The translations under genes were made by a program, and so were the position numbers. The notes beneath the pieces were generated by a model that had not been told where the DNA came from, made no database searches, and was given only the letters and a program-made list of their open reading frames with translations. From Candidatus Spongiisociaceae bacterium (lineage in GTDB: Bacteria > Actinomycetota > Acidimicrobiia > Spongiisociales > Spongiisociaceae), in the NCBI GenBank assembly GCA_965262915.1, contig OZ253564.1:2080001-2144000 (forward strand): 64,000 nucleotides of DNA, read 5' to 3'. Numbering within the stretch: position 1 is the stretch's first letter; each line of letters opens with the position of its first letter. Positions 1 to 64,000 of the stretch are shown here, in pieces.

Positions 1-375
<375 letters not shown>

Positions 376-430
376 GGGGTGGCTCCGGTTGCGGTGGTGG
401 GTGTGTTCTGTGCCGGTGAGAGGCGGGGAT

Positions 431-550
431 GCCTCCACAGCCCTACGCGAGGCCGTGGAGGCCCGCTAGCACCAGTAGCACCCGGAGGCGAACCGGATCG
501 CGGTAAAGGCGGTCGGGACCGCGTACGACGGGCTCCGTTCGGGGATCCAT
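431..550 (-). promoter_or_regulatory. Leu-rich leader peptide (443-550, 35 aa) plus hairpin upstream of leuA
   Basis: [35 protein letters not shown]; includes two CTA Leu codons; stop lies in the loop of hairpin GCCTCCACGGCC-TCGCGTAG-GGCTGTGGAGGC (431-462). Confidence 0.7.
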
Positions 551-1554
551 CAGTCGGGCACCTTGGGGGTCAGGAAGGGCATCAGCCCCCGCAGCCGGGC
601 GCCCACCTGTTCGACCTCGTGACTGCGGTCGGCGGCCCGACGATCTAAAAGGTTGGGAGCCCCTGCGCGCGCCTCGGCCATCCATTGCCGGGCGAACTTC
701 CCGGAGCGGATGTCCTCCAGGACCTCTCTCATGACCCGCCGGGTCTCGTCGGTCACGATGCGAGGCCCGGTGCTGTAGTCACCCCACTCGGCGGTGTCCG
801 ACACCGAGTAGCGCATCCACGACAACCCTCCCTCGTAGAGCAGGTCGACAATCAGCTTCAACTCGTGGAGGGTCTCGAAGTAGGCGGACTCGGGCTGGTA
901 GCCGGCCTCGACCAGCGTTTCGTAGGAGGCCTTGATGAGTGCCGACATCCCGCCGCACAGGATCACCTGTTCACCGAAGAGATCGGTCTCGGTCTCCTCC
1001 TCGAACGTCGTCTCGAGCACGCCGGCCCTCGTACCACCGATCCCCCAGGCGTAGGAGAGACCGAGCCGGCGGGCATCCCCGGTGGCGTCCTGGTGCACGG
1101 CCAGCAGGCACGGCACGCCGGACCCTTCGATGTAGGTGCGGCGTACCAGGTGTCCCGGTCCCTTGGGCGCCACCATCAGCACGTCGAGGCCCGGGTCGGG
1201 GGTGATCTCGCCGAAGTGGATGTTGAAGCCGTGGGCGAACATCAGGGCGTCTCCGTCGTCGAGTTGCGGGGCGATTTCCGCCGCGTAGAGATCGGCGGCG
1301 TGCTGATCCGGAACCAGGACCATTACGACGTTCGCCCACTCCGACACCTCGGCCACCGTACCGACGGCCAAGCCCTCGCCCTGCGCCTCGACCCGGCGTC
1401 GCGATGTGGGGCGCAGTCCCACCATCACGTCCACACCCGACTCGCGCAGGTTGAGAGCGTGGGCGTGGCCCTGGCTGCCGTAGCCGATCACCGCCACCCT
1501 TCGTCCTGATACGACGGTGGGGTCGGCGTCGTCGTCGTAGTAAATGGAAGCCAT
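550..1554 (-). CDS. ilvC: Ketol-acid reductoisomerase
   Basis: [30 protein letters not shown] motifs. Confidence 0.97.
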
Positions 1555-1612
1555 GCCTACATCTCCGGGGTCGTCGGCCGGGTACGGTCAGGGCCGGCGG
1601 TAGCGCCGGGCA

Positions 1613-2116
1613 TCACCCCACCGCCTTGAGCCTGCGGGCCTTGGGCTCGCGGCCCATCGCTATCCGGCCCGACTTGACCAGATCCATCAGTCCGAACGGA
1701 CGGATCAACGCGAGGAAGTCGTTCAACTTCATGGGTTTGCCCGTAACCAGCAGGGTCATCGAACCGATCCCCACGTCCACCACCGTGGCGTTGAATATCG
1801 CGGACAGTTCCAGCACCTCGCTCCGCCGGCCCGCGGCCGCCTTGACCCTCACCAGCATGATCTCCCGCTCGATGGAGGAGGCGGGATCCAGCTCGCTGAT
1901 CTTCACTACGTTGACCAGCTTGTGGAGTTGTTTCTTGACCTGCTCCAGTTGCGGCGCATTGACGACGATGGTCATCTTCGAAAGGCCGGGATCGGTGGTG
2001 GGACCCACCGCCAGCGAGTGGATGTTGAAAGCCCGCCTGGCCAGCAGCGAGGACACCCGCGCCAGTACCCCCGGCTTGTCCTCGACGAGGACGCTGAGTA
2101 CGTGCTGTTGTTTCAC
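1613..2116 (-). CDS. ilvN: Acetolactate synthase small subunit
   Basis: ACT domain VLVEDKPGVLAR...FNIHSL; between ilvB and ilvC. Confidence 0.95.
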   Translation of the reverse strand: MKQQHVLSVLVEDKPGVLARVSSLLARRAFNIHSLAVGPTTDPGLSKMTIVVNAPQLEQVKKQLHKLVNVVKISELDPASSIEREIMLVRVKAAAGRRSEVLELSAIFNATVVDVGIGSMTLLVTGKPMKLNDFLALIRPFGLMDLVKSGRIAMGREPKARRLKAVG

Positions 2117-3813
2117 AGGTCCTCCGGTCCGGTGAGCACGATGTCGTTGGACCCTCCGGCGGGGACCATGGGAAACACCATCTCGTCGCGGTCCAGGACG
2201 AACTCGGCCACCACGGATCGGTCCTCTATCTCGAGCATACGCGTCACCACTTCATCGACTTCTTCGGTCCGGGTGGCGCGGAGCCCCACGCATCCCGTAG
2301 CCTCGGCGAGCTTGACGTAGTCCGGCAGGTGCCGGCCCAGGTCGGACGACGAGAAGCGCTCCCCGTAGAAGAGCCGCTGCCACTGGCGGACCATACCGTG
2401 GGCCGCGTTGTTGAACACGGCCACCTTGATCGGGATGTTCTCCACCGACGCGGTGATCAACTCCTGGAAGGTCATCTGGAAGCAACCGTCTCCGTCGACG
2501 GCGATGACCTGCCGGTCGGGGCGGCCCGCCTTGGCGCCGATGGCAGCCGGCACCGCAAACCCCATGGTTCCCAGGCCTCCCGAGTTAATCCACCGCCGCG
2601 GTTGCTCGAAGCTCCAGTATTGCGAGGCCCACATCTGGTGCTGGCCCACTCCCGACACCACGATGGCATCCGGATCCGCCAGGTCACGCAGGCGGGTGAT
2701 CACGTACTGGGGCTTGAGGGGTCCGTCAGGTTCCTGTTCGAAACGCAGCGGGTGCTTCTGCTGCCAGTCCCTTATGGTCTTCCACCACTTCTCGAGTTCC
2801 GGGGTGGGGTTGTCGCCCCAGCTCTGGCACAGCGCCTCCAGGATGCGCCGTGCATCGCCGACGATCGGCACTTCCGGCACTCTGACCTTCCCTATCTCGG
2901 CCGGATCGATGTCGGCGTGGATGACCTTGGCGAAGGGGGCGAAGGCGTCCGGGTCCCCGGTGACCCGATCGTCGAACCGTACGCCGATGGCCACCAGCAC
3001 GTCGGCCTTCTGGACGGCGGTGGTAGCGGCGTAGAGACCGTGCATTCCGGGCATCCCGAGCGTGTTCGGGTGGCTGTCCGAGATGGCCCCCCTACCCATC
3101 AGGGTGGTGATGACCGGCATGTTGGTCATCTCGGTGAACGATGTGAGCGCCTCCGATGCGCCCGCCTTGATGATCCCTCCGCCCACGTAGAGGACCGGCC
3201 TCTCGGCGCTTTCGATGAGCCGGACGGCCTCAGCGATGCGGCGTGGGTGCGGGTCGACCGTGGGCCGGTAGCCCCGCATCGAGATCGGTCCGGGATCGCG
3301 CCACGTGAAGCGGGCGGTGAGCACGTCCTTGGGCAGGTCGATCAGAACCGGGCCGGGCCGTCCCGTTCCCGCCAGGTGGAAAGCCTCGGCGACCACCTGG
3401 GCGATCTCCTCGGGCCTGGTGACGAAGTAGTTGTGCTTGGTGGCCGGCATGGTGATACCGGTGGTGTAGGCCTCCTGGAATGCGTCGTTACCGACCGCGT
3501 GGGTGGGGACCTGTCCGGTGATCGCGACGATCGGTACCGAGTCCATGAGAGCATCGGCCAGCGGGGTGACCAGGTTGGTAGCGCCCGGCCCCGAGGTGGC
3601 GATGGCTACCCCCACCTTGCCGGTGGCCCACGCGTACCCCTCCGCCATGTGTCCGGCGCCCTGCTCGTGGCGGGCGAGGATGTGGCGGAATCCGGCGTCG
3701 AGCATCGGGTCGTAGGCGGGGAGGATGGCACCACCGGGAATGCCGAAGGCGACATCCACTTCCTGCTGTTCGAGTGACTTGATCAGTGCCTGTGCACCGG
3801 TGATGGCGCTCAT
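2113..3813 (-). CDS. ilvB: Acetolactate synthase large subunit
   Basis: RHEQGA, TSGPGATN, GDGCFQM (TPP binding). Start set at MSAITG after an AAGGA RBS. Confidence 0.96.
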   Translation of the reverse strand: MSAITGAQALIKSLEQQEVDVAFGIPGGAILPAYDPMLDAGFRHILARHEQGAGHMAEGYAWATGKVGVAIATSGPGATNLVTPLADALMDSVPIVAITGQVPTHAVGNDAFQEAYTTGITMPATKHNYFVTRPEEIAQVVAEAFHLAGTGRPGPVLIDLPKDVLTARFTWRDPGPISMRGYRPTVDPHPRRIAEAVRLIESAERPVLYVGGGIIKAGASEALTSFTEMTNMPVITTLMGRGAISDSHPNTLGMPGMHGLYAATTAVQKADVLVAIGVRFDDRVTGDPDAFAPFAKVIHADIDPAEIGKVRVPEVPIVGDARRILEALCQSWGDNPTPELEKWWKTIRDWQQKHPLRFEQEPDGPLKPQYVITRLRDLADPDAIVVSGVGQHQMWASQYWSFEQPRRWINSGGLGTMGFAVPAAIGAKAGRPDRQVIAVDGDGCFQMTFQELITASVENIPIKVAVFNNAAHGMVRQWQRLFYGERFSSSDLGRHLPDYVKLAEATGCVGLRATRTEEVDEVVTRMLEIEDRSVVAEFVLDRDEMVFPMVPAGGSNDIVLTGPEDL

Positions 3814-3870
3814 GTGCATTTCCTTACGTGCGGGTTGTCGGTGGTGGGAGGGTGTTCCTAGGAGTCCTAG

Positions 3871-3896
3871 ACAAAAGCCCCCCGGTTCGGAGGGCT
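3871..3896 (-). terminator. Attenuator terminator hairpin of the ilvB leader
   Basis: Minus strand AGCCCTCCG-AAC-CGGGGGGCT followed by TTTGT. Confidence 0.75.
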
Positions 3897-3927
3897 GGAA
3901 GCGCACGCGCCGCGTAGCGACGGTGCG

Positions 3928-3963
3928 CTACGTAAGTACCAGGACAGTGCCGCCAAGGATCAT
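3928..3963 (-). CDS. ilvB attenuation leader peptide MILGGTVLVLT (11 aa)
   Basis: 6 of 11 residues are Ile/Leu/Val; lies between the promoter and the terminator. Confidence 0.8.
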   Translation of the reverse strand: MILGGTVLVLT

Positions 3964-3973
3964 GGGAGCCCGC

Positions 3974-4002
3974 AGTATGGAACATGTGGGCCTCGATGTC
4001 AA
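3974..4002 (-). promoter_or_regulatory. Sigma70-type promoter of the ilvB operon
   Basis: TTGACA-17 bp-CATACT on the minus strand, 10 nt before the leader ATG. Confidence 0.75.
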
Positions 4003-4048
4003 CATTTTGATGATCCGGTGATCGCGATCCTGACGGGTCGCGCTTACG

Positions 4049-5281
4049 ATGGTGGGGATGCGCAGCCGAAGGACGGATGAACTGGCGCAGGTCGTGGCCG
4101 TCGCCAGGCAGGTTCTGGTCGATCTCGAACCGGAAGAGAGACCGGGGAGCCTCACGAAGGTCGCCGCCCAGACCGGACGGAATCTGGTGCCTCCCTTGGA
4201 GAGCCTGCTGCTCGGCGAGATCGAGGATAACGAATGGTTCCGGGAGCAGTTGGCCGAGCGGTTCGAGGGTTCCGTCGAGGCGGACGACCCGCACGAGCGG
4301 GCGGCTGCTCTCTTCCTCTACCGCCCGGAGGGGTGGGAAGGCCACCTGGAGGAGATAAGCAGCCGCTCGGAGAAGTCCAGGCAGTCCGGCCGTATGGACC
4401 GGATGGAGCGGCGAATCAAGAAACTGGAGTCGCAACTCGATGACTGGCGGGACCGTACCAAGCGATTCCGGAAGGAGGCCAAGGAAGCCGCCGCGAAAGC
4501 CGACCAGAGAGTGGCGGCGGCCCGGGCCGAGATGCGTAAGAACCGGTATCCAGATCGCCTCGAGGCGCTCTCCCGAGAGATCCGACGGCTGAAGCAGGAA
4601 CTGGGCGCGGTGGAGAGCGAGCGGGACGAGGCGCGCCGGCGCCTGTCGGACACTCGCAGGGAGTTGGAGAAGGAACGGCGCGTCCGCCGGCCCACCGCGC
4701 CTGCGCTCACCCCGAGCGCCTGGGCCGATCTGGATCCCGTCGGGGCGGCGCTCCTCCTCGACGATGTGGCGGCCGCTCTCTCGCCGACGTCCACCTTCAC
4801 CGATCCGGTGGCCGCTCCGACGGAGGGTCGTCTCGGTCTCCCCAGGGGGACGGCGCCCGACGATCGTTCGGCCATCGAGTGGTTGCTCACGCTGGACAGA
4901 CCCTTCGCGCTGCTGGTGGACGGGTACAACCTGGCGTTCCATGTTGATCCGGCCCGCTTCAACTCCGCGGAGATCAGGCGCCGACTGGAGAACGATCTGG
5001 TTCGCTTGAGGGGCCTGGCCAGAGGCAGGCCAAGGGTGACGGTGGTGTACGACTCGGCCCAGTCCGGAGACACGACTTCCGATTGGCTGGCAGGAGGGGT
5101 AGAGATCCGGTTCACCAATTCTGGGCACAGCGCCGACGACGAGCTCGTGGAGCTTGCCGCCGATCTGGGTGCGTCGGCCGTGGTGGTGTCGAGCGACCGG
5201 ACGGTTCGGGAGCGGGCACAGGAGTCGGGATCGCTCGGGTTGTGGAGTGAGGCCCTGGCCGGGTGGATTCTCAAGAGCTGA
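4049..5281 (+). CDS. Coiled-coil protein with C-terminal NYN (YacP/Rae1-like) RNase domain
   Basis: LLVDGYNL, VVYDS, SADDEL, VVSSDR motifs; central coiled coil. Confidence 0.8.
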   Translation: MVGMRSRRTDELAQVVAVARQVLVDLEPEERPGSLTKVAAQTGRNLVPPLESLLLGEIEDNEWFREQLAERFEGSVEADDPHERAAALFLYRPEGWEGHLEEISSRSEKSRQSGRMDRMERRIKKLESQLDDWRDRTKRFRKEAKEAAAKADQRVAAARAEMRKNRYPDRLEALSREIRRLKQELGAVESERDEARRRLSDTRRELEKERRVRRPTAPALTPSAWADLDPVGAALLLDDVAAALSPTSTFTDPVAAPTEGRLGLPRGTAPDDRSAIEWLLTLDRPFALLVDGYNLAFHVDPARFNSAEIRRRLENDLVRLRGLARGRPRVTVVYDSAQSGDTTSDWLAGGVEIRFTNSGHSADDELVELAADLGASAVVVSSDRTVRERAQESGSLGLWSEALAGWILKS

Positions 5282-5297
5282 GTTCCTTGTTCGTATT

Positions 5298-5397
5298 CGT
5301 TGTCCGTTGCGAATCCCAAAGGATTCAACTTCAGAGCTAGGTTGGCTAGCGGGGGCTTGATGTGGTAGTCGTTCCTGACACCCGAAACAGGTGCTAG
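5298..5397. repeat. Heptamer-flanked dispersed element copy A, left part (continues at 9953 after the IS1380)
   Basis: Aligns with 13160-13290 and 37413-37501. Confidence 0.7.
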
Positions 5398-5627
5398 CCC
5401 CAATTCTTCACGTGTTGGGGGGTTAGGGGGGTGAGCTGGTTGGGGGTGGGTTAGCCGGCTTGGTTTTTGGGGGGTTGGCGGGTTCTGGGGGTGTTGGGGT
5501 GGGTATACGGGGGCGGTTTGAGGGTTTGAGGGGGTGGGGTTAGGTGTTAGGGGCGTGGTGGGTTCAGGGTGGGGGTGAACCGCCCCGGGTTTCCCGGAGA
5601 CTCTATTGGTTGGGAGATAATGGAGTC

Positions 5628-8019
<2,392 letters not shown>

Positions 8020-8381
8020 CAATATCTGTCCATTCGCTACACGAACCGGCTCACCGAAGCCGGCATCGAACCATCAGTCGGCTCGGTCGGCGACTCGTAC
8101 GACAACGCCCTCGCCGAATCCGTCATCGGCCTGTACAAGACAGAACTCATCCACAAACGCGCTCCGTGGAAGGACCTCGACCAAGTCGAGTACGCCACCC
8201 TCGAATACGTCGACTGGTTCAACCACCGGCGGCTTCTCGAACCCATCGGAGACATCCCACCAGCAGAAAAGGAGGCCAACTACCATCAACAACAGGAACG
8301 AGTCCAGCTAGCTGGACTCAAGTAAAACACTCTCCGGGAAACCCGGTACGGTTCAGGGGTGGTGTGTGGGGTGGGGGTTGT

Positions 8382-9833
8382 TCAGATGGTGTGGATGTGT
8401 TGGTGGGTGGTCGCGATGAGGGTGGCGGTGGGCCAGGTGGGCGGTATTCGGAGGGTGGTTTGTCGGCTGTGGCGTGCGATGACGCCTGGTATGTGCCATA
8501 GGTTCGGGCGCAGTGTTTTGGGTTTGGCTCGGGTGAGGGGGTGGTGTTTGGGTAGGGAGAGTTTCTGGAACCAGCGGACCAGGGTGTCGGCGAGGGCGAC
8601 TATGTGGAGCCAGAGCCGGTTAGGGGCGTATCTGGCGAATGGGAAGCGGTTGCCGCCGTGGTCTTTGACGCGGGCGATGTGGGTTTCGACTCGGGCGTGG
8701 GCGCGCATGTCGCGGTCGGATTCGGGAGCGGCTGCTTTGCTGTCGGTCCAGTGTCCCCAGTATCGGTAGTCCTCGGAGCCGAACAGGGATCGTTTCGCGC
8801 CGGGGTGGCGGGGTTCGCGTCTGATGACGAGTCGGAGGTCGTCGGGCCAGTTGTAGGCTTTGACGTGGTCGGTGAGTTCGATCACATGGGCACGAACCGG
8901 ATCAGGTTCTGCGTCTTCGGTCCCGTTGTCGGAGCGGACAGCGTCGGGTCCCTCCTCCGGGTTGTCGACCCCTGCGGTGTTCGGGTTGTTGTGTTGGGCT
9001 GGTCTGGGTTGGGGAAGGGCAGGCTCCCAGCGTGGGTCGTCTACGGGGATGTGGCTGAGGGCTTCGGCGATCCCGTCGGAGCGTTTAGCGACGAAACTGA
9101 ACCCGATGTTACGTTTGTGGCATTCGGTAGCGAACGCGGGTCCCGCCGCGGAATCGGCCCGGACCCGGATCCGATAGGCCACCCGCTCGGGGTCGTCACC
9201 CGGCGAATGCCCCACCCGCATCCGGGCGGGCAGCGCCCTGATAGCCGCGTCCAGCACCTCGACCAGGTCAGAAACCTGATTAGGCGCGGCGTTGCCTCGC
9301 CGCAGCCGAACAGCGAGCGGCTCCCCCGTCCAGTCCGCGAAGCAATACATCGGATGGAACCCGTACTTGTAGTTATAGGTCGGCGCGGCGCCCGCCTTGT
9401 TCTCCGAATGCAGCTCATGAACCGACGAATCAATATCCAGCACCACCGTCTCCCCTGCCGGGTAATCAGCCCACACCCGCTCCCGGACCCTGGCCATCCC
9501 GTCGGCCAGCCTCTCCACCAACCCCCCATCCGCTCCGGTGAGGGTCCGGTACAGAGTCGAGTCCGACGCCACCTCACCGAACAATCGGCGCTGGGAACGC
9601 AACGTCTCGATGTCAGTGCAAGCCTCCCCACCCCCGGCCAACACGAGCATCAAATGAACCAGCACCCGGCCCCGATCATGAACCACCCCCGAAGCACCGA
9701 ACGCTTCCGACAAAACCTCGCCCACCCGCAGACGATCCGCGAACCGGCCCAACAACCACAACCCCACATGACCGACCTGGCTGCCACCACCCACCTCGAC
9801 CCTCAACGCCAAACTGCTGTTAGCCTTCACCAT
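8382..9833 (-). CDS. IS1380-family transposase
   Basis: VASDSTLYR, LDIDS, GFHP, LRRGNA, VRADSA, RARVE; lies inside the TIRs. Confidence 0.88.
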   Translation of the reverse strand: MVKANSSLALRVEVGGGSQVGHVGLWLLGRFADRLRVGEVLSEAFGASGVVHDRGRVLVHLMLVLAGGGEACTDIETLRSQRRLFGEVASDSTLYRTLTGADGGLVERLADGMARVRERVWADYPAGETVVLDIDSSVHELHSENKAGAAPTYNYKYGFHPMYCFADWTGEPLAVRLRRGNAAPNQVSDLVEVLDAAIRALPARMRVGHSPGDDPERVAYRIRVRADSAAGPAFATECHKRNIGFSFVAKRSDGIAEALSHIPVDDPRWEPALPQPRPAQHNNPNTAGVDNPEEGPDAVRSDNGTEDAEPDPVRAHVIELTDHVKAYNWPDDLRLVIRREPRHPGAKRSLFGSEDYRYWGHWTDSKAAAPESDRDMRAHARVETHIARVKDHGGNRFPFARYAPNRLWLHIVALADTLVRWFQKLSLPKHHPLTRAKPKTLRPNLWHIPGVIARHSRQTTLRIPPTWPTATLIATTHQHIHTI

Positions 9834-9952
9834 ACGGGTGCCCTCCTGACTGCGACCATGGACGTTTACTTCACCGCCCATAATCGCAGGTCAGAAGGGC
9901 ATTCCCGTGTCAAACCACCCACCCCCACCACCAACCCCATGAAGAATTGGGG

Positions 9953-10060
9953 CTAGGTGCTAGGTGCCAGTACTTGATGATCGTCAACAGCACCTGACAC
10001 CTGACACCTGACACCTGACACCTGACACCTGACACCTGGCACCTGGCTCCCGACACCTAA
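9953..10060. repeat. Heptamer-flanked element copy A, right part: AGGTGCY units, core hairpin, (CCTGACA)x6 plus 3 degenerate units
   Basis: 9955-9994 is identical over 40 bp to 13295-13334. Confidence 0.9.
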
Positions 10061-10064
10061 CCCT

Positions 10065-10286
10065 TCACCCCCGGAAGTGTCGCCCCAGGAGGTTGACGAC
10101 GATGGTGAGCACCACGCTGAGCACCACCATTGACGTTATGGGTATGAACACCGCCGACCGCTCACCGACCCGGCGGATATCGCCCGGCAGGTTGCCGAAC
10201 CAGGAGAGCAGCCCGAAGCGGGTCGCCAGTCCGGCCACGATGGCGATGAGACCCCCGAATATCAGAAGATCGCCCATCATTCGCAT
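10065..10286 (-). CDS. Small membrane protein (DUF2905-like)
   Basis: GNLPGDI...FIPITS motif; 2 TM segments. Confidence 0.8.
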   Translation of the reverse strand: MRMMGDLLIFGGLIAIVAGLATRFGLLSWFGNLPGDIRRVGERSAVFIPITSMVVLSVVLTIVVNLLGRHFRG

Positions 10287-10343
10287 GGCCCTCCCTACAC
10301 TACCCGGGCGGGTTCCGGACGATCGCCCACCGGGGAGACCCGG

Positions 10344-10523
10344 GTGACGTTCTACATCGAGGTGGACGACATCGGGGGCTACCTCGATCGGGCCGTGGCC
10401 GCCGGTGCTGGGGTCGTCATGCCGGTTATGGTCATTCCCGGCGCCGTGACCATGGCGTTGTTCTCGGACCCGGCCGGCGCGGTGGTCGGTCTCGTGGCCG
10501 ACGAGACACCGCCGGCGGAGTAG
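10344..10523 (+). pseudogene. C-terminal half of a VOC/glyoxalase-family protein
   Basis: VTFYIEVDDI...AGAGVV...ALFSDPAGAVVGL*; N-terminal half not found. Confidence 0.6.
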
Positions 10524-10535
10524 TGCACCACCGGG

Positions 10536-11390
10536 TCAGGCGGCGCAGACGACCTCGAAGTACTCGGTGATCTCCCGGAACGTCACCACGCCCAGGGCGC
10601 GGTTCGTCTCGTTGATGAGCACCAGGTAGCGATGGCCTAGCTTGGCCATGATGCCCAGCGCATCGCTGATCGGCGTGCCGGGGGCTGCCGCGGCGATCTG
10701 CTCGGTCATCCAGTCGCCCACGCGCTCGTCGACCAGATCCTCCACCCGGCAGGCTACCTTCAAGAACACGTCGTGCTCGGTCAACTCGCCGATCACCACG
10801 CCCCGGTCGTTGACGACCGAGACCAGCCCGGTCTGGGCAGAGATCATGGCCTCGACGGCGGCGGCCAGGGAGTCGCCGGGCTTCACCAGCAGCGGCTCGT
10901 GGGCGGGCAGGCCGGTGAGGTCCACGAAGTGCAGGTTGTGCTCCGGGGACAGTTCGGGGCCCAACTCGCTCTGGGACTCCAGGAACGCCGCCGCCATCCG
11001 GATGAGGTCGTAGTGGTTGATGCTGCCGAGCAGGTCGCCGTCGGCGTCGGTCACGGGCAGGTTGCGGAACCGGCGGGCGTTCATCAGGCGCAGCGCGTCG
11101 CTGGCCGAGGCGTCGTGGCCGATCACTATCGGGTCGGCCGTCATGAAGTCGTCTACCGGCGAGTCCCACACGTCGGGAGACCGCACCACGTGGTTGGTGA
11201 CGTCGCGCTCGGTGAGGATCCCGGCGAGCCTGGCGCCTTCGGTGACCACTGCGCACCCCGTGTGCTGGGCGGCCATGGCCGCGACGACGCTGCGAACCTT
11301 GCGGCCGCTGCGGACCACGACGTGCGACGACAGCCTCATGCGCGATAGCGGTACGCTCTCGAAATGCTGCACGATGTTGGAACTCGTCAC
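10536..11390 (-). CDS. CBS-domain protein (two CBS pairs)
   Basis: GILTERD, GELTEHD, V.D.MT motifs. Confidence 0.85.
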   Translation of the reverse strand: MTSSNIVQHFESVPLSRMRLSSHVVVRSGRKVRSVVAAMAAQHTGCAVVTEGARLAGILTERDVTNHVVRSPDVWDSPVDDFMTADPIVIGHDASASDALRLMNARRFRNLPVTDADGDLLGSINHYDLIRMAAAFLESQSELGPELSPEHNLHFVDLTGLPAHEPLLVKPGDSLAAAVEAMISAQTGLVSVVNDRGVVIGELTEHDVFLKVACRVEDLVDERVGDWMTEQIAAAAPGTPISDALGIMAKLGHRYLVLINETNRALGVVTFREITEYFEVVCAA

Positions 11391-11448
11391 GGTCCTCCTA
11401 TATTCCGCAGGTCTCTCCGTAGCTCTCCCGAGGAGGGGAGCGGATCGC

Positions 11449-13131
11449 TCAGGCGTCGGTCACGCACCCTGTACTCGCCGACGACACGGTGCGGATGTAC
11501 TTGGCGAGAGTGCCGCGGGTGGCCTTGAGCGCAGGGGCCGTCCAAGCCTTGCGCCGCCCGGCCAGATCCGCATCCGTGATGTCGATGGTGACCGTCCGGG
11601 CAACCGCGTCGATCGAGATCCGATCGCCGTTCTCCACCAGTGCGATCGGACCGCCCTCCTGCGCCTCGGGGCTCACATGCCCCATGATGAAACCGTGCGA
11701 GCCGCCCGAGAACCGGCCATCGGTGATCAGGGCCACGTCTTGGCCCAGTCCGGCGCCCATGATCGCCGATGTCGGGGTCAGCATCTCGGGCATTCCCGGA
11801 CCCCCCTTGGGTCCCTCGTAGCGGATGATGATCACCGAACCCGGTCCGATCTTGTCCCGCTCCAACGCCGCCAGCATCTCCTCCTCGCTGTCGTAGGGCA
11901 GAGCCGTGCCGGTGAACGACAGGCCTTCCTTACCGGTGATCTTGGCCACCGCGCCGTCGGGCGCCAGGTTGCCCCGCAGGATCTGGAGATGGCCGGTGTC
12001 CTTGACAGGGGCATCCCAGGGGACGACCACCTGCTGGCCGTCCGCCAGCCCGGGTAGATCGGCCAGGTTCTCGGCCATGGTGCGCCCGGTGACGGTGAGA
12101 CAGTCGCCGTCGATGGCCCCCCGGTCGAGCAGCATCCGCAGCACCGCGGGGGTGCCGCCGACCGCGTGCAGATCCGCCATGACGTAGCGTCCGGACGGTT
12201 TGAGGTTCCCCAGGTAGGGTGTTCGGTCGCTGACCGCCTGGAAGTCCTCGATCTCCAGTTCCACCCCGACGGCGTGGGCCATGGCCAGCAGGTGCAGGAC
12301 CGCGTTGGTGGATCCCCCGAGAACCATCGTGATCGTCATGGAGTTCTCGAACGCTGCCCTGGTCATGATGTCGCGCGGCCGGACATCCCCTTCCATGAGC
12401 CTCCGGATGGCCGCCCCCGCCGCCAGGCACTCGGCGGTCTTGCCTTCGTCGACGGCCGGGGTGGAGGAGCTGTAGGGGAGCGACATGCCCAGCGCCTCTA
12501 TGGCTACGGCCATGGTGTTGGCCGTGTACATACCCCCGCACGCGCCCGCTCCGGGACAGGCGTTGCGGACGATGTCGAGGCGGTCCTCCTCGTCCATCCG
12601 TCCGGCGATGCGCTCCCCGTACGACTGGAAGGCGGAGACGATGTCGATGGGGTTGCCGTACCGGTCCGTCCCCGGCTGGATGGTGCCCCCGTAGATCATC
12701 AGCGAGGGCCTGTTGAGCCGGGCCATGGCCATGACCGCGCCAGGCATGTTCTTGTCGCATCCGGGGATCGAGATGTTGGCGTCGTACCACTGCGCGCTCA
12801 TGACGGTCTCGATCGAGTCAGCGATCAGGTCCCGCGACTGGAGCGAGAACGACATGCCTTCGGTGCCCATCGACATGCCGTCGGACACCCCTATCGTGTT
12901 GAAGCGCATACCCACCAGCCCGGCCCGGCCGACCCCTTCCTTCACCAGGGCCGCCAACTGATCGAGATGCATGTTGCAGCTGTTCCCCTCGTACCACATG
13001 GAGGCGATCCCCACCTGGGCCTTGGACATGTCGCCGGGTGTGAGGCCGGTGGCGTACAGCATCGCCTGGGATCCGCCCTGTGACCGCTCCTGGGTTATGC
13101 GTCTGCTGATGAGATTGATGGGTTGCGACAT
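11449..13131 (-). CDS. ilvD: Dihydroxy-acid dehydratase
   Basis: [37 protein letters not shown]. Confidence 0.96.
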
Positions 13132-13159
13132 GGGGCACATGATAGGTGGCTGGCGGATG

Positions 13160-13378
13160 GTGGTCCGTCGTCCGTTGTAACTCCTTCGGGTACCTATCTG
13201 CCGAGTTGGGTCTTCATCGCAAATAGTCCAGGTGTGGTAGCTGTTACCGGCACCTGACTCCTGACTCCTGACACCGAAACAGGTGCTAGGTGCGAGGTGC
13301 TAGGTGCCAGTACTTGATGATCGTCAACAGCACCCCGGCACCCGGCACCTGGCACCTGACGCCTGACACCTGACACCT
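13160..13378. repeat. Heptamer-flanked element copy B (tail continues at 14862-14872 after the IS110)
   Basis: Same core and CTGACAC/CTGGCAC arrays as copy A. Confidence 0.8.
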
Positions 13379-13384
13379 AATGGG

Positions 13385-13580
13385 GGTCCACCACTTCTGC
13401 CGGTTTGTCTGGGAGGGTGGTGGTTGAGCTGGCCGGCCGGTGAGTACTGGTGGCACCCGGAAGGCTGATTCCTAGTGTCAGATCGTACCCCGGCCGGTTC
13501 GTGAGGGCCGCTTGTAGCGCTCATGGGGTGGCGTGCCACAGAGCACTGATCCATTAGGTCGCCGCCAGGCGTTCTCTACA
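13385..13580 (+). ncRNA. Predicted IS110 bridge RNA
   Basis: 5' hairpin; target loop with TGGCACC (13451-13457) and GTGTCAG (13475-13481); donor loop with TGGGGTGGC (13524-13532) and CCATTAG (13551-13557). RNA ends are approximate. Confidence 0.8.
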
Positions 13581-13617
13581 GCTCGGCAAGGATCGATCCC
13601 CGTTGAAGGAGGAAGGG

Positions 13618-14839
13618 ATGATATTTGTGGGTAACGACTGGGCTGAGGGCCACCATGATGTGTATCTGCTGGACGAGGGTGGGACCCGGCTGGGGTTCGC
13701 CCGTCTCCCGGAAGGCCTGGCGGGTGTGGCCCGGTTCCACCAGATGGTCGCCGAGCACGCATCGGATGCGGCTGAGGTAGTGGTAGGCATCGAGACCGAT
13801 CGTGGTCTGTGGGTGGGTGCGCTGGTCGCGGCGGGCTATGTGGTGTATGCGATCAACCCTAGGGCTGTGTCCCGCTACCGGGACCGTCACAGCCTGGGCG
13901 GAGCTAAATCAGACCGCGGTGATGCCAAGGTGTTAGCTGATCTGGTACGCACCGACCGTCACAACCACCGTCCCGTGGCCGGTGACAGCCCCGAATCGGA
14001 AGGTATCAAGATCGTGGCCAGAACCCATCAGAACCTGATCTGGGCTCGGACTCGTCACACCAACCAGGTCCGCAACGCTCTGCGCGAGTACTATCCCGCA
14101 GCGCTGGAAACGTTCGCTGACCTGGCCCATTCCGACGCTGTGGCCGTACTGGGTCGGGCACCCACCCCCAGCATGGGCGCTCGCCTGACGTTGCCCCAGA
14201 TCCGAGCTGCGCTCAAAAGGGGCGGACGGCGACGCAACCTCGATCCGGTCGCCCGCCGTATCCAAGCGGGCCTCCGAGCTGCTCACCTCGCCGCACCGGG
14301 GCCGGTTGAGGACGCCTTCGGAGCGACTGTCGGGGCACTGGTGAGCATCATTGGGGAGGCCAACCGCCAGATCAGCCAACTCGAAGCAACCCTCCAGACC
14401 CGTTTTGAGCAGCACCCGGACGCCGTCATCTACCACTCCCAGCCAGGACTCGGTACTGTGCTCGGCGCCCGGGCGCTCGGTGAGTTCGGGGACGACCCCC
14501 ACCGTTACACCAGCGCCAAGTCTCGCAGGAACTACGCCGGAACGTCGCCCATCACCGTGGCGTCGGGCCGCAAACGTGCTGTCCTGGCCCGCCACGTCCG
14601 AAAAGCGGCGTCTCTACGACGCCTTGGACCAATGGGCGTTCTGTTCCCTAACCCCAAGCCCAGGAGCCCGAGCCTTCTACGACCAGAAACGAGCAGCCGG
14701 CGACCTCCACCACCAAGCACTCCGAGCCCTAGCCAACCGACTCGTCGGCATCCTCCACGGCTGCCTCAAACACCAAACCCCCCACAACGAACACACCGCC
14801 TGGGCACACCGAACCACCATCGACCGAGCCGCAGCTTGA
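13618..14839 (+). pseudogene. IS110 DEDD recombinase with a +1 frameshift at AAAA 14601-14604
   Basis: FVGNDWAEGHHD, GIET, KSDRGDA, YAGTSPITVASG; C-terminus RRLYDALDQWAF...RALANRLVGILH is in another frame. Confidence 0.85.
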
Positions 14840-14934
14840 CATTTACGCGCCTGGGGTGTCTGACACCTGACCACTGGCTACGCTGGCGGCATGCCCGACT
14901 TGACCGGTCCCCGCCCGCCCCCGGGTCGCGGGCG

Positions 14935-15693
14935 ATGTTGATCGTCAGTGACGTGCATGCCGCGTTTGCCGAACTGGCTGCGGTCGCCGCTTCGGGGGAG
15001 CCCCTCCTAGTGCTGGGGGATCTGCTGAACTTCGTCGACTACCGGACGGGCACCGGGATCGCCGCCGATGTATACGGCCACGAGCACGCCCTCGCGTTCA
15101 TACGGAACCGCAAGACCGGCGATTGGGAAGCCAACCGCCGCCTGTGGCGACGGACGATCGCCGGCCGCGCGGACGAACTGGCGGCCCGGACGCAGGAACG
15201 GGTGTTGCAACAGTATGCCGCGGCGCGGGAGGCGCTGGACGGCGCCGATGCCTACGTGACCTTCGGCAACGTCGACTGGCCGGACGAACTGGAGTCCGGG
15301 CTTTCGGGAGCGGCCCGCTTCGTCGACGGTGAGGTGATCGAGATCGAGGGTCATCGGGTGGGTTTCGCGGGAGGGGGTGTCCCCACACCTGCTGGGGCGC
15401 GCGGCGAGGTCCCGCACGAGGTGATGGCTGCCAAGCTGGAGGCGCTCGGTGAGGTGGACATACTCTGCACCCACGTCCCGCCCTCCGTTGCGCCCCTCCA
15501 CCGGGATGTCATAACGGGCGTCCTGGAACGTTCCTCCCCGGTGGTCCTGGACTACCTGCTCACCTACCGGCCGAGGTACCACTACTTTGGAGACATCCAT
15601 CAGCCCCAGGCCCACTCCTGGAGGGTGGGTGCGACGGTGTGCCGCAACGTGGGCTACTTCCGGGCCACGGCGCGGGCGGTGAGGCATTGCTGA
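14935..15693 (+). CDS. Metallophosphoesterase (calcineurin-like)
   Basis: SDVH, GDLLN, GNVD, THVPP, GDIH motifs. Confidence 0.85.
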   Translation: MLIVSDVHAAFAELAAVAASGEPLLVLGDLLNFVDYRTGTGIAADVYGHEHALAFIRNRKTGDWEANRRLWRRTIAGRADELAARTQERVLQQYAAAREALDGADAYVTFGNVDWPDELESGLSGAARFVDGEVIEIEGHRVGFAGGGVPTPAGARGEVPHEVMAAKLEALGEVDILCTHVPPSVAPLHRDVITGVLERSSPVVLDYLLTYRPRYHYFGDIHQPQAHSWRVGATVCRNVGYFRATARAVRHC

Positions 15694-15743
15694 GGCGCCG
15701 CCGGATGTGAACGGCTGTCACACGTTGCCGCCACGATAGACCC

Positions 15744-18665
15744 ATGGCATTTCCGGGACCTGATGAACTGGGCCGCGGGGTGGTCGTGTCGCCCGGCGCC
15801 CCGTCGCCCTTCGACGCTGCGCGGGTCACGGTGGATGCCGCCCTCCTCGCGGACGAGGAGCGCTTGGAAGAGACCGTCGAGCGCCTGCACCGGGCCTGGG
15901 TCGCCAGGGAGCGGGTGGTCGTGGAGTTGGATGTCGACCAGGGGGAACTGCGCCGGCCGGTAAGCGACCAATCCCCGCCCTGGCGCCTGGGCCCCGCCTT
16001 CACCTTCCTGCGGGAGCGGCTCCACTTCCTGGTGTGGGCCAACAACTGGGACCTGCGGAGCGGCCTCCCGGTCTGGTGGTGGGCCCGCAAGGCCGCCGCC
16101 TTGGGGGCGGATGTCGGCGGCGAGGCCGATGTCGTTCTGCCCGACGGGACCGCGGTCTGGGTGGACGGCGGGCCCCGCGCCCCGTTCGGTCTCCCGGTGG
16201 TCCACGCCGAGTCGGTGGAGTCGGGCCGCCTGGCGCCGGCTCGAGCCACGGTTCCGGCCGGCGAGGAACTGGCCCCGGATCAGATGGCCGCGGTAGGGCA
16301 CGGAGGGGGCCCGGCCCGGATCATCGCTCCGGCCGGATCGGGCAAGACCCGAACCCTAAACGCCCGCCTGGCCCACCTGGTCGACCGGCGGGGAATCGAG
16401 CCCTGGCTGGTCACCGCGGTGGCCTACAACAACCGCGCTGCGGCCGAGATGCGAACCCGCCTCGGAAGAACGGATCTCCATATCCGCACCATCCATTCCC
16501 TCGGCTGGCGGATACTCCGCGATGTGCGGCCCGGCGCCGAACTCCTCGACGACCGGCGGGTGCGGGCACGCCTGGGCAGGCTGATCCCGAGGAGGCCGAG
16601 GCTCAACACCGACATCATCGGTCCCTACATCGAGGCGTTGGCGGACGTACGCATCGCCCTGCGCCCCCCGGTGGAGGTCGAGGAGGACCGGGACGATGTC
16701 CCCGACCTCGCCCGGGTCCTCACTGACTATCGCTCCGGTCTTGCCGAGCGCGACGAAGCCGACCACGACGAGCAGGTGTACGGCGCCATCGAGTTGCTCC
16801 TGGCCGATCCGGACCTCCGGCACACGTGGCAGCGGCGCTGCCGGCACCTGCTGGTGGACGAGTTCCAGGACCTGACCCCGGCCTACGTGCTCCTCCTACG
16901 ACTGCTGGCTTCCCCCGGCCTGGCGGTGTTCGGGGTGGGGGACGACGACCAGACCATCTACGGGTATGCCGGGGCGGATCCAGGCTTCCTCCTGGACTTC
17001 GACCAGTTCTTTCCCGGCGCCGCCGTCCACGCTCTCGAGGTCAACTACCGGTCCCCGAGCGAGGTGGTGGAGGCGGCCACCTCGCTCCTGGACAACAGCC
17101 GGCGACGGATACCGAAGACCATCCGTGCGGTTGGCGGACCCGACCCCGAAAGCCTCCGGATCGCTCGGTTACCCGGGTCGGCCATCACGTCGGAGGGGGT
17201 GGGGACGATCACCGCTTGGCTGTCGGAGGGGGTTTCGCCCGACGCGGTGGCAGTTCTGGCCCGGGTCAATTCGGCCTTGCTTCCGGTACTTGCCGGACTC
17301 GACGCCGCCGGGGTTCCCGTGAGCTCGCGCATATCGCCCGGCCTCCTGGACCGGACGGTGATGCGGGCCACCATGGCTTGGATACGCCTCGGTCTGAACC
17401 CCGGGGAGATGTGGCGGCAGGACCTGCTCGAGGCCGCCCGCCGCCCTTCCCGAAGGATCAACCGCCTCTCGGCCGAACTGGTGCCCCGCGAATGGCCGGT
17501 CACGCTGGATGGCCTGGCCGGCTTGGGCCGGGGTCTCGAGAGGCGTCATGCCGAGGCCTGGTCCGGTTGGATGGACGATGTCCACCGGGTGGTGGAGGCG
17601 GCGAGTACCGGCGACTCCGGCGCCGTGCTGGACCAACTCATCGATGTGGTCGGGCTAGGTGGGGCAGCCGACCTACTCGATCGCGGGCGAACCCGAGTCG
17701 ACCGGGCCGCCCACTCCGACGACCTGGTCGCCTTACGCCGGGCCGCGGCCATCTACCCGGACGTGGAGGACTTCGAAGATCGGCTTCGCACCCTCCTCGA
17801 CCGCCACACGCGGCGACCCGGTCCGGCGGGGGCCGGAGTCACCCTGTCGACCGTCCACCGGGTGAAGGGCATGGAGTGGGACCGCGTGGTGGTGTTCGGG
17901 GTGGACGACGGGCTGATGCCCCATGCCCTCTCCGAGGACATCGAAGAGGAGCGGCGCGTGCTGCACGTGGCGATAACCCGGGGCCGCCACCGGGTGCTGG
18001 TAGTAGCCGACGCCGACCGGCCGTCCCCTTTTCTCGCCGAGATGGCGGGCGAGAAGGTCCGGGTCCCGCGGTTGCCGGTGCCTGCGGTCGAGGAGGTTGC
18101 CGATCCGGCCGCCGGGCCGGTGGATGAGGACCTGCTGGAGAGGCTCAAGTCGTGGAGGCTGGAGACGGCAATGGAACGGGGGGTCCCCGCATATGTGGTG
18201 TTCTGGGACCGTACCCTCAAAGAGATCGCGGCGGCCCGACCCCGGACCGAGTGGGAGTTGTCTGATCTGTACGGCGTCGGCCCCACCAAGTTGAAGGAGT
18301 ACGGTGAGGGCCTCCTCGAGCTGGTGAGGGCCACTCCCGGCGCTGTTACCGACGTGCACGATGGGGCTTCCACTGCCCTCGGTCGTGTGGCGCCACCCGC
18401 GGAGGTCGGCGCCCCGGCCGCGCTGCCTGAGCGGCCGGTGGATGAGGACTTGTTGGAGAGACTCACGGTCTGGCGACTGGAGCGGGCTCAGAAGTCCGGT
18501 AGTCCCCCCTACATCGTCTTTCGCAACCGCACTCTCGAGGAGATCGCGGCCCACCAACCGCGTACCGAAGCCGAGTTGCTGGATCTCTACGGTGTCGGCC
18601 CGGCCAAGTTGGACGAGTACGGTGAGGAAGTCCTCGAGCTGGTCCGGGACCATACCGCTTCCTGA
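15744..18665 (+). CDS. UvrD/Rep-family helicase with two C-terminal HRDC domains (UvrD2-like)
   Basis: APAGSGKT, VDEFQD, VGDDDQ, NYRS, HRVKGMEW, EEERR; two copies of L..WR..A...P.Y.VF..RTL.EIA...GVGP.KL..YG. Confidence 0.9.
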   Translation: MAFPGPDELGRGVVVSPGAPSPFDAARVTVDAALLADEERLEETVERLHRAWVARERVVVELDVDQGELRRPVSDQSPPWRLGPAFTFLRERLHFLVWANNWDLRSGLPVWWWARKAAALGADVGGEADVVLPDGTAVWVDGGPRAPFGLPVVHAESVESGRLAPARATVPAGEELAPDQMAAVGHGGGPARIIAPAGSGKTRTLNARLAHLVDRRGIEPWLVTAVAYNNRAAAEMRTRLGRTDLHIRTIHSLGWRILRDVRPGAELLDDRRVRARLGRLIPRRPRLNTDIIGPYIEALADVRIALRPPVEVEEDRDDVPDLARVLTDYRSGLAERDEADHDEQVYGAIELLLADPDLRHTWQRRCRHLLVDEFQDLTPAYVLLLRLLASPGLAVFGVGDDDQTIYGYAGADPGFLLDFDQFFPGAAVHALEVNYRSPSEVVEAATSLLDNSRRRIPKTIRAVGGPDPESLRIARLPGSAITSEGVGTITAWLSEGVSPDAVAVLARVNSALLPVLAGLDAAGVPVSSRISPGLLDRTVMRATMAWIRLGLNPGEMWRQDLLEAARRPSRRINRLSAELVPREWPVTLDGLAGLGRGLERRHAEAWSGWMDDVHRVVEAASTGDSGAVLDQLIDVVGLGGAADLLDRGRTRVDRAAHSDDLVALRRAAAIYPDVEDFEDRLRTLLDRHTRRPGPAGAGVTLSTVHRVKGMEWDRVVVFGVDDGLMPHALSEDIEEERRVLHVAITRGRHRVLVVADADRPSPFLAEMAGEKVRVPRLPVPAVEEVADPAAGPVDEDLLERLKSWRLETAMERGVPAYVVFWDRTLKEIAAARPRTEWELSDLYGVGPTKLKEYGEGLLELVRATPGAVTDVHDGASTALGRVAPPAEVGAPAALPERPVDEDLLERLTVWRLERAQKSGSPPYIVFRNRTLEEIAAHQPRTEAELLDLYGVGPAKLDEYGEEVLELVRDHTAS

Positions 18666-18685
18666 TCACTGCCGGTGTGGCGCTC

Positions 18686-18800
18686 CTAGGAGGGCCGGTG
18701 TGACGGCCGGGGTGGGCTCGAGGCGCATCCGGTGGTGGGCGTATGGAATCGCCGCTCGGCCGGCGGGGGATGGTGCGCCCTATTGCGGACAGGCCACTAG
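18686..18800. mobile_element. Probable degenerate MITE (family 1-like right end) bounded by CTAG on both sides
   Basis: Right end TTGCGGACAGGCCA-CTAG resembles TTGCAGACAGACCA-CTGG at 29131-29148. Confidence 0.45.
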
Positions 18801-18841
18801 CCTGGGAGTGCAGGGGCCGCGACGAAACCGGGGGCAGCAGG

Positions 18842-19297
18842 GTGGCCGAGGCCACGATCCAGACCATCGAGATCGATGCTCCGCCACAGGAGTGTTTCGA
18901 GGTGGCGGCCGACTTGGCGTCCTATCCGGAGTGGGCTGTCGAGGTGCGGCGGGTCGAGATCCACGAGCGGGACATCGACGGGAGACCGGCCCGGGTCACC
19001 CTCACGATCGACGCCATGATCAGACAGGTCTCCACCACGTTCCGCTACGTCTACGATCCCCCGCGCTCCATGTCCTGGAGCGCGGAACCCGGTCCCGACA
19101 TCGAGGAACTCGAGGGGTCCTACGAGTTCAGCCCGGCCGGTGAGGGGACCTCGGTCGTCTACGCGCTGCGGGTCGTCCCTGCCTTCGACATCCCCGGCTT
19201 CCTCCGCCGCCAAGCCGAGAAACAGCTGGTGGGTACCGCGCTGCGGGGTCTCCGCAGGCGCGTCGAGGCGCAGGCCCGACCGGCGGTGGCCTCCTAG
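18842..19297 (+). CDS. SRPBCC/polyketide-cyclase family protein
   Basis: TIEIDAPP...DLASYPEW, GSYEF, LRRRVE. Confidence 0.82.
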   Translation: MAEATIQTIEIDAPPQECFEVAADLASYPEWAVEVRRVEIHERDIDGRPARVTLTIDAMIRQVSTTFRYVYDPPRSMSWSAEPGPDIEELEGSYEFSPAGEGTSVVYALRVVPAFDIPGFLRRQAEKQLVGTALRGLRRRVEAQARPAVAS

Positions 19298-20329
19298 ATG
19301 AGTAGTTCCAAGGGGTGCGGGGTGTAAATCCACTGCTTAGGGGTTGGGGGTGTCCAGAATCCGGGGTACGAATCTTCCCCGATCCGAAAGGACCTGGAAT
19401 GGGCCCGGACCTAGACACCCTTGCCACTGCATTGTACGTGACCACAGATGATCTGTTGATCTAGTATCCCGGGTGGGCACCGGAGCGTCCCGTGGTCGGG
19501 ATCGCTCCGAAGCTGTCGGATGCCGAGTTGGTCACCCTGGCGGTGATACAGGCTCTGTTGGGTTACACATCCGAGGCCCGTTTCCTGCGGTACGCCGACA
19601 CGCATCTACAGACCCTGGTTCCCCTACCTGCCCACCCGAGCGGCCTACAACAAGCGGCTGCGCCGCAGTAGCCTGATGATGCAACACATCATCAACTACC
19701 TCAGCCGGGTCTGTGCATCGTTCCACGACGATCTGTGGCTGGTCGACTCAACCCCGGTCGAGTGCGGCCGCAGCCGCGAGACCACCCGCCGCTCAGAGTT
19801 GGCGGGATGGGCAGAATACGGCTACTGCGCGTCGCATTCCCGCCACTTTTGGGGGTTGCGTCTCCACCTTTTGGCTACCGCATCGGGTCTGCCGATCCTG
19901 TGGGCGCTTGCTCCGGCCAAAGAAGACGAACGCGACATCGCCCTGGAGATGTTGGCCCGCAGCGGCCTCGCCCGCCCCGGCCAGACCATCATCGCGGACA
20001 AGGGCTATCGGCGGGCCAGCTTCCACAAAACCCTCAACGGGGCCGGTATCACCCTTATCCGTCCCGCGACCAAAACCGAGAAACCGCGACCCGGGCGGCG
20101 GTTCCTCCGCCCGTTCCGCCAGATCATCGAGTCGATCAACAACACCCTCAAAACCCAGCTTGATCTCGAACGGCACGGCGGACGTACCAAAGCCGGTGTG
20201 ATAGCACGTATCCTGCAACGTCTCCTAGCACTCACCGCCACGATCTGGCACAACCAAACCACCAACCAGCCAGGACCAGCCCGCTCCCTCATCGCCTACG
20301 ACCACTAACCACCCCTTGGAACTAACCGT
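19298..20329 (+). mobile_element. IS982-family element
   Basis: TIR core TAGTTCCAAGGGGTG at both ends; CTAG duplicated (19294-19297, 20330-20333). Confidence 0.82.
19399..20308 (+). pseudogene. IS982-family transposase with premature TAG (19462-19464) and a frameshift near 19610
   Basis: DLDTLATALYV, PKLSDAEL, LVDSTPV, IADKGY, RQIIES. Confidence 0.82.
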
Positions 20330-20382
20330 CTAGGAGGAGTCGCAGTCCGGAATCCGGCCCGGCCCGGCCCGGCCCGCCAATG

Positions 20383-20455
20383 TCCCCACCCATCTCCGGC
20401 AATCCCGTTCCGGCGCCGGGGGCGCCGGAACGGGATTGCCGGAGATGGGTGGGGA
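20383..20455. repeat. Perfect 35-bp inverted repeat with a 3-nt loop
   Basis: TCCCCACCCATCTCCGGCAATCCCGTTCCGGCGCC-GGG-reverse complement; preceded by (GGCCC)x4. Confidence 0.95.
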
Positions 20456-20523
20456 GGAGGGCTGCGACTCAGCCCTATCCACCGGTGTCCGGCCGGGCCT
20501 TCCTCCGTCCCCGGGGGTCCGGT

Positions 20524-20970
20524 TCAGGCGGACTCGATCTCGATGGTTCTCGGCAGCACATCGGGATGCTTCTCCAGGACGACCTCGAGGATCCCGTCCG
20601 AGAGCCTCGCCTCGACCTTGTCGGGGTCGAAGTGCTCGGCCACCCGGATGGAGCGGGAGAACACCCCATCGGCCAGTTCCTGGATCCGGTACGAGGCGCC
20701 TTCGGGGATGACCGGCGAGCGGGTGCCCTTGACGGTCAGCAGGTTGTCGTCGAGCGTCACTTCGAGATCCTCGAGCCGGAATCCGGCGAGTTCGTAGCGG
20801 ACGGCCAGAGCGGTGTCCGATTCGATGACATCGATCCGCGGTAGCCACGCCTGGGCGCCGAACCGGCTGTCGCGGAGCCCGAGGCGGTAGGCCGCCGGGC
20901 GCGGGAACGTCTGGAAGCTGGCTTCCACCTCGTGAGCGAGCTTGAAGGGTCTGGTACGTATTAGGTGCAT
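20524..20970 (-). CDS. Hsp20/alpha-crystallin small heat-shock protein
   Basis: PRIDVIE, ELAG, G.FSRSI, A.LSDGILEV.L.K. Confidence 0.9.
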   Translation of the reverse strand: MHLIRTRPFKLAHEVEASFQTFPRPAAYRLGLRDSRFGAQAWLPRIDVIESDTALAVRYELAGFRLEDLEVTLDDNLLTVKGTRSPVIPEGASYRIQELADGVFSRSIRVAEHFDPDKVEARLSDGILEVVLEKHPDVLPRTIEIESA

Positions 20971-21143
20971 TCTTCTTGCCTTTCCTGGATTGGCCAGCGC
21001 GATGGCTCTGTGGCATCCCCTGGCAGTGGTTCATATAATCTAAGGCACTCGGACTCATGTTTATTCCAGTTTCCTGTCGCGTAGTACGGTTCTCTCCGTG
21101 GCCCGGTTGTATCTGGTGGACATGACGGTGACAATGGTCGGCG

Positions 21144-22085
21144 ATGGCAGGCAGCGAGGATCTGACCCTCGGTATCGACCTGGGCGGCACCAAGATGGCC
21201 CTCGCCCATGTGGACTCGGCGGGCCGGATCCTCGATTTGTGGTCGATGCCCCGCCCGGCGACGGCCGAGGCCATGGACATCATGCCAGTGGAGGCGGCGC
21301 GGTCCATGTTGATCCCTCGGGTGAAGGCCATCGGTATCGGCGCGGCCGGGTTGGTGAGGGCCGACGAGGGAGTGCTGGTCTGGGGACCCAACGTCGAGGG
21401 CCATGAGGTACGGTTCAGCGAGATCTTCGAGGCGGAGTTGGGCCTGCCCACGGTGGTGGACAACGACGCCAACCTGGCCGGTCTGGCGGAGGTCCGGATC
21501 GGGTCGGCCCGCGGGTACCGGCACGTGTGCATGATCACGTTGGGAACCGGGATAGGAGGCTGCTGGGTGATAGGTGGCGAGCTGTATAGGGGACGTGCCT
21601 TCGCCGGTGAGATAGGTCACATGGCGGTGGACGTGGGCGGGCCGCGTTGCACCTGCGGCCGGCGAGGCTGCTGGGAGACGTTCGCCTCCGGTCGCCGGCT
21701 CGACGAGATGGCGCGTGACCTGGTGGCCAGGAGGCCGCACGGGCTCGTAGCCAAGATCTCCGATGGCGTCACCCCGACCGGCCGGCATCTCACCCAAGCC
21801 GCTCTGGAGGGTGATCCTGACGCGGTGGACTCGTTGACGGAGATGGCTTGGTGGCTCGGGTTGGGTATCGCCGGACTCGTGGCTGCTTTCGATCCCGAGG
21901 TGGTGGTGATCGGCGGGGGTGTGTCCCGGGCCGGGGACCTGTTCCTGAACGCGGCGCGGCAGGCCTTCGAGGAAGCGCTCGAGGGCGCCGATCATCGGGA
22001 ACCCACCCCGATAGTGGGCGCCGCCCTCGGCGAGGATGCCGGAGTGATAGGCGCCGGTCTGTACGCAAGGGAGTGTTTCCTATGA
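21144..22085 (+). CDS. ROK-family sugar kinase (glucokinase-like)
   Basis: GIDLGGTK, DNDAN, GTGIG, GEIGH, CTCGRRGCWE. Confidence 0.92.
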   Translation: MAGSEDLTLGIDLGGTKMALAHVDSAGRILDLWSMPRPATAEAMDIMPVEAARSMLIPRVKAIGIGAAGLVRADEGVLVWGPNVEGHEVRFSEIFEAELGLPTVVDNDANLAGLAEVRIGSARGYRHVCMITLGTGIGGCWVIGGELYRGRAFAGEIGHMAVDVGGPRCTCGRRGCWETFASGRRLDEMARDLVARRPHGLVAKISDGVTPTGRHLTQAALEGDPDAVDSLTEMAWWLGLGIAGLVAAFDPEVVVIGGGVSRAGDLFLNAARQAFEEALEGADHREPTPIVGAALGEDAGVIGAGLYARECFL

Positions 22086-22489
22086 CCAAGGAGTGGCTGG
22101 AGAGAGCACTGTCCGACGACGTTGTTCGCGAGCGGGTTCGGGAGCTTGCGATGCTCGTTCCCAATCTGGCCAAGCTGCTGGGCCGCCTGGCCAGGGATCC
22201 CCGCGTGCCGCTTCGGGCCAAGGTGATAGCCGGCGCGGCGGCTGCCTACGCCTTCTCACCGATCGATCTGGTTCCCGACTTCATCCCCGTTCTCGGACGG
22301 ACCGATGACATCGTGGTGCTGGCCCTCGCTCTGGACCATCTCGTCGAGGAGGCCGGAATGTCGGTGGTCAGGGAACATTGGGACGGACCCGACGAGGTGC
22401 TCTCTTTCATGGTCGATCTGGTCGGAATGTTGGCCGGCCTGGTTCCCCGACCGGTCCGGGTGGCGATCAACAGCTACCTCCGGAGGTAA
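22082..22489 (+). CDS. YkvA/DUF1232 membrane protein
   Basis: YAFSPIDLVPDFIPVLGRTDD. Confidence 0.88.
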   Translation: MTKEWLERALSDDVVRERVRELAMLVPNLAKLLGRLARDPRVPLRAKVIAGAAAAYAFSPIDLVPDFIPVLGRTDDIVVLALALDHLVEEAGMSVVREHWDGPDEVLSFMVDLVGMLAGLVPRPVRVAINSYLRR

Positions 22490-22647
22490 GCGCCGAGATG
22501 GATGTCCGGGCCGTTACCCTTCCACCGCCCTGATCGTCTCGTGGTAGCCGGCAACGTGGCCGGCTCAGGCGAGCGCATGGGCCGCCGCATCCACACGTCG
22601 CAGGCCCTGTACAGTTCCCGGATTGTCCACCAACCGGGGACTTCTGC

Positions 22648-24286
22648 GTGAAGTACGACCTCGAGACTTTCCGAGGCGACGTGTTCGGCGGCCTGACATC
22701 GGCGGTGGTGGGGCTGCCCTTGGCACTGGCCTTCGGCGTGGTGTCCGGCCTCGGGGCGCTGGCCGGTATGTACGGGGCGATCGCGGTGGGGTTGTTCGCA
22801 GCGGTCTTCGGCGGGACGCGGTCCCAGATATCGGGTCCTACCGGCCCGATGGCGGTGGCGATGGCGGTCATCGTCACCACCTACGCGGAGACCTTGGCCG
22901 AGGCGTTCACGATCGTCATGATGGCGGGTTTGATACAGATACTCCTGGGCGTCATTCGAACCGGTCGTTTCATCGCCTACACGCCTTACTCGGTCATATC
23001 CGGGTTCATGTCCGGCATCGGCGTGATCATCATCCTGTTGCAGACCCTGCCCTTCATGGGTGCGCCTCTCGCCCCGGGCGGGCCGCTCGGAGCGGTACGC
23101 GCCTGGCCGGAGGCGGTGAGCAACTTCGATCTCAGCGCGTTCGCCATCGCCGCTGTCACCCTCGTGGTAGGCGTGACGTGGCCGAAGCGCCATCGCAGGC
23201 GCCTACCGCCCACGCTGGCGGCGCTCATAGCCGGGACGCTGCTGGGCGTGCTCTGGCTGACCGGTACACCGGTCATCGGCGATGTGCCGACCGGCCTTCC
23301 CGACGTGATGTGGCCGGTTCTCTCTCTCGACCTTCTGGTGCGCTCCTTGCAGCCGGCCATGACCCTGGCGCTCCTCGGCTCGATCGACAGCCTCCTCACC
23401 TCTTTGATCGCCGATTCGATGACCCGCACCCGTCACAATCCCGACCGGGAACTGGTGGGCCAAGGGATCGGCAACATAGTCGCGGGCATTGTGGGTGGTC
23501 TGCCCGGCGCCGGGGCACCCTGGGTACGGTGGTTAACCTGCGCGCCGGACCCCGGTCTCGGGGGCGTTGCGCGCCGCGATCCTGCTGGGCCTGGTTCTGG
23601 GTCTCGGCCGCTACGTCAAGGCGATACCCCATGCGGTCCTGGCCGGAATCCTGATGAAGGTGGGTTGGGATATCATCGACTGGCGGTTCCTCACCCCGCA
23701 TCCACCGCGTGCGGCGGGAGCACCTGCTGGTGATGGCGGTCACTCTCGGCCTCACGGTGTTCCTCGATCTAGTCACAGCGGTGGGTCATAGGCCTGATCG
23801 TGGCGGGGATGGTCGCCGCAAGGCAGTTCGAGCGCCTGGAGCTGGACAGCGTGATCTCGGTGCCGCTGCTGGACCATGTGGAGGCATTTCTGCAGAGTGT
23901 CGAGGCGGACGACTTCTCGGCCCGCGTCGGTCTCGTAGCCCTCAGGGGGCTTTCACGGTTGCCTCCTCCAGCAAGATGATCACCACGATCAGGGTGAACA
24001 GTCACAGCGGTGGGTCATAGGCCTGATCCGGGATCACGAGGTGGTCATACTGGACTTCTCAGAGACTGCGTTCATGGACGACAGCGCGGCGTTGGTCGTG
24101 GAGCAGATGATTGATTCCGCCATCGAGGAGGACACCGAGTGCATAGTCATGGGTCTCGGGGGTCAGCCGGCCGACGTGCTCCGCGCTTTGGACGTGCTAC
24201 GGCGTGTTCCCGACGGCCGGATCGCCGTGACCATGGACGACGCGAGGGAGATGGCCCGGCGGATACTCGATGGACGGACCCGGTGA
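22648..24286 (+). pseudogene. SulP-family anion transporter with STAS domain, multiple frameshifts
   Basis: GDVFGG, ISGPTG, GFMSGIG, ELVGQGIGN, VILDFS..FMDDSA spread over several frames; internal 29-bp duplication. Confidence 0.85.
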
Positions 24287-24496
24287 TCTCGTGAGTGGAG
24301 ATCCGGGAGGTGGCGCACGCCGACCCGGATCTTTCCAACCTGACACTTCCGCGCCGGCCCGAGGCTTCGCGGACCTGCCTGGACTGAGCGGGGCTCCACC
24401 TCGATCCACCGGGCGCGACAGTGTACGGTAGGGAAGTTGCTCCCCTGATCGGATGAAACTCTTTCCGCGCTCGCCTCTCTCCCGTCGACCGGCTGC

Positions 24497-25738
24497 GTGC
24501 CCGCCTCTCCGGCACGGTCCCGCGTGACGGGTCGCGACACCAACCCGCTGCGGTCGTTCCGCGAACCCAACGTGCGCATCTACTTCGCGGGGCTGGTCGT
24601 CTCGGGGGCCGGCATGTGGGCGCAGGCGACCGCGGTGGTGCTGCTGGTTCGCGCGCTCGGCGGCGGGGGACTCGAGTTGGGGATCGCCACAGCATGCCAG
24701 TTCCTGCCGCTGTTGTTGCTGGGTCTGTATGCGGGCGCGCTGGCCGACCGGTTGGACCGGCGCCGCCTGACCATCGTCATCCAGGCGCTGATGGCTGTCG
24801 AGGTGACCGTGTTGGGATTGGTGGACCTGGCCGATGCCGAGACGCTTCTGATCGTCTACCTGCTGACGCTGATCTCGGGAACCCTGATGGCGTTCAGCAA
24901 CCCGGCCCGCAGGACCCTCCTGACCGAGCTGGTGCCCGCCGACCAGCTGGCCAACGTGGTGTCGCTCGGCACGTCGGTGATCACGGGATCCCGCATCGCG
25001 GGACCCGCCATCGCCGCCCTGCTGGCCACCAGATTCGGGACCGGTTGGGTGTTCATAGCCACAGGAGTGTCCTACCTGGCCTTCCTGTTCGCCGTGGTCC
25101 GGATCGATACGGGTCGCTTCTATCGGCTCCAGCCGGGGCCTCCGTCCGAGACCCCGATCCGCGACGGTCTACGGGCGGTCTGGGGCCAGCCCTCGGTACG
25201 GGTTGTTCTCGTCCTCTTCGGCATCGTCTCGACTTTTGCCTTCAACTACCTGGTGGGACTCCCGCTACTCGTTGCGGACCGGTTCATGGAGGACGAGGCG
25301 GTGTTCGGGTGGATTCTCTCGGCGATGAGCGTCGGCAACGTGGCAGGGGCTCTCCTGACCGCCCGCCTGACCGATGTCTCCCTCTCGTGGACTTTCGGTT
25401 CTGCCGCCGCGATCGCGCTCTTCCAGGGGGCTCTGGCGCTGGCGCCGGGTACCGCGGCGGCTTTCGTGTTCGCGGTGCCCCTGGGCATGGCCGCGGCCGT
25501 ATTCGTCAACGCCTCCACCGTCGTGATCCAGCAGCGGACCGACCCCCGCATGCGCAGCCGCGTGCTGGCCCTGGCCACCGTGCTGTTCCTCGGCTCGCGA
25601 CCGTTGGGTGGGCCGATCACCGGCATCATCGGGGACACCGCCGGGGCGGTGTGGGCCAACCTCTACGGAGCCGTGATCACCGCTGTGGCACTCGTGGTAG
25701 CCCTGGCGGTTTCCCGAACCGTGCTCGCTCGTCGCTGA
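24497..25738 (+). CDS. MFS transporter
   Basis: GALADRLDRRR motif A; about 12 TM segments. Confidence 0.88.
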   Translation: MPASPARSRVTGRDTNPLRSFREPNVRIYFAGLVVSGAGMWAQATAVVLLVRALGGGGLELGIATACQFLPLLLLGLYAGALADRLDRRRLTIVIQALMAVEVTVLGLVDLADAETLLIVYLLTLISGTLMAFSNPARRTLLTELVPADQLANVVSLGTSVITGSRIAGPAIAALLATRFGTGWVFIATGVSYLAFLFAVVRIDTGRFYRLQPGPPSETPIRDGLRAVWGQPSVRVVLVLFGIVSTFAFNYLVGLPLLVADRFMEDEAVFGWILSAMSVGNVAGALLTARLTDVSLSWTFGSAAAIALFQGALALAPGTAAAFVFAVPLGMAAAVFVNASTVVIQQRTDPRMRSRVLALATVLFLGSRPLGGPITGIIGDTAGAVWANLYGAVITAVALVVALAVSRTVLARR

Positions 25739-25784
25739 GGGAGGACCGGTAACGATTGTGGGGGCAGGACGGTCGAAGAACAGC

Positions 25785-26714
25785 GTGAGGTACGCACTTC
25801 TGTTTCCGGGGCAGGGAAGCCAGCAGGTCGGGATGGGCGCCGATCTGTTCGACAGCCAAACGGATCTCCTGGCCGGGGTGTCCGACCGGATCCTCGGGTG
25901 GTCGTTGAGAGAGGTGTGCACGGAGGGTCCTCAGGAGTTGCTGACCGCCACCGACCGGGCCCAGCCCGCCCTGTACGCACTCGCATTCGCCCTGTGGTCG
26001 GAGTTGGCCGCCCGCCTGCGCCGCCCGCCTGTCGCGGCGGCCGGGCATTCCCTCGGCGAGTACACGGCGCTCGCCGCGGCGGGTGTGTTCTCCTTCGAGG
26101 AGGGTCTGAGGTTGGTGGATTCCAGGGCCCGGGCAATGGCGGACGCGGTGAGGATGGAAGAGTCCGGGATGGCCGCGGTGCTGGGGGCCACCGAGGAGCA
26201 GGCCGAGGAGGTGGCCTCCGCCCGCCGCGCAGCTGGGGGACGCCTGTGGGTGGCCAACATCAACGCACCCGGCCAGATCGTCCTGGCGGGGGCTCTCGCG
26301 GACGTCGACTGGTTGGTGGCCGGTGCACGGCGACTCGGTCTCCGGCGTGCCGTGAAGCTCGATGTGGCGGGTGCTTTCCATTCCCCGCTGATGGCCCCGG
26401 CGGTACCTCGGATAGAGGCGGCGCTGGAGGGGGTCGAGCCGAATATGGCGCGCTTCCCGGTGTGGGCCAATGTGACCGGAACTCCGGTGGCCCCCGGAGA
26501 GGTACGCGGTCTCCTCGCCCGCCAAGTGGTGGCGCCGGTACGATTCGCCGCCTCGCTTCGGTCGATGGTCGAGGCAGGTGTCGAGGTGTTCGTCCATGTC
26601 GGGCCGGGCGATGTGACGGCCGGACTGGCCCGGCGGGCGGTGCGGGGATGCCGGGTCATGGTGGTTTCGTCCATAGCCCAAGCCGAGAAAGCCGCCGGGT
26701 TGCTCGAGTTGTAG
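25785..26714 (+). CDS. fabD: Malonyl-CoA:ACP transacylase
   Basis: FPGQGSQ, GHSLGE, GAFHS. Confidence 0.94.
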   Translation: MRYALLFPGQGSQQVGMGADLFDSQTDLLAGVSDRILGWSLREVCTEGPQELLTATDRAQPALYALAFALWSELAARLRRPPVAAAGHSLGEYTALAAAGVFSFEEGLRLVDSRARAMADAVRMEESGMAAVLGATEEQAEEVASARRAAGGRLWVANINAPGQIVLAGALADVDWLVAGARRLGLRRAVKLDVAGAFHSPLMAPAVPRIEAALEGVEPNMARFPVWANVTGTPVAPGEVRGLLARQVVAPVRFAASLRSMVEAGVEVFVHVGPGDVTAGLARRAVRGCRVMVVSSIAQAEKAAGLLEL

Positions 26715-26785
26715 GCCTTGGGCCATCCTCCAATACAATGAGGGGTGGGCAGGCAACCGAGGAAGTAGGAGGAGAGGCAGGAGCC

Positions 26786-27865
26786 GTGGCACGTTACGCC
26801 GAGATCACCGGCTGGGGCAAAGCCCTGCCACCCACGGTGCTTACCAACGCCGACCTTGAGTTGATCGTCGACACCAGCGACAACTGGATCACCACGCGCA
26901 GCGGGATCAAGGAGCGCCGCATCTCCCACGTGGCGGCGTCCGACATGGCGGAACTGGCCGCCCGGCGCGCGGTGGCGGCCGCGGGGATCGATATCGATTC
27001 GGTGGACCTGATCGTCAACGCCACCTGTACCCCCGAATCGATCATTCCCGCCTCCGCTTCCTATGTCCAGGCCAAGCTCGGGGCGGTCAACGCCGGCGCC
27101 ATGGACCTGAATGCGAACTGCTCCGGGTTCGTATACGGGTACGTCACCGTGGATGCGTTGGTCAGATCGGGAGCAGCCGACACCGTCGTGCTGGTCGGGG
27201 TGGAACGTCTCAGTTGGGTGATGGACTATACGGACCGCGGTACCTGCATCCTGTTCGGCGACGGAGCCGGCGCGGTGGTGATGCAGGCGACCGATCTGGA
27301 GACGGGAGTTCTCGGGTCCGTGTTGGGGGTGGATGGGACGATGGCCGACATCCTTTGCGTCCCGAACGACGGGACGGTCCGGCCCGGATCGGCGGGTCCC
27401 GAAACCAGGATCGTGATGGAGGGATCGGACGTATTCCGGCGCGCGGTCACCGCCATGGCCGACGCCTCCGAGTCTGTGGTGCGCCAGGCCGGATGGGAAG
27501 TCGACGACATCGATCTCCTGGTGCCCCACCAGGCCAACCAGCGGATCATCGACGCCACCGCCCGACGCCTCAAGCTGGACCCGTCCAGAGTGTTCCTCAA
27601 CATCCACGCATACGGCAACACGAGCGCCGCCACCATCCCCATCGCCCTGACCGAAGCCATCGAGACCGGCCGGGTGCCGCCTCGCGCCAACCTGCTATTC
27701 GCAGCCTTCGGTGGGGGGCTCACGTGGGCGGCGGCGGCGGTCAGGTTCGGCGAGCGGGTGGAGCCCGTGAGCGAGGCGGAGGGGGAGCTGCCCGCGACCG
27801 ACCAGTCGGTGTGGGACCTGCTCCAGCCCAACTTCGACTACTTCGGGAGGATGGGGCTTACATGA
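26786..27865 (+). CDS. fabH: 3-oxoacyl-ACP synthase III
   Basis: [25 protein letters not shown]. Confidence 0.94.
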
Positions 27866-28596
27866 GCCGGGTGGTCCTGGTCACCGGCGGTTCCCGAGGG
27901 ATCGGTCGGGCTGTTTCGCTGAACCTCGCGGCCCGGGGACACACGGTGGCGGTCAACTACGCGGCAAGGCAGGACGCGGCCGCTGAAGTAGTGGAGGAGA
28001 TTCTCGCCGGCGGCGGGGAGGCGGGCGCTTTCAAGGCGGATGTCAGCCGATCCGAAGACGTGGCGAGCCTGTTTGCGAGGGTCGCCGAGACCTTCGGCAG
28101 GCCGGAGATACTGATCAACAACGCAGGGACTACCGCGGACGGTCTTCTGGCCCGGCTCGACGAGGCGGCTTGGGACCGGATCATGAACATAAACCTCAAG
28201 TCCGTCTACCTGTGCAGCAAGGCCGCGCTTCGGGGGATGCTGCGGGCCCGGTGGGGGAGGATCGTGTCGCTCGGCTCGGTGGCCGGGGTGTCCGGCAACG
28301 CCGGCCAGACCAACTACGCGGCCTCCAAGGCCGGTGTCATCGCCTTCTCCAAGTCCCTCTCCAAAGAGGTCGGCTCCCGGGGTATTACCGTGAATGTCGT
28401 AGCTCCCGGGTTCATCGAGACCGATCTCACCTCAAGGTTGGGGACAGGCATCGTCGAGCGGGTACGCTCAAGCACGAGCCTCGGCCGGCTCGGTCGGCCC
28501 GGAGAGGTTGCGTCGGCCGTCGGGTACCTGGCATCGGACGAAGCGTCATTCATAACGGGGCAGGTTCTGGTGGTCGACGGTGGACTCGCCCTGTGA
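27862..28596 (+). CDS. fabG: 3-oxoacyl-ACP reductase
   Basis: [17 protein letters not shown]. Confidence 0.93.
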
Positions 28597-28638
28597 GTCG
28601 AGACCTTTGAACTAAAGCACACCAAGGGAGAAAGCAAG

Positions 28639-28881
28639 ATGGATCGCTCGGAAGTCCAGTCCAAGATGCGGGAGCTGCTTGTGGAGGAACTCGGCCTCGA
28701 TGCCTCCAAGATCAACGACGGGGCACGGTTCGAAGAAGACCTGGAGGTGGATTCTCTGGGTGTCGTGGAGCTACTGATGGCGCTCGAGGACGAGTTCGGG
28801 GTGAGGATTCCCGACGAGGAAGCCGAGAACATCACCGCGGTCGGCGAAGCGGTCGACTTGGTGCTCGCCAAGCTCTCCTAG
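28639..28881 (+). CDS. acpP: Acyl carrier protein
   Basis: DLEVDSL...LEDEFG. Confidence 0.95.
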   Translation: MDRSEVQSKMRELLVEELGLDASKINDGARFEEDLEVDSLGVVELLMALEDEFGVRIPDEEAENITAVGEAVDLVLAKLS

Positions 28882-28980
28882 GAGGGTGGTCTAAAACGGT
28901 GGGGAGCAACGGCCCGTCTTCCTCTGAACAGGCATTATGTCATCGGTCGACGGCCCGTGAAGGGGTTTCACACCATCCTC
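28882..28980. mobile_element. MITE family 2, complete 99-bp copy
   Basis: CTAG-GAGGGTGGT...ACCATCCTC-CTAG; homologous to 35127-35229 and 59371-59475. Confidence 0.75.
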
Positions 28981-29148
28981 CTAGTGGTCTGGCTGTGAAA
29001 AGGCTGCGTGGTATGCGTCGGCAGCGGCGTTCCTCGCAAGGCCCGCCGACGAAGGCGTACCGGCAGCGTACGTCGAGGAGGCGGAACACAGCGAGGGGCG
29101 TCGATGGCTGCCAGAGCACGCCAAGTTGTTTTGCAGACAGACCACTGG
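28981..29148. mobile_element. MITE family 1, longest copy
   Basis: CTAG-TGGTCTGGCTGTGAAAA...TTTTGCAGACAGACCA-CTGG imperfect TIR; homologues at 33800, 36309, 59861. Confidence 0.75.
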
Positions 29149-29172
29149 CCGGATTCGTCTCGGGAACAATCG

Positions 29173-30429
29173 ATGCGTGAAAAGGCGCGCCGGGTGGTGG
29201 TCACCGGAATGGGGGCTCTCACCCCCTTGGGCCACACGGTCGGCGAAGCATGGAAAGCCGCCGTGGCGGGGGTCTCCGGGATAGGACCCATCACCCAGTT
29301 CGATCCTTCCGGTGTGGAGACGTCCTTCGCCGGGGAGGTCAGGGGGTGGGATCCGGAATCGGTGATCATCAGGCGGGAGGCCCGGCGCCTCGACCGCTCC
29401 GCCCAGCTCTTCATCGGGGCTGCCCAGCAGGCGATGGACGACGCCGGTATGGACTTTGTCGGCGATGCCGAGGATGCGGACCGGGCCGGGGTGGTGGTCG
29501 GCTCCGGTCTGGGCGGGATGCTGTCGTTCGACAACCAGATCAAGGTGATGATGAGCCGGGGCGCACGCCGGATCAGTCCCCTCGCCGTCACCATGATCAT
29601 TCCCAACGAGGCCGCAGGGGTGGCGTCGATCCGGTTCAACATGCGGGGGCCGGTGACCTGCGTGGTGACGGCCTGCGCCGCATCGGCCAACGCCATCGGG
29701 GACGCGGCCGAGATCATCCGTCGCGGAGCAGCCGATGTCATGCTGGCGGGCGGCGCCGAGGCGACGATCTGCGAGTTCGGAATCGGATCGTTCAACAAGA
29801 GCCGGGCGCTCAGCACCCGGAACGACGATCCCGCCCGGGCCTCCCGGCCCTTCGACCGGGACCGGGACGGGTTCGTGATGTCGGAGGGAGGCGCTTGCCT
29901 GATTCTCGAGGACCGGGAGCGAGCCGTGGCGCGGGGTGCTCGGGTCTACGGCGAGGTGATCGGATACGGCATGACGTCGGATGCCTTCCACGTCACCCTG
30001 CCGAAGCCCGGCGGCCGGGGCGCGGCCAGAGCGATGGAGGCGGCCCTCGATGACGCCGGCCTCCGACCGGAGCAGGTCGACTACATAAACGCCCACGGCA
30101 CCTCGACCAAGGCCAACGACGTCACCGAAACGCTGGCGATCAAGCTGGCGCTGGGTGACAGAGCGGCCCGGGCGGTCCCGATCTCGTCCACCAAGTCGAT
30201 GAGCGGGCATCTGATGGGGGGTGCGGGGGCCATCGAATCGATCTTCTGCCTCCAGACGATCAACTCGGGCTTGATACTCCCGACGATCAACTACACCACG
30301 CCGGACCCCGAGTGCGATCTCGACTACGTGCCCAACGAGGCACGCGAGGCGCAGGTCGAATACGCCATGACCAACTCGTTCGGCTTCGGGGGGCACAACG
30401 TCTCGCTGATTTTCGGACCCGGGTCGTAG
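29173..30429 (+). CDS. fabF: 3-oxoacyl-ACP synthase II
   Basis: RVVVTG, TACAAS, NAHGTST, GHLMGGAG, NSFGFGGHN. Confidence 0.95.
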   Translation: MREKARRVVVTGMGALTPLGHTVGEAWKAAVAGVSGIGPITQFDPSGVETSFAGEVRGWDPESVIIRREARRLDRSAQLFIGAAQQAMDDAGMDFVGDAEDADRAGVVVGSGLGGMLSFDNQIKVMMSRGARRISPLAVTMIIPNEAAGVASIRFNMRGPVTCVVTACAASANAIGDAAEIIRRGAADVMLAGGAEATICEFGIGSFNKSRALSTRNDDPARASRPFDRDRDGFVMSEGGACLILEDRERAVARGARVYGEVIGYGMTSDAFHVTLPKPGGRGAARAMEAALDDAGLRPEQVDYINAHGTSTKANDVTETLAIKLALGDRAARAVPISSTKSMSGHLMGGAGAIESIFCLQTINSGLILPTINYTTPDPECDLDYVPNEAREAQVEYAMTNSFGFGGHNVSLIFGPGS

Positions 30430-30475
30430 CCGGCGGTTGCCGGCAGCCGCTTGTTGGTGTGGCGATGCGGCTGGG

Positions 30476-30727
30476 TCAGGAGTCGTCGTCGTGTTCGGGA
30501 GCAGGGCTGCGGGTGGTGCCGACGGTGAGCAGGAGTCCGAGGACCGTGACGAGCGCCGCCAGGCCCAGAAGGATTCCCAGGACGAGGGGGATCCTTCCCA
30601 GCAGGGCGCCGACGCCGAGGGTGACCATGCCGAGTATCAGGGTGGCCGTTCCCCCCAGGACCAGCCCGACCAATCCGAAGTCGGCCAGGGAACCCGAATC
30701 CGGCGCCTTCGATCTCCCGAGGTTCAT
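30476..30727 (-). CDS. Small membrane protein
   Basis: Two hydrophobic segments; ATGA overlap with the upstream ORF. Confidence 0.6.
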   Translation of the reverse strand: MNLGRSKAPDSGSLADFGLVGLVLGGTATLILGMVTLGVGALLGRIPLVLGILLGLAALVTVLGLLLTVGTTRSPAPEHDDDS

Positions 30728-31014
30728 TCCTCGCCGGCGGTCTCGTCGTGGCCGGAGGAGAACCTGCCTTCCGCTCCGCTCTCCGCACCGGCCTCCCACT
30801 CCCGCCACTCGTGCAGGGAGCGGTCGGCCAGCACGACGACGATTCCCACGCCGGCGGCCGCAACCAGCCCCGAGACCAGGCCGACCGCCACGTTGGAGAA
30901 CAGTGTGCAGGTGCTACCGGCACACCCCACCCGAGCGACCGTCCATCCGATGAAGCCACCCGCGAAGCCGGCCGCCAGTACCGGTATCAGGAAGCTGTAG
31001 CGAGGACGGAGCAT
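30724..31014 (-). CDS. Small membrane protein
   Basis: 2 TM segments; operon-like packing. Confidence 0.65.
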   Translation of the reverse strand: MLRPRYSFLIPVLAAGFAGGFIGWTVARVGCAGSTCTLFSNVAVGLVSGLVAAAGVGIVVVLADRSLHEWREWEAGAESGAEGRFSSGHDETAGEE

Positions 31015-31015
31015 T

Positions 31016-31777
31016 TCAGTCGGACCTTTTCAGAGGGCGACCGCGCCTGTCGTAGCTGGCCGATTCCATGACGCCTGGAGGTGTGACCTCGGGAAGGATC
31101 GACACCGGGCTCGCCTGGCGCGGGATGGGAGGCCGGACGGCCAGGCGGGCGTCCGAGGACCATGCCAGGAGGGTGAGGGCCGAAGCGACGGCGAGTACTG
31201 CGGCGGCGGCGGCGAGCCGGAGGCCCACGACCGAGACGATGCCCAACGGTAGGAGCACCACCCGGACCGCCCAGAGGGCACCCGGGAGTGCCCGGGCGTA
31301 GGCCCATCCCCCCAGGAGTCCGAATGCGGCCATCACCCATCCTGCTGCCGTAACGTCCGGTATCCCCAGACCGCCCACAACCGCCGGTAGCCAGACGAGT
31401 CCGATGGCCAGTGAGGTGGCCCTGGCGGGAACCCGATCCGGCTTGACCTGCCGGAACCATCCGTCCAGCAGCCGGGTCCAGGCCATGGCCACCCCGATCA
31501 GATGGGTTACGAACGCCGCCACCCACAGCGGGTCGGTCGGTAGCAGTATCGCCGGTACAGCCCAGCCGGAGCCGATCACCGTGATCGAATTGCGCACCCA
31601 TCGCCCGGGCTGCAGGAGCATCGCCACCACATTCACCGCAGTCGCCAGGAGCAGGCCGACTGCCAGCAGCGCGGCGCCTTGCGTTCCCCAAGGCGACGAT
31701 CCGAACAGAAGCCGGCCGGTCCAGAGAAGGCTGCCGACGAGGATGAGGGCTGCCGAGGCGGGAACCATGTGTGGCAT
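31016..31777 (-). CDS. Multi-pass membrane protein
   Basis: Several TM segments; 1-bp spacing to the next ORF. Confidence 0.7.
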   Translation of the reverse strand: MPHMVPASAALILVGSLLWTGRLLFGSSPWGTQGAALLAVGLLLATAVNVVAMLLQPGRWVRNSITVIGSGWAVPAILLPTDPLWVAAFVTHLIGVAMAWTRLLDGWFRQVKPDRVPARATSLAIGLVWLPAVVGGLGIPDVTAAGWVMAAFGLLGGWAYARALPGALWAVRVVLLPLGIVSVVGLRLAAAAAVLAVASALTLLAWSSDARLAVRPPIPRQASPVSILPEVTPPGVMESASYDRRGRPLKRSD

Positions 31778-31824
31778 CCCCCCATTGTGGCGCGAAGGCC
31801 GCGTCGTGAGAAGCCGGCGGTACG

Positions 31825-32391
31825 ATGGTGAAGGTGTTTGGTAGTGGCGAGGCCCCGTGGCCGGGGGAGGCGGTGTTCTGTTCCGACTGCGGGACGCGCC
31901 TGCGGCGCACCCGGCTGTACGGCCGCGAGCGAGGATCGTGTCCTGACTGCGGCCGGGTCGACTTCCGGTCTCCGTCCCTTGCCGTGGCGGTCCTGCTGCG
32001 CGACGACGAGGATCGCATCCTGATGGTCAAGCGGGGACCCGGATCCTCGCGTCCCGGCCTATGGTCGATCCCGGCCGGTTACATGGACTACGGCGAGGAA
32101 GTGCGCGCGGCCGCCGCCCGGGAGTTGATTGAGGAGACCGGCCTGGTCGTCGAGGTCGGGGATCCGGTATTCGTGGCCACCAACTTCCACGACCCGCTCA
32201 AGGTCAGCGTGTGCATCTGGTTCTCGGGCACTGTTGTAGGAGGCGATCCCGTCCCCGGATCGGACGCCGTGGATCTCGGGTGGTTCGCCCTGGACGATCT
32301 CCCCGAACTTGCTTTCGATACCGACACCGCCCTCATCGAGCGGATGAGAAAAGACAGCATTGTAAGAGAAGAGGAGCGGAACCGGAGGTGA
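31825..32391 (+). CDS. NUDIX hydrolase with zinc ribbon
   Basis: FCSDCG...CPDCG; GYMDYGEEVRAAAARELIEETGL Nudix box. Confidence 0.9.
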   Translation: MVKVFGSGEAPWPGEAVFCSDCGTRLRRTRLYGRERGSCPDCGRVDFRSPSLAVAVLLRDDEDRILMVKRGPGSSRPGLWSIPAGYMDYGEEVRAAAARELIEETGLVVEVGDPVFVATNFHDPLKVSVCIWFSGTVVGGDPVPGSDAVDLGWFALDDLPELAFDTDTALIERMRKDSIVREEERNRR

Positions 32392-32434
32392 GAAGGCGGA
32401 GCCGGAGCTACCTTCGGCTCGGCGGAGGTGATAC

Positions 32435-33055
32435 GTGCTGAAGGGGAGGGCTTCCCGTCTGGCATGGGGAGCGGTTCTCCTCGCGATCTTCTCATCGTGC
32501 CAGGACGTGGAGGGAGCCTATCCTGCCCCGAGGCGCCCCGGGGTCGCCCGTTCTGCTTCCGTCCCGTGCCAAGGCGCGGTCCTCGATGTCTCGGCGGCGC
32601 CGGATCACGATCCTTGGGACGTACCCGCCGATCCGGAGTTGCACATCATCGGTGGGATCGCCGCGCTCAGGACCGGCGAGAGCTCCGGCCATGTGCACCA
32701 GGTGGCCAGATGGAGTTACGTCGAGGATGGGACGATCGAGTTTCCGGAAGACCCGACGCTGGGCCTCTTCTCGAAGATGCCGCTTTTCGTCCGTAGGGCC
32801 GCGGTCTTCGAGCTCCTGGTACCTGAGAGTTTCCGTGATCGGGTCGCCATCGGATTCGGCTCGTCCGGCCCCTCTCTTGCCTTGGCGGTAGGTCCATGTG
32901 ACTCCGAGAGGGAGTGGCTCGTATTCACCGGAGGGGTCTGGCTCCCGGAACCAGAGTGCATAACGCTGCAAGCGGTGCTGCAGAACGGCATGACAGAGCC
33001 GATCCACCTGGGCGTCGGCGCGCCCTGCCCCGGACAACAGCCTCCGGTGACCTGA
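32435..33055 (+). CDS. Putative lipoprotein
   Basis: Basic N-terminus, hydrophobic stretch, FSSC lipobox-like site. Confidence 0.55.
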   Translation: MLKGRASRLAWGAVLLAIFSSCQDVEGAYPAPRRPGVARSASVPCQGAVLDVSAAPDHDPWDVPADPELHIIGGIAALRTGESSGHVHQVARWSYVEDGTIEFPEDPTLGLFSKMPLFVRRAAVFELLVPESFRDRVAIGFGSSGPSLALAVGPCDSEREWLVFTGGVWLPEPECITLQAVLQNGMTEPIHLGVGAPCPGQQPPVT

Positions 33056-33135
33056 CCCCGACACATGCGCGGCGGCGCCCTCCACCGGAGCGCCGATCCC
33101 TCCCTACCGACGGGCCCAGTCGGCCACCGGCCGCA

Positions 33136-33735
33136 CTACAGGTTCGGGACGCGACGAGCGCTCTCCATCCAAGGTGTTCCCGGGATCAGGCTGATCACCT
33201 CGCAGTGACGCGGTTTGACCTCATGGAGCCGGTCGAGGGGCTGCCCCGTGAGCGACAGCCGGGCCGCCTGGAGGGGATCCTGGTGGGATACCACCACGAT
33301 CTCAGAACCGAGATGGTGACCGGATAGGGAGGAGATCGCTCCGCTCAGCCGGACGGCGAGGTCCTCGACCGATTCCGGTGCGAAGTCCATCGCCGGCGGG
33401 CGGGTCAGGTAGACGTCGAGTTCGCCCGGATAGTGAGCATCGAGGTCCGACCATCGCAATCCCCTCCACCGTCCCAACAGTGCCCACTCCGTCAGGTCGG
33501 GGACCGTCACCACCCCCGAGTCGTGGTGGGCGGCTATCACCGAAGCCGTTTCCATCGCCCGGTCGAGCGGAGAACTGTAGACCGCCTCGATGGGTCGGGG
33601 GGAGAGGTAGGTCCCCGCCCATCCGGCCTGGCGCCGGCCCCGCCGGCTGAGGTTGAAACCGGGCAGGTCGGCGTAGACGACTTGGTCAGGGTTCTCGACC
33701 TCGCCGTGTCGGACCAGATGCACCACAGAGGCCAT
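33136..33735 (-). CDS. Histidine phosphatase family protein
   Basis: LVRHGE, SSPLDRA.ETA, VVSH. Confidence 0.88.
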   Translation of the reverse strand: MASVVHLVRHGEVENPDQVVYADLPGFNLSRRGRRQAGWAGTYLSPRPIEAVYSSPLDRAMETASVIAAHHDSGVVTVPDLTEWALLGRWRGLRWSDLDAHYPGELDVYLTRPPAMDFAPESVEDLAVRLSGAISSLSGHHLGSEIVVVSHQDPLQAARLSLTGQPLDRLHEVKPRHCEVISLIPGTPWMESARRVPNL

Positions 33736-33799
33736 GGACATCGAGGGTAATAGCCGCTGGTCGGTCTGCGAAGCGGAGCTGTCGCTCGGCCGGCCGCGG

Positions 33800-33867
33800 G
33801 CGGTCTGTCTGTGAACGGCGTGGTGGCAAGCAGGGCACGGCAGGTTGTCCTGCGGACAGACCGCTAG
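33800..33867. mobile_element. MITE family 1, short internally deleted copy
   Basis: GCGGTCTGTCTGTGAA...GCAGGGCACGGCAGGTTGTCCTGCGGACAGACCG-CTAG. Confidence 0.6.
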
Positions 33868-33879
33868 GTTTGGCGGCAC

Positions 33880-35067
33880 ATGGCTGAGCCCCGTATCGCC
33901 GAGCCGATCCTGCATGTGGACATGGATGCGTTCTTCGTTGAGGTCGAGCGCCTCGACGATCCGGGCCTGCGCGGTCGCCCGGTCGTGGTGGGGGGCGAAG
34001 GCCGCCGTGGCGTGGTCGCCTCCGCTTCGTACGAGGCCAGGGCGTCGGGGGTTCACTCGGCCATGCCCATGAGCAGGGCCCGCCGGATGTGTCCGGGTCT
34101 GGTCGTCGTTGCTTCCCGCCACGAACGTTACCGGGAGGTTTCCGAGAGGGTCCTCTCGATCTTCGGCGACTTCACGCCGTTGGTCGAGGGATTGTCCATG
34201 GACGAGGCCTTCCTCGATGTCCGGGGCCTCCGCAGGCACTACCGAGATACCCGGGCGGTGGCGGAGGCCATCCGGGCTCGTATCAGGAACCACTTGAGGT
34301 TGCCGGCTTCGGTAGGGGCCGCCACTTCCCTCTACGTGGCGAAGATGGCCTCCGCCCGCGCCAAACCCGACGGGGTATTCATCGTCACGGCCGGCGCCGA
34401 GATGGCCTTTCTGCACGGTCTGGCCACCGAGGAGCTGTGGGGGGTCGGAAAGGCCACCAGGCGCCGGCTCTCCGATCTGGGGATCGAGACGGTGCGGGAT
34501 CTCGCCCGAGTTCCCGCATCGCTGCTACGCCAGCACCTGGGTGAGGCGGTGGGTAGGCACCTCCACCGCCTGGCGAACGGGATCGATGAGCGGATCGTCA
34601 CCCCTCACGGTTCAGCCAGATCTATATCGGTGGAGCAGACCTACGGGGATGACATCGCGGGGGAAGAAGTTCTGCGTGCCGAGTTGCTCCACCATTCCGA
34701 CCAGGTTGCCTGGCGGCTCAGGCGGGCGAGCCTGGCTGGACGTACGGTGTCGATCAAGCTCCGGTACCCCGATTTCACCACCTTTACCCGCTCCGAGACC
34801 CTGAAGGCCGGCACCGCCGTGACCCGGGATATCTACCAGGCGTGCTGTCGGCTGCTGGAGCGGGCTGGGGTAGGGGATCGTCCGGTCCGGCTTCTGGGTG
34901 TGGCCGTTAGCGGTTTGCAACCCGACGACGCGCCCCGGCAGTTGTTGATCGATCGGGAGGCGCGCTGGGAGGACCTGGCGGAAGCGGTCGATGGCGTGAG
35001 GGCCAGGTTCGGTCGGAGGGCGGTGGAACCCGCCCGGCTCCGGACCCCCAAGTCCGCCGGTGGTTGA
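33880..35067 (+). CDS. dinB: DNA polymerase IV
   Basis: HVDMDAFF, SYEAR, SMDEAF, KPDG. Confidence 0.94.
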   Translation: MAEPRIAEPILHVDMDAFFVEVERLDDPGLRGRPVVVGGEGRRGVVASASYEARASGVHSAMPMSRARRMCPGLVVVASRHERYREVSERVLSIFGDFTPLVEGLSMDEAFLDVRGLRRHYRDTRAVAEAIRARIRNHLRLPASVGAATSLYVAKMASARAKPDGVFIVTAGAEMAFLHGLATEELWGVGKATRRRLSDLGIETVRDLARVPASLLRQHLGEAVGRHLHRLANGIDERIVTPHGSARSISVEQTYGDDIAGEEVLRAELLHHSDQVAWRLRRASLAGRTVSIKLRYPDFTTFTRSETLKAGTAVTRDIYQACCRLLERAGVGDRPVRLLGVAVSGLQPDDAPRQLLIDREARWEDLAEAVDGVRARFGRRAVEPARLRTPKSAGG

Positions 35068-35126
35068 CGGTTGACCTCTCGGCCCAGGCCACCGGCCGCT
35101 TTCGATGCTGTCTACGCTTAGTCGTG

Positions 35127-35229
35127 GAAGGGCGCCGAAAAACGCGTAAGTGGTTGGCCCGTCGTCCGCTGATGGGGCGTTCTGTCATCGACCGTCGGGC
35201 CGTTGGGGGTTTCCCCACCACCCCCCTAG
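35127..35229. mobile_element. MITE family 2 copy
   Basis: 22-bp TGGTTGGCCCGTCGTCCGCTGA identical to the reverse complement of the ileS-upstream copy; ends ACCACCCCC-CTAG. Confidence 0.72.
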
Positions 35230-35283
35230 CCGGTAGGGCGACGTATACTATGGGCGGGCGCACACAAAGTTGGAGCGGCTTCT

Positions 35284-35649
35284 ATGCCATTGAATGAGCG
35301 GGAGCAGCAGATCCTTGAGGAGATCGAGAGGCAGTTCCGCGTCGAGGATCCGGAGTTCACGCGCAAGACATCATCATCCCTTTCTCGTCTCGACCAGCGG
35401 AACCCCCGCGTCCCCGTAGCCGGGGCGGCGGTCGGGATGCTGTTGCTCGCCACTTACTGGGTCGGTACGGTGTGGCCCTCGGTCCCGACGGCGCTGACGG
35501 TTGTGTTGGCGCTGGCTGGGTTCGGCCTCATGGTCCTCTCGGTGAGTGCGCTGGTTCAGGCACGGCGTGGTTCCAGCCAGGATTCGGGCGGTGCTTCCGG
35601 GGATTTCTTGTCGAGCGCGAGAAACTCCCGCTGGCCGTTCCGTCGCTGA
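35284..35649 (+). CDS. DUF3040-like membrane protein
   Basis: MPLNEREQQILEEIER..DPEF plus 2 TM segments; typical near mraZ in Actinobacteria. Confidence 0.82.
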   Translation: MPLNEREQQILEEIERQFRVEDPEFTRKTSSSLSRLDQRNPRVPVAGAAVGMLLLATYWVGTVWPSVPTALTVVLALAGFGLMVLSVSALVQARRGSSQDSGGASGDFLSSARNSRWPFRR

Positions 35650-35816
35650 GGGCTCGCCTCCGGTAGGATTACGCCGACTCTGAGGCGGAGGGCTCAACCA
35701 TAACGTTCGGTCCTCCCCACGCGGTTGCATGCAACCGTCCGGCGCGGGAGTGCACAACGGCACGAAGAACAAACCGGGGTGCTCCGGCGTACCCCACTGG
35801 TCCGAGGGAGACAGTC

Positions 35817-36308
35817 TTGCAAGAAGGATTCACCGCCGACCAGGCATCCCGGCTGACGGGATGCACCCAGTCCCAACTCCGATACTGGGACAAAGTTCGA
35901 CTGGTCCAGCCATCGATACAGCGAACGGGAGGTCGTGCCGGCGTCCGACGAATCTATTCATTCCGGGATCTGGTGATACTTCGAGTTGTGAGGAGCCTGA
36001 AGGACAACGGAATGTCACTGCAGCGGATCCGGCGTGCATGGAATTACCTGCGCCGCAACGGCGTAGACCCCCGTGGGGTGAAGCTGGTGACCGACGGGGT
36101 TTCAATCTTCCGGATCGCGCACGACGATGACGAATTACTCGATGCGCTCCGTGAAGGTCAGTTGGCGTTCTTCGTGGCGTTGGACGAGATCACCCAGAGC
36201 GTCGAGGAGGATGTCAGCCTGTTCGAATTGGATCGTGACCGGTTCCTTACCTTCCTGCGCGGGAGCCGGGAGGACGTTCGGCGCCGAGTCGAGGGTGGCA
36301 CGGGTTAG
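35817..36308 (+). CDS. MerR-family HTH regulator
   Basis: QLRYWD..LVQPS, R.YSFRDL, G.SLQRIR. Confidence 0.85.
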   Translation: MQEGFTADQASRLTGCTQSQLRYWDKVRLVQPSIQRTGGRAGVRRIYSFRDLVILRVVRSLKDNGMSLQRIRRAWNYLRRNGVDPRGVKLVTDGVSIFRIAHDDDELLDALREGQLAFFVALDEITQSVEEDVSLFELDRDRFLTFLRGSREDVRRRVEGGTG

Positions 36309-36378
36309 CCGGTGGTCCGTCTGTAAACCAACTTGCCGTGCCCTGCAGCCGCGACGCTATTTCACAAGTAGACCGTCG
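36309..36378. mobile_element. MITE family 1, short inverted copy
   Basis: CCGGTGGTCCGTCTGTAAACCAACTTGCCGTGCCCTGCAGCC matches the reverse complement of 29098-29148. Confidence 0.65.
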
Positions 36379-36432
36379 CTGGTTGGTGGCTGACGGGAGG
36401 GGGAGCAACTCGGTGGTCGTTGAAGGGCTTTG

Positions 36433-36681
36433 ATGGGTGCCTTGGGGAAGGTGTTCCTGGGGGTGGTGGTTCGCCATCCGTCCTTGGCGCCCGAAGCGGT
36501 GCGCTTGGCGCTCGCGACCAGCGCGCCCGGCTGGCTGGGCAAGTTCCCGTTTCTTCCCCGCCCGGAGCCGGTCTACCGGGATTGGCGGTTGGTAACCGCC
36601 TACGGGCGCAGGGACTGCCTCCCGTCGCCGACCGAGATGGAGGAGTTCCTCCGCTGGCGGCGCAGCATGAGAAGGTTGTAG
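36433..36681 (+). CDS. Hypothetical protein
   Basis: Plausible small ORF (PFLPRP...WRLVTAYG) preceded by an AAGGG RBS-like sequence. Confidence 0.65.
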   Translation: MGALGKVFLGVVVRHPSLAPEAVRLALATSAPGWLGKFPFLPRPEPVYRDWRLVTAYGRRDCLPSPTEMEEFLRWRRSMRRL

Positions 36682-36717
36682 CGATCAGGTCCACCCGAAA
36701 ACCCACCCGGCCACCGA

Positions 36718-37290
36718 TCAATATGGCTCGTTGCCGGGCCTCCACTTTATCGAGCACCCCATGGAGGGATACTGGTCCTCGGGGACCGGCCGATCACCCA
36801 GGACGGCTTCGACGGCGGCCCTCAAGTCCTTGCCGGTGACGGGTACTCCCGAGTTGGGCCGGGAGCTGTCGAATCTTCCCCGGTACGCGAGGGTCCGGTT
36901 CGGGCCGAACAGGAAGAAGTCCGGAGTGCATGCCGCCGTGTAAGCCTTGGCCACTTCCTGGGTTTCGTCGTAAAGAACCGGAAACCCGTAACCGCGCTCG
37001 CGAGCCACGGCGCCGAGCCGGTCGGGAGCGTCGTCGGGATAGGTTTCGGCGTCGTTGGCGCTGATGCTGACGATGTGCACGTCCGATCCTGCGTAATCGT
37101 TACCCAAATCGACCAGGCCTTGCTGGATATGAACCACATAGGGACAGTGATTGCACAGGAACACGACTACCAGTGCCTTCCGGTCCGCCAGATCGGCGAG
37201 GCGGACGCGATCTCCGCCTACCGTATCGGCCAGGTCGAAGTCGGGAGCGGGAGTCCCGAGTGCCAGCATCGTGGACTTTTCAGCAGACAT
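36718..37290 (-). CDS. Thioredoxin-fold AhpC/TSA family protein
   Basis: APDF.L, CNHCPYV, CTPDFF, GCSIKW. Confidence 0.9.
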   Translation of the reverse strand: MSAEKSTMLALGTPAPDFDLADTVGGDRVRLADLADRKALVVVFLCNHCPYVVHIQQGLVDLGNDYAGSDVHIVSISANDAETYPDDAPDRLGAVARERGYGFPVLYDETQEVAKAYTAACTPDFFLFGPNRTLAYRGRFDSSRPNSGVPVTGKDLRAAVEAVLGDRPVPEDQYPSMGCSIKWRPGNEPY

Positions 37291-37335
37291 TGTCGAACTC
37301 CGGGTCGGGGACAGATCCGGGAGAAGCGTAGCGTC

Positions 37336-37501
37336 GTTGTCGGTTGTCGGTTGTCGGTTGTCGGTTGTCGGTTGTCGGTTGTCGGTTGTCGGTTGTCCGT
37401 TGTCCGTTGTCCGTTGTCCGTTGTGACTCTTACGGGTATTCGGCTATGAGGTGACTCTTGCTAGCGAGGGCTAGGTGGGGTAGCCGTTGCCTGACACCTG
37501 A
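37336..37501. repeat. Heptamer-flanked element copy C: (GTTGTCG)x8 (GTTGTCC)x4, core, CCTGACACCTGA
   Basis: Tandem array read directly; core aligns to copies A and B. Confidence 0.88.
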
Positions 37502-37503
37502 TC

Positions 37504-38010
37504 TCAGGCCGGCTCGGCCAGGAGGTAGGGATCCCATCGCGGGTCGCGTGACTTGCCCAGGGCCGCGTACAACCATCCCTGGTAGCTCGGGGTGGCGGGA
37601 GTTCTCTTCAGCTTGAGCCCGGCCTGGTCGGGAAGCCGGCTCCCTTTGCGGATGTTGCATCGACGGCAGCACGCCACCACGTTCTCCCAGGTGTGCTTGC
37701 CTCCGTGAGCCTTCGGCACGACATGGTCCAGGCTCTCGGCCGGTGCCCGGCAGTACTGGCATCGGTGGCTATCGCGGGCGAACACCGCGGTGCGGGTCAG
37801 GGGGACCCGCCGGTGGTAGGGAACCTTGACGTAATCGCGGAGCCGCACCACCGAAGGCACCTCGAAGGTATGTTCGGCGCTGTGCCAGATTTGGTCGGCC
37901 GTCGCCACCGTGTCCGCCTTGGCGCGCAGAACCAGGACCACCGCCCGGCGGGCGCTCACGATGGATAGGGGCTCGTAAGTTGCGTTGAGAACCAATGCTC
38001 GTTCGGTCAA
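37504..38010 (-). CDS. HNH endonuclease
   Basis: ALVLNATYEPL, RD..RCQYC, DHVVP, WENVVACC..CN..K. TTG start is approximate. Confidence 0.88.
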   Translation of the reverse strand: MTERALVLNATYEPLSIVSARRAVVLVLRAKADTVATADQIWHSAEHTFEVPSVVRLRDYVKVPYHRRVPLTRTAVFARDSHRCQYCRAPAESLDHVVPKAHGGKHTWENVVACCRRCNIRKGSRLPDQAGLKLKRTPATPSYQGWLYAALGKSRDPRWDPYLLAEPA

Positions 38011-38155
38011 ACCGATGCTTCTCCGGTGCTGGGTGGCTACCGATCGGGTAGACGATAACAAGCCTCCTGGATGATCCGACCCTCTCCCGGTCGCCGGCTT
38101 CACCTGCGGCGAGGGAGTCGTGAGGGTGCCTGCTCTGTCGCCGCGCGCTCCCGGC

Positions 38156-38596
38156 TCAGCTGCAACCGGAGCAGAGGCCTCCGATCTCGAGGGTGTGACC
38201 GGTGGCGGTGAAGTCCCGCAGACGGGTCGCTCCAGATACCAGAGTGTTGAGGATGGCCTCCGAATCCTCCGAGAGTTCGATGTCGTCGACCGTGCCGCAG
38301 ATGTCGCATACGAGATGGTGGTGGTGACCCATCAGCCACTCGGCGAGCTCGTAGCGCGTGACGCCACCGCCCCCGTGGTGGGGCGCCAGTACGCCGACGC
38401 CGGTCAGGACGGCAAGGGAACGGTACAGTGACGAGAGCGGAACCGCCCGGTCGAGTTGCCTGTGTATGTCCGACGCCGATCGTGGGCCATCCGACCTGGC
38501 CAGAGCTTGTATCACGTACCGTCGTCCCTTCGTGTACCGGATGTCGGACTCGGTAAGGCGCGATACGATCTGCTGCTCTATCTGTGGACTGACCAT
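38156..38596 (-). CDS. Fur/Zur-family regulator
   Basis: SLYRSL, HHHHLVCDICG, GLCSGC. Confidence 0.9.
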   Translation of the reverse strand: MVSPQIEQQIVSRLTESDIRYTKGRRYVIQALARSDGPRSASDIHRQLDRAVPLSSLYRSLAVLTGVGVLAPHHGGGGVTRYELAEWLMGHHHHLVCDICGTVDDIELSEDSEAILNTLVSGATRLRDFTATGHTLEIGGLCSGCS

Positions 38597-38845
38597 GCTT
38601 CTCCCGTTCGTCCTCTTGGTCGGGAATGGCTCGATCGGGAAGGCGCGAACTGCCTCGAGATGGATCGAGTCTCAATAGGTGTTCCCATTGTAGCCGCCGA
38701 ATCGGGAAACCCTGTGCGATGTGACCGCCCTGGCCGGTAGCTGATTCTCCACTACCGGATTGCCACATCTCTCCACCGCTGTCCGTCCGGGTGCCGGCCG
38801 CCAAGCACGGAATCAAACCAGGTTACCCCGCTTGTCCTGCCCGCT

Positions 38846-38910
38846 GGGGTAGGAAAGTTCTGGTAAAGTGGTAGAAAGTGGTATGAAATGGCATAGAATG
38901 GGTGTAGAAT
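38846..38910 (+). promoter_or_regulatory. MraZ-type operator repeats and putative -10 TAGAAT (38905-38910)
   Basis: AAAGTGG-like units with about 10-bp spacing upstream of mraZ. Confidence 0.7.
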
Positions 38911-38961
38911 CAGCCTGACCCCACTGCGCCCACCCGGGCGGACGGCAAGAAACGAGACCAG

Positions 38962-39393
38962 GTGTTCCTCAGCCAGTACAGGCACACGGTTGATAAGAAA
39001 GGGCGGGTAGTACTCCCTGCCCGATTCCGGGACAAGTTGATGAAGGGTTGTGTCATCACGAAGGGACAGGAACGTTGCCTCTACGTATTCCCGCTGGACA
39101 GGTGGGAACAAGAGGTGGAGAAATACCGGATGCTGCCCCGGACAGACGCACGTGCCCGCCGCCTCACGAGGGCGTTCTTCGCCGGAGCCATCCACCAGGA
39201 GATGGATGCAGCCGGCCGGGTGCAGATCCCCGTGCGGTTACGGGAGTACGCCGGCCTCATGAGAGAGGTAACGGTTATCGGCGTCGAGGAACGCGCCGAG
39301 ATATGGGACTCGGCTTCCTGGGACCGCTACGACGAGGAGGCTGACAACTACTACTCGAATATCGAGGAGGCACTTTCGGAATTCGGTATCTGA
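38962..39393 (+). CDS. mraZ: Transcriptional regulator MraZ
   Basis: DKKGR and DAAGR motifs. Confidence 0.95.
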   Translation: MFLSQYRHTVDKKGRVVLPARFRDKLMKGCVITKGQERCLYVFPLDRWEQEVEKYRMLPRTDARARRLTRAFFAGAIHQEMDAAGRVQIPVRLREYAGLMREVTVIGVEERAEIWDSASWDRYDEEADNYYSNIEEALSEFGI

Positions 39394-39507
39394 CAACACC
39401 GCCCGGGCCGGATCGATGACCTGCTCATCGCCAGCCCTCCGGACACCAATGGACTGCCCTTACTCCGCCCGCATTCTACTTGGTACCCAACAACCGGGGG
39501 GCTGGCA

Positions 39508-40446
39508 ATGAGCCAGGTAATCGATACTGAATATACCGCGTACGGTCATCCTTATCACCGGCCCGTGATGGTCGAGGAAGTAGTGGACCTCTTCCGGCCG
39601 CTGACCGATGGCGTGATCATCGACGCCACCTATGGCGGAGGTGGTCATACCAAAGCCCTGCTCGACCGGCTGGGAGGTGGCATATCCATCCTGGGGATCG
39701 ACCGGGATCCGGAGGCGATCGACCGGGCCCCGGATCGCGATCGGTTGGTTCTGGTTGCCGGGAACTTCCGCGAGCTGGACACGATCATCGAGATGCACGG
39801 GATCGAAGAGATCGCCGGTGTGCTGTTCGACCTCGGTGTGTCCGGTCGCCAGCTGGATGAAGCTCGGCGGGGGTTCTCCTATCGTCAGGACGGGCCGCTC
39901 GACATGCGTATGGGCCCCGATGCCGCCGTTTCCGCCGACGAAGTGGTCAACGGGACGCCGGTCCCGGAACTGACCCGCCTCATCCGGACCCTCGGTGAGG
40001 AGCGGTTTGCCCATCGTGTAGCCCGGGCCATAGCCGCCGCTCGCCCGATCACCACCACCCGGCATCTCGCCTCAGTGGTGAAGGATGCCATCCCGGCGGC
40101 GACGCGCCGCTCGGGGGGTCACCCGGCCCGGCGCACATTCCAGGCCGTGAGGATGGCGGTCAACGACGAGTTGGGAGCGCTGTCATCGGGGCTCGATCGT
40201 GGGATCCGGGTACTGCGTCCCGGTGGCCGGTGTGTGGCCATCGCGTACCACTCTCTCGAGGACCGGGTCGTCAAGCAGAGGTTCCGCCATGGCGAAGGTC
40301 GCACACCCGGTCCTACCCTTCCCGTCCCGCCGCCCATTGAGTTGGTCGTGCTGACCCGGAAGCCCGTACGTCCCCGCCCCGAGGAGGTGGTCGGTAACCG
40401 GAGGGCGCGGAGCTCCCGCCTGCGCGCCGCGGAGAAGGCGGCATGA
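39508..40446 (+). CDS. rsmH: 16S rRNA m4C1402 methyltransferase
   Basis: HRPVM, DAT.GGGGH, DLGVS, PLDMRM, YHSLEDR. Confidence 0.96.
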   Translation: MSQVIDTEYTAYGHPYHRPVMVEEVVDLFRPLTDGVIIDATYGGGGHTKALLDRLGGGISILGIDRDPEAIDRAPDRDRLVLVAGNFRELDTIIEMHGIEEIAGVLFDLGVSGRQLDEARRGFSYRQDGPLDMRMGPDAAVSADEVVNGTPVPELTRLIRTLGEERFAHRVARAIAAARPITTTRHLASVVKDAIPAATRRSGGHPARRTFQAVRMAVNDELGALSSGLDRGIRVLRPGGRCVAIAYHSLEDRVVKQRFRHGEGRTPGPTLPVPPPIELVVLTRKPVRPRPEEVVGNRRARSSRLRAAEKAA

Positions 40447-40895
40447 CGGTCCGATCCCTACCCGACACGGTTGCCACTCCGGCGAGGCTCCGGGTCATTA
40501 CGGGGCATGCGCGATCCCTGTCCCGTGCGCTGGTGTGGTCCTTCTATACGGTGGCCACGGTGGTTGCGTTTCTCACGTTGATCTTCCTTCGTACTGCCGT
40601 CGATGAGTCGGTGTTCGAGATTCGGGAGTTGGAGGGGCGGATAGAGGTCGAGTTGGCGCGACAGCACCGACTCCACCTCCAGAAGATCCGCCTTGAGTCC
40701 CCCGGAGAGATCGTTCCGATCGCCGAGAACATGTTGGGCATGGTGCTGCCGGAAGATGTGATACCGGTCACGGTGGGGGTGCAGGCCGGCGGAGATGCCA
40801 ATGGCGCCGGCTCAACCACCGGAGCCCGTGCTGGCGCGTTACCCGAACCGCCGAGCGTCCCGAGTGCCGGCGACCCGGTCACCTCGAACAAATAG
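40443..40895 (+). CDS. ftsL: FtsL-like cell division protein
   Basis: Position after rsmH; TM segment, coiled coil, A..LGMV.P. Confidence 0.7.
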   Translation: MTVRSLPDTVATPARLRVITGHARSLSRALVWSFYTVATVVAFLTLIFLRTAVDESVFEIRELEGRIEVELARQHRLHLQKIRLESPGEIVPIAENMLGMVLPEDVIPVTVGVQAGGDANGAGSTTGARAGALPEPPSVPSAGDPVTSNK

Positions 40896-41117
40896 CGATG
40901 GGCTGAGAGTATGTCGAAGGGGCGCGAAGCGGGCATGGGGACGCAAGACCGTCCTGGTCGTTCCGGTCGACGGGGCGTTTGTTCTGCTGGAGGCGACACG
41001 GGCCTCGGCCGATCTTCCTACCCGGGTTGTCGCCGGCACAGGGTCGCTTCATGTCCTCGGTACGGATCGGGTGGGTGCCCGACGGCATCCGGCTGCTGTT
41101 CACCGGAGGCGTAGCCT

Positions 41118-42872
41118 ATGGAGAGGAAAAGGACCGGGCGGTTTGTCACGCGCTCCACCGACATCCGTCTTCTGACGATCGCCCTGTTCTTCGTGGCGGC
41201 TTGGGCGACCATCGGCTACCAGCTCTACAAGGTCCAAGTGGTGGATGCGGCAGAGTACACGGCTGCCGCGGAGAGGCAGCGGGTCCGGGTCGAAGAGACC
41301 GCGGCAGCCCGGGGGACGATCTACGACCGCCAGGGTCGGGAACTGGCCATCAGCATCGAGTCACACTCGATCTATGCCAACCCCAAACAGGTGGTCGACC
41401 CGGGTTCCACCGCACTGATACTGAGCAGCCTGCTCGAGTTGGACATCGGCCGGTTGCGGGAGAAGCTCACCTCCGGCGGCACGTTCGTGTTCCTGGCCCG
41501 CCAGGTCGAGCCGGAGCAAGCCGGCGAGGTGGAGGCACTGGACCTTCCCGGTATCCACTTCCTGAAGGAGCCCAAGCGTGTGTACCCTTCCGGTGCCCTA
41601 GCCGCCCATGCGGTGGGCTTCGTCAACATTGACTCGAAAGGCATCGAAGGACTGGAAGCCCAGTACGACGACCTGCTCACCGGCACCCCCGGGCGTGTCC
41701 TGGCCGAGCGGGCGGCAGGCGGCCAGGTGATCCCGCACGGTCGCCACGAGGTACAGCCCGCCGTCCCCGGGGCTGATCTCATAGTATCGATCGATCGCGA
41801 GATCCAGTTCATGGCCCATCGGGCATGTGTGGACACGCTGCTGCGGGCGGATGCCCAGAGATGTACCGTCGTGGCGCTGGATCCGGCGACCTTCGAGATC
41901 CTGGCCATGGCGGTCGTTCCATCGTTCGACCCGTCCCACCGCTCCGATCTGGACATCTCCAGCGGGATACTCACCAACACCGCGGTTCGCTCTCTATACG
42001 AGCCGGGCTCCACCCAGAAAGCCGTCACCGTGTCGGCTGCCCTCGAGGAGGGTGTGGTCGAATGGGATACCCAGTACCTGGTTCAGGACCAGATCGAGGT
42101 GGTGGACGGCGCCTGCGACGACGGGGTGGAGGAGGTCTTCGGGTGCTTCAGCGACTTCAGCCCGCACCCGCCCGAGGTGATGACCGTGAAGGACTGCGTG
42201 CGGTTCTCCTCCAACGTGTGCACGGTAAAGATCGGACAGGATCTGGGGAAGGATGATCTGGCCGTTTACCTGGACGCCTTTGGATACGGGCGGCCCACCG
42301 GTATCGATTACCCGGGAGAAGCCCGGGGAACGGTCAACCTCCCCAAAGGATGCCCCACATGTCCGGCTTCTGCTTCGATCGGCTATTCCCTCTCGGTGTC
42401 TCCGCTACAGATGGCAACGGTGTATGCCACCATCGCCAACGGCGGTGTGCTGATGGAGCCTCGGCTGGTCACCGGGGTCGTGGATGGCAGCGGATTGAAT
42501 CGTCAGCCGCCGACGCCGTCGAAACGGATTCTCTCCGAGGCCACGGCCCGGCAGGTCCGCCTGATGCTGAAGACCGTGGTGGACGGTGGGACCGGGGCGC
42601 GGGCTGCTGTCCCCGGCTACACGGTGGGTGGAAAAACCGGCACCACCCGCAAGTTCGACGACAGCCTGGGGATCTATACGGATGATTACGTAGCCAGTTT
42701 CGTCGGGATGGCGCCCGTCGGCAACCCGCGCCTCGTCATAGCGGTCGTGGTGGACTCGCCCCGGGTAGGTGAGACGGTCTTCGACCGTACGGGTGGCGTG
42801 GTCGCCGCGCCCCTGTTCGCCGAGATCATGGAGGGGTCACTCCACCAGATGGGGGTCAGGCCAGATGTTTGA
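41118..42872 (+). CDS. ftsI: Class B penicillin-binding protein
   Basis: RGTIYDR, EPGSTQK, SSN, KTGT. Confidence 0.92.
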   Translation: MERKRTGRFVTRSTDIRLLTIALFFVAAWATIGYQLYKVQVVDAAEYTAAAERQRVRVEETAAARGTIYDRQGRELAISIESHSIYANPKQVVDPGSTALILSSLLELDIGRLREKLTSGGTFVFLARQVEPEQAGEVEALDLPGIHFLKEPKRVYPSGALAAHAVGFVNIDSKGIEGLEAQYDDLLTGTPGRVLAERAAGGQVIPHGRHEVQPAVPGADLIVSIDREIQFMAHRACVDTLLRADAQRCTVVALDPATFEILAMAVVPSFDPSHRSDLDISSGILTNTAVRSLYEPGSTQKAVTVSAALEEGVVEWDTQYLVQDQIEVVDGACDDGVEEVFGCFSDFSPHPPEVMTVKDCVRFSSNVCTVKIGQDLGKDDLAVYLDAFGYGRPTGIDYPGEARGTVNLPKGCPTCPASASIGYSLSVSPLQMATVYATIANGGVLMEPRLVTGVVDGSGLNRQPPTPSKRILSEATARQVRLMLKTVVDGGTGARAAVPGYTVGGKTGTTRKFDDSLGIYTDDYVASFVGMAPVGNPRLVIAVVVDSPRVGETVFDRTGGVVAAPLFAEIMEGSLHQMGVRPDV

Positions 42873-44322
42873 TGCAACGGTGAAACTGATCGCCGTATCC
42901 GACTGCGTCAACGGCGAACTGCGAGGTGACGGGGCCGTCGAGGTCTCCGACGTTGCTCACGACAGCCGCGAGGTCCGAAGGGACAGCCTGTTCACTGCTA
43001 TCCGGGGTCTGCGGGCCGATGGGCACGCCCACGTCGAGGAGGCAGCCCACCGGGGCGCGGCGGCGGCGCTGGTGGAGGAGTTCGTACCCGTGCCGATATC
43101 GCAGATAAGGGTGCCCGACACGCGTCGGGCGCTCGGCCCGGCGGCGGCGCTCGTGCACGGCGACCCGTCGCGGGATCTGGATGTGATCGGTGTCACCGGT
43201 ACGAACGGAAAGACCACGGTCACCGCGATGATCGAGTCCATCGCCTCCGCGGCCGCCCGGCCCTTCGGAAGGGTGGGCACCCTCGGAGCCGAGATCCTGG
43301 GCGACCACGAGCCGCTTTCTCGCACCACCCCCGAGGGATCCGACCTGCAACGCCTGCTCCGGAGGATGGCCGGCCGGGGCGTCTCGCTGGTCGCAATGGA
43401 GGTCTCGTCCCATGCCCTGGCTCTCAACCGGGTGGACGGGACATCGTTCGCGGTGGCGGCGTTCACCAACCTATCCCAGGATCATCTCGACTTCCATGAC
43501 GACATGGAGGAGTACTTCACCGCCAAGCAGAGGCTCTTCGACGGGCGCGCATCCATTCACGTGATCGATGTCACCGATCCTGCGGGACGTCGGCTGGCGC
43601 GAACGGCGCCGGGCCGTGTCGTTACTGTCGGTGTCGGCGAGGATCATGATGTTCCTGTCCTCACCGCCGATACAGACCTGCAGGGTTCGCGGTTCACTTG
43701 CCGGCTACGTGGCACAGAGACCACGTTGGTGGTCAGGCCCGGCGGTCTCCATAACGTGCGCAACGCCGCGGTGGCGGCCGCCTGTGCCCTGGAGGTGGGA
43801 ATCGGCACAGGTGACGTAGCGGAGGGTCTTGCGGCGGTCGAGCGGATCCGGGGACGACTCGACCCGGTGGAGGTGGGACAGCCGTTCACTGTTCTGGTCG
43901 ACTACGCCCATACGCCGGAGGCGGTCGAATCGGTGGTGGATACGGCGCTCGACCATTGCGGGGGGTCGGTCATCGTAGTGGTCGGGGCAGCCGGCGAGCG
44001 CGATCCTGCCAAGCGACCCCTCCTGGGCGCCGCCGCAGCCCGGGCCAATCTGGCCGTGATCACCTCGGACAATCCCCGCTCGGAGGATCCGGTCACTCTG
44101 GTCGACGAGGTCATGGCCGGGACCTCGGGCGGTCGGGCTGAGGTGACCGGGGTGGTGGACCGGGCATCGGCCATACAACTGGCCCTTCAACGAGCCCGGC
44201 CGGGCGACGCGGTTCTGATACTCGGAAAGGGGCACGAGCAAGAACAGGATCTGGGTGACGAGGTCGTACCGTTCGACGATTGGACGGTGGCGGCTTCCCA
44301 CCTTCGGGCCAGATGGTCATAG
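42865..44322 (+). CDS. murE: UDP-MurNAc-tripeptide synthetase
   Basis: GTNGKTT, MEVSSH, DYAHTP, DNPR. Confidence 0.95.
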   Translation: MFDATVKLIAVSDCVNGELRGDGAVEVSDVAHDSREVRRDSLFTAIRGLRADGHAHVEEAAHRGAAAALVEEFVPVPISQIRVPDTRRALGPAAALVHGDPSRDLDVIGVTGTNGKTTVTAMIESIASAAARPFGRVGTLGAEILGDHEPLSRTTPEGSDLQRLLRRMAGRGVSLVAMEVSSHALALNRVDGTSFAVAAFTNLSQDHLDFHDDMEEYFTAKQRLFDGRASIHVIDVTDPAGRRLARTAPGRVVTVGVGEDHDVPVLTADTDLQGSRFTCRLRGTETTLVVRPGGLHNVRNAAVAAACALEVGIGTGDVAEGLAAVERIRGRLDPVEVGQPFTVLVDYAHTPEAVESVVDTALDHCGGSVIVVVGAAGERDPAKRPLLGAAAARANLAVITSDNPRSEDPVTLVDEVMAGTSGGRAEVTGVVDRASAIQLALQRARPGDAVLILGKGHEQEQDLGDEVVPFDDWTVAASHLRARWS

Positions 44323-44466
44323 AGGGTGCGCGGATAGGTGCTCAATGGGGAGACACAGCATGCGACAGTTCATGAGAGGACATCGATGAACAGGGGTTTC
44401 CCGAGCAGCGGCCGATCAGGGAGTGATCGCACGGGACGATCGCGCTCCGCCTATCCGCGCACCCTC
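44322..44466. mobile_element. MITE-like 145-bp element with 17-bp perfect TIR
   Basis: GAGGGTGCGCGGATAGG (44322-44338) / CCTATCCGCGCACCCTC (44450-44466). Confidence 0.65.
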
Positions 44467-44509
44467 ATGGCGCTACGCCGGCGGGAGGCCAGATGAGGGA
44501 GGGATCGCC

Positions 44510-45585
44510 GTGATCACCATGCTCTTCGCGGGGAGCGTGGCCTTCGCGGTCGCCATCTTCGGAACGGCGTACGCCATCCGGCTCTTCCGCGCCTGGAACA
44601 TCGGCCAGTTCATCCAGGAGGAACTCGAGGGTCATATGCACAAGCGGGGGACCCCCACCATGGGAGGGATCGTCATCATCCTGGCGGTGGTAGCCGGATA
44701 CGGTGCATCCCATCTCCGGGTCCGGTTGCAGGACGGCGGGATCGAGTGGGCGGCCAGGGAGTTCTACTCCCCCGGGCTGCTGGCCATCGGGGCGATCGTC
44801 GGAATGGGGATCGTCGGTTTTATCGACGACTACCAGAAACTATCCCGCTTCCGCAACCAGGGCCTGGGCATAGCGGCCAAGTTCATCGGCCAGCTGGCGG
44901 TGGCCGGGTTCTTCGCGTGGGGGGCGGTGGCGTCCGGTACTTCCACCGCCATCGGCTTCACCCGCCCGACCTCGTTGGATCTGGGGGCCGGCCTGTTCGC
45001 GGTGTGGGTGCTGCTGATGCTGACCGGATTCGCCAACGCGGTCAATTTCACCGACGGTCTCGACGGGCTGGCGTCGGGATCGACTGCACTGGTCGCCGCC
45101 GCATACATGATCATCGCCTTCTGGATCTTCCGGCACCCCGACTTCTACCAGGTCGAGGGAAGCCTGGCTCTGGCATCGGTGGCATCCGCCATGCTGGGCG
45201 CGACGCTCGGCTTCCTCTGGTGGAACGCGGCCCCCGCCCGGATCATCATGGGCGATGTGGGCTCCCAGGCGCTCGGCGGGGGATGGCAGCCCTCGCCCTC
45301 CTCACCAACACCCACTTGCTGCTGGTGATCATCGGTGGGCTGTACGTGGTCGAGACGGTCTCGGTGATCGTCCAGGTGGCGGGGTTCAGGTGGTTCGGTG
45401 GCCGGAGGGTCTTCCGTATGGCCCCGATACATCATCACTTCGAGATGAAGGACTGGCCGGAGACCACCATCATCACGCGCTTCTGGATACTGGCCGCGAT
45501 CGGAGTCGCGCTGGGACTCGGACTGTTCTACGGTGACTTCCTGGCCGGTGGCGGTGTGGACGGTGTGGCAGGGGGGATCGGATGA
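44510..45585 (+). CDS. mraY: Phospho-MurNAc-pentapeptide transferase (apparent 1-nt deletion near 45280)
   Basis: K.GTPTMGG, GFIDD, NFTDGLDG, MGDVGS; continues in another frame with MAPIHHHFE. Confidence 0.92.
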
Positions 45586-46913
45586 GGGCGCTGGTGTTGG
45601 GCGCCGCGGTGTCGGGCCGAGCGGCCTCGAGGCTCCTGGCGCGCATGGATGTGGACCATGCGGTCTACGACCGGCGTCCCGACGCCCTCCGGCCACTGGC
45701 CTCGTCCGGGGTCGAGACGGTCGGGGGTGAGTGGGATGCGTCCCTTCTCGCGGGGATCGACCTGGTGGTCACCAGTCCGGGATTCAGTCCCTCCTCCGTC
45801 CCGGTGAGGGCGGCCGAGGAGGCAGGGATACCCGTATGGAGCGAAGTGGAACTGGGCCTTCGCAGGCTCGAGTCCCCGGTACTGGCGGTGACCGGTACCA
45901 ACGGGAAGACCACCGTGGTGGAGCAGGCAACCGAGATGCTCCGGGCGTCGGGTATCAGGGCGGTTGCGGCGGGCAACATCGGCTTGGCGGTGAGCGACAT
46001 AGCACTCGATGACTGGGAAGTGGTGGTTCTCGAGGTATCCAGCTTCCAACTGGAACATTGCTATTCCCTGGCGCCCGGGGTGGCGGTTCTCGTCAACGTA
46101 GCTGCCGATCACCTCGATTGGCACGGGTCGTTGGCCGCCTACCGGGCGGCCAAGGCCAGGATCTTCCGGCGCCTGGCCGACGATGCCCTGCTCGTATATG
46201 ACGCCGACGACCCGGGCGCCGCGGCTCTGGCCGCCGGTGCTCCCGGACGCAAGGCACCCGTTGCCGGCTCCAACGGCGTTCCGGGACGGGGTTTCGGGGT
46301 GGGGCCGGAAGGCCTGATGCTTCCCGGTGGAACGATACCCCTGGACCGGATGCCCGTCGTGGACCCCGCGTACCGTGTCAACCTGACGGCGGCGGCGGTG
46401 GCCGCGATGGAGATGGGAGCCCGTCTCGGGCCGGTGGGCCGCGTCGTGGCCGGATTCCGGCATCGGGCCCACCGTCGGAAGGTGGTGGCGGAATGGGACG
46501 GTGTGACCTGGGTCGATGACTCCAAGGCCACCAATCCGCATGCCGCGCTGGCGGCGATTCGCTGGTACCCGTCGGTGGTGTTGATCGCGGGAGGGCGTAA
46601 CAAGGGCCTCGATCTGGCGCCCCTGGCGACCGTTCCCAACGTGCGATTCCTGGTCGCCATCGGCGAATCGGGTCCCGAGTTGTTGAGCCGGGTGGCGGGG
46701 CGTCCCGGCTACCTGGCCGGATCCATGGAGGAGGCGGTCGCCGTGGCCGGTGACCGGGCCGTGGCTGGGGATACCGTTCTGCTGTCGCCGGGTTGTTCCA
46801 GCTTCGACATGTTCAGCTCGTATCAGGAACGGGGAGCCGCGTTCGGTCGCTTGGTTCGGGAGCGCATCCGCGAAGCTCGCGGGGTCGGGAGCGGGAGGGA
46901 GGCTTCCGGATGA
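45582..46913 (+). CDS. murD: UDP-MurNAc-L-Ala:D-Glu ligase
   Basis: GTNGKTT, EVSSFQL, DSKATN, LSPGCSSFDMF. Confidence 0.95.
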   Translation: MRALVLGAAVSGRAASRLLARMDVDHAVYDRRPDALRPLASSGVETVGGEWDASLLAGIDLVVTSPGFSPSSVPVRAAEEAGIPVWSEVELGLRRLESPVLAVTGTNGKTTVVEQATEMLRASGIRAVAAGNIGLAVSDIALDDWEVVVLEVSSFQLEHCYSLAPGVAVLVNVAADHLDWHGSLAAYRAAKARIFRRLADDALLVYDADDPGAAALAAGAPGRKAPVAGSNGVPGRGFGVGPEGLMLPGGTIPLDRMPVVDPAYRVNLTAAAVAAMEMGARLGPVGRVVAGFRHRAHRRKVVAEWDGVTWVDDSKATNPHAALAAIRWYPSVVLIAGGRNKGLDLAPLATVPNVRFLVAIGESGPELLSRVAGRPGYLAGSMEEAVAVAGDRAVAGDTVLLSPGCSSFDMFSSYQERGAAFGRLVRERIREARGVGSGREASG

Positions 46914-48097
46914 CAGCGCGAGTGACCTCCATCACCCACCTGCGGGAGAGGGCACGCCAGCGCGACCAGGTTGCTCTCGCTAGGTCCCGCGTGGTCATCT
47001 TCATACTGGTGCTGGTGGGTCTCCTCCTGGTGGTGGGTCTCGGAGCTACGTTGTCGGCGTCGTCGGTGGAGGGAATACTCGGTCAGTCCGATCGGCTGGC
47101 GGTATTCAAGCGGCAGTCTCGATGGGTGGCGGTCGGGATAGTGGCACTGTTCTTTACGATCCGCACTCCGTACGAGTGGTACCGGCGCGCCGCGGTCTGG
47201 ATACTGGGGATCTCGACCCTCGGCCTGCTCCTGGTTCCGGTGTTCGGGGTAACCCGGGGGGGAGCGCAGCGGTGGCTGCAGGTCGGCTCGGTGACCATGC
47301 AGCCTTCCGAATTCGCCAAGCTGGGCGTCGTGGTGTTCCTGGCATCGTTACTCACGCAGCGAAGGGAGCGCCTGGGGGACTTGCAACACGTGCTGGGTCC
47401 TGTCCTGGCGTCGGTGGGCGTAACGTGTGCGCTGGTAGTCATCCAACCGGATCTCGGTACTGCCATCATCATCGCCGGTGCCGGGGGGGCGCTGGTGCTG
47501 GCTTCCGGCGTTCCCATGAGGTACGTCTTCGCGGGTGGGGCGCTCGCGGGCCTTCTGGCTGCCTTCTCCACCCTTGCCTACTCGTACCGGCGTGAGCGCT
47601 TTGCCTGCTTCCTGGATCCGCTCGCCGACCAACTCGGTAGCTGCTTCCAGCTGGCCCAGAGTCTGATGGCGCTCGGCAGCGGCAACCTAATGGGGGTGGG
47701 TCTGGGCGCGTCGAGGGCTCGGTGGGCCTTCCTTCCCAATGCCCATACCGACTTCATATTCACCATCATCGCCGAGGAAACCGGGTTTGTCGGCGCGATC
47801 GGTCTCCTCATGGCTCTGGCAGGCTTGTCGCTGGCGGGGATATGGATCGCGTACCGGACCACCGACATGTTCGCCCGGTTGCTGGCCAGCGGAATAACGG
47901 CCTGGTTGGGTGTGCAGTCCATCGTCAATGTGGGGGGTGTGGTAGGGGTGATTCCCGTAACCGGGCTGGCTCTTCCCTTCGTCTCGGTCGGGGGTAGCGC
48001 GATGGTGGCTGCCATGGCCGGAGTCGGCATCCTGGTCAACATAGCCCGGACAGCCCCGCATGCATCCGACGAGCGGGAGGAAGGGTCGCCGCGATGA
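46910..48097 (+). CDS. ftsW: SEDS peptidoglycan polymerase
   Basis: QPSEFAK, QPDLGT, AHTDFIF, LPFVS.GGS. Confidence 0.95.
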   Translation: MTARVTSITHLRERARQRDQVALARSRVVIFILVLVGLLLVVGLGATLSASSVEGILGQSDRLAVFKRQSRWVAVGIVALFFTIRTPYEWYRRAAVWILGISTLGLLLVPVFGVTRGGAQRWLQVGSVTMQPSEFAKLGVVVFLASLLTQRRERLGDLQHVLGPVLASVGVTCALVVIQPDLGTAIIIAGAGGALVLASGVPMRYVFAGGALAGLLAAFSTLAYSYRRERFACFLDPLADQLGSCFQLAQSLMALGSGNLMGVGLGASRARWAFLPNAHTDFIFTIIAEETGFVGAIGLLMALAGLSLAGIWIAYRTTDMFARLLASGITAWLGVQSIVNVGGVVGVIPVTGLALPFVSVGGSAMVAAMAGVGILVNIARTAPHASDEREEGSPR

Positions 48098-49179
48098 CCT
48101 ACGCGATAGCCGCGGCCGGCACGGGTGGACACATCTTCCCCGGATTGGCCGTGGCCGAGCAGTTGGTCGCGGCGGGCGTGGACAAGAGCCGGATCCTCTT
48201 TCTCGGCGGTGACCGGATGGAGGCGGATCTCATTCCACGAGAGGGATTCCCATTCGTCCGGCTCGAGCTCCAGGGTCTGGTGCGGCGCCTCTCGGGCCGC
48301 AACCTCCGGCTGCCCATGGTCGTCTGGAGAGCCGCCCGGAGGGCCGAGCGCGAGTTGAGAGCACGGCGGGTAGGTTCCGTGCTCTGCACGGGGGGCTACG
48401 TCACGGTACCGGTGGCGGTGGCCGCCAAGCGTACGGGAGCGGCCCTCTACCTGCACGAGCAGAACGTCGAGGCGGGCTTGGCCAACCGCCTGGCCGGGCG
48501 GTTGGCGGATTGCTCGTTCGTGTCGTTTCCGGGTACCCGCGGGCTGGACGGGGAGGTGGTCGGCTATCCGATGCGAGCTTCCCTGGCCTCCCTCGACACG
48601 TGCTCCACCCGCCCGGCGGCGCTCGAGCGGTACGGGTTGTCCCATGACCGCCCCACGATCGGGGTCATGGGAGGAAGTCTGGGGGCGAGTGCGATCAACG
48701 GGGCCGTGACCCGGCTCTCCGCCGGTTGGGAGGGCGATCCCGTGCAAATCGTCCATCTGGTTGGCGCCTCCCATCGGAACAGAGTATCGGTGGAGGTGGA
48801 TGCGTCGTCGGTGACCAGGGTGGTGGTGGGGTTCGAGGACCGGATGGACATGTTCTACTCGGCTTGCGATCTGGTGGTCGCCCGAGCAGGAGGTGGCCTC
48901 ATGGAGGCTGCCGCCACCGCTACCCCGACGGTCCTGGTTCCGGGTTCATTCGGAGGTCGTCACCAGCTGGGCAACGCAGAGGCGATGGTGGAGGCCGGGG
49001 CGGCTCTGGTTCTTCAGGAATCCGACCTGGGTTCACTGGGGGAGGTGTTGACCGGTCTCCTGGCCGACGTGGAGCGTCGGCAGCGGATGGGCACTGCCGC
49101 CTTGTCGGCCGTGAAGCCGGGCGCGGCGGCCAAGATTGCTTCCGCGATGCTGGAGAGCACCTATGCGGGTTCTCGATGA
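48094..49179 (+). CDS. murG: Lipid II GlcNAc transferase
   Basis: GTGGHIFP, HEQN, GGSLGA. Confidence 0.95.
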   Translation: MTYAIAAAGTGGHIFPGLAVAEQLVAAGVDKSRILFLGGDRMEADLIPREGFPFVRLELQGLVRRLSGRNLRLPMVVWRAARRAERELRARRVGSVLCTGGYVTVPVAVAAKRTGAALYLHEQNVEAGLANRLAGRLADCSFVSFPGTRGLDGEVVGYPMRASLASLDTCSTRPAALERYGLSHDRPTIGVMGGSLGASAINGAVTRLSAGWEGDPVQIVHLVGASHRNRVSVEVDASSVTRVVVGFEDRMDMFYSACDLVVARAGGGLMEAAATATPTVLVPGSFGGRHQLGNAEAMVEAGAALVLQESDLGSLGEVLTGLLADVERRQRMGTAALSAVKPGAAAKIASAMLESTYAGSR

Positions 49180-50527
49180 GCCGGGCCGTATCCATGTAGT
49201 CGGGGCCGGCGGAGCGGGCATGGGTCCGCTGGCCAAACTACTGGCGGCCATGGGACACGCGGTATCGGGTTCCGATCTGCATTCCGGTCCAGGACTTGCC
49301 GGCTTGGAGAGGCACGGTATCGAGACATGGGAAGGTAGCCGGCCGGCCCGGATGGCCGCCTGTGACCTGGTGGTGACCTCCTCGGCGGTTCCCGCCGGTG
49401 ACCCCGAGCTGGTGGGGGCGGCCCGAGCCGGTGTGACCGTGTGGAAGCGGCCCCGGCTGCTGGAGGAGATAACCGCCCGCACGCCCACCATCGGCGCCAC
49501 CGGCACCCATGGGAAGACGACTTCGACCGCCCTGGCGATAGCCGCAACCAGAACTCTCGGTCTCGATCCTTCTTTCATCGTGGGCGGCGACCTCGTGGAT
49601 CCGCCCACCAACGCCCATCTGGGGACCGACGACCTGCTGGTGCTCGAGGCGGACGAAGCGTTCGGAACCTTCATCCGCCTGACGTACCGTGCTCTGCTGG
49701 TTACGAACGTGGATACCGACCATCTGGATCACTACGGCAGCCGGGAACTCCTCGATCGGGCCTTCGCGGATGTGGTCGAGAGAGTGGAAGGTCCTGTGGT
49801 GGTGGGTATGGACGATCCGGGTGGGCAGGAGTTGGCCCGACGGACCGGGCGTCCCGGATACGGAACGTCGGACGAGGCGGACTGGCGGATTCTCGATGTG
49901 GTTCCCGGTCCCGGGAAGGTGTCTTTCCGGCTCGGTGGAAGGTTCCGTCCCACCGAGGTCACGGTGGGACGTCCGGGCTTGCATACGGCCCGCAACGCCT
50001 GCGGCGTGCTCGCCTTGCTCGCCGAACTGGGATACGACCCTGCCGAGGCGGCCCGGGGACTGGTGTCCTTCGGAGGTGTCAGGCGGAGGCTCGAACGCAG
50101 AGCGACGGTGGCGGGCGTGACCATCATCGACAGCTACGCCCACCACCCGGCGGAGGTTGCCGCCGATCTCGAGGCTCTGGCGCCGAGCGATCGGAACGAG
50201 CTATGGGTGGTTTTCCAGCCCCACCTCTATTCACGGACGCATGCGCTGGCGACCGAGTTCGGCTCGGCTCTGGCCGTCGGCGACCGGGTGGTGGTCACCG
50301 ATGTGTACGGGGCGCGCGAGGCGCCGGTCCCGGGGATCACCGGTGCGCTGGTGGCGGACGCCGCAAGCCTTCACGGAGCGACCGTGGACTACGTTCCGCA
50401 TCTCGGTGACGTGGCCTCCTTCCTAGCCGATCGGGTCGGGCCTGGAGATATGGTCCTGACGCTCGGCGCCGGCGACATCACAACGTTGCCGGACAGCCTG
50501 GCGAGTCTCCTCAGCGAGCGTGCATGA
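49163..50527 (+). CDS. murC: UDP-MurNAc:L-Ala ligase
   Basis: GAGGAGM, GTHGKTT, EADE, YAHHP, FQPH. Confidence 0.95.
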   Translation: MRVLDEPGRIHVVGAGGAGMGPLAKLLAAMGHAVSGSDLHSGPGLAGLERHGIETWEGSRPARMAACDLVVTSSAVPAGDPELVGAARAGVTVWKRPRLLEEITARTPTIGATGTHGKTTSTALAIAATRTLGLDPSFIVGGDLVDPPTNAHLGTDDLLVLEADEAFGTFIRLTYRALLVTNVDTDHLDHYGSRELLDRAFADVVERVEGPVVVGMDDPGGQELARRTGRPGYGTSDEADWRILDVVPGPGKVSFRLGGRFRPTEVTVGRPGLHTARNACGVLALLAELGYDPAEAARGLVSFGGVRRRLERRATVAGVTIIDSYAHHPAEVAADLEALAPSDRNELWVVFQPHLYSRTHALATEFGSALAVGDRVVVTDVYGAREAPVPGITGALVADAASLHGATVDYVPHLGDVASFLADRVGPGDMVLTLGAGDITTLPDSLASLLSERA

Positions 50528-51465
50528 CCAGGTGGAAGGCCCTTCGCGTCGGCGGGTACATCACCACCGGCGTCGATATGGGGAACCTCACCACTTACAA
50601 GCTCGGAGGGCCGGCGCGCTGGTTCTGCGAGGCCCGTTCGACCGAGATGGTTCGAGACGTGGTGAGGGCGGCTCGCGGACGAGGGGTAGACATCCTGGTC
50701 CTGGGGAGGGGGAGCAACCTGGTGATCTCGGATGCGGGTTTTTCGGGTCTCGTGATTCGTCTTGGAGGGCGATTCAGGGATGTGGACATCGATCGCCGGG
50801 CCGGGGTCGTGACCGCGGGGGCGGCGGTGGCGCTCCCGCTCCTGGCCCGCCGGACAGTGAGTGAGGGGCTCAGTGGACTGGAGTTCTATGTCGGTATTCC
50901 CGGTTCGATCGGAGGAGCGGTGGCGATGAACGCCGGGTTCTACGGCACCGAGACCGCCGATGTTCTCGTCTCCGCATCCATCCTGGACATCGGGTCCGGA
51001 TCGGTCGCCGATCGGGGAGCGGCCGATCTCGGATTCGGCTACCGCACCAGCAACGTCACGGATCGAGACCTGGTGCTCGGGGCGTCATTCTCGGTCGAGC
51101 CCGGCGAGGTCGACCGGATGTCGGCCCTCATGCGGGAAGCCATCCGGTGGCGGCGAGACAACCAGCCGGGCGGGACCCTCAACGCCGGAAGCGTATTCCG
51201 CAATCCTCCCGGTGACGCCGCGGGGCGCATCATCGACTCACTCGGTCTCAAGGGCATGCGGCGGGGAGGGGCCCATGTCTCGGTCCGCCATGCCAACTTC
51301 TTCGTCGCCGATCCGGGCGCGACTGCCCAGGATGTCCACGACCTGGTCGATGCGGTACGGGCGCGGGTCCGGGATGAGACCGGGATCCTGCTGGAACCGG
51401 AAGTGAGGTTCGCAGGGCGATTCCGCTCCGGTCCCGCCGGCGGGCGTGATAGGGCTCAACCGTGA
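50524..51465 (+). CDS. murB: UDP-GlcNAc-enolpyruvate reductase
   Basis: LGRGSN, GIPGSIGG..MNAG, AGSVFRNP, HANF. Confidence 0.95.
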   Translation: MTRWKALRVGGYITTGVDMGNLTTYKLGGPARWFCEARSTEMVRDVVRAARGRGVDILVLGRGSNLVISDAGFSGLVIRLGGRFRDVDIDRRAGVVTAGAAVALPLLARRTVSEGLSGLEFYVGIPGSIGGAVAMNAGFYGTETADVLVSASILDIGSGSVADRGAADLGFGYRTSNVTDRDLVLGASFSVEPGEVDRMSALMREAIRWRRDNQPGGTLNAGSVFRNPPGDAAGRIIDSLGLKGMRRGGAHVSVRHANFFVADPGATAQDVHDLVDAVRARVRDETGILLEPEVRFAGRFRSGPAGGRDRAQP

Positions 51466-52238
51466 GGGTCGACCCCCGGATTCTCCTGCGACGTCGGCAG
51501 GTAGCCGAGCAGCTGGCCAGATCGCGGGTGCGGCGGTCGCTGGTGGTGCTGGTGGCGCTGGCGGGCGTGGGAGGGGTCGCCTGGTTCCTGACCTCCTCCC
51601 TCGTGAGCGTTCGCAGTGTGGTGGTGGAGGGAGCGAATAACGCGGAGGTGGATGTGATCCTGGCCCGCCACAAGGTTGTCGACGGTAGACCGATGGTGAT
51701 GATCCGGGTCGAGCCGGTGGAGGAGGGACTGATGGCAGATCCGTGGATCCGGTCGGCCTCCGTCAAGTTGGTGTTCCCCACGGAGGTCGAGGTCTACGTG
51801 CAGGAACGGGTAGCCGTGGCCTGGATATGGTTGGAAGACCGATGGGGCTTGCTGGCCGACGATGGGGTGGTGATCGATTATGCCGGCACCCCGACGCCCA
51901 TCCGATCCTTGATCCGGGCCCCCAGCGACGATCCGGGTATCGGGGGCTCGGTGGGCAGCGAGGAGGTTCTCGGTGCACTGCGATTCCTCGATGCCCTTCC
52001 CGACGATCTGTCGGAGCGGAGCATCGTGAACGTCGTCGACGGTGAGCTTTGGGTCTCGGTGGGATTCAGGACGGTCCGTCTCGGTTTCCCGGTCGAGATG
52101 GAGTCCAAGGCCGCTTCGCTGGTAGCCGTTCTGGACTCCGCTCCCGACGGTGTGATCGATGTGACCGCGCCCGCTCGTCCGGCTATCCGGACCTGGGATA
52201 CGATCGGAGCCTCGGTGAAGGACAGAATCGACCTTTAG
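51462..52238 (+). CDS. ftsQ: Cell division protein FtsQ/DivIB
   Basis: TM segment plus POTRA-like region; directly before ftsZ. Confidence 0.88.
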   Translation: MRVDPRILLRRRQVAEQLARSRVRRSLVVLVALAGVGGVAWFLTSSLVSVRSVVVEGANNAEVDVILARHKVVDGRPMVMIRVEPVEEGLMADPWIRSASVKLVFPTEVEVYVQERVAVAWIWLEDRWGLLADDGVVIDYAGTPTPIRSLIRAPSDDPGIGGSVGSEEVLGALRFLDALPDDLSERSIVNVVDGELWVSVGFRTVRLGFPVEMESKAASLVAVLDSAPDGVIDVTAPARPAIRTWDTIGASVKDRIDL

Positions 52239-52367
52239 CTTTAACAAGAGGCAAAGATTAATCTAGAAGGTGAACCAAATAGGATGGCGTAAGCTTGAGG
52301 GCTACATGACCCCGGCGACTGTTCGGGGTAGAGGCTCGCATAGGCTGAACCGGGAGGACGAACGCGC

Positions 52368-53447
52368 ATGGCCGTTACAAATGTCGGCGGGTTGCACACC
52401 TACGTAGCGGTTATCAAGGTGGTGGGGGTTGGCGGTGGCGGGATGAACGCCGTCAACCGGATGGTCGAAGCCGGTATCCGTGGAGTCGAGTTCATCGCGG
52501 TCAATACCGATGCCCAGGCGCTGCTGATGTCGGATGCCGACATCAAGCTGGATATCGGTCGCGAGGTGACCCGGGGGCTCGGCGCGGGCGCCAACCCTGA
52601 AGTCGGGAAGGCCGCCGCCGAGGCACACAGGGAGGAACTCGAAGATGTGTTGACGGGTTCGGACCTGGTTTTCGTCACGGTCGGGGAGGGAGGCGGAACC
52701 GGCACCGGTGGCGCCCCGGTGGTGGCGCAGGTAGCCCGTAACCTCGGTGCTCTGACGGTCGGCGTGGTGACCCGCCCGTTCGGCTTCGAGGGGCAACGTC
52801 GCTCCGTCCAAGCCGAGCAGGGAATCGCAGAACTACGGGAGGCGGTGGACGCCTTGATCGTGATCCCCAACGACAACCTGCTGGCGGTGGCCGATCGGTC
52901 GATGTCGATGGTGGACGCTTTCACGCTGGCGGACGAGGTACTGAGGGATGGGGTGACGGGAATCACCGAGATCATCACCAACCCCGGTCTGATCAATGTG
53001 GACTTCGCCGATGTCAAGACCGTGCTGGGCGACGCGGGTACCGCGGTTCTCGGGATAGGGCGGGCATCGGGGGACAGCCGGGCGGCCCAGGCGGCTGAGC
53101 GGGCTATGGCCAGTCCTCTGCTCGAGTCCTCGATGGAGGGAGCGACCGGGGTACTGCTATCTATCTCGGGTCCGCCCGATCTGACCTTGTACGAGGTGAA
53201 CGAAGCTGCGTCCAGCGTCCAGGCACACTGCGAGCCGGACGCCCAGATCATCTTCGGGGCAACGCCGGACGAAACCGTGGGGGAGGAGTTCCGGGTAACG
53301 ATCATCGCCGCGGGCGTCGATCGGTCGCGGCGGGCGCCCCGGCCTGCGGACCCCACGATCCGGTCGCGTCCCCGTCTCGCATCCGAGCGGATCCTTCCCA
53401 TCCCCGAGGACGATCCCTTCGACATCCCTGGCTTCGTCGAAGGATGA
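52368..53447 (+). CDS. ftsZ: Cell division protein FtsZ
   Basis: GGGTGTG, INVDFAD, C-terminal DIPGF. Confidence 0.98.
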
Positions 53448-53469
53448 CCCGGCACTCTCCACGGGAACC

Positions 53470-54093
53470 GTGATCATCCGCCCGCCCGGGTTCCGCGGAG
53501 CAGCCTTCACGACGGCCCAGGCCGGCGATATGTCGTGCGGTGATCGGTCGGCGCTGTCCGCGCGCATTGGAATCCCTGACGAATGGGCCACCCTGCGCCA
53601 GGTTCACGGCGCCGACATCATCGAGGTGACCCGTCCGGGCCGGGAGGGTGACGGCGATGCCCTGGCCACGGCTTGCCCGGAGTTGCCGCTGTCCGTGTTC
53701 ACGGCCGACTGCGCGGGAGTGGTGCTGGAGACCCGCCGGGCCGTGGCGGTCGTACATGCGGGGTGGCGGGGTGCGGCGGCCGGTGTCGTAGCCGAGACCG
53801 CCCGCTACCTGGAATCGCGTTTCGGTGATCGGGTATCGAGGGCCGCTCTCGGTCCTCTCATCGGATCCTGCTGTTTCGAGGTCGGCGACGAGGTGGCCGT
53901 GCGGTTTCCCGGCCGCGAATCCACGACTCGATGGGGGACGGTATCGGTGGATCTTGCAACAGAGATCCGTTCCCAGGCACCCGGCGCCAGTTGGTGGTCG
54001 GTCGATGCGTGCACGCGTTGCGGGGACGGATGGTTCTCGCACCGGGCGACGGGTACCACTCGGCGGATGGCGGCAATAGGATGGATACCGTGA
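53470..54093 (+). CDS. pgeF: PgeF/YlmD laccase-domain protein
   Basis: QVHG, TADC, HAGWRG, FSHR. Confidence 0.88.
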   Translation: MIIRPPGFRGAAFTTAQAGDMSCGDRSALSARIGIPDEWATLRQVHGADIIEVTRPGREGDGDALATACPELPLSVFTADCAGVVLETRRAVAVVHAGWRGAAAGVVAETARYLESRFGDRVSRAALGPLIGSCCFEVGDEVAVRFPGRESTTRWGTVSVDLATEIRSQAPGASWWSVDACTRCGDGWFSHRATGTTRRMAAIGWIP

Positions 54094-54749
54094 GCGTGGC
54101 AACCCGTCTCGGAGAGGTCGAAGAACGGGTGGCGGCGGCCGCCCGCCGGACCGGACGGCGTCCGGACGAGATCGAGCTAGTCGCGGTCGGCAAGGGTCAC
54201 CCGGCCAGGGTGCTCCGGGAAGCCTTCGATGCCGGGCAGAGCACGTTCGGCGAGAGCCGCGCGCAGGAGTTGATGTCGAAGTTCGGTGATCTTCCGACCG
54301 GCGTGGAGTGGCACTTCATCGGCCCGCTGCAAACCAACAAGGTGCGGATCGTGCGCCCCCGCGTGGCGTTGATCCACTCCTTCGACCGGGACCGGCTGGT
54401 GAAGCCATGGACCAGGGGTGCGGGCGACCCCCCCCCGGCGTTGTTGCAGGTGAACATAGGGATGGAGCCACAGAAGCAGGGGATACCCCCCGATCTGGTC
54501 AACGAGACCTTCGACAGATGGGCAGCGGCGGGCATCCGGTTACACGGAATCATGGCGATACCGCCGATGGGCGGGACGAGCGAGGCTGCCCGGCCCTACT
54601 TCGCCAGGATGAGGGAGATCAGGGATCGCCTGTCCGCCCGGGCCGGTAGGCCGCTGGCGCTGAGCATGGGGATGACGGACGACTTCGAGGTGGCAATCGA
54701 GGAAGGATCCACCATGATTCGGGTTGGACGGGCTATCTTTGGCAACTGA
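54081..54749 (+). CDS. yggS: PLP homeostasis protein
   Basis: WHFIGPLQTNK, LSMGMT.D, RVGRAIFG. Start could be GTG at 54090. Confidence 0.93.
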   Translation: MDTVSVATRLGEVEERVAAAARRTGRRPDEIELVAVGKGHPARVLREAFDAGQSTFGESRAQELMSKFGDLPTGVEWHFIGPLQTNKVRIVRPRVALIHSFDRDRLVKPWTRGAGDPPPALLQVNIGMEPQKQGIPPDLVNETFDRWAAAGIRLHGIMAIPPMGGTSEAARPYFARMREIRDRLSARAGRPLALSMGMTDDFEVAIEEGSTMIRVGRAIFGN

Positions 54750-54768
54750 CCCCGATAGCGGAATAGGT

Positions 54769-55320
54769 ATGAGTTCCTTCAACAAGTTCTTGGCATGGAT
54801 GGGGCTGGTGGACGAGACCGAGCACTCGGGCGACCAACCCCGGGATTCGCGCTCGCCCGGCGCCGGCCAACGCCGACCGCCACACCGCCCCCAGGTGCGA
54901 CCTGCGGGCGGTCGGCCCACCGGTGCGATGGGAGGTCGCCAGCTTGCCGAGGCGGCGCCCACGTACCGGCGCCCGCAAACAGCAGTGACGCCGGACCTGA
55001 GTGTGGTGGTGCGACCCGGTGAGCAGGCGGGGTCGATGGTCGGCTATACCGAGACCATCGACGTTCGCAGTTTCGAAGACGCCAAGAGGATGGCCGACCT
55101 GATGCGGGAGAGGATTCCGGTGGTCGTGAACCTCAGGGATACCGATCCCACACTGGTACGGCGGCTGGTCGACTTCTCGAGCGGGCTGGTGTACGCGCTG
55201 GACGGATCGATCCGCAAGGTCGCCGAGGGGGTGCTCCTGGTGAGCCCTCCGCGGGTGAGAATCCTCGAACGCGAGCTTCGCCGCCTGGCCGAACTCGGGC
55301 TCTACGACTTGGACGCGTAG
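54769..55320 (+). CDS. sepF: Cell division protein SepF
   Basis: PVVVNL...RRLVDFSSGLVYALDG. Confidence 0.92.
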   Translation: MSSFNKFLAWMGLVDETEHSGDQPRDSRSPGAGQRRPPHRPQVRPAGGRPTGAMGGRQLAEAAPTYRRPQTAVTPDLSVVVRPGEQAGSMVGYTETIDVRSFEDAKRMADLMRERIPVVVNLRDTDPTLVRRLVDFSSGLVYALDGSIRKVAEGVLLVSPPRVRILERELRRLAELGLYDLDA

Positions 55321-55324
55321 CTTC

Positions 55325-55588
55325 GTGCGGCTGTTCTTCATCATCTGCACGCTCCTGCAGTTGTACGTGTTCGCCATCATTGCCCGGGTCATCCTGAGCT
55401 GGGTGGCGGTGCCCGGCCACCACCCGGTCGGCCGGATAGTGGCCGTCCTCGCCAGGGTGGTCGATCCCCCGCTCCGGTCGATCAGCCGGGCGCTTCCCGC
55501 AATCCCCCTGGGTTCTGTAAGGCTGGATCTGTCCCCGATCGTGCTTCTCGTCGGGGTGACGTTGGTGACGAGGATCATATGCAGGTAG
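55325..55588 (+). CDS. yggT: YggT membrane protein
   Basis: RVILSW...DPPL...LDLSPI. Confidence 0.9.
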   Translation: MRLFFIICTLLQLYVFAIIARVILSWVAVPGHHPVGRIVAVLARVVDPPLRSISRALPAIPLGSVRLDLSPIVLLVGVTLVTRIICR

Positions 55589-55592
55589 AGCG

Positions 55593-56132
55593 GTGCGCCT
55601 GAGTTCGCACGAAGTCGAAGGGGTCAAGTTCGCGGTCACCCTCCGCGGTTACGCAGAGGACGAGGTCGACGCCCTCCTTGACCTCGTCGTGGCCACCATC
55701 GGTGAGTACGAGGATCGTGACGCCAAGGCCTGCAGTGAGATTGAACGGCTCCGGTCCGACATCGACGAATGCCGCAAAGCGCGGCTCCTGGAGATCAGAG
55801 GGCCGAGTTCGGACCGTGATGCCCACGTTGACGTCGAGAACCGGGTGGCAGGCATGCTCGAGGAAGCGGTCAGGACCTCGGAACGGGTGGTCGAGGAGGC
55901 CTTGGAGGCGGGCGAGCACATCCTCGACCAGATCCGAACGGCGTTGGAGCCCTCCTTGCCGGGGGCGGAGCGCGGTCGACCCGACCAGCATGCCGAGGTG
56001 GACCAGAACATCCCCCCGGTCGGTGCCGAGGGCGGGCTCGAGGGGATCATGGAGAGAGATCCGCAGCCCGGACCGTCCGGCCTTGCCTCAGGGCCTCTCG
56101 GACCCGAAGGCCTTTTCGATCGCCACTCGTAG
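55593..56132 (+). CDS. divIVA: DivIVA-domain protein
   Basis: F...LRGY..DEVDALL followed by a coiled coil. Confidence 0.82.
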   Translation: MRLSSHEVEGVKFAVTLRGYAEDEVDALLDLVVATIGEYEDRDAKACSEIERLRSDIDECRKARLLEIRGPSSDRDAHVDVENRVAGMLEEAVRTSERVVEEALEAGEHILDQIRTALEPSLPGAERGRPDQHAEVDQNIPPVGAEGGLEGIMERDPQPGPSGLASGPLGPEGLFDRHS

Positions 56133-59100
56133 GGCGCCGCCACCGATCTTGTAGACGGTGCCCGAGGTCGCCGGCCCGGGGGTGAGCGAGGCGGCCAGTA
56201 TCTCTCCGGCTACGAACCCGGCGTGGCGCACGATGGCGGTCCGGATATCGTGGTCGTCGGTGTGATAGCTGACCTTGATCCGGTCGCTGACCGCCAACCC
56301 CATGTCACGCCGGGTTCGCTGGATCCGGGACACCACCTCCCGAGCCCGACCCTCCGCCGCCAAGTCATCGCTCAGCGCGGTGTCCAACGCTACCGAGAGC
56401 GCTCCGTCCGAAGCCACCACCATCCCCGGACGGGGTCGGCGGGTTATCACCACGTCATCGGTGGTGAGCCGATGGTCGCCGATCACGATCCCACCGGTCT
56501 CGACGAGGATCGACACCTGCGATCCGGGAAGCGAAGCCAGAGCAGCCGCCACCGCTTTCACTTCGGCCCCGAGGCGGGGGCCGAGCCGCCTGAAGTTCGC
56601 CTTGGCACGTAATTCGACCACCGACTGCTCGTCCTCGGAGGTCTCCACGTTCTTGACGTTGAGTTCCTCGGCGATAATCCGACGGTGGCGATCGACTGCT
56701 CGCGCCAGATCCGGGTCACGGCTGACCACGGTCAGGCGGGACAGGGGTTGGCGAACCCCTACCGCGTTGTCGGACCTCAGGAATCGCCCCAGCGTGACCA
56801 CTTTTCGGGCGACCTCCATCGACTTCTCGAGGTCCTCGTCGATCATCTCGGCGTCGACCGTCGGGTAGTCGGTGTGATGAACACTGGTTGCGTCCGGCAC
56901 CAAGCCCCCGTGTAGCTCCTCGGTGATGAAGGGGAGCACCGGCGCCAGGAGACGGCTGAACACCACCAGCACCTCGTAAAGAGTGGCGAACGCCGCCCGC
57001 TTGTCCTGCTCGTGACCTTCCCGGCTTCTCCAGAACCGGCGGCGGGATCTCCGCACGTACCAGTTCGTGAGGTCGTTGACGAACCCAAGGGCGGGGCTGA
57101 CCACTGCGTACAGGTAGTAGCCCTCCATCAGCCGGTTGGTCTGTCCTATCAGTGACTGGAGGACGCTGAGGATCCAGCGGTCGATCTCGGGCCGCTCGGC
57201 GACCGGGGGCGCTCCCCGCAAGTCCTCGAACCCGATCCCGTCCGCTTCCGCATAGGTGGTGAAGAACGAGTAGGCGTTCCACAATGGGAGGATCACGGTT
57301 CGGACCACATCCCGCACTCCCGCCTCCGAGAACCGGAGTGGCTCGGCCCTCAGCACCGGCGAGTCGATCAGATAGGCGCGCACCGCGTCCCCTCCGTAGC
57401 TGTCCAGCATCAGGGAGGGCTCCGGGTAGTTCTTGAGCCGCTTGGACATCTTGCGCCCGTCCTCGGCCAGGATCATTCCGTTCACCACGCAGTTCTGGAA
57501 CGCCACGTCGTCGAACAGGGCGGTTGCCAGGACGTGGAGGGTGTAGAACCAGCCTCGCGTCTGATCGAGACCTTCGGCTATGAAGTCGGCGGGAAACCTG
57601 GCTGGGAACCGGTCTTCGTTCTCGAAGGGGTAGTGAAGCTGGGCGTAGGGCATCGAGCCCGATTCGAACCAGCAGTCGAGGACTTCGGGAACCCGGACCA
57701 TGACACCCGCTCCACGATCGGTCCCGCCCACCGAGCACGACGAGCAGGGATAGGTGATCTCGTCGACCACGTGCTTGTGGAGGTCATCGAGCCACACTCC
57801 CGAGTGTTCTTCGAGTTCCCTACGGCTGCCGATGCACTCCTGATGACCGCAGGTGTCGCACTCCCATACAGGAATGCAGCTTCCCCAGAACCGGTTGCGG
57901 GAGACCGCCCAATCCCGGGCATCCTCCAGCCAGTTACCGAAGCGGTTGGCGCCCACCCGCTCCGGTACCCAATGGATCGACCCGTTGAGTTCGACCATGC
58001 GGTCGCGTATGGCTTCGACCTTGACGAACCAGGTGGGGATGGCCTTGTAGATGAGCGGCTGGTCGGTGCGGTAGCAAAAGGGGTAGGCGTGGAGGATCCG
58101 CTCGCTCTTCATCAGGACTCCGGATCGGCGGAGGAGCCCGATGATCGTGCTCTCGGCCTCGTGGACGTGGAGACCGGCGAGTTCCGGGATGGCATCGGTG
58201 AACCTGGCCTCGAGGTTGACCGGGTCCACCAGCAGGTCCATACCCTGCACCTGCATGGCGTAGAGGTCCTCCTCGCCGTAGGCCGGTGCCATGTGGACCA
58301 GTCCGGTTCCCTCGTCGGTCTTGACGGCCGGGCTAGGGATCACGCGGAAGCCGCCCCGATCCTGTAGGTCCTCGAAGTAGTCCAGAGGGGGCCGGTAGAC
58401 GACACCCAGCAGGTCACGACCCGTCGTTACGGCTACCGGCCGGCGCGGTTCGCCGAAGACCTCCTCGACCCTTGAGGATGCTACCCAGTAGCGGGCTCCA
58501 CCCTCCTCCACCGCCACGTACTCGACATCCTCGCCAACCGCCACCACCAGGTTTCCGGGAAGGGTCCAGGGGGTGGTGGTCCATATGGTGAGGTAGTCCC
58601 CGGGCCGCGCCGGCCCGGCGTCCTCCGGGACCTCGAGCACCTCGAGACGGAGGGTAACGGCCGGGTCGTCGACGTCCCGGTAGCCGCCCAGGCTGACCTC
58701 GAAGTTGGACAGGGTGGTTCCGGCCGCCCAGGAATAGGGCAGGACCTTGAAGGCCCGGTAGACGAGGCCCCTGTCCCACAGCGAACGGAATACCCACCAG
58801 ACGCTCTCCATGAACTCGGGGTCCATCGTCTTGTAGTCGTTGGCGAAATCCACCCAGCGTCCGATCTTCCGGGTGATGTCCTCCCAATCCGCGGTCGTGA
58901 CCTCGACCATCCTGCGGCAGGCCTGGTTGAACTCGACCACACCGAGTTCCTCGATCTGCCGGGGACCGGAGATGCCCAGACGTTGCTCGACCTCCATCTC
59001 GACCGGGAGGCCGTGGGTGTCCCACCCGAACCGCCGCTCGACCCGGTGACCCCGCATGGTCCAGTAGCGCGGCACGATGTCCTTGATTATCCCGGCCAGT

Positions 59101-59312
59101 ATGTGGCCGTAATGCGGGCTTCCCGAGGCGAACGGGGGACCGTCGTAGAAGGTGTACTCCCGATCTGCGGGGCGCATCTCGATCGAGCGACGGAAGGCGT
59201 CGGTCTCGTCCCATCTTTTCAGGACGCGCGCGTCGAGGGCGGGGAGGTCGAGCTTGGGGGCGACCCGGCGGAAGTCGGTGGTCGGTCTCGAGTCCGGATC
59301 GGCTCCGGGCAT
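56088..59312 (-). CDS. ileS: Isoleucine--tRNA ligase (type 2-like)
   Basis: DGPPFASGSPHYGH, WTTTPWT, EGLDQTRGWF, KMSKR. Confidence 0.96.
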   Translation of the reverse strand: MPGADPDSRPTTDFRRVAPKLDLPALDARVLKRWDETDAFRRSIEMRPADREYTFYDGPPFASGSPHYGHILAGIIKDIVPRYWTMRGHRVERRFGWDTHGLPVEMEVEQRLGISGPRQIEELGVVEFNQACRRMVEVTTADWEDITRKIGRWVDFANDYKTMDPEFMESVWWVFRSLWDRGLVYRAFKVLPYSWAAGTTLSNFEVSLGGYRDVDDPAVTLRLEVLEVPEDAGPARPGDYLTIWTTTPWTLPGNLVVAVGEDVEYVAVEEGGARYWVASSRVEEVFGEPRRPVAVTTGRDLLGVVYRPPLDYFEDLQDRGGFRVIPSPAVKTDEGTGLVHMAPAYGEEDLYAMQVQGMDLLVDPVNLEARFTDAIPELAGLHVHEAESTIIGLLRRSGVLMKSERILHAYPFCYRTDQPLIYKAIPTWFVKVEAIRDRMVELNGSIHWVPERVGANRFGNWLEDARDWAVSRNRFWGSCIPVWECDTCGHQECIGSRRELEEHSGVWLDDLHKHVVDEITYPCSSCSVGGTDRGAGVMVRVPEVLDCWFESGSMPYAQLHYPFENEDRFPARFPADFIAEGLDQTRGWFYTLHVLATALFDDVAFQNCVVNGMILAEDGRKMSKRLKNYPEPSLMLDSYGGDAVRAYLIDSPVLRAEPLRFSEAGVRDVVRTVILPLWNAYSFFTTYAEADGIGFEDLRGAPPVAERPEIDRWILSVLQSLIGQTNRLMEGYYLYAVVSPALGFVNDLTNWYVRRSRRRFWRSREGHEQDKRAAFATLYEVLVVFSRLLAPVLPFITEELHGGLVPDATSVHHTDYPTVDAEMIDEDLEKSMEVARKVVTLGRFLRSDNAVGVRQPLSRLTVVSRDPDLARAVDRHRRIIAEELNVKNVETSEDEQSVVELRAKANFRRLGPRLGAEVKAVAAALASLPGSQVSILVETGGIVIGDHRLTTDDVVITRRPRPGMVVASDGALSVALDTALSDDLAAEGRAREVVSRIQRTRRDMGLAVSDRIKVSYHTDDHDIRTAIVRHAGFVAGEILAASLTPGPATSGTVYKIGGGALRVAIEKAFGSERP

Positions 59313-59370
59313 GGCTCCTCGGGGGTAGGCGGCAATGGCGCCGGCCCGTGGCCGGCAGTGGGGGATGGTA

Positions 59371-59475
59371 CTAGGAGGGTGGTCAAGAACCCCTGCCGAC
59401 CTTCTGGTCGATGGCAGAATGCCAGGTCAGCGGACGACGGGCCAACCATCTACCCGTCTCGGGGAACCTTCCTGG
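59371..59475. mobile_element. MITE family 2 copy (inverted) upstream of ileS
   Basis: CTAG-GAGGGTGGT...GAACCTTC-CTGG; homologous to 35127-35229. Confidence 0.72.
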
Positions 59476-59860
59476 TGTCCTGATCCGTGAATCCGTCCCG
59501 GATACCCGGGAATGAACCGTCCATCCCACCCGGCAGGCCTGAGGCGGCCGAGAACGCGAAAAACACCGGACGAGGCCCCTCCCGACGGGCCCTCCCCCAA
59601 CCGCCACCTCCTCGGCTCCGGCCGCGTTCCTCCCTCCCCGAGAGGGTCGGCTTCGACAACATGATCCCTGCCCCGGTCCGGTCGGTACCGGATACGGACC
59701 GGTGGTGTTTGCGGTTACCTACCAGTATGCAACGGGACTGTGACACGGTCAACCCCCTTGTGGCAGCGCGGTCGGTCCAGCGGGGGTTCTGGGGGCGGTT
59801 CGGCGTGGCCATCGTTCACCGACGCGGGTCCTGAACACAGCGAACGAGAGACTCGGGACA

Positions 59861-59955
59861 CCAGTAGTCCGTCTGCGAGATGGCGGTGCGGCTCGCGCCG
59901 ACGGCGGCTTCCTCGTCTGGTCCGTCGACGGGGCGGCCGGTACGGACGCGAGGGA
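59861..59955. mobile_element. MITE family 1, degenerate left-half copy
   Basis: Colinear similarity by eye to 28981-29080. Confidence 0.55.
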
Positions 59956-60074
59956 TCCGGGCGCCCGGTCGGGCCGGACGGCACCATGACCGAGAATCAT
60001 CTCGAGCGCGCTTCCCGGCGGGCTCGCGGTAGCCTGCGATCGTATCGGGGTAGCAGACGGAAGGGGATTGGGGC

Positions 60075-60377
60075 GTGGCCGATCGGATCGAGCAGATGGT
60101 GCGTGACCATCCTCATGGCGTGATCCTCACCGTGCTGGTCACAGCAGGAGCCTCCCGCAGCGAGATCGTAGGTATGCACGGCACCTACCTGCGGGTGCGG
60201 ATAACCGCCCTTCCGCAAGGCGGGCAAGCCAACCGGGCGACCGCCCGGCTGCTGGCGGACGCTTTCGGCTGCCGGGCGGATCTGCTGTCCGGGGCCCGGA
60301 CGCGCATCAAGCGTATGCTGTTGCGGGGCGCCGACCGCACCGCGGTCACTTTGGTCATACGCTCGATGGCCCGCTGA
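60075..60377 (+). CDS. DUF167/YggU family protein
   Basis: LRVRITA.P.GGQAN...LLSGARTR.K. Confidence 0.8.
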   Translation: MADRIEQMVRDHPHGVILTVLVTAGASRSEIVGMHGTYLRVRITALPQGGQANRATARLLADAFGCRADLLSGARTRIKRMLLRGADRTAVTLVIRSMAR

Positions 60378-60451
60378 ACGGTTCGTTGTCCGGGATGAAG
60401 CTCGACGTGCTAGCTTCACTCCTTCCGAAGCAATGCCGGAGGTGGACGAAA

Positions 60452-60829
60452 ATGGCGACTCGTAAGCTGGCCGAGTCGACGCTCGATCGGTTCAAGAGGC
60501 TCCTGTTGGAGAAGGAGCGTCAGTTGGAGGCGGTCATCGCCGACCATGAGGCGGAACGCAGCGAGGTTCGGATGGCGGAGACGGCAGCTGAGCGCAGTCC
60601 GGATCCTGACTCCGCCGATGGTGGTGCCATGGCTTTCGAGTTCGAGAAAGAACTCTCGGTGGACCGTAACACGCGGGACATCCTGGCCCAGGTCCGCCAA
60701 GCGATAATCGCGGTCGAGGATGGAACCTACGGGACGTGTCGGGTCTGCAGCTGTCCCATCCCCGTGGCGCGCCTGAGAGCGCTCCCGCATACGAGCCTAT
60801 GCGTGAAGTGCGCTTCAAGACGGCGCTGA
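60452..60829 (+). CDS. TraR/DksA C4 zinc-finger protein
   Basis: GTYGTCRVC..PI..ARL.ALP...LCVKC. Confidence 0.9.
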   Translation: MATRKLAESTLDRFKRLLLEKERQLEAVIADHEAERSEVRMAETAAERSPDPDSADGGAMAFEFEKELSVDRNTRDILAQVRQAIIAVEDGTYGTCRVCSCPIPVARLRALPHTSLCVKCASRRR

Positions 60830-61278
60830 GCCCTAGGCGTACCAGAGCCGCCCTCATCGGTGGGGTGGTGCTCCTCACCGACCAGATCACCAAGGTCTGG
60901 GCCCGCACCGCTCTGGCGGACCATGACATCCAACTCGTACCGGGATTCCTGCGTTTCCATGTAGCAGATAACCCGGGAGCTGCCTTCTCGCTCTTCCAAG
61001 GTCTCGGTCCGTGGCTCGGATTGGCCGCCATGGTTGCGTCCGCCGTGATCCTGGTGGTGGTCGAGCGAACCGAGACCCGGTTCGAGTTGGCCGGTCTCTC
61101 CCTGATCCTGGGTGGCGCAGTGGGGAACCTGGCGGATCGGATCACGAACGGACCCTGGCTGACCGGTGCGGTAACCGACTTCATCGACTTCAGCTTCTGG
61201 CCGAACTTCAATGTTGCCGACTCGGCAATCACGATCGGAGTGGGAATTCTGTTATGGGCGGCGAAGCGCAGCAGGTGA
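60799..61278 (+). CDS. lspA: Lipoprotein signal peptidase II
   Basis: DQITK, NPGAAF, GNLADR, VTDF, FNVAD. Start uncertain. Confidence 0.93.
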   Translation: MREVRFKTALSPRRTRAALIGGVVLLTDQITKVWARTALADHDIQLVPGFLRFHVADNPGAAFSLFQGLGPWLGLAAMVASAVILVVVERTETRFELAGLSLILGGAVGNLADRITNGPWLTGAVTDFIDFSFWPNFNVADSAITIGVGILLWAAKRSR

Positions 61279-62195
61279 CCGTTCCCGGGTCATTGGACGG
61301 AGCGCGGTTCGACGTAGCGCTTGCCTCTCTGGCCGGGGTGAGCCGGACCAGGGCCCGGAGGTTGATCGAGTCGGGACAGGCCGGCCGGTTACCTCCCACG
61401 GGCAAGCCGGGCGTCCGACCGAACACTCGGGTGACGGCGGGGGATCGGGCCTGGTTCCGTCTGGGAGCCAGGGCCATGCTCCGCCCACTTACGGCCTTTC
61501 TCGACATCCGCTACGAGGATCCCTACCTGGCGGTGGTCAACAAGCCGCCGGGGATGGTGACCCATCCGGGTCCGGGGAATCTCGAAGGGACGCTGGTGTC
61601 GGTCCTCCTCGGCCGTTGGCCCGAGGTGGAGGGCGTCGGGGTGTATCCCCGCTGGGGGATCGTTCACCGCCTCGACAAGGACACCTCAGGGGTTCTGGTG
61701 ATCGCTCGACGGGAAGAGACCCACCGGGCCCTGGCCGCGGCGCTCGCTGCCCGGGAGGTCCGGAGGAACTACCTGACCCTGGTGCACGGCCTCTTCCATG
61801 TCAGTACCGGAACGATCGATGCCCCCATCGACCGCCGCCGGGCTCGACGTTTCGTGGGTCCGGGCGGCAAGCGGGCGGTTACCCACTACCGTCGCCTCGC
61901 GTCGTGGGTCCGGCCTGTGATCAGCCTTCTCGAGGTGACCCTGGAGACCGGCCGTACCCATCAGATCCGGGTCCATCTGGAGTCCATAGGGCGACACCTG
62001 GTGGGCGACCCGGTCTACGGAAAGCCGGCGAGCCCCGGGGTGGACCCCGGCAGGGTCTGGCTGCATTCCCACCGGCTGAGGTTTGCGCATCCGGTCACGC
62101 GAGAGGACCTGGACGTGACCGCGGCCCTCCCCCCGGACCTGCGCGCCGGTCTCGATGCCCTGGGCATCCCGAACTCGGGTACGGTGCCCCGGTAA
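61275..62195 (+). CDS. RluA/RluD-family pseudouridine synthase
   Basis: S4-like N-terminus, VHRLDKDTSG, TGRTHQIRVH. Confidence 0.93.
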   Translation: MTVPGSLDGARFDVALASLAGVSRTRARRLIESGQAGRLPPTGKPGVRPNTRVTAGDRAWFRLGARAMLRPLTAFLDIRYEDPYLAVVNKPPGMVTHPGPGNLEGTLVSVLLGRWPEVEGVGVYPRWGIVHRLDKDTSGVLVIARREETHRALAAALAAREVRRNYLTLVHGLFHVSTGTIDAPIDRRRARRFVGPGGKRAVTHYRRLASWVRPVISLLEVTLETGRTHQIRVHLESIGRHLVGDPVYGKPASPGVDPGRVWLHSHRLRFAHPVTREDLDVTAALPPDLRAGLDALGIPNSGTVPR

Positions 62196-62334
62196 CTCGC
62201 CACCCGGCCTCCGGAAGAGGCGGCGAGAGGCCCCCGATCACTGGCCATCGGCCCTCTGCACGACTAAGGTCATCGGCGACCGGGTGCCCCTGACCGGTGG
62301 CAAAGATCGGCCAAAGGGCAAGGTTCGGGCAAAC

Positions 62335-64000
62335 ATGCCGGACGACGGTTTCGTTCACCTCCACGTTCACAGCGAGTTCTCGATGCTCGACGGCGCCGCA
62401 CGCATCGGCGACGCGGTCCGGGCCGTGGCAGCCGACGGCCAGACGGCTATCGGGCTGACCGACCACGGGGTCCTGTACGGGGCGGTTGACTTCTACAAGA
62501 CCGCCACCGCGGCCGGTATCAAGCCCGTTCTCGGTGTCGAGGGTTACCTAACCCCCGATTCACGGTTCGACCGACCGGTCCGGTCCGAGAACGTGAGGTA
62601 TCACATCACCCTCCTGGCCGAGAACCAGACGGGCTACCGCAACCTGGTCAAGCTGGTGAGCCGGGCCTACCTGGAGGGCTACTACTACAAACCGCGCATG
62701 GACCTCGAGTTGCTTGCCGAGTACGCGGAGGGGATCATCGCCACCTCGGGGTGCCTGGGCGGTCACGTGCCGCAGCTGCTGGATCCGGACGCCTCGCGGG
62801 AGGAGGGCAACACCGGTGGGGCCCGGGATGTGAGGGCGGCGGTCGCCGCGGCCGCCCTCTACCAGGACATCTTCGGTAAGGACCGCTTCTTCATAGAGCT
62901 GCATGACCACGGGTTGGCTGCCCAGCGGAGGATCCTGCCCGACCTGGTGGACATCTCCCGACGGATCGGGGCGCCGCTGCTGGCCACCAACGACGCCCAC
63001 TACACCCGGCGTGAGGAAGCCGAGGCTCACGATATCCTGCTGTGTATCCAGACCGCCTCGGTAATCGACGAACCGGATCGTCTCAAGTTCGAGGGGTCCG
63101 AGTACTACCTCAAGCCGGCGCGGGAGATGCGGGCTCTCTTCCCCCACGAAGAGTTCCCGGGCGCCTGCGACAACACCTTGTGGATCGCCGAACGAGCCCA
63201 GGTGGAACTCGACTTCGACCGGTTGCTGCTGCCCCACTTCCCGGTTCCCGGCGGCCACACCGCCATTTCTTACCTGCGCCGGCTCGTCATTGAGGGCGCA
63301 CGCGAACGCTACGGCGGGGACACCGGCGGATCGGTGGGGGAGCGTATCGAGCACGAGCTGAGGATCATCGAGGATATGGGATTCCCCGACTATTTCCTGA
63401 TCGTGTGGGATCTGATTCGCTATGCCAAGAAGCGCCGCATCCGGACCGGGCCGGGACGGGGGTCCGCGGCTGGTTCCATTGTTTCCTACTCGTTGGGAAT
63501 CACCGACCTCGATCCGCTGCAATACGGCCTGATCTTTGAACGGTTCCTCAATCCGGGCCGCCGGGAGATGCCCGACATCGACATGGACTTCGACGAGCGG
63601 TACCGGGCGGAGGTGATCCGTTACGCGGCGGATAGATACGGGTCCGACCACGTGGCTCAGATCGTCACTTTCTCCACCATCAAAGGCAAGCAGGCCATTC
63701 GCGACTCGGCACGGGTGCGGGGATTGCCCTACTCCCTGGGAGACCGGCTCGCCAAGCTCATGCCTCCCGCCGTACTGGGGAGGGAGGCATCGCTCGACAT
63801 CTGTTTCGAGACCCCCGCCGAGAACGCCGCCCAGGTCGTGAAGGACTGGCACACCAATGCAGCCGGCTTGCGGGACGCCTACCACACCGAGGAAGAGGTT
63901 CGACCGGTACTGGACTCGGCCCGGGATCTGGAGGGTCTGCGCCGACAGGACTCGATCCACGCCGCCGCCGTGGTCATATCTCCCGAGCCCCTCACCGATC
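62335..64000 (+). CDS. dnaE: DNA polymerase III alpha subunit, N-terminal part (runs off window end)
   Basis: Not in the ORF track. Manual translation shows FVHLHVHSEFSMLDG, TDHG, ATNDAHY, GPGRGSAAGS, FERFLNP, PDIDMDF. Confidence 0.96.
   Translation, partial: MPDDGFVHLHVHSEFSMLDGAARIGDAVRAVAADGQTAIGLTDHGVLYGAVDFYKTATAAGIKPVLGVEGYLTPDSRFDRPVRSENVRYHITLLAENQTGYRNLVKLVSRAYLEGYYYKPRMDLELLAEYAEGIIATSGCLGGHVPQLLDPDASREEGNTGGARDVRAAVAAAALYQDIFGKDRFFIELHDHGLAAQRRILPDLVDISRRIGAPLLATNDAHYTRREEAEAHDILLCIQTASVIDEPDRLKFEGSEYYLKPAREMRALFPHEEFPGACDNTLWIAERAQVELDFDRLLLPHFPVPGGHTAISYLRRLVIEGARERYGGDTGGSVGERIEHELRIIEDMGFPDYFLIVWDLIRYAKKRRIRTGPGRGSAAGSIVSYSLGITDLDPLQYGLIFERFLNPGRREMPDIDMDFDERYRAEVIRYAADRYGSDHVAQIVTFSTIKGKQAIRDSARVRGLPYSLGDRLAKLMPPAVLGREASLDICFETPAENAAQVVKDWHTNAAGLRDAYHTEEEVRPVLDSARDLEGLRRQDSIHAAAVVISPEPLTD

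Follow-up and report, generated by a model that had tools for sequence, protein, structure and literature searches.

A probable IS110-group insertion sequence with a bridge RNA directed at heptamer tandem repeats in Candidatus Spongiisociaceae

Here, we describe an element that is very probably an IS110-group insertion sequence, composed of a DEDD/Ser recombinase and a bridge RNA, encoded in its left end, that reads heptamer repeats. It lies in a stretch of 64,000 nucleotides from a Candidatus Spongiisociaceae genome (the window, whose forward-strand coordinates are used throughout), and the assignment is supported by the anatomy of the element, a conserved RNA structure, covariation between guides and insertion sites, an apparent empty site and a promoter motif at the circle junction. 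The mechanism is that of the ordinary, published IS110/IS621 bridge system and leaves what is known of it unchanged; what is new is the natural history, namely a microsatellite-like target and loop variants that track variants of the repeat. Every junction and loop string quoted in a preliminary description of this DNA was found in the sequence.

Element anatomy and recombinase

The element of ~1.48 kb occupies positions 13379-14859 on the plus strand (1,481 bp, or 1,483 bp including one CT), with a CT core on either side, between two CTGACAC units, and its ends are common to the 11 near-full copies in the genome. At the left junction, the unit CTGACAC (13370-13376) is followed by the left copy of the core (13377-13378) and by AATGG (13379-13383), the right donor that starts the left end and is complementary to the right donor guide CCAUU. 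At the right junction, the left donor TGGGGTGT (14852-14859), which forms the element's right end, is followed by the right copy of the core (14860-14861) and the right target GACAC (14862-14866), and core, target and a further CTGACC together span 14860-14872. CT is found at both junctions in 11 of 11 copies, without any longer target duplication. In the IS1111 group it is the right end that is long and the left end that is short, and the subterminal inverted repeats are long; in contrast, the left end of 239 nt (13379-13617) and right end of 20 nt (14840-14859) seen here, without long terminal inverted repeats, are the layout of the IS110 group.

Contigs of runs X2 and X4, from two other studies, carry a joint from 13376 to 14860 that skips exactly 1,483 bases with two letters shared, and this looks like a precise empty site in other populations, as read from contigs that are short (their shorter sides measure 31 and 45 letters), consist of repeat on their left side and are flagged 'between: not known'. 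The right-end/left-end circle junction was not found among the contigs examined, and a joint in X1 that 'goes back 1534' was rejected as such a junction because it fits another copy followed by an array. In run X19 (RNA), no contig fell on 13404-14411, and a few fell on the end of the ORF and on the arrays.

The recombinase ORF is in two parts, both on the plus strand. The first (13618-14605) encodes the DEDD domain and then the beginning of the Tnp domain with its catalytic-serine motif, and stops at a +1 frameshift in a run of A (14602-14605); the second (14606-14839) continues in the +1 frame to a TGA stop codon at 14837-14839. The N-terminal, RuvC-like DEDD domain (PF01548) was matched with E values of 1.3e-33 in the window copy and 2.3e-33 in the intact paralogue P0001, which also exceeded the cut-off of the NCBIfam model NF033542 ('IS110 family RNA-guided transposase'), scoring 181.7 bits where 140 are required. 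The match to PF02371 is limited to positions 6-55 of 87 in the window copy, where the Tnp domain has no single intact frame, versus positions 6-86 of 87 in paralogue L003. The sole PDB match was the IS621 structure 8wt6 (E 1.3e-7), and Ser316 of the VASGRK motif in L003 aligns at the presumed catalytic serine of IS621, S241, as placed by the numbering available from PMC11208158 and an assumed chain offset of two residues. The frameshift reported in the preliminary description proved to be one extra base at the A-run relative to the intact paralogues; it lies after the catalytic serine and makes the window copy non-autonomous. The element is thus an IS110-group member of which the window copy is defective, and that copy could move only with recombinase supplied by intact paralogues such as L003, L006 and L007, which are, like L010, among the six whose ORF is intact. 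With these paralogues, the pool of candidate recombinases gains an actinobacterial-type enzyme from sponge-associated Acidimicrobiia.

Fold and guides of the bridge RNA

A consensus structure of 34 distinct left ends comprises 47 pairs, with 97.7% of cells paired and compensatory changes in 13 pairs, and consists of a 5' stem-loop followed by two modules, each made of a stem, an internal loop and a hairpin. Slid alignments gave only 31-50% paired cells, and on four of five measures none of 500 shuffles did as well as the real alignment, so that the IS621-type bridge RNA architecture proposed from the sequence alone is borne out. The 5' stem-loop (13389-13422; consensus helices 1-2) shows compensatory changes in three of the six helix 1 pairs, and in the window copy it lacks two bases (GT) that are present in the other 10 copies. 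The target-binding module (13428-13502; helices 3 and 4), whose guides fit the flanks, carries its left guide side at 13448-13458 (TGGTGGCACCC), an inner hairpin GGAA..TTCC at 13459-13472 and its right guide side at 13473-13484 (TAGTGTCAGATC); the last contains GTGTCAG, the reverse complement of CT-GACAC, and reads as GUGUC, followed by the core-pairing AG and the handshake positions AU. The donor-binding module (13503-13576; helices 5-7) has its left guide side at 13522-13532 (CATGGGGTGGC), an inner hairpin GTGC..GCAC at 13533-13546, the right guide with core CCAUUAG at 13551-13557, which is the reverse complement of CT-AATGG, and a handshake GU at 13558-13559.

Folding the left end, as had been suggested, gave a divided outcome: the open-loop architecture emerges from the 34-sequence consensus, but the single-sequence minimum-free-energy fold closes the first loop by pairing its two sides, and was dropped as evidence of architecture in favor of the consensus. 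This self-pairing arises because the target is a tandem repeat, and the prediction for the free RNA, ~5.9 expected pairs between the left and right sides of the target loop, is the highest among the 33 elements folded. A scan of 12800-15400 against Rfam 15 (E <= 10) gave no family match to the left end, where a model for bridge RNA may be absent from that collection. The only real match of the scan was Ms_AS-4, on the minus strand within the ORF.

The first loop is complementary to the target around the core, its 5' side to the bottom strand and its 3' side to the top strand, and the second to the right-end/left-end junction, with UGGGGUGG against TGGGGTGT (seven of eight positions fit) and CCAUUAG against CT-AATGG. 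Following the handshake rule described in PMC11208158, under which guides meet noncognate DNA at positions 6-7, the AU of the target loop can, by sequence, pair with donor positions 7 and 6 (T, G) and the GU of the donor loop with target positions 7 and 6 (C, A). The left target guide has CC opposite the CT core, which leaves the second core base unpaired, and among 42 elements of the clade only 23 have U at this place in the guide. For IS621, PMC11208160 describes a strong preference for pairing of both core bases, in which respect the left guide here differs.

Guides, insertion sites and heptamer arrays

The match between guides and sites extends well beyond the window copy. Across 39 elements, guides matched their own sites at a mean of 5.29 of 7 positions on the left and 4.29 of 5 on the right, versus 2.85 and 2.02 for the sites of other elements. 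Among 23 distinct guide pairs, 217 of 276 guide-flank positions matched, against a mean of 115.7 after permutation, and none of 20,000 permutations scored as high; guide-target covariation in homologues, which the preliminary description had named as informative, is therefore present. The left donor guide likewise covaries with the right-end sequence (GGGGTG versus GGGATG).

Within the genome, which holds 11 near-full copies and remnants, the target loop of every copy fits its own flanks. All seven full copies with the heptamer-type loop have TG[A/G]CAC-like left flanks and right flanks that equal their own right guide at 5/5 positions, and this upholds the proposed programming against the heptamer; it involves three different right guides, GACAC, GGCAC and AGCAC, each adjoining exactly the corresponding heptamer variant. 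Copy L004, with the unusual left guide CGGCAC, adjoins CGACAC. The left guide UGGCAC occurs beside TGACAC and TGGCAC left flanks alike, as suits the suggestion that a wobble allows it to read both. Three remnants (L013/17, L016 and L024) also lie at heptamer junctions. The remaining four copies, three of class B and one of class C, have other loops and are inserted at other sites. With four target classes, one of them including three single-base guide variants, this is a clear natural case of bridge RNA reprogramming within one genome.

The left flank of the window copy is a composite heptamer element (13253-13376), built of (CCTGACT)3 (13253-13272), inverted heptamers (13281-13310), a 22-bp core (13311-13332) and direct heptamers (13334-13376), the last unit of which, CTGACAC (13370-13376), is the left target. 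The same composite stands unoccupied at 9940-10058, where an array with the same target (9994-10042) contains six CTGACAC units followed by one CTGGCAC; the empty six-unit array of the preliminary description is thus real, but lies at 9994-10035 and not, one base off, at 9993-10034. Owing to the periodicity of the target, n units in an array provide ~n-1 sites, and the genome contains ~309 matching heptamer sites in 66 clusters, where fewer than one is expected per pattern and strand, in agreement with the idea that arrays offer many overlapping targets. Insertion positions within arrays are uneven: of 22 sites L006 occupies the last, and of seven L003 occupies the sixth. Together with cases at the second of two and the first of four these suggest a bias toward array edges, for which the cases are too few, and the left guide of L004 itself accounts for the position of that copy.

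We consider it unlikely that the heptamer-targeting lineage is now inactive, with loop/flank matches that record past events and a bridge RNA that lies idle today in the window copy. The same +1 frameshift in five of 11 copies, an open frame in L005 that is out of register across the catalytic-serine motif and several remnants in the genome point in that direction, as does the restricted occurrence of the heptamer-type target loop, for which a family-wide search for the loop pattern found seven places in G000 and none in 28 other genomes (many of them fragmented MAGs), and two metagenome scans gave 0 matches. However, L003, L006 and L007 are intact; L006 and L007 are 99% identical, yet occupy different sites; L001 and L002 have the frameshift in common, yet their sites also differ, implying that the frameshift predates a movement or conversion; and other populations have the apparent empty site. 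A bridge RNA that reads pre-existing repeats also accounts better for the arrays than the converse reading, in which the element itself made or lengthened them, for example through imprecise recombination. Though L006 adjoins one of the three longest arrays (22 units, 159 bp) and insertions lie at array edges, only ~10 of the 66 site-bearing clusters hold an element or remnant, many arrays contain units without a matching loop (CCGACAC, CCGGCAA and GTTGTCG among them), and the congeners G001, G002 and G007 have a few arrays and no heptamer-type loop, making this origin very improbable. That the protein or a DNA structure, such as a hairpin of inverted arrays, chooses the site and loop complementarity is incidental is hardly credible, since, despite the insertion of L001 and L007 immediately 3' of the composite's 22-bp core and the stem-loop encoded in the ISPpu10 target that a preprint describes as a second layer of specificity (10.64898/2026.03.19.712850), single-base guide variants track single-base flank variants in one genome, the guide/site signal persists over 23 guide pairs and the left flank of L003, read over 90 bases, is free of inverted arrays.

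Known systems, proposed cycle and the repeat family

Our reading of the element as a bridge RNA system directed at heptamers rests in part on its likeness to IS621 of E. coli, also of the IS110 group, which, as described in PMC11208160 and PMC11208158, shares with it a DEDD and Ser recombinase, a long left end encoding a 5' stem-loop, target loop and donor loop, a CT core with handshake positions, a -35 box in the right end with a promoter completed at the junction, and an intergenic repeat as target. The proteins are only distant relatives (E 1.3e-7), and the target here is a direct tandem 7-mer whereas that of IS621 is the palindromic REP; because of this tandem target, the left and right target guides are complementary to one another, and sites overlap within each array. 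A tandem short repeat as target should bring many overlapping registers per array, target guides able to pair with each other and one guide position that accepts A or G. These consequences are relevant to the degree of self-structure and wobble that a bridge RNA can tolerate, and are useful in guide design.

Transcription, RNA-guided catalysis and use of the wobble we infer, and by analogy with IS621 we propose the following cycle. The element would exit as a circle, in which the joined right and left ends would form a strong promoter (TTGACA-17-TCTAAT) driving both bridge RNA and recombinase. The -35 hexamer TTGACA lies at 14836-14841 on the plus strand, and a 17-nt spacer separates it from the -10 hexamer TCTAAT, made up of T14859, the CT core and AAT (13379-13381); this promoter, with 11 of 12 matches, is complete only in the circle, and no promoter-like site was found in the integrated state across 13200-15000. 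The donor loop would then pair with the circle junction TGGGGTGT-CT-AATGG and the target loop with two consecutive heptamer units, its 5' side UGGCAC-C reading the bottom strand of TG[A/G]CAC-C and its 3' side GUGUC-AG the top strand of CT-GACAC, with strand exchange presumably at the CT that opens each unit.

The closest relatives are found in MAGs of sponge-associated Acidimicrobiia (Ca. Spongiisociaceae and others; L026-L044 and L106-L131), whose protein identity over the full 406 residues is 81-83% for most (range, 72-83%). Their RNA scaffold and donor ends are nearly identical, whereas the repeated sites that their target loops read are different ones: ..CACCCTC-CT-AGCCC/AGATC, AAGGCTC-CT-ATCA and GGATGCTC-CT-ATGTT. 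In the nearest element, from G002, the left guide equals that of L005 and the right guide, AGCUC, is one base from the AGCAC of L005, and its sites are not heptamer arrays.

Other IS110-family elements resemble this one in their choice of target. ISPpu9 and ISPpu10 of Pseudomonas putida also insert into many copies of one intergenic repeat, described respectively as REP and as a conserved intergenic sequence with a 5' stem-loop (10.64898/2026.03.19.712850); they belong to another phylum and have other targets, and the descriptions available mention no tandem short repeat. Within the IS1111 group, IS4321/IS5075 are highly site-specific for Tn21 inverted repeats (PMC11208160). Our literature search found no paper that ties IS110 to microsatellite or heptamer tandem targets, of which the target tables of Durrant et al. 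may list examples, and a search for 'Spongiisocius' returned no papers.

The preliminary description further proposed that the recombinase is coupled to the repeat element, and this stands as far as target choice but not beyond it. Single-base steps of the right guide (AGCUC in a congener; AGCAC, GGCAC and GACAC here) follow variants of the unit, though that element and heptamer microsatellite family evolve together, with the recombinase acting on the arrays themselves, seems quite improbable. If true, arrays in both orientations at 66 places would constitute an RNA-addressable web, recombination across which could give deletions, inversions and array growth. A variant donor loop, with the right donor guide CUGCUAG, is common to three sister copies from otherwise different sub-lineages (L004, L010 and L011), and may be part-way to adopting a repeat junction as donor: the guide CUGCU-AG can still read the normal end AATGG with two wobbles and one mismatch, and reads by Watson-Crick pairing CT-AGCA, the heptamer side of the right junction of L005. 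An exact 14-mer fit to the variant loop at genome position 5001866, inside a broken IstB-like gene, was judged a chance match (rough expectation, ~0.1). In the search for donors of this loop, the right junction of L005 fitted with one mismatch.

The element and its recombinase

The window (2,080,001-2,144,000) is carried by a single contig of 5.06 Mb (64% G+C). A 1.48-kb element separates ilvD (ORF 11449-13140, minus strand) from the gene that follows. It begins at 13379, where the left junction reads CTGACAC CTGACAC-CT followed by AATGGGGGTCC, and ends at 14859, where CCTGGGGTGT is followed by CT-GACAC CTGACC. An ORF from 13618 encodes a DEDD_Tnp_IS110 domain (E 1.3e-33) and a truncated Transposase_20 domain, and the remainder of the recombinase is in the +1 frame, with a stop at 14837-39. 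The frameshift given in the preliminary description was confirmed as one extra base at an A-run (14602-14605; CCGAAAAGCGG vs CCGTAACCGG). All tests assign the element to the IS110 group, with a bridge RNA of the IS621 type; the copy in the window is a defective one.

In all, 11 near-full copies (pairwise identities of 81-99%) and about a dozen fragments are present in the genome. Intact ORFs of 406-407 aa are present in six copies (L003, L006, L007, L008, L009 and L010), and the same +1 insertion is found in the other five, across sub-lineages (L001, which is the window copy, L002, L004, L005 and L011). In L005 a +2 insertion 120 nt upstream of the A-run restores an open frame, leaving about 40 residues out of register, the VASGRK serine motif among them, so that the motif is missing. 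The intact paralogue P0001 passes the NCBIfam model NF033542 'IS110 family RNA-guided transposase' (181.7 bits vs a cut-off of 140), and its relative in the PDB is the IS621 transposase alone (E 1.3e-7). By alignment, its Ser316 is placed at the position taken as the IS621 catalytic serine, given the numbering in PMC11208158 and an assumed 2-residue chain offset.

Two further features were noted in this copy. Rfam Ms_AS-4 ('Actinobacteria sRNA') matches at 14439-14520 on the minus strand (84.8 bits; gathering score 50), antisense within the recombinase ORF; in this case at least, what the Rfam family recognises is conserved sequence on the antisense strand of an IS110-family gene. At the right junction, 14853-14868 forms an imperfect palindrome (GGTGTC-T-GACACC), the right target GACAC being the reverse complement of GTGTC inside the element's own right end, which may be coincidence or a hint at the origin of the heptamer specificity.

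Bridge RNA guides and their sites

The alignment comprised 34 distinct left ends, of which this genome supplied 9 and other genomes 25 (sponge-associated Acidimicrobiia MAGs, Rhodococcus, Mycobacterium, Nocardia and others, drawn from 80 loci returned by search). The RNAalifold consensus comprises a 5' stem-loop; an outer stem with an 11-12-nt internal loop and a GGAA..UUCC hairpin; and a two-part outer stem with an internal loop and a GUGC..GCAC hairpin, which is the IS621 architecture as presented in PMC11208160. Once four pairs predicted across the donor loop had been removed, 97.7% of cells were paired over the 47 pairs kept, with changes on both sides in 13 pairs; the observed value was reached by 0/500 shuffles on four of five measures and by 52/500 on 'further pair types', and slid controls were 31-50% paired. 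The proposed bridge-RNA architecture is thus upheld by the consensus, but not when the window copy is folded on its own, which closes the first loop. As a direct repeat is targeted, the two target guides are mutually complementary, and the predicted self-pairing of this target loop (about 5.9 pairs) was the highest among 33 elements folded. An Rfam search with the element's left end gave no match.

All four guides of the window copy read its own flanks or ends about the CT core, as the preliminary description had it. In the target loop, the left guide U-GGCAC-C fits T-GACAC-C through a single G:T wobble, also as claimed, and the right guide GUGUC-AG reads CT-GACAC; in the donor loop, UGGGGUGG-C reads TGGGGTGT-C on the left and CCAUU-AG reads CT-AATGG on the right. 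Opposite the second core base the left guide carries C, a position occupied among 42 elements by U in 23, C in 9, G in 8 and A in 2. At the sequence level, the handshake rule for bridge-RNA loops stated in PMC11208158 also holds: the target-loop AU could pair with donor positions 7 and 6 (T, G), and the donor-loop GU with target positions 7 and 6 (C, A).

Within one genome, guide variants beside their own matching flanks amount to a natural experiment. L001-L004 combine right guide GACAC with right flank CT-GACAC, L006 and L007 combine GGCAC with CT-GGCAC, and L005 combines AGCAC with CT-AGCAC; the left guide CGGCAC occurs only in L004, which adjoins CGACAC. L008-L010 (right guide ATCAG, left guide AGGCUCCU) are flanked by AAGGCTC-CT-ATCA, and L011 (right guide ATGTT, left guide AAUGCUCCU) by GGATGCTC-CT-ATGG. 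L008-L011 thus have other loops at other sites. The seven heptamer-type copies, L001-L007, lie beside heptamer units matching their guides, in line with the check suggested in the preliminary description. Remnants L013/17, L016 and L024 are likewise at heptamer junctions, and L012, L020, L021 and L025 (genome positions 1035322, 4518974, 2945852 and 4967433) are remnants of a fourth sub-lineage and target class within a repeat of about 70 nt that ends in a terminator-like hairpin, then TTCTCAGCAC[T/C]CTC-CT; intact elements of congeners occupy the same kind of site.

Strict anchors parsed 42 of 91 elements, of which 39 remained after exclusion of 3 without a recognisable right end. These 39 matched their own sites at 5.29/7 and 4.29/5 guide positions, vs 2.85 and 2.02 for the sites of other elements. 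With one representative per distinct guide pair (n=23), the total was 217/276 against a permuted mean of 115.7, and 0/20,000 permutations were as high, bearing out the predicted guide-target covariation in homologues.

The heptamer repeat, a probable empty site and the joined ends

About 100 period-7 arrays of at least three units occur in the genome, the commonest units being CTGGCAC (39 arrays) and CTGACAC (17). Exact three-unit matches number 205 here and 4, 5 and 8 in three congeners, with 0 in the other 37 relatives searched, many of them fragmented MAGs, and 0 for a reversed-pattern control. Guide-fitting sites number 88 for GACAC, 211 for GGCAC and 7 for AGCAC. The pattern TGRCAC-CT-[A/G][A/G]CAC gave 309 matches in 66 clusters, where base composition predicts fewer than 1 per pattern and strand, in agreement with the claim that a heptamer-reading guide has many sites. 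Insertions tend toward array edges in the few cases available: L006 (genome 372874-373032) is at the last of 22 candidate sites, L003 at the 6th of 7 and L004 at the first of 4. The array adjoining L006 (159 bp) is one of the three longest (the others are 158 and 155 bp). A clean array of GTTGTCG (12.7 units, 98% matches) at 37336-37424 has a unit that fits none of the target loops found.

Heptamers also build a composite repeat, which may be REP-like or MITE-like, with five good copies in the genome, in which inverted heptamers (GGTGCTAG/GGTGCCAG), a 22-bp core (TACTTGATGATCGTCAACAGCA) and direct heptamers are predicted to be able to form a long hairpin; within the window one copy is empty (9940-10058) and another holds the element (13253-13378). 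Contigs from four public runs were compared with 12900-15400. One contig in each of two runs from two studies, X2 and X4, joins 13376 to 14860, skipping 1483 bases with 2 letters common at the joint. This is what a precise empty site CTGACAC-CT-GACAC would give, and we regard it as supporting evidence that falls short of proof: the joint is flagged 'between: not known', its shorter sides span just 31 and 45 letters, and one side is repeat. In the main contigs of X2 and X4, 13133-14874 is replaced by 34 other letters between 13132 and 14875, so the commonest allele there lacks both composite repeat and element, and the composite repeat is itself an insertion/deletion difference between strains.

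When the ends were joined in silico, they gave TTGACA-17 nt-TCTAAT (11/12 consensus matches), the -10 spanning the right end's last base, the CT core and the left end's first three bases; no promoter-like site was found in the integrated element and flanks (13200-15000). A -35 box in the right end is common to this element and IS621, where it is lost on junction truncation, as described in PMC11208160.

Relatives and probable exchange among copies

The bridge-RNA system is of a known kind; it is the heptamer target that is instructive. In the sources consulted, insertion at specific sites in intergenic repeats is typical of the IS110 family: IS621 and ISPpu9 target REP, ISPpu10 a stem-loop-bearing repeat and IS4321/IS5075 the inverted repeats of Tn21, and the present element resembles them in its repeat-directed, site-specific insertion. 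In the literature searched, no report was found of an IS110 element with a short tandem repeat target; the accumulation of tandem repeats with units of at least 50 bp beside IS110 elements, described in a 2026 preprint, differs from the short-tandem-repeat targeting seen here. A pattern search for the right-guide segment of the heptamer type located it at 7 places in this genome and in 0/28 other genomes of the family, many of them fragmented MAGs; neither of two metagenome scans gave a hit. Elements of five congeners have loops of other classes, the closest (G002) sharing the left guide of L005 with a right guide one base off.

A variant donor loop (GAGGGGGUGGC / CUGCUAG; equivalent to 13522-13557) is common to L004, L010 and L011, which represent three sub-lineages, with half of it in L009, and was in none of 31 parsed homologues. 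Read base by base, its right guide makes two Watson-Crick pairs, two wobbles and one mismatch with AATGG, and it matches CT-AGCA perfectly by Watson-Crick pairing, as at the heptamer right junction of L005. This loop, the frameshift and a 2-base indel are patchily shared, a pattern that points to recombination between copies, and the shared +1 insertion with the other patchy indels suggests gene conversion.

The flanks of L008 and L009 (genome 4420448 and 3638542) are identical for at least 90 bp on each side, and both copies lie within a duplicated segment or within some other repeated element; L010 has flanks that are a diverged form of this sequence. L014 (genome 4018493-4018709) is a solo left end, a complete bridge-RNA gene of the L011 loop and target class (class C) that is followed by no recombinase gene; its left guide fits the flank on its left.
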